NCBI GenBank assembly: GCA_034660555.1
Contig: JAYEJL010000083.1
Span: forward strand, 1 to 12,838
Source of the DNA: Thermotogota bacterium
Lineage (GTDB): Bacteria; Thermotogota; Thermotogae; Petrotogales; Kosmotogaceae
Length of the DNA stretch: 12,838 nucleotides
Direction: 5' to 3'
Within the stretch, counting starts at the first letter, position 1; every line of letters begins with the position of its first letter. The notes beneath the pieces were generated by a model that was given only the letters and a program-made list of their open reading frames with translations, ran no database searches and had not been told where the DNA came from. Below, one piece after another: positions 1-12,838 of the stretch. A program made the position numbers and the translations under genes.

Positions 1-71
1 GGGGAGACTGGACTTGAACCAGCGACCTCCTGTGCCCAAGACAGGCGCGCTGCCATCTGCGCTACTCCCCG
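1..71 (-). tRNA. tRNA-Pro (anticodon TGG), 3' end truncated by window edge
   Basis: Reverse complement reads CGGGGAGTAGCGCAGATGGCAGCGCGCCTGT-CTTGGGC-ACAGG-AGGTC-GCTGGTTCAAGTCCAGT-CTCCCC. It has a 5' C typical of tRNA-Pro, acceptor stem GGGGAG/CTCCCC, anticodon stem CCTGT/ACAGG with TGG, and T-loop TTCAAGT. Confidence 0.97.
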
Positions 72-81
72 GAGCCAATTA

Positions 82-110
82 AATATATCAGATTTTACCT
101 CTTGCGTCAA
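82..110 (-). promoter_or_regulatory. sigma70-type promoter of tRNA-Pro
   Basis: Minus strand TTGACG (110-105), 17-bp spacer, TATATT (87-82) with extended TG, ending 10 nt before the tRNA 5' end. Confidence 0.75.
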
Positions 111-130
111 TATATTGCTTTTAAATAAGT

Positions 131-1231
131 TTACAGTTCCATGATCCATGGTCTCATAACTTTCATATTTTCAACATTAACAACTATCTTTGGAAAATTA
201 TTACCCAGTGTAATCAGTTCAGCAGCTGTTGATAACTTTTTAAGTAAAACTGTATCCTCATTTCTCGCAGTTTTGAGCGGTGCGGAGAAAGAAAAAGCCA
301 TATTTTCCTTCACTTCAAAATCCAGCTCAGTTAAAGGTGAGATATTTTCTACTCCAAACCTTGCGGAAAAGTTTACATCAAAATTTTTCCATTCCTCTTC
401 ATAACCAATACTTGTATAGTTACTCTTAGCTCTTTTTAAGATTTCAGATAGCCTTCTTATTTGCAAAAAATCATAAGCGCTTCTCGCAAATAAAGCTGCA
501 GATTTGTCGTATAGATCAGCCAGGTCACCGGGCACTTTTCCAAAAAAGAACGAACGACTCAACGAAACACTTAACCCACGGCGATGAGTTCTAAGTGAAA
601 TAACCAGATGCCTTTTCACTTTTTTGCCGGTGGAGCTTGCATTGCAGAACTTCTCTAACCTTTCATCAGAAAGAACCACAAGATACAAAACCTCTAGCCC
701 AATTTCCTGAAATAACGCTTTGAGTATTTTTTCTATTTCTATTTCTGTCATTCCAGACCGTAGTTCATTGGAGAATTCAAATAACATATTTTCACTTAAT
801 GTTCCAGTTGCTCTAAGTCGTGAAATTTCTTTCTCAGAAAACTGCAGTTGAAGAAACTTGAAATCATTATCCACATATTCAACTGTTGGCAGCTTTGTAA
901 ATGAAATACAGTCAGTTACGAGTCTTCTGTTGTTGCCTAGCGAGTTGATTATGCTGATAGGTCCTTTAAACCAGGAGTAGGTTTCAAACTCTATATTGTA
1001 ATTTTCAAGTTTTTCACTAATTCTATCTTTTTCTCTTTCAGGTAAGATAACCACTGTACGATGATCATCAATATAAACAAGAAAATCAGTGTAGAGGTAA
1101 CTCCCATTTTTTCTGGGATCAACAGCTCGTTCAAAAAGCCAGAAAAGACTCTCGATATTACCCATGAGGATAGCATCATATCCTTTTTGATTTAAATATT
1201 CCCTTACTATCTGTGTCCTCATTTTCATCAC
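131..1231 (-). CDS. M24 (Xaa-Pro aminopeptidase/creatinase fold) family protein, probably catalytically degenerate
   Basis: N-terminal creatinase-like segment (YDAILMGNIESLFWLF), then EISRLR...GMTEIEI...LSDER...GLSVSLSRSFFFG...YEEEW...RNEDTVLL. True start may be ATG at 1222, which has GGTGA upstream. Confidence 0.8.
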   Translation of the reverse strand: MMKMRTQIVREYLNQKGYDAILMGNIESLFWLFERAVDPRKNGSYLYTDFLVYIDDHRTVVILPEREKDRISEKLENYNIEFETYSWFKGPISIINSLGNNRRLVTDCISFTKLPTVEYVDNDFKFLQLQFSEKEISRLRATGTLSENMLFEFSNELRSGMTEIEIEKILKALFQEIGLEVLYLVVLSDERLEKFCNASSTGKKVKRHLVISLRTHRRGLSVSLSRSFFFGKVPGDLADLYDKSAALFARSAYDFLQIRRLSEILKRAKSNYTSIGYEEEWKNFDVNFSARFGVENISPLTELDFEVKENMAFSFSAPLKTARNEDTVLLKKLSTAAELITLGNNFPKIVVNVENMKVMRPWIMEL

Positions 1232-1353
1232 CGCTGAAAATCAATTGAACTAATTATAACATTCACTTAGTCTTACTAATTGTACTATAAAGTTGATTTA
1301 GAATATTATGATGATATCATTGTTATAAACTATCTTTTTAGGGAGGTCCATTA

Positions 1354-2982
1354 ATGAGAAAACTATTGGTAGTAACATTCGTCATTTTGTTAACAATTAC
1401 TGCAGCTTTTTCTGCAGACATCGTGGCAAAAATCGAAGAAGATTCGAATCCATTACCTGAGGAATACTGGATTACACAATCCAAACTTTCAGAATCAGTT
1501 GAGCAAACAGTTAGCAGTTTACAGCAGCAGGGAGTAAGCTTCGATAAATACTTTGGCTCAAATCAATTACCCAGCCTTATTGGCTTAAAATATTCAATAA
1601 TGCAATCTTTGTTTGATAGAAATCTTATCAGATACTATGCAAATACACATGACTTAACTCCTGATGCCACTTCCATAGAAACAGAAAAAGAAGCAATGAT
1701 TTCACAATATACTGCTGATGAACAAGCATTATCACAAATAGAACAGGCATATGGTTCAGTTGATGCTTTCTCAAATCTGATTTACGATTATCTTTTTAGT
1801 CAAAAACAGAAAACAATGGTACAGAACGAGGTTGTTTCACAGGATAAAGAATCCATGGCTGAATACTTTGAACAAGGAAAACAAAACATAAAGGATCAGT
1901 ATGAAACGGTTACAGCAAGTCATATTTTGCTTTCAACTGAAGCATCGGCGATTGAAATAAAAGAGATGATTCAATCAGGAGAGTTAGATTTCTCAGAAGC
2001 TGCCTCAGATTTTTCTGAAGATGAAGCATCTGCAAAATCAAGTGGTGGACTTGGTACATTTAGCCACGGTGAAATGATAGGAGCTTTTGAGAACGCTGCG
2101 TTTGCGGCTACCCCCGGTGTTATAACTGGCCCTGTTGAATCAGATTTTGGCTATCATTTAATACTTGTTCAAAATAAGAACATTATTGATACCTACGAAG
2201 ATCTTACAAACAACGTTGAGGCTTTTGAACAATTTAAAAATGATTATGTATCAGCGAAATTCAACGAATGGCTTGAGAATTACAAATCAGAGAATAATAT
2301 GAATTTAGAAATAACTGACCCAAAACTGAATGCATACGAACATTTTCATAAAGCTGAAACAGAAGAAGAAAGAAAAGAATTAATGTATGAATTAGAAGAA
2401 ACTGTCGCCGCAACTAATTTTGAATCAGATCCCGCAAGTGATGTAAAACTGGCAAATTACATACAGCTGAATCTTGAACTGGTTGAAGATGATACAGATG
2501 AATACAAAGATGCGGTAAATGAAATGTACAAGATCTCACCAGAATCCTGGACTGTCGCCATGGAAATGTACAGATTCTATCCAGACAGACCAGACGTATC
2601 ATTGAATTACAATACGCTTATACTCGAAGAGGTATATTCATTACTAAGTAATCAACAAATGCTTCAGATGTATATCCAGCAATATGGACAACAGAATTTT
2701 GTATCAATGATCGTCAATTCTTTGAAAAATGTGGATAACAATTTAGCTAATGTAATCAATTCCGATGCAAATGATGATCTGAGAATTGAAGCTATTGATA
2801 AGGCGCTAAGCGCTCTACAGATTCTTGCAAGTCTTGATCAGGAAAACCAGGAACAGCATTTAAGCAAAATGATCCAGTATGCTGAAACTCTTTACCAGCT
2901 CCAACCTACAGAAGAGAACAAACAACTTCTGGATAACCTAAAAGGTGAAACAGAAAACGCCACAGAAACTGAAAATAACTAA
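1354..2982 (+). CDS. Secreted parvulin (PpiC)-type peptidyl-prolyl isomerase, PrsA/SurA-like foldase with long acidic C-terminal extension
   Basis: Signal peptide MRKLLVVTFVILLTITAAFSA. Rotamase motifs VTASHILL, DFSEAASDFSED, GGLGTF..GEM..AFENAAF, GPVESDFGYHLI. RBS AGGGAGGT upstream. Confidence 0.9.
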   Translation: MRKLLVVTFVILLTITAAFSADIVAKIEEDSNPLPEEYWITQSKLSESVEQTVSSLQQQGVSFDKYFGSNQLPSLIGLKYSIMQSLFDRNLIRYYANTHDLTPDATSIETEKEAMISQYTADEQALSQIEQAYGSVDAFSNLIYDYLFSQKQKTMVQNEVVSQDKESMAEYFEQGKQNIKDQYETVTASHILLSTEASAIEIKEMIQSGELDFSEAASDFSEDEASAKSSGGLGTFSHGEMIGAFENAAFAATPGVITGPVESDFGYHLILVQNKNIIDTYEDLTNNVEAFEQFKNDYVSAKFNEWLENYKSENNMNLEITDPKLNAYEHFHKAETEEERKELMYELEETVAATNFESDPASDVKLANYIQLNLELVEDDTDEYKDAVNEMYKISPESWTVAMEMYRFYPDRPDVSLNYNTLILEEVYSLLSNQQMLQMYIQQYGQQNFVSMIVNSLKNVDNNLANVINSDANDDLRIEAIDKALSALQILASLDQENQEQHLSKMIQYAETLYQLQPTEENKQLLDNLKGETENATETENN

Positions 2983-3000
2983 CAGCTAGATATTTTAACT

Positions 3001-3028
3001 AAAAGACGGGGCTTAGCCCCGTTTTTTT
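3001..3028 (+). terminator. Rho-independent terminator (likely bidirectional)
   Basis: AAAAG-ACGGGGC-TTA-GCCCCGT followed by a T run, about 20 nt after the PPIase stop. Confidence 0.85.
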
Positions 3029-3078
3029 ACTGTTATTTAACAATTATGAATAAACAACTAAACATTTAACCTCTATAG

Positions 3079-3100
3079 TTTTACTAAACGGTCAGTAAAA
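3079..3100. promoter_or_regulatory. Palindromic operator candidate for the downstream TetR regulator
   Basis: TTTTACTAAACGGTCAGTAAAA has perfect 7-bp outer arms and 18/22 self-complementary positions. It lies between a TATAGT -10 (3074-3079) and the RBS GGAGGTG (3108-3114). Confidence 0.65.
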
Positions 3101-3119
3101 TTCTTATGGAGGTGATTTA

Positions 3120-4565
3120 ATGTCGTTTGTAGATAGTATGAAGAAACCGATGTTGAAACAGGCAGGTAAATTTGTTTCGTCTGTCGTCAGGAATTCTTCA
3201 GAAGAAACACTCGAAAAGCTGTTTTCAACGATGAGCACAATTACAAAAGAACCATCTAAAAGTGGTTTGAGGAAACTTGCAAATTTGGCAAAAGAAAAGC
3301 ATCCAATGATTACATCATGGAAGAATGTCTTTGAAAAATCAAGTCCGAAAGCAGTTGAAAAAGTAATGACAAATCTTATAGTAAATGAATTTGCTATTGG
3401 TGAAAAAATTAGAATTGAAAAGATGCTTGAACATGAAGTTGTAATTCCAAAATTGGTAGTAATTAGTCCTACATTTGCATGTAATTTGAATTGCGTAGGT
3501 TGCTATGCAGGGTTATATGGAAGAAAATACCAGCTCTCAAAAGAAGAAGTAGAAAACTTGATCGAACAGGCTAATGACCTGGGTATTTACTTCTTTGTAA
3601 TCACCGGTGGCGAACCCTTTGTATGGCCTCATCTAATGGAAACACTGGAAAAGTACAACGACAGCTATTTCCAGATTTTCACCAACGGAACACTAATAAC
3701 AAAAGAAAAAGCAGAGAAACTGGCTGAACTTGGTAATGCTACTTTGGCAGTTTCAGTCGAAGGTTTTGAAAGCGACACAGACTGGAGACGTGGACGTGGA
3801 GTATTTAAGAAAATCTTGCAGGCCTGGGAAAATTTAAGAGAAGCCGGTGTTATCTATGGTACTTCTGTCACAGCAACAAAAATGAATCACGATGTTATGA
3901 TGAAAGATGAATTCTGGGATTATCTTGAAAATAAAGGTGTTTCTTATGCCTGGGTTTTCCAGTTCATGCCTGTGGGAATGAATCCTTCTATGGATCTTGT
4001 GCCCACTCCCGAACAAAGATACGAACGATTCTACAAAACTGAAGAACTTCGTTTAGGAGGTCGTTTTGCGTTTGTTGCAGATTTCTGGAATCACGGGTTC
4101 CTCACAAACGGTTGTCTTGCAGCAGGAGCCAAGTACTTACACGTCAATGCAAAAGGATATGTTGAACCCTGTGTTTTCCAGCAGTTCGCAGTAGATAGCA
4201 TAAGAGAAAAGAGCCTTCTGGATATACTTAAGTCACCGTTCTTCAGTGCATACAAGAGAATGGTACCTTATTCAAACAATCTATTTAGACCATGTCCAAT
4301 CATAGACAACCCAAAAGTACTCAGAGCTATGGTTAAAAAATTCAACGCAATACCACAGCATGATGGCAGTGAAAAAATTGTTACAGAACTTGGTCCTGAA
4401 CTTGATAAACTTGCTGAAGGCTGGGCAAAATACGCAGATAAGCTCTGGTATGAAGAAGGATACTCTGAAACACATCCTTCCAAGAGAGGCATTTATGACT
4501 TTGATGTAAGGATGAGAAAATACGCTAATAACGAGGAAAAGCTTGCTGTAGATAAAAAAGGCTAA
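3120..4565 (+). CDS. Radical SAM protein with SPASM/twitch-like C-terminal domain
   Basis: CNLNCVGC (CxxxCxxC), TGGEP, FTNGTLI, SVEG. Auxiliary Cys in GCLAAG..YLHVNAKGYVEPC and RPCPIID. Strong RBS. Confidence 0.93.
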   Translation: MSFVDSMKKPMLKQAGKFVSSVVRNSSEETLEKLFSTMSTITKEPSKSGLRKLANLAKEKHPMITSWKNVFEKSSPKAVEKVMTNLIVNEFAIGEKIRIEKMLEHEVVIPKLVVISPTFACNLNCVGCYAGLYGRKYQLSKEEVENLIEQANDLGIYFFVITGGEPFVWPHLMETLEKYNDSYFQIFTNGTLITKEKAEKLAELGNATLAVSVEGFESDTDWRRGRGVFKKILQAWENLREAGVIYGTSVTATKMNHDVMMKDEFWDYLENKGVSYAWVFQFMPVGMNPSMDLVPTPEQRYERFYKTEELRLGGRFAFVADFWNHGFLTNGCLAAGAKYLHVNAKGYVEPCVFQQFAVDSIREKSLLDILKSPFFSAYKRMVPYSNNLFRPCPIIDNPKVLRAMVKKFNAIPQHDGSEKIVTELGPELDKLAEGWAKYADKLWYEEGYSETHPSKRGIYDFDVRMRKYANNEEKLAVDKKG

Positions 4566-4569
4566 ACAG

Positions 4570-5151
4570 GTGGTGGATAACGTGCGCAAAAAGATAAACA
4601 CCAAACAAAAAATTATTGAAGCCGCACGAAAAAGCTTTGCTGAGAAGGGATACAACGGAGTTAGCATGTCAGAAATTGCTAAAGAAGCCAAAGTTAAAAA
4701 AGCGCTCATATATTACTATTTTCCCAGCAAAGAAGAGTTGTTTTACAAGGTCTGGCATTATTCAATGGACGAACTTGAAACCCACCTGTTCAATGAGGTA
4801 GAAAATGAAAACATGTATCTAAAGAAGCTCAAAAAATTGCTGAAATCGTATATTAATTTTATGACGAACAAAACCGAGGTTCAGAGAATTATTCTCAGAG
4901 AGCGAGTGAACTTTTCAAGAACAGATCAGGATTCCTGGGAACGCGTCAAAGACCGCTACATGAGTTTAAGAAAGCGAATTTCCAATCTCATAGAAGAATC
5001 AAAGAACCTCGAAGTTATTGATAGCAATATTGATTCTAACGATGCGGCAGATTTGATACTAAACGGGTTGAGTTCCTCAAATGATCCACGTAGTCTTGAA
5101 AATATCAGAGAAATAATCTGGAGAGGCCTTGTAAAAAACGAAGAAAATTAA
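4570..5151 (+). CDS. TetR/AcrR family transcriptional regulator
   Basis: HTH signature KIIEAARKSFAEKGYNGVSMSEIAKEAKVKKALIYYYFPSKEELF. Starts 4 nt after the radical SAM stop; GTG at 4582 (AGGTGG upstream) is an alternative start. Confidence 0.95.
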   Translation: MVDNVRKKINTKQKIIEAARKSFAEKGYNGVSMSEIAKEAKVKKALIYYYFPSKEELFYKVWHYSMDELETHLFNEVENENMYLKKLKKLLKSYINFMTNKTEVQRIILRERVNFSRTDQDSWERVKDRYMSLRKRISNLIEESKNLEVIDSNIDSNDAADLILNGLSSSNDPRSLENIREIIWRGLVKNEEN

Positions 5152-5166
5152 TATTTGACAATTGTT

Positions 5167-5198
5167 AAAAAGGGAGATGGTCATCATCTCCCTTTTTT
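5167..5198 (+). terminator. Rho-independent terminator (bidirectional)
   Basis: AAAAA-GGGAGATG-GTCAT-CATCTCCC-TTTTTT directly after the TetR gene. Confidence 0.9.
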
Positions 5199-5570
5199 GA
5201 TGCTAAATCAACTTACTTTAGCAACTGTAATTTATAAATACTGTATAAAAAAAGAAACTTTTTGCTTGAAGTAGCAAAGATGTTGGCATAATAACGTATC
5301 CTTCTTAATACAAAACGCCATAAAGCCTTAAATAAAGCATGTTTCGAGTTTTTTTACTAAGTACACTTACAACTAATTATTAGTACAATTATTATTTTAT
5401 GGCACTTATAAAAGAGCATTATATAAAACTTAACGAAAATAAGTATTTATCTTTGAAATACCAATGATGACACACTATTTTGCAAAATACCCAATGAACA
5501 TTAGTGAAGATTCCCATTTGATGCTATTTATGATAAACTCTAGCAAAATATTTATTTGGAGGTCAATATA

Positions 5571-5738
5571 ATGCAATTAATTATCTTATTTCTTGCAATT
5601 ATTGGCGCAATTGTAATGCTTTCTTTGACATTAAGTGTAGCAGCCTGTCTTTTACGAGTAATCTTTGGATTACTATTTATAGGTTTAGCAATTTTCAGCG
5701 TTATATGGCTACTTACAGCCATTTTAGCCGTATTTTAA
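5571..5738 (+). CDS. 55-aa small integral membrane protein (two predicted TM helices)
   Basis: GGAGGT (5558-5563) lies 7 nt before ATG 5571. MQLIILFLAIIGAIVMLSLTLSVAACLLRVIFGLLFIGLAIFSVIWLLTAILAVF is almost entirely hydrophobic. Own terminator downstream. Confidence 0.75.
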   Translation: MQLIILFLAIIGAIVMLSLTLSVAACLLRVIFGLLFIGLAIFSVIWLLTAILAVF

Positions 5739-5795
5739 ACACATAAACTTTTTTAGTCATGAAATTAATGCCTTATCAAGGCAAAACACAAATTG

Positions 5796-5830
5796 AAATG
5801 CCACTGCTAAAGTGGCATTTATTGTTTTTT
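5796..5830 (+). terminator. Rho-independent terminator candidate
   Basis: AAATGCCACT-GCTAA-AGTGGCATTT (perfect 10-bp stem) then ATTGTTTTTT. A smaller hairpin TGCCTT-ATC-AAGGCA lies at 5769-5783. Confidence 0.75.
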
Positions 5831-5953
5831 GACACCCTTCATATTTCTATTCACTTTAAGGATTAACTCCAATAGTTCAGACCACCGTAGATGCATATCA
5901 GTGTTGTAAGAACTTTATCGGTTTCTTGTTTTCAATAGGTTTTTGTTGATTCT

Positions 5954-5994
5954 CGTTTTTAAAATTCCTTCCTTGAGGAAGGTCCCTGCGAAGC
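5954..5994 (+). repeat. REP-like double-hairpin unit A (truncated)
   Basis: CGTTTTTAAAAT-T-CCTTCC TTGA GGAAGG-TC-CCTGCGAAGC; first 12 and last 10 nt identical to 6260-6300. Confidence 0.7.
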
Positions 5995-6051
5995 GCATAT
6001 CCGATTGCCTCCCAAATCGCACATCAATGGGTTTTGCTCCAGTCGATGGAC
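5994..6051 (+). repeat. 58-bp direct repeat, copy 1
   Basis: 56/58 identical to 6529-6586 (differences at 6009/6544 and 6022/6557). Confidence 0.95.
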
Positions 6052-6068
6052 GATGTTCTTGAATCTAT

Positions 6069-6145
6069 CGGTTCACGGTAAACGGTTCACGTGTTCTAGT
6101 ATTTATGGTATTTCTCTCGGATTCTCCCCTTCTCGGACTCTCGTT
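6069..6145. repeat. Short tandem heptamer and octamer repeats
   Basis: CGGTTCA-CGGTAAA-CGGTTCA-CG (6069-6091) and CTCTCGGA-TTCTCCCC-TTCTCGGA-CTCTCGTT (6114-6145). Confidence 0.7.
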
Positions 6146-6191
6146 TTGCATTTTTTGAACTTTGCGTACAACGTTTTTTGGCTTTAAAATT

Positions 6192-6382
6192 CACACACCC
6201 AGCCTCCGGCAGCCCTCTCTAGAGGGCATTCAAAAACACCTAATCCCGTTATCAGAAAGCGTTTTTAAAATCTCCCCTTACGAGGGGAGTCCTGCGAAGC
6301 AGGGAGGGGTGTCAGGTTTTTGAATTACACATCTAAACATTCCGCCTTTGAGAGCGGGGGGATCACTCGCAGTGGTGAGTGT
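6192..6382. repeat. Cluster of three REP-like double-hairpin units: B 6192-6237 (-), C 6260-6313 (+), D 6339-6382 (+, degenerate)
   Basis: B(-) GTTTTTGAAT-GCCCTCT AG AGAGGGC-T-GCC GGA GGC-TGGGTGTG. C GTTTTTAAAAT-CTCCCCT TACG AGGGGAG-T-CCTGC GAA GCAGG-GAGGGGTGTC. D ATT-CCGC CTTTGAGA GCGG-GGG-ATCACT CGC AGTGGT-GAGTGT. Confidence 0.7.
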
Positions 6383-6437
6383 TATTTTGCTCTTACTAAA
6401 CCCCATCATATCCCAGATCCTAAAACGATTTTTTATT

Positions 6438-6561
6438 CCTTTATCCGCCAAAGGCGCATATCCGAATTGTTTCTCAAATTCGTATATCCTGCTGTCCCTC
6501 AAGCAGCATATCCGTGTGTACCCCAACACGCATATCCGATTGCTTCCCAAATCGCATATCA
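6438..6561. repeat. Tandem array of near-constant GCATATCC linkers alternating with sequence-variable hairpins
   Basis: Linkers at 6456, 6482 (GTATATCC), 6506, 6530 and 6554 (GCATATCA). Inserts GAATT-GTTTCTCA-AATTC, TGCT-GTCCCTCA-AGCA, GTGT-GTACCCCA-ACAC, GATT-GCTTCCCA-AATC. Preceded by hairpin CCTTT-ATCCGCC-AAAGG. Confidence 0.9.
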
Positions 6562-6586
6562 ATGGGTTTTGCTCCAGTCGATGGAC
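6529..6586 (+). repeat. 58-bp direct repeat, copy 2
   Basis: 56/58 identical to 5994-6051, offset 535 bp. Confidence 0.95.
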
Positions 6587-6648
6587 CAAGCTTGCTACCA
6601 GCAAGCGTTAGACGAAACGAAGTGATGGACGAAGCGCTAGCGCTGGAC
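6580..6648. repeat. GNTRGAC linker/hairpin chain
   Basis: GATGGAC (6580), GTTAGAC (6607), GATGGAC (6624), GCTGGAC (6642), separated by CAA/GAA plus hairpins GCTTGCT-ACC-AGCAAGC, AC-GAA-GT and GC-GCTA-GC. Confidence 0.65.
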
Positions 6649-7392
6649 GTTATTTAGGTTTTCCATATTAAACTCATGTATCTTCGCATTTTTTCCCTGT
6701 CTGTACTTCTCATCGTTACCGCTTATTACTGCATTAATATAATCCAGGTGATCCTCTACACTCTTTCTGTCAATATCTCTGTTATGCGATGAAAGTAAAA
6801 CGTCAAAGTACATTTTCAGATAGCCTTCCAGGGTTTCTTTAAACCTTTCCAGATTATTCCACTGAAGCATTGGTAGCGGTATTTCTGTGTTGTCACCAAC
6901 AAACAGCACTTTGTCTTTTTCATCGTATATACTCAATGAATCAACTGTATGACCTGGTGAGTAAAATAACTTAAGTTCTTCCCCGGGGAAACTCAAAGTC
7001 TCCTTAAAAAGTATATCTGGAAGAATAATTTCAACTTCTCCATCAGCAAATTCTGGCTTTTCCTTTAAGCGCTTCCTTTCATTTATATCAAGCAGTTCAT
7101 AGCACTTTTCATGTGCTACAACTATTCTGTTGTCAAAGAGGCATATACCCCAAGTATGATCATAATGAGAATGGGTGTATATAATGAATAGCGGCCTGTC
7201 GGGCAATTCTTTTTTAATAAAATCCCTTACTTCAGCGATGGTTTCAGGTCCGGTGAGCGTATCAATTAGAAAATTGAATTTTTCTCCACGAATTACATAA
7301 ACGCTTACAATAAAATCATCATTCTCGAGAGTGAATAAAGTACCCCTGCTTCCGATCTCTTCTTTTTTTAGCATTTGCGAGTTGTTATTCAT
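6637..7392 (-). CDS. MBL-fold metallo-hydrolase
   Basis: LIDT, THSHYDHTWG (HxHxDH), SPGHT, LFVGD and SSH motifs. Confidence 0.92.
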   Translation of the reverse strand: MNNNSQMLKKEEIGSRGTLFTLENDDFIVSVYVIRGEKFNFLIDTLTGPETIAEVRDFIKKELPDRPLFIIYTHSHYDHTWGICLFDNRIVVAHEKCYELLDINERKRLKEKPEFADGEVEIILPDILFKETLSFPGEELKLFYSPGHTVDSLSIYDEKDKVLFVGDNTEIPLPMLQWNNLERFKETLEGYLKMYFDVLLSSHNRDIDRKSVEDHLDYINAVISGNDEKYRQGKNAKIHEFNMENLNNVQR

Positions 7393-7427
7393 AAAAGCCT
7401 CTTTTTGTCTTGTTTTTTTATATAACT

Positions 7428-7931
7428 TTATACAATCTTATCTTCATAACGTGCAAGCAAATAAAGAAGATCAGAGAGTTTGTTTATATATTTGAGTAAA
7501 TTTTCTGAAATATCTTCATCTCGACTCAAAGATACTATGCGTCTTTCCGCTCTCCTTGCAATTGTTCTGCAAATGTCTATAGAAGCTGAGTGTGCTGTCA
7601 ACCCTGGAACAACGAAGCCCTTCAAATCAATTTTTGTCTCATAATAGCTAATTTGATTTTTCATACTCTCTATATCTTCCTTGTTAATTAATTTGCCCTT
7701 TTTGTTATTTTTGGATGCCAATTCTGATGAAACTTTAAACAAATCCTTTTGAATATTATGAATAGCATTCTTGACAACAGCAGAAGCGCATTCATGTTTT
7801 GCTTTTCCCAGAAAAGAATTAAGTTCATCAACGGTTCCATAGGATTCAACCCTTAAATCATCTTTGAAAACCTCTTCGCCTGACCATAAGCTTGTTTTCC
7901 CTTTGTCTCCTCTACCTGTAGATATACTCAT
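7428..7931 (-). CDS. pduO: PduO-type ATP:cob(I)alamin adenosyltransferase
   Basis: STGRGDKGKTSL, KDDLRVESYGTVDELNS, CRTIARRAERR, YINKLSDLLY. Start placed at ATG 7931 because GAGGTGA lies just upstream (ORF track extends to 7961). Confidence 0.9.
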   Translation of the reverse strand: MSISTGRGDKGKTSLWSGEEVFKDDLRVESYGTVDELNSFLGKAKHECASAVVKNAIHNIQKDLFKVSSELASKNNKKGKLINKEDIESMKNQISYYETKIDLKGFVVPGLTAHSASIDICRTIARRAERRIVSLSRDEDISENLLKYINKLSDLLYLLARYEDKIV

Positions 7932-7993
7932 TAATATCACCTCACAAATATAATCTGTCATGGTATGAACTCACACTTTAAAAAACTGTAGAA

Positions 7994-8527
7994 TCACATT
8001 TCTATACCTTTTCTGGCGATGATTCCTTTCTTGTAGTAATGTTTTATTTCTCGCATTTCCGTTACCAAATCAGCTTCATTGATAAGCCTATCCGAAGCGC
8101 TTCTGCCGGTAAGTATCAGTTCCATTCCATCAGGTTTCCTTTTCATAATTTCTATAACCGTATCTTCACTAATAAGATGAAAAAGTACCGATGTGATTAT
8201 TTCATCCGCTACAAGAATATCGCATTCTTTCTGGTCCATTAATTCCTTTACCCTTGTTATGGCTCTTTTTGCTTGATCAACAAACTTTGAATCAGGCGGA
8301 TCAGTTATCCTACAAAACTCTTTGTCTCCATATTGTTCGATGTGAATGCGACCTCTGAGCTTCTTAACTGAATCAAGTTCACTGTAATGCTGGCCTTTCA
8401 TGAACTGAACAATATTTGTTTTTAATTCTACCCCGGCAGCTCTCAACGCAAGACCCAAAGCAGCTGTCGTTTTCCCTTTTCCATTTCCGGTATAGATATG
8501 AGTATAACCCCTACCAATTTCCGACAT
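7994..8527 (-). CDS. cobO: CobA/BtuR/CobO-type cob(I)yrinic acid a,c-diamide adenosyltransferase
   Basis: YTGNGKGKTTAALGLALRAAG P-loop, VQFMKG, ADEI, ELILTGR, ADLVTEMREIKH, ARKGIE. RBS AAGGAG. Confidence 0.93.
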   Translation of the reverse strand: MSEIGRGYTHIYTGNGKGKTTAALGLALRAAGVELKTNIVQFMKGQHYSELDSVKKLRGRIHIEQYGDKEFCRITDPPDSKFVDQAKRAITRVKELMDQKECDILVADEIITSVLFHLISEDTVIEIMKRKPDGMELILTGRSASDRLINEADLVTEMREIKHYYKKGIIARKGIEM

Positions 8528-8609
8528 GTCAATATTCTCCTTTTATCCATTTCACTTCCTATTTAACATTATAGAACCTGGATGGTCTATCTGCATTAAA
8601 CATTTTTCT

Positions 8610-8635
8610 TGCTATAATGATGACATAAAAGGAGG
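8610..8635 (+). promoter_or_regulatory. Extended -10 promoter and RBS of the zinc ribbon gene
   Basis: TG-C-TATAAT (8610-8618); AAGGAGG (8629-8635) 6 nt before ATG 8642. Confidence 0.6.
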
Positions 8636-8641
8636 AATATC

Positions 8642-8845
8642 ATGCCAATATATCGTTATAAATGTAATGAATGTGGCTGGAAAAACGATTTGCTTCTTAA
8701 AATAAATCAGGATCCGGGAGTATGTCCTGAATGTGGTGGAAAATTGGAAAAACTTATTACAATTTTCTCAGTTGCTTCTAAAGAAGGACCTTCTTCTCCC
8801 TGTTCAGGTTGTAATAGTAGTGATTGTTCTGGTTGCGAAGGTTAA
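8642..8845 (+). CDS. FmdB family zinc ribbon protein
   Basis: MPIYRYKCNECG...CPECGG.LEKLI..F plus Cys-rich tail CSGCNSSDCSGC. Confidence 0.92.
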   Translation: MPIYRYKCNECGWKNDLLLKINQDPGVCPECGGKLEKLITIFSVASKEGPSSPCSGCNSSDCSGCEG

Positions 8846-9987
8846 ATGAATTACAGAACACTGGGCAAATCAAATATAAAAGCAGGAATTATCGGGCTTG
8901 GTACTGAACATCTTGAGAAAGCCGACAGAAATACAATTGCTTCCATAGTTGACCTTGCAATCGAAAACGAGATAAATTATATCGATCTACTCTTAGCCGA
9001 TCCTGATTTCAGGGATAACTTTGGTTATGCTTTTAAAGGCAAAAAAGATAAAGTGCTTATCGCAGGCCATCTTAGTGCTTTATATGTTGATGGACAATAT
9101 GTTCGTTCCAAGGATGTTAAGAAATCTGAAGAGTTTTTCTATGACATGCTGAAAAGATTTGGAACGGATTATGTTGATGCTCTTATGATTCACTTTGTTG
9201 ATGAAGAGGATGACTTCGAAAGAACCTTTGGAGATAACGGATTATATGAACTCGCTCTTAGACTAAAAAAAAAGAAGGAAGAACCAGACTCATTGGGATG
9301 AGTAGCCACAAAGTTCCTGTTTCAAAAAATGCTGTAGAAAATGATTTGATAGACGTGCTCATGTTCCCCATAAACCCTGCTTTTGATTTAACAGCTGGTG
9401 ATGAAGGACTTGACACTTTGTGGAAAGATGAACCATACGCAAAAGACGGTAAATTAACCCCTGAATCTTCAAGAAGGCTTTTACAGAAGTTGTGTGCTAG
9501 AAAACAGGTTTCGCTTGTTGCGATGAAGGTTTACGCTGCCGGCTGGTTATTCTGGAAAGAAAATCCAAGTTCCATTGTTCTCAATCCCACTCAATGTTTA
9601 CATTATGCCCTGTCACAACCTGGAGTCACCACCACGGTACCTGGATGCTAAACCACAAATGAGCTAAAAGCAGCCATCAAATATCTTATTGCAACAGATG
9701 AGGAAAAGGATTTTTCAAAGATCAACACAAATCCCGCATGGAATATAAAGGGTAGTTGTATGTACTGTAACCATTGTTTACCCTGTCCGGTAAACATAGA
9801 TATCGTAAGAGTAAACAGAATTCTTGACCTTGCCTATGAAGATATTTCACCTTATGCGATAAAAGAATATAAAGAGCTTGAAGTAAAACCAGATAAATGT
9901 ATTGAATGCAAAGTGTGTGAACAAAGATGTACATTTGATGTACCCGTTGTGCAAAAAATGAAGGAAGCATCAAAGCTTTTCAGTTAA
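8846..9987 (+). pseudogene. Aldo/keto reductase with C-terminal 4Fe-4S dicluster domain, disrupted by a frameshift and an in-frame stop
   Basis: MNYRTLGKS..IGLG, NYID, GTDYVDALMIH. Frameshift in the A9 run (9265-9273); the shifted frame reads EGRTRLIGMSSH. In-frame TAA at 9649-9651, then the same frame continues TTNELKAAIKY...CMYCNHCLPCP...CIECKVCEQRC. Confidence 0.88.
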
Positions 9988-10003
9988 TGATCTTTAAAAT
10001 ATA

Positions 10004-10810
10004 TCAATAGGAGTTTTCAATATCTTCACTGAGATTTTTCGCCTTTGTATAGGTATCAAATAGTGCTTTCATAATGGTTCCTCTAAAAGCGTCTCTCTCC
10101 AATGAATAAATGCCTTCTATCGTTGTTCCCGCGGGAGAAGTTACAAGGTGTCTGAACTCTCCGGGATGACTTCCTTTTGCTTTCAGAAGCTCTCCCGAAC
10201 CGATTAATGTATCTATGATGAGTTCTCTTGCTTTATCATAGGACAAACCCATTTTCAAACCAATGTCTATAAGTGACTCAACTATTACAAAAACAAATGC
10301 AGGACCGCTTCCACTCAAAGCGGTAACAGCAGAAAAATGTTTTTCCTCAATTTCCACTACTTCACCAAGTTTTTTGAGCAGCGTGATGATTTTCTTTTGC
10401 TTTTCTTCATCCAGAGCATTATCCATATGTAATCCGGTTACACCTTTGCCAATGGCAGCTGGAACATTGGGCATAATTCTTGACACATAACTGACCCTGG
10501 CAATCTCTTTAATCTTTTCAGTGGTGACTCCTGTTATTGTGCTTACCAGAATTTTTTCACCAACATCGACCTTGCGAAGTTCTTTAAGCAGTTCTCTTGC
10601 ATCCTGTGGCTTGACAGCTATCACTATTAATTCCGCATTGTCAACAACGTTACCAATACCACTGGCAATTTCAACATCATTTTTCTCTTTGAAAACACTC
10701 ATCCTTTGTGGATTTCTATCATAAATGACAATATGGTTTTCATCTGTATCTGTTAATCTCTCTACAAAAATGCTTCCAATATTACCTACCCCAATGATCC
10801 CAATATTCAT
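10004..10810 (-). CDS. proC: Pyrroline-5-carboxylate reductase
   Basis: IGIIGVGNIG, AVKPQ, RIMPN, TALSGSGPAF, VTSPAGTTIEG. RBS GAGGTGAGG. Confidence 0.97.
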   Translation of the reverse strand: MNIGIIGVGNIGSIFVERLTDTDENHIVIYDRNPQRMSVFKEKNDVEIASGIGNVVDNAELIVIAVKPQDARELLKELRKVDVGEKILVSTITGVTTEKIKEIARVSYVSRIMPNVPAAIGKGVTGLHMDNALDEEKQKKIITLLKKLGEVVEIEEKHFSAVTALSGSGPAFVFVIVESLIDIGLKMGLSYDKARELIIDTLIGSGELLKAKGSHPGEFRHLVTSPAGTTIEGIYSLERDAFRGTIMKALFDTYTKAKNLSEDIENSY

Positions 10811-10837
10811 AACCTCACCTCTAAAAGAATAAAAATA

Positions 10838-12046
10838 TTACTCGCTGTTTATTGAAATTAGACGATCATGCTTGAATTTCCATGAAGCATTACCGTACAA
10901 CTCTTCCATGGTAAGCTCCCGCTTCACAAGTTTTTTCCCATATATTACATAAGTCTTATAGTGCCTTCCACCAATCTTTTTAGCATTGGTCAACATAACA
11001 AAATTTTTCCAGCTTATAGAAGACCCCTCTACAGTTTTAAAACCCTTCTTCTTAAGAGCCTCCAGAACCTTAACAAACATTGCTATAGGAACACCTTTAT
11101 TTCTGAATTTTGGAATAACAAAAAGGATTGCTCCTCTTGCCCTCTTTATTTTCCCCCGATCCATAAGAAATCTTACCCATCCTAAGGGAAATAGATTCCC
11201 TTTTATTTTTCGAATGATATCGCTAAAATCAGGAAATGCTACAAAATATCCTATTGGCTCATCGTTTGAATACGCTATAGCCACAAGCGAAGGATCTGCA
11301 ACCAATTTTAAAGTCTTGGCCATACTCAATATTTCATCATATGTTGGCGGAATAATATCCTCTTCCCAATCAGGCATCGCTTCTTTTGTTACCTCATAAA
11401 ACTTTCTGGAAAGTTTTTTTAAGTTAGAAAAATCTGCATTTTTCACAGTAAAGTCATATCGTTTCATAGCAATGGAAGCCAGCCTTCTTTGCTTATCACT
11501 TAGACTTTTTTCAGGATCGTATTCAAAAGCATAGTATTTCAGATACCCGTCGTACTCATCAAAAAAATCAACATAGTATGGGTGATTGTATGGCATCAAA
11601 ATGGTGGGTGGATTCTCAAAATTATTGACAAGAAGTCCTCTGTAATCGTCACCATTTGTAGGTGACACAGGCCCCTTTAGATATATCATTTTGTGTTTGT
11701 AAGCCCATTTTTCTGCTGTTTCCATCAAAAGATTTGCTGTATTCTGATTTTCTTCAGATTCAAATAGCGTGAAGTAAGCGTGATTGACCTCTTTATATTC
11801 ATTAAGCTTTTTGTCGACTCCTACAGCAATTCTTCCAACAACTTCCCTACCTCTTTTTGCAAGAAAGAATTTATGCGGACCGTTATTAAATAACTGACTA
11901 TTTTTATCATTAACTATTTTCTTTATATCGCTTTTTAATGGAGGTACCCAGTTTCGATCATTTTTGTAAAGTCTATAAGGGAATTTTATAAAGTCTTTTT
12001 TATCCTTCTTTGTTTTTACTTCAATAATTCCTAATGAATTACTCAT
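10838..12046 (-). CDS. YghO-like GNAT-fold N-acetyltransferase family protein
   Basis: DFIKFPYRLY..D.NWVPPL, VVGRIA, LFES, GPVSP, GLLV, MPYNHPYY, AFPD and acetyl-CoA motif VIPKFRNKGV. Confidence 0.8.
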   Translation of the reverse strand: MSNSLGIIEVKTKKDKKDFIKFPYRLYKNDRNWVPPLKSDIKKIVNDKNSQLFNNGPHKFFLAKRGREVVGRIAVGVDKKLNEYKEVNHAYFTLFESEENQNTANLLMETAEKWAYKHKMIYLKGPVSPTNGDDYRGLLVNNFENPPTILMPYNHPYYVDFFDEYDGYLKYYAFEYDPEKSLSDKQRRLASIAMKRYDFTVKNADFSNLKKLSRKFYEVTKEAMPDWEEDIIPPTYDEILSMAKTLKLVADPSLVAIAYSNDEPIGYFVAFPDFSDIIRKIKGNLFPLGWVRFLMDRGKIKRARGAILFVIPKFRNKGVPIAMFVKVLEALKKKGFKTVEGSSISWKNFVMLTNAKKIGGRHYKTYVIYGKKLVKRELTMEELYGNASWKFKHDRLISINSE

Positions 12047-12524
12047 ATATCAGTAACGCATAATTTATGCGCCTTCACCTCCTCATTTACCTTCAACATA
12101 TCAATCACATAATTCATTAAAAAAGTTGTTTTTCCGATTTTACCATAAACATATAAGTTCGAATCATTTTACCAAACAGAAACTACTTTTGTGTTTTTCG
12201 CTTGTGAACCTTAGTAGTTGGAAATATTACGAGAAACCATTTATCTGTTATTAAAAAAACAAACTGAAAATCATCCGTATGAAGAGATCTGATAGATTTT
12301 TTCAGAATTTCTGAATTTTCATACACAATTTGAGCTTTCATTATTAAATTTTACTCATGAAAATATAATTTTATAAATATTCTTCAATTTTTTTATTTGT
12401 TCTATAATTCTTATTTTCCTTTCATAATTGTTTATATTTGGTGTTTACAGACACTTTTTCTTGTTTTGTTATCATTCTTTTCTTGAATTTTATCAATTAT
12501 TTTATAATTGTCTTCACTTTTTAC

Positions 12525-12553
12525 TTGACTTTATTGAATTAAAAGTGTATATT
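12525..12553 (+). promoter_or_regulatory. sigma70-type promoter for the small ORFs
   Basis: TTGACT (12525-12530), 17-bp spacer, TATATT (12548-12553). Inverted arms CACTTTT (12515-12521) / AAAAGTG (12541-12547) bracket the -35. Confidence 0.65.
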
Positions 12554-12591
12554 ATAAATAGAAATCAACGAAATGTTTAGGAGGGGTTGAA

Positions 12592-12699
12592 ATGTTCAAA
12601 AGAAAATTTAGAAATTACAGCAACATCGAAAGAATTATTGAGTCTCAGAAAGAAAAAGTTTATTCAGATCTCCTCATCAATGTAAGACCTTCAGTGTAA
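12592..12699 (+). CDS. 35-aa small protein (not in ORF track)
   Basis: AGGAGG (12579-12584) 7 nt before ATG. MFKRKFRNYSNIERIIESQKEKVYSDLLINVRPSV. Promoter directly upstream. Confidence 0.7.
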   Translation: MFKRKFRNYSNIERIIESQKEKVYSDLLINVRPSV

Positions 12700-12728
12700 C
12701 GAGCCTTTTAAAAAGGGGGGGTTGCAAT

Positions 12729-12827
12729 ATAAAAGAAAGAGAAAAGAAGATCCATTTCAAGGAAGTAGATAATATTTTGGAAACAACAAGAATTGATACG
12801 CTTAAAAGAATTCACATTTACAGGTAA
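12729..12827 (+). other. 32-codon paralog-like ORF with non-canonical ATA start (possible microprotein or decayed copy)
   Basis: (I/M)KEREKKIHFKEVDNILETTRIDTLKRIHIYR. Preceded by AGGGGGGGTTGCAAT, similar to AGGAGGGGTTGAAAT before the first peptide. Confidence 0.4.
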
Positions 12828-12838
12828 AAGGTAAAACT

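Follow-up and report, generated by a model that had tools for sequence, protein, structure and literature searches.

The hairpin array at positions 6438-6561 of the window, by which we mean the whole 12,838-nucleotide stretch that was analysed (contig C83 of a 2.1-Mb assembly with 36% G+C and 188 contigs), is one member of a dispersed family of small DNA repeats that fold on themselves and lie between the genes of one uncultured Kosmotogaceae genus. As a real repeat that conserves its structure, the array is statistically solid. Its best reading is that of a REP/BIME-like extragenic repeat in an unusual form, in which the units stand head to tail and share their linkers. That it is a dispersed DNA repeat of the REP/BIME kind we regard as highly probable. 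The whole reading, which adds linker-based exchange of hairpin cassettes and a mechanism driven by a Y1 transposase, is the one towards which we lean, and the part of it in which a RAYT-like enzyme mobilises or processes the element is tentative. The family offers a clean and well-populated case of hairpin structure conserved in a dispersed bacterial repeat while the sequence is swapped, and it comes from the Thermotogota, a phylum in which such repeats have barely been described.

Hairpin units and their covariation

The core array (6456..6561, + strand) consists of five 8-nt linkers and four hairpin cassettes. The linkers are GCATATCC, GTATATCC, GCATATCC, GCATATCC and GCATATCA, which start at 6456, 6482, 6506, 6530 and 6554 with periods of 26, 24, 24 and 24 nt; the cassettes, all on the + strand, are 'e' (6464-6481), 'h' (6490-6505), 'k' (6514-6529) and 'l' (6538-6553). 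The four inserts between the linkers, GAATTGTTTCTCAAATTC, TGCTGTCCCTCAAGCA, GTGTGTACCCCAACAC and GATTGCTTCCCAAATC, each form a perfect stem of 4-5 bp, to which the C that ends the linker before it and the G that opens the linker after it add one more pair. An earlier note on this DNA had described the five linkers, their periods and the perfectly paired inserts with their C-G extension, and a re-reading of the sequence bore it out on all of these points. Absent from its list is a fifth mini-hairpin, GCCAAAGGC (6447-6455), which lies ahead of the array and, together with a partial linker TATCC (6442-6446), makes up its 5' end (6442..6455, + strand). At this first mini-hairpin position the other copies of the family have GCGAAGC, GACGAAGTC or GCCGTAGGC, all of them triloops of the G-N-A type. 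At the other end, the terminal linker has A and not C as its final base and is followed by the 3' tail ATGGGTTTT (6562..6570, + strand); most copies have a T-rich junction of the NNGGTTTT type after the last linker.

Scored against dinucleotide shuffles, folding of the array gives z values of -3.7 as DNA, -4.0 as RNA of the + strand and -3.1 as RNA of the - strand. Tandem Repeats Finder did not report the array, because its units are too dissimilar. Independently assembled Logan contigs of the public run X1, which is probably the source sample, tile 6299-6559 with zero base differences and a single 3-base gap, at 6404, upstream of the array, and the Logan contigs of X1, X2, X3 and X5 have raised depth and contig breaks at repeat modules. 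Apparent 'joints' in the Logan contigs were considered as a sign of polymorphism in unit number and rejected, as they derive from other repeat copies.

We collected 69 distinct elements, 21 from the window's own genome and the rest from 60 loci in four congeners, a set that is biased towards similar units because the congener loci were chosen via BLAST matches to the window's own array. An element opens, behind a T-rich stretch, with (T)ATCC and the G-N-A-triloop mini-hairpin (GCGAAGC, GACGAAGTC or GCCGTAGGC), continues as hairpins alternating with full linkers, and ends in GCWWATCA-NNGGTTTT. The number of hairpins between recognised full linkers is three in 50 of the 69 elements, two in 14 and four in five; the window's e-h-k-l copy is a four-slot variant and is among these five longest elements. 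The unit is a mini-hairpin of 4-6 bp closed by the C of one GCWWATCC linker and the G of the next, with a consensus of GCATATCC-stem-loop-stem-GCATATC[CA], and such units follow one another head to tail, usually three in number.

A perfect Watson-Crick stem of at least 5 bp, the linker C-G pair included, is formed by 140 of the 198 units, compared with 0.8 expected from shuffling. Inner linkers end in C in 190 of 198 cases, and terminal linkers, after which no hairpin follows, end in A in 62 of 69; this difference agrees with a C-G closing pair. Alignment A1 comprises 86 units of 32 nt, all distinct and all from the 16-nt hairpin class. Within it, base pairing extends to 90.8% of the cells in the proposed helix (75.5% in shuffles) and 122 cells are doubly changed, as against 35.6 +/- 5.2 in shuffles, with none of 500 shuffles reaching 122. 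The covariation score of A1, which draws on stems of about five to eight classes (GATT, GTGT, TGCT, GCCT, ACCT etc.) and therefore on few independent compensatory events, is 0.376, whereas registers slid by 1-3 columns score at most 0.041. The signal lies in three strongly covarying pairs (columns 9-24, 10-23 and 11-22); pair 10-23, for example, is AU 23 times, CG 20 times, GC 19 times and UA 18 times. There is little variation in the loop (G-YTYCYC-A) or in the T-A pair beneath it. Thus, the covariation, which drops to 0.041 or less in the slid registers, supports the contention of the earlier note that structure is conserved here across different sequences.

An outer pairing of ATAT with ATAT between successive linkers, predicted by RNAfold, was not counted as structure: A/T variation at linker position 4 is uncompensated, and 21-23 of the 86 cells are unpaired. 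The mismatches found within stems, nine G.T and 11 A.C, have no strand asymmetry and so give no sign of selection on one particular RNA strand. Such symmetry fits a constraint at the level of DNA, under which it is expected, and not a constraint on RNA of one strand.

Dispersal, cassette order and mosaic context

A 241-nt query around the array has 26 matching places in its own genome and, by BLAST, 15-31 in each of the four congeners (4/4), with single weak matches in two of 26 other relatives. A strict three-linker pattern (three linkers with two gaps of 9-18 nt) has 15 matches in the own genome and 30, 18, 18 and 17 in the other four genomes of the genus; it has one match in one sister-genus genome (G006) and none in 145 other Thermotogota genomes, and the reversed pattern, used as a control, has none in any genome. 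With the covariance model R1, which represents the 32-nt unit, 19-34 units are recovered from each genome of the genus (E up to 0.01), and 20 family genomes from other genera yield none. Two of the follow-ups that the earlier note had proposed, a search of the genome and its relatives for linker arrays and a covariance model together with an analysis of covariation, came out positive: other copies exist genus-wide, at 15-30 pattern matches per genome, and the model recovers units in every genome of the genus. The second inference of that note, in which the array is part of a dispersed DNA repeat whose hairpin units are gained or shuffled, is supported by the dozens of copies in all five genus genomes, with two to four units each and many cassette orders.

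Placement is extragenic: of the 20 own-genome arrays, 16 overlap no ORF of at least 80 aa, and the only such ORFs over the other four consist of repeat sequence. The window itself holds a second, minimal copy (5965..6035, + strand), in which the hairpin TTCCTTCCTTGAGGAAGG is followed by TCCCTGCGAAGC, a single 'l' cassette and a tail; on the + strand, its linker is at 5995-6002, the 'l' cassette at 6003-6018 and the terminal linker, GCACATCA, at 6019-6026. This one-hairpin copy (5995-6026) sits 535 nt upstream of the array, and 5994-6051 has 97% identity to 6529-6586. No HSP of 100-700 nt at 90% identity or more covers an ATATCC array; the mosaics thus include no near-identical copies at different loci, and give no sign of recent mobility. 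The genes beside the repeats of four mosaic-rich contigs are diverse housekeeping or accessory genes, and no recurrent mobile gene lies near the mosaics of these four contigs. The three-linker pattern also occurs at 48 loci of viral contigs, all of which were rejected as unrelated, ordinary tandem repeats; none of them has a unit stem of 5 bp or more, the maximum being 4.

We then compared cassette orders after grouping the hairpins by their stems and lengths. Just ahead of the last linker, the slot mostly holds GATT, GCCT or ACCT hairpins, the middle slot TGCT, TGAGC, TGATC or GTGT hairpins, and the first slot GAGC-GCA-GCTC, GAATC, ATGCC, GAGCT or GAATT hairpins; the GTGT hairpin is present in all three slots. 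Among the 69 elements there are 54 different cassette orders, and the units of the window's e-h-k-l order are found elsewhere as e-i-k, a-h-k, b-k-l and c-h-l. At the orthologous locus L009 the array is down to a remnant, composed of the complement of a terminal linker and a short GCGCC stub, and at L065 one unit is tandemly duplicated. Taken together, the 54 orders, the remnant and the duplicate indicate that exchange, loss and gain occur at the constant linkers. Cassettes are thus exchanged across slots, and recombination at the linkers is the probable cause. Slippage together with gene conversion does account for changes of unit within arrays.

The array is one module of a larger mosaic. 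Positions 5955-6655 (roughly 700 nt) are composed almost wholly of dispersed modules of at least eight types, the array included, among them double hairpins, the word tracts TGGAC/GACG, GGTTCACG, CTCTCGG, ACAAC and AACCC, and CACACCC...GAGGGCATT, and every module closes with a T-rich junction. Along the + strand, the minimal copy is followed by a short TGGAC module (6036-6055), GGTTCACG words (6067-6095), CTCTCGG words (6114-6144), an ACAAC remnant (6156-6174) and a CACACCC...GAGGGCATT module (6190-6230); for each of the modules within 6036..6232 (+ strand) the genome holds 4-19 further copies. The stretch 6260..6436 (+ strand) comes next, with a pair of double-hairpin modules (6272-6312 and 6340-6382) and, just ahead of the array, an AACCC-word module (6397-6435) that stands before the array in several other copies too. 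Downstream of the array lies a TGGAC/GACG word-and-hairpin module (6571..6655, + strand), the reverse complement of which has CGTC-tagged palindromes, e.g. AAGCTTGCT..AGCAAGCGTT. Neighbouring modules are on the same strand in 225 pairs versus four pairs on opposite strands, and the order of modules within mosaics is not fixed.

Comparison of the genome with itself yielded 92 regions, about 12 kb in all, each with at least five further copies, a count below the true number of repeats, since 32 of the 92 are within 300 nt of a contig end. These mosaics break assemblies and, as described below, rewrite the last codons of their neighbours, which makes them relevant to the annotation of MAGs in this group. 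The gaps that bear mosaics lie between 18 tandem, seven convergent and one divergent gene pairs, so that convergent gaps are enriched (7/26 versus a background of 11%, P about 0.02). Mosaics have no GC-skew bias, the element strand being positive in 15 and negative in 19 of the regions with enough flank on these short contigs, and no gene-strand bias, most flanking genes being co-stranded in 17 of 35 regions, again on short contigs. Nor are arrays biased in orientation to their neighbours: the upstream gene is on the same strand in nine cases and on the opposite strand in seven, and the downstream gene in seven and nine, respectively.

The TGGAC/GACG module overlaps the stop codon and the last four codons of an MBL-fold (Lactamase_B) gene (6637..7392, - strand). 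The C-terminal NVQR and the stop of this gene derive from the module in the window, at L009 and at L010, and the ortholog at L011 has an RREKK end and stop that derive from a different module. Four orthologous MBL loci carry different modules beyond the end of the gene, which indicates fast turnover of the mosaic. The mosaic is therefore a polar pile-up, in one orientation, of at least eight module types, with quick turnover at the locus.

Transposase, recombination and RNA explanations

The window's genome has one Y1 (PF01797) gene, on contig C87, which scores 61.5 bits with the NCBIfam model REP_Tyr_transpos (NF047646) versus 22.5 bits with IS200; the scores of the RAYT-like genes are 61.5-69.6 bits, below the curated cut-off of 80. 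The HUH and Tyr motifs of this gene are preserved, an in-frame TAG follows its residue 133, and mosaics lie on either side of it. In every congener there is a single intact homologue, 235-241 aa long. In G001, G002 and G004 no module lies within about 1-1.5 kb of it, and in G003 modules are found only upstream, about 370-820 nt away. A conserved GGGACAGAC motif stands directly upstream of the RAYT-like gene in other genomes, and in the own genome a mosaic lies between gene and motif, so the repeats may simply have inserted there. The GGGACAGAC motif was itself tried as a dispersed repeat of the own genome and rejected, with only six loose matches. In the sister genus g5, the flank of the RAYT-like homologue is that genome's own dispersed repeat, with 88 matches in G016, a complete genome, and one and the same hairpin occurs on either side of the gene; this layout is the classical REP-RAYT arrangement. 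On circumstantial grounds, the array may be mobilised by the single-copy RAYT-like Y1 transposase.

In the account towards which we lean, whole hairpin cassettes would be exchanged, gained and lost at the constant linkers, in three slots with alternative hairpins, and spread or processing of the element in single-stranded form would be the reason why the hairpins persist. The RAYT-like HUH/Y1 transposase of the host might recognise hairpin and linker and cut and rejoin at the linkers, which would yield both the cassette shuffling and the same-strand pile-up. Transcription from a neighbouring gene (here the MBL-fold gene, on the minus strand) would then turn the hairpins into a structured 3' tail as a side effect. 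The G-N-A triloop mini-hairpins, the mismatch symmetry and the same-strand stacking agree with a mechanism that acts on single-stranded DNA without proving it; d(GCGAAGC) is the classic case of a very stable triloop mini-hairpin. A mechanism acting on the single-stranded DNA of the lagging strand might give a bias in GC skew or gene strand, and its absence from the mosaics, as judged on short contigs, is a point against it.

The alternative that survives best, which we consider rather improbable, is that of a real repeat family without a dedicated transposase, spread by replication slippage, gene conversion and recombination between linkers, and tolerated by the host or exploited by it for their DNA structure, for instance where gyrase or nucleoid proteins bind or where transcription units have to be kept apart. 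The three congeners out of four that have no repeats beside their RAYT-like gene are consistent with it, as are the remnant at L009, which is what a linker-to-linker deletion would leave, the tandem unit duplicate at L065, and the enrichment of mosaics in gaps between convergent genes (7/26 against 11%, P about 0.02). The published text on the CGTC REPs of Kosmotoga olearia likewise links no transposase to them (PMC3733652). However, slippage and conversion alone leave the seeding of dozens of unlinked loci unexplained, the co-oriented stacking of module types (225 versus 4 pairs) is unexplained as well, and the sister genus does have a RAYT-like gene between copies of its own repeat.

Unlikely, too, is that the arrays act mainly as RNA, as 3' tails or small RNAs that block 3'-5' exonucleases or bind a multivalent protein, with this function keeping the stems. 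Both strands do fold well as RNA (z of -4.0 and -3.1), the mosaic starts in the last codons of the MBL-fold gene, with no terminator-like site on the minus strand between the stop codon of that gene and the array, and REPs are reported to stabilise mRNA in the background text of PMC3733652. But the orientation of arrays to genes is random (9/7 upstream and 7/9 downstream), G.T and A.C mismatches in stems are about equal (9 versus 11), the module content of orthologous loci is not conserved, and there is no promoter-like site in 5850-6650. Searched against Rfam at gathering thresholds, the window has only a tRNA that passes, and a permissive search of 5850-6700 gives a best score of 20.9 bits versus a threshold of 56.4. 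Because there is no Rfam match, no promoter-like site, no preferred orientation to genes and no conserved content at orthologous loci, a dedicated regulatory RNA gene is unlikely. A passive role as the structured 3' tail of read-through transcripts, e.g. those of the MBL-fold gene, is possible.

The reading that we favour also has a stronger form, a cassette-exchange system in which each GCWWATCC linker would be a site of cleavage and rejoining of single-stranded DNA by an HUH/Y1 enzyme, individual hairpins would be excised, swapped and inserted like integron cassettes that carry no gene, and the resulting combinatorial strings would serve as addressable sites for binding or processing. We regard it as a long shot; if true, it would constitute a mode of REP evolution and use without earlier description.

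Two further explanations retain next to no probability. The first inference of the earlier note was that the minus strand is a CsrB/RsmZ-like sponge which titrates CsrA via GGA motifs, and its count of these triplets is correct (ten on the minus strand and none on the plus strand in 6411-6547), but five of the ten are in linker-type GGATA sites and not in loops (GGA being mainly that of the linker, GGAUAUGC), the copies number dozens and occur in either orientation to genes, and CsrA itself, for which the note had suggested a search, is absent: PF02599 was found in none of 25 Kosmotogaceae genomes, several of them complete, that is, neither in the own genome (95.5% complete) nor in the 24 others searched, while the controls E. 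coli, B. subtilis and Thermotoga maritima were positive. The array is also not coding, as the same note had argued from the 26-nt unit that breaks the frame: a peptide repeat or part of a gene could be sought in the ORFs of 101-108 aa that cross the array (6278-6604 on the - strand, and 6320-6625 and 6348-6611 on the + strand) and in the many periods of 24 or 21 nt, but none of these three ORFs matches a Pfam family at E up to 0.1, unit periods run from 17 to 27 nt, are multiples of three in only 123 of 198 cases and are off frame in most elements, conservation tracks base pairing and not codons, and T-rich junctions and stop codons bound the modules.

Comparison with known repeat systems

The array resembles the REP, BIME and REPIN elements of E. 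coli and Pseudomonas in that these are short imperfect palindromes (20-40 nt) present in tens of extragenic copies and form mosaics with constant non-palindromic motifs, as described in the text of PMC3733652. It is also like REP/RAYT systems in favouring the 3' ends of genes and in the presence of a single-copy IS200-like Y1 gene whose best NCBIfam match is the REP-associated transposase. REPs and REPINs, however, have a conserved, unpaired GTAG or CGTC tag at one end of the palindrome according to the same text (PMC3733652), whereas the unit consensus of the array has neither; in this family, GTAG is confined to the loop of the first mini-hairpin, where it is one variant among several. REPINs are inverted dimers, while the units of the array all stand head to tail with one linker common to neighbours, and the array differs from REPs further by its stems of only 4-6 bp and by the exchange of hairpins between slots. 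BIMEs combine constant linkers with an alternating unit orientation; the array has the constant linkers, but its orientation never alternates. In REP-RAYT systems the gene is flanked by the same repeats, and here it is so flanked in one of the five genus genomes, with modules only upstream in one more. The array thus lacks two defining features of classical REPs and REPINs and one of BIMEs. Its shared-linker head-to-tail design and strict co-orientation require a generating mechanism that is strand-specific, and the classical inverted-dimer REPIN model supplies none.

CGTC-tagged REPs of family CGTC-3 have been described in Kosmotoga olearia and Mesotoga prima, in a text that links no transposase to them (Di Nocera et al. 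2013, PMC3733652). On its reverse strand, the TGGAC/GACG module (6571-6655) has CGTC and a 9-10-bp stem starting with AA, in agreement with the text of PMC3733652, and judged by that description it is probably equivalent to the published CGTC-3 REP. The array belongs to the same bacterial family but is a module of its own, whose linker differs and whose stems are far shorter. The interleaving of modules has a counterpart in clustered CGTC-1 elements of Neisseria, which the same text describes as interleaved with other repeat families (PMC3733652). A paper on a REP-finding tool includes Mesotoga prima (PMC12306157); no description of a linker-hairpin array was found in it or elsewhere in full-text literature on repeats or RAYT of Kosmotoga, Mesotoga and Thermotogota. 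The array family itself therefore keeps the label 'undescribed' that the earlier note had given it; the kind of element does not, as REP/BIME-like mosaic repeats are known.

In the mosaics of Neisseria, the palindromic constant dRS3 bounds variable RS units of 50-150 bp. The array shares with them the alternation of a constant short repeat with variable units, the large intergenic mosaics and a content that varies between strains; it differs in that the constant part of the neisserial mosaics is the palindromic dRS3, whereas here the constant part is 8 nt long and the hairpin is the variable part. The BOX elements of Streptococcus pneumoniae have the form boxA-boxB(n)-boxC, with boxB copies that are alike. 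They resemble the array in their fixed 5' and 3' modules, variable number of internal units, intergenic dispersal and stable folds, but the internal units of the array differ in stem sequence and are combinatorially exchanged, and there is no sequence similarity. CsrB and RsmZ likewise have many GGA on one strand, between and in small hairpins; the array differs from them in the lack of CsrA (0/25 genomes), in its dozens of copies, and in having no dedicated promoter or terminator and no Rfam match. In CRISPR arrays, finally, repeats of at least 23 nt separate unique spacers, whereas the constant part of this array is 8 nt and its 'spacers' are palindromes of few classes that recur at many loci.

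Boundaries of the mosaic in the window

The mosaic of dispersed repeat modules is flanked on one side by the end of a plus-strand transcription unit and on the other by the minus-strand MBL-fold gene. On the plus-strand side, a hydrophobic ORF of 60 aa (5556-5738), for which we found no match in Pfam, precedes a strong terminator-like hairpin of 10 bp with a T-run (5796-5830). This hairpin, rather than the mosaic, is the end of the plus-strand unit. At the opposite border, comparison of positions 6637-6655 with three orthologous loci (L009, L010 and L011) showed that the repeat modules encode the C-terminus of the MBL-fold protein together with its stop codon. This C-terminus varies with the module present (NVQR* versus RREKK*), although the length of the protein remains constant at 251 aa despite these differing module-encoded ends.

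Other features of the window

The window opens within a minus-strand tRNA gene (1-71), which is cut by the window start, and ends in another repeat of about 500-660 nt (12340-12838), copies of which lie on two other contigs (C7:5088-5744 and C114:1-659) at 91-95% identity; a 22-nt tandem repeat occupies 12456-12503. Two unlike corrinoid adenosyltransferase genes, one PduO-type (PF01923) and the other CobA/BtuR-type (PF02572), stand side by side at 7428-8527. Two adjoining ORFs of 151 and 117 aa on the same strand, overlapping by 4 nt (8846-9651), may represent a frameshifted or split reductase gene; the match of the first to an aldo/keto reductase profile of 291 positions is confined to the N-terminal 121.

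The RAYT-like gene and its upstream motif

The sole Y1/RAYT-like gene of the genome (C87:11445-12170, corresponding to 1468-2193 of locus L012) is interrupted by an in-frame TAG after residue 133, beyond which about 107 further codons remain open. It is more similar to homologues in the sister genus g5 (74-75% identity) than to those of its congeners (only 58-62%), which suggests a different paralogue or a transferred copy.

The motif TAGGGACAGACYCYATTTT is conserved approximately 25-40 nt 5' of the RAYT-like start codon in all Kosmotogaceae genera examined (loci L014, L015, L018-L022 and L115), in some cases as two copies, and could act as an operator or promoter element. The window's genome has one copy at C87:11122 and a second on contig C184, the latter with no adjoining RAYT-like gene.

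Repeats in other genera of the family

Genus g5 has an abundant repeat of its own (locus L014, and L015 2239-2560 in the complete genome G016), with the core GAGATCCCGTAT...ATTACGGGATGAC and accompanying word tracts such as GGTGAGAGGTTAGAGG. Its hairpin occurs to either side of the RAYT-like gene, the flank of which matches 88 places in G016. Thus, mosaic repeats are a family-wide trait, with genus-specific sequences. A lone array of the window's linker-hairpin design was found in the complete genome of another sister genus (G006:C1, near 183.95 kb; L007 ~1503-1590), with linkers GCATATCC, GCTTATCC and GCAAATCC and three hairpins, all different. This single array indicates that the linker-hairpin array family is older than its expansion in the window's genus.
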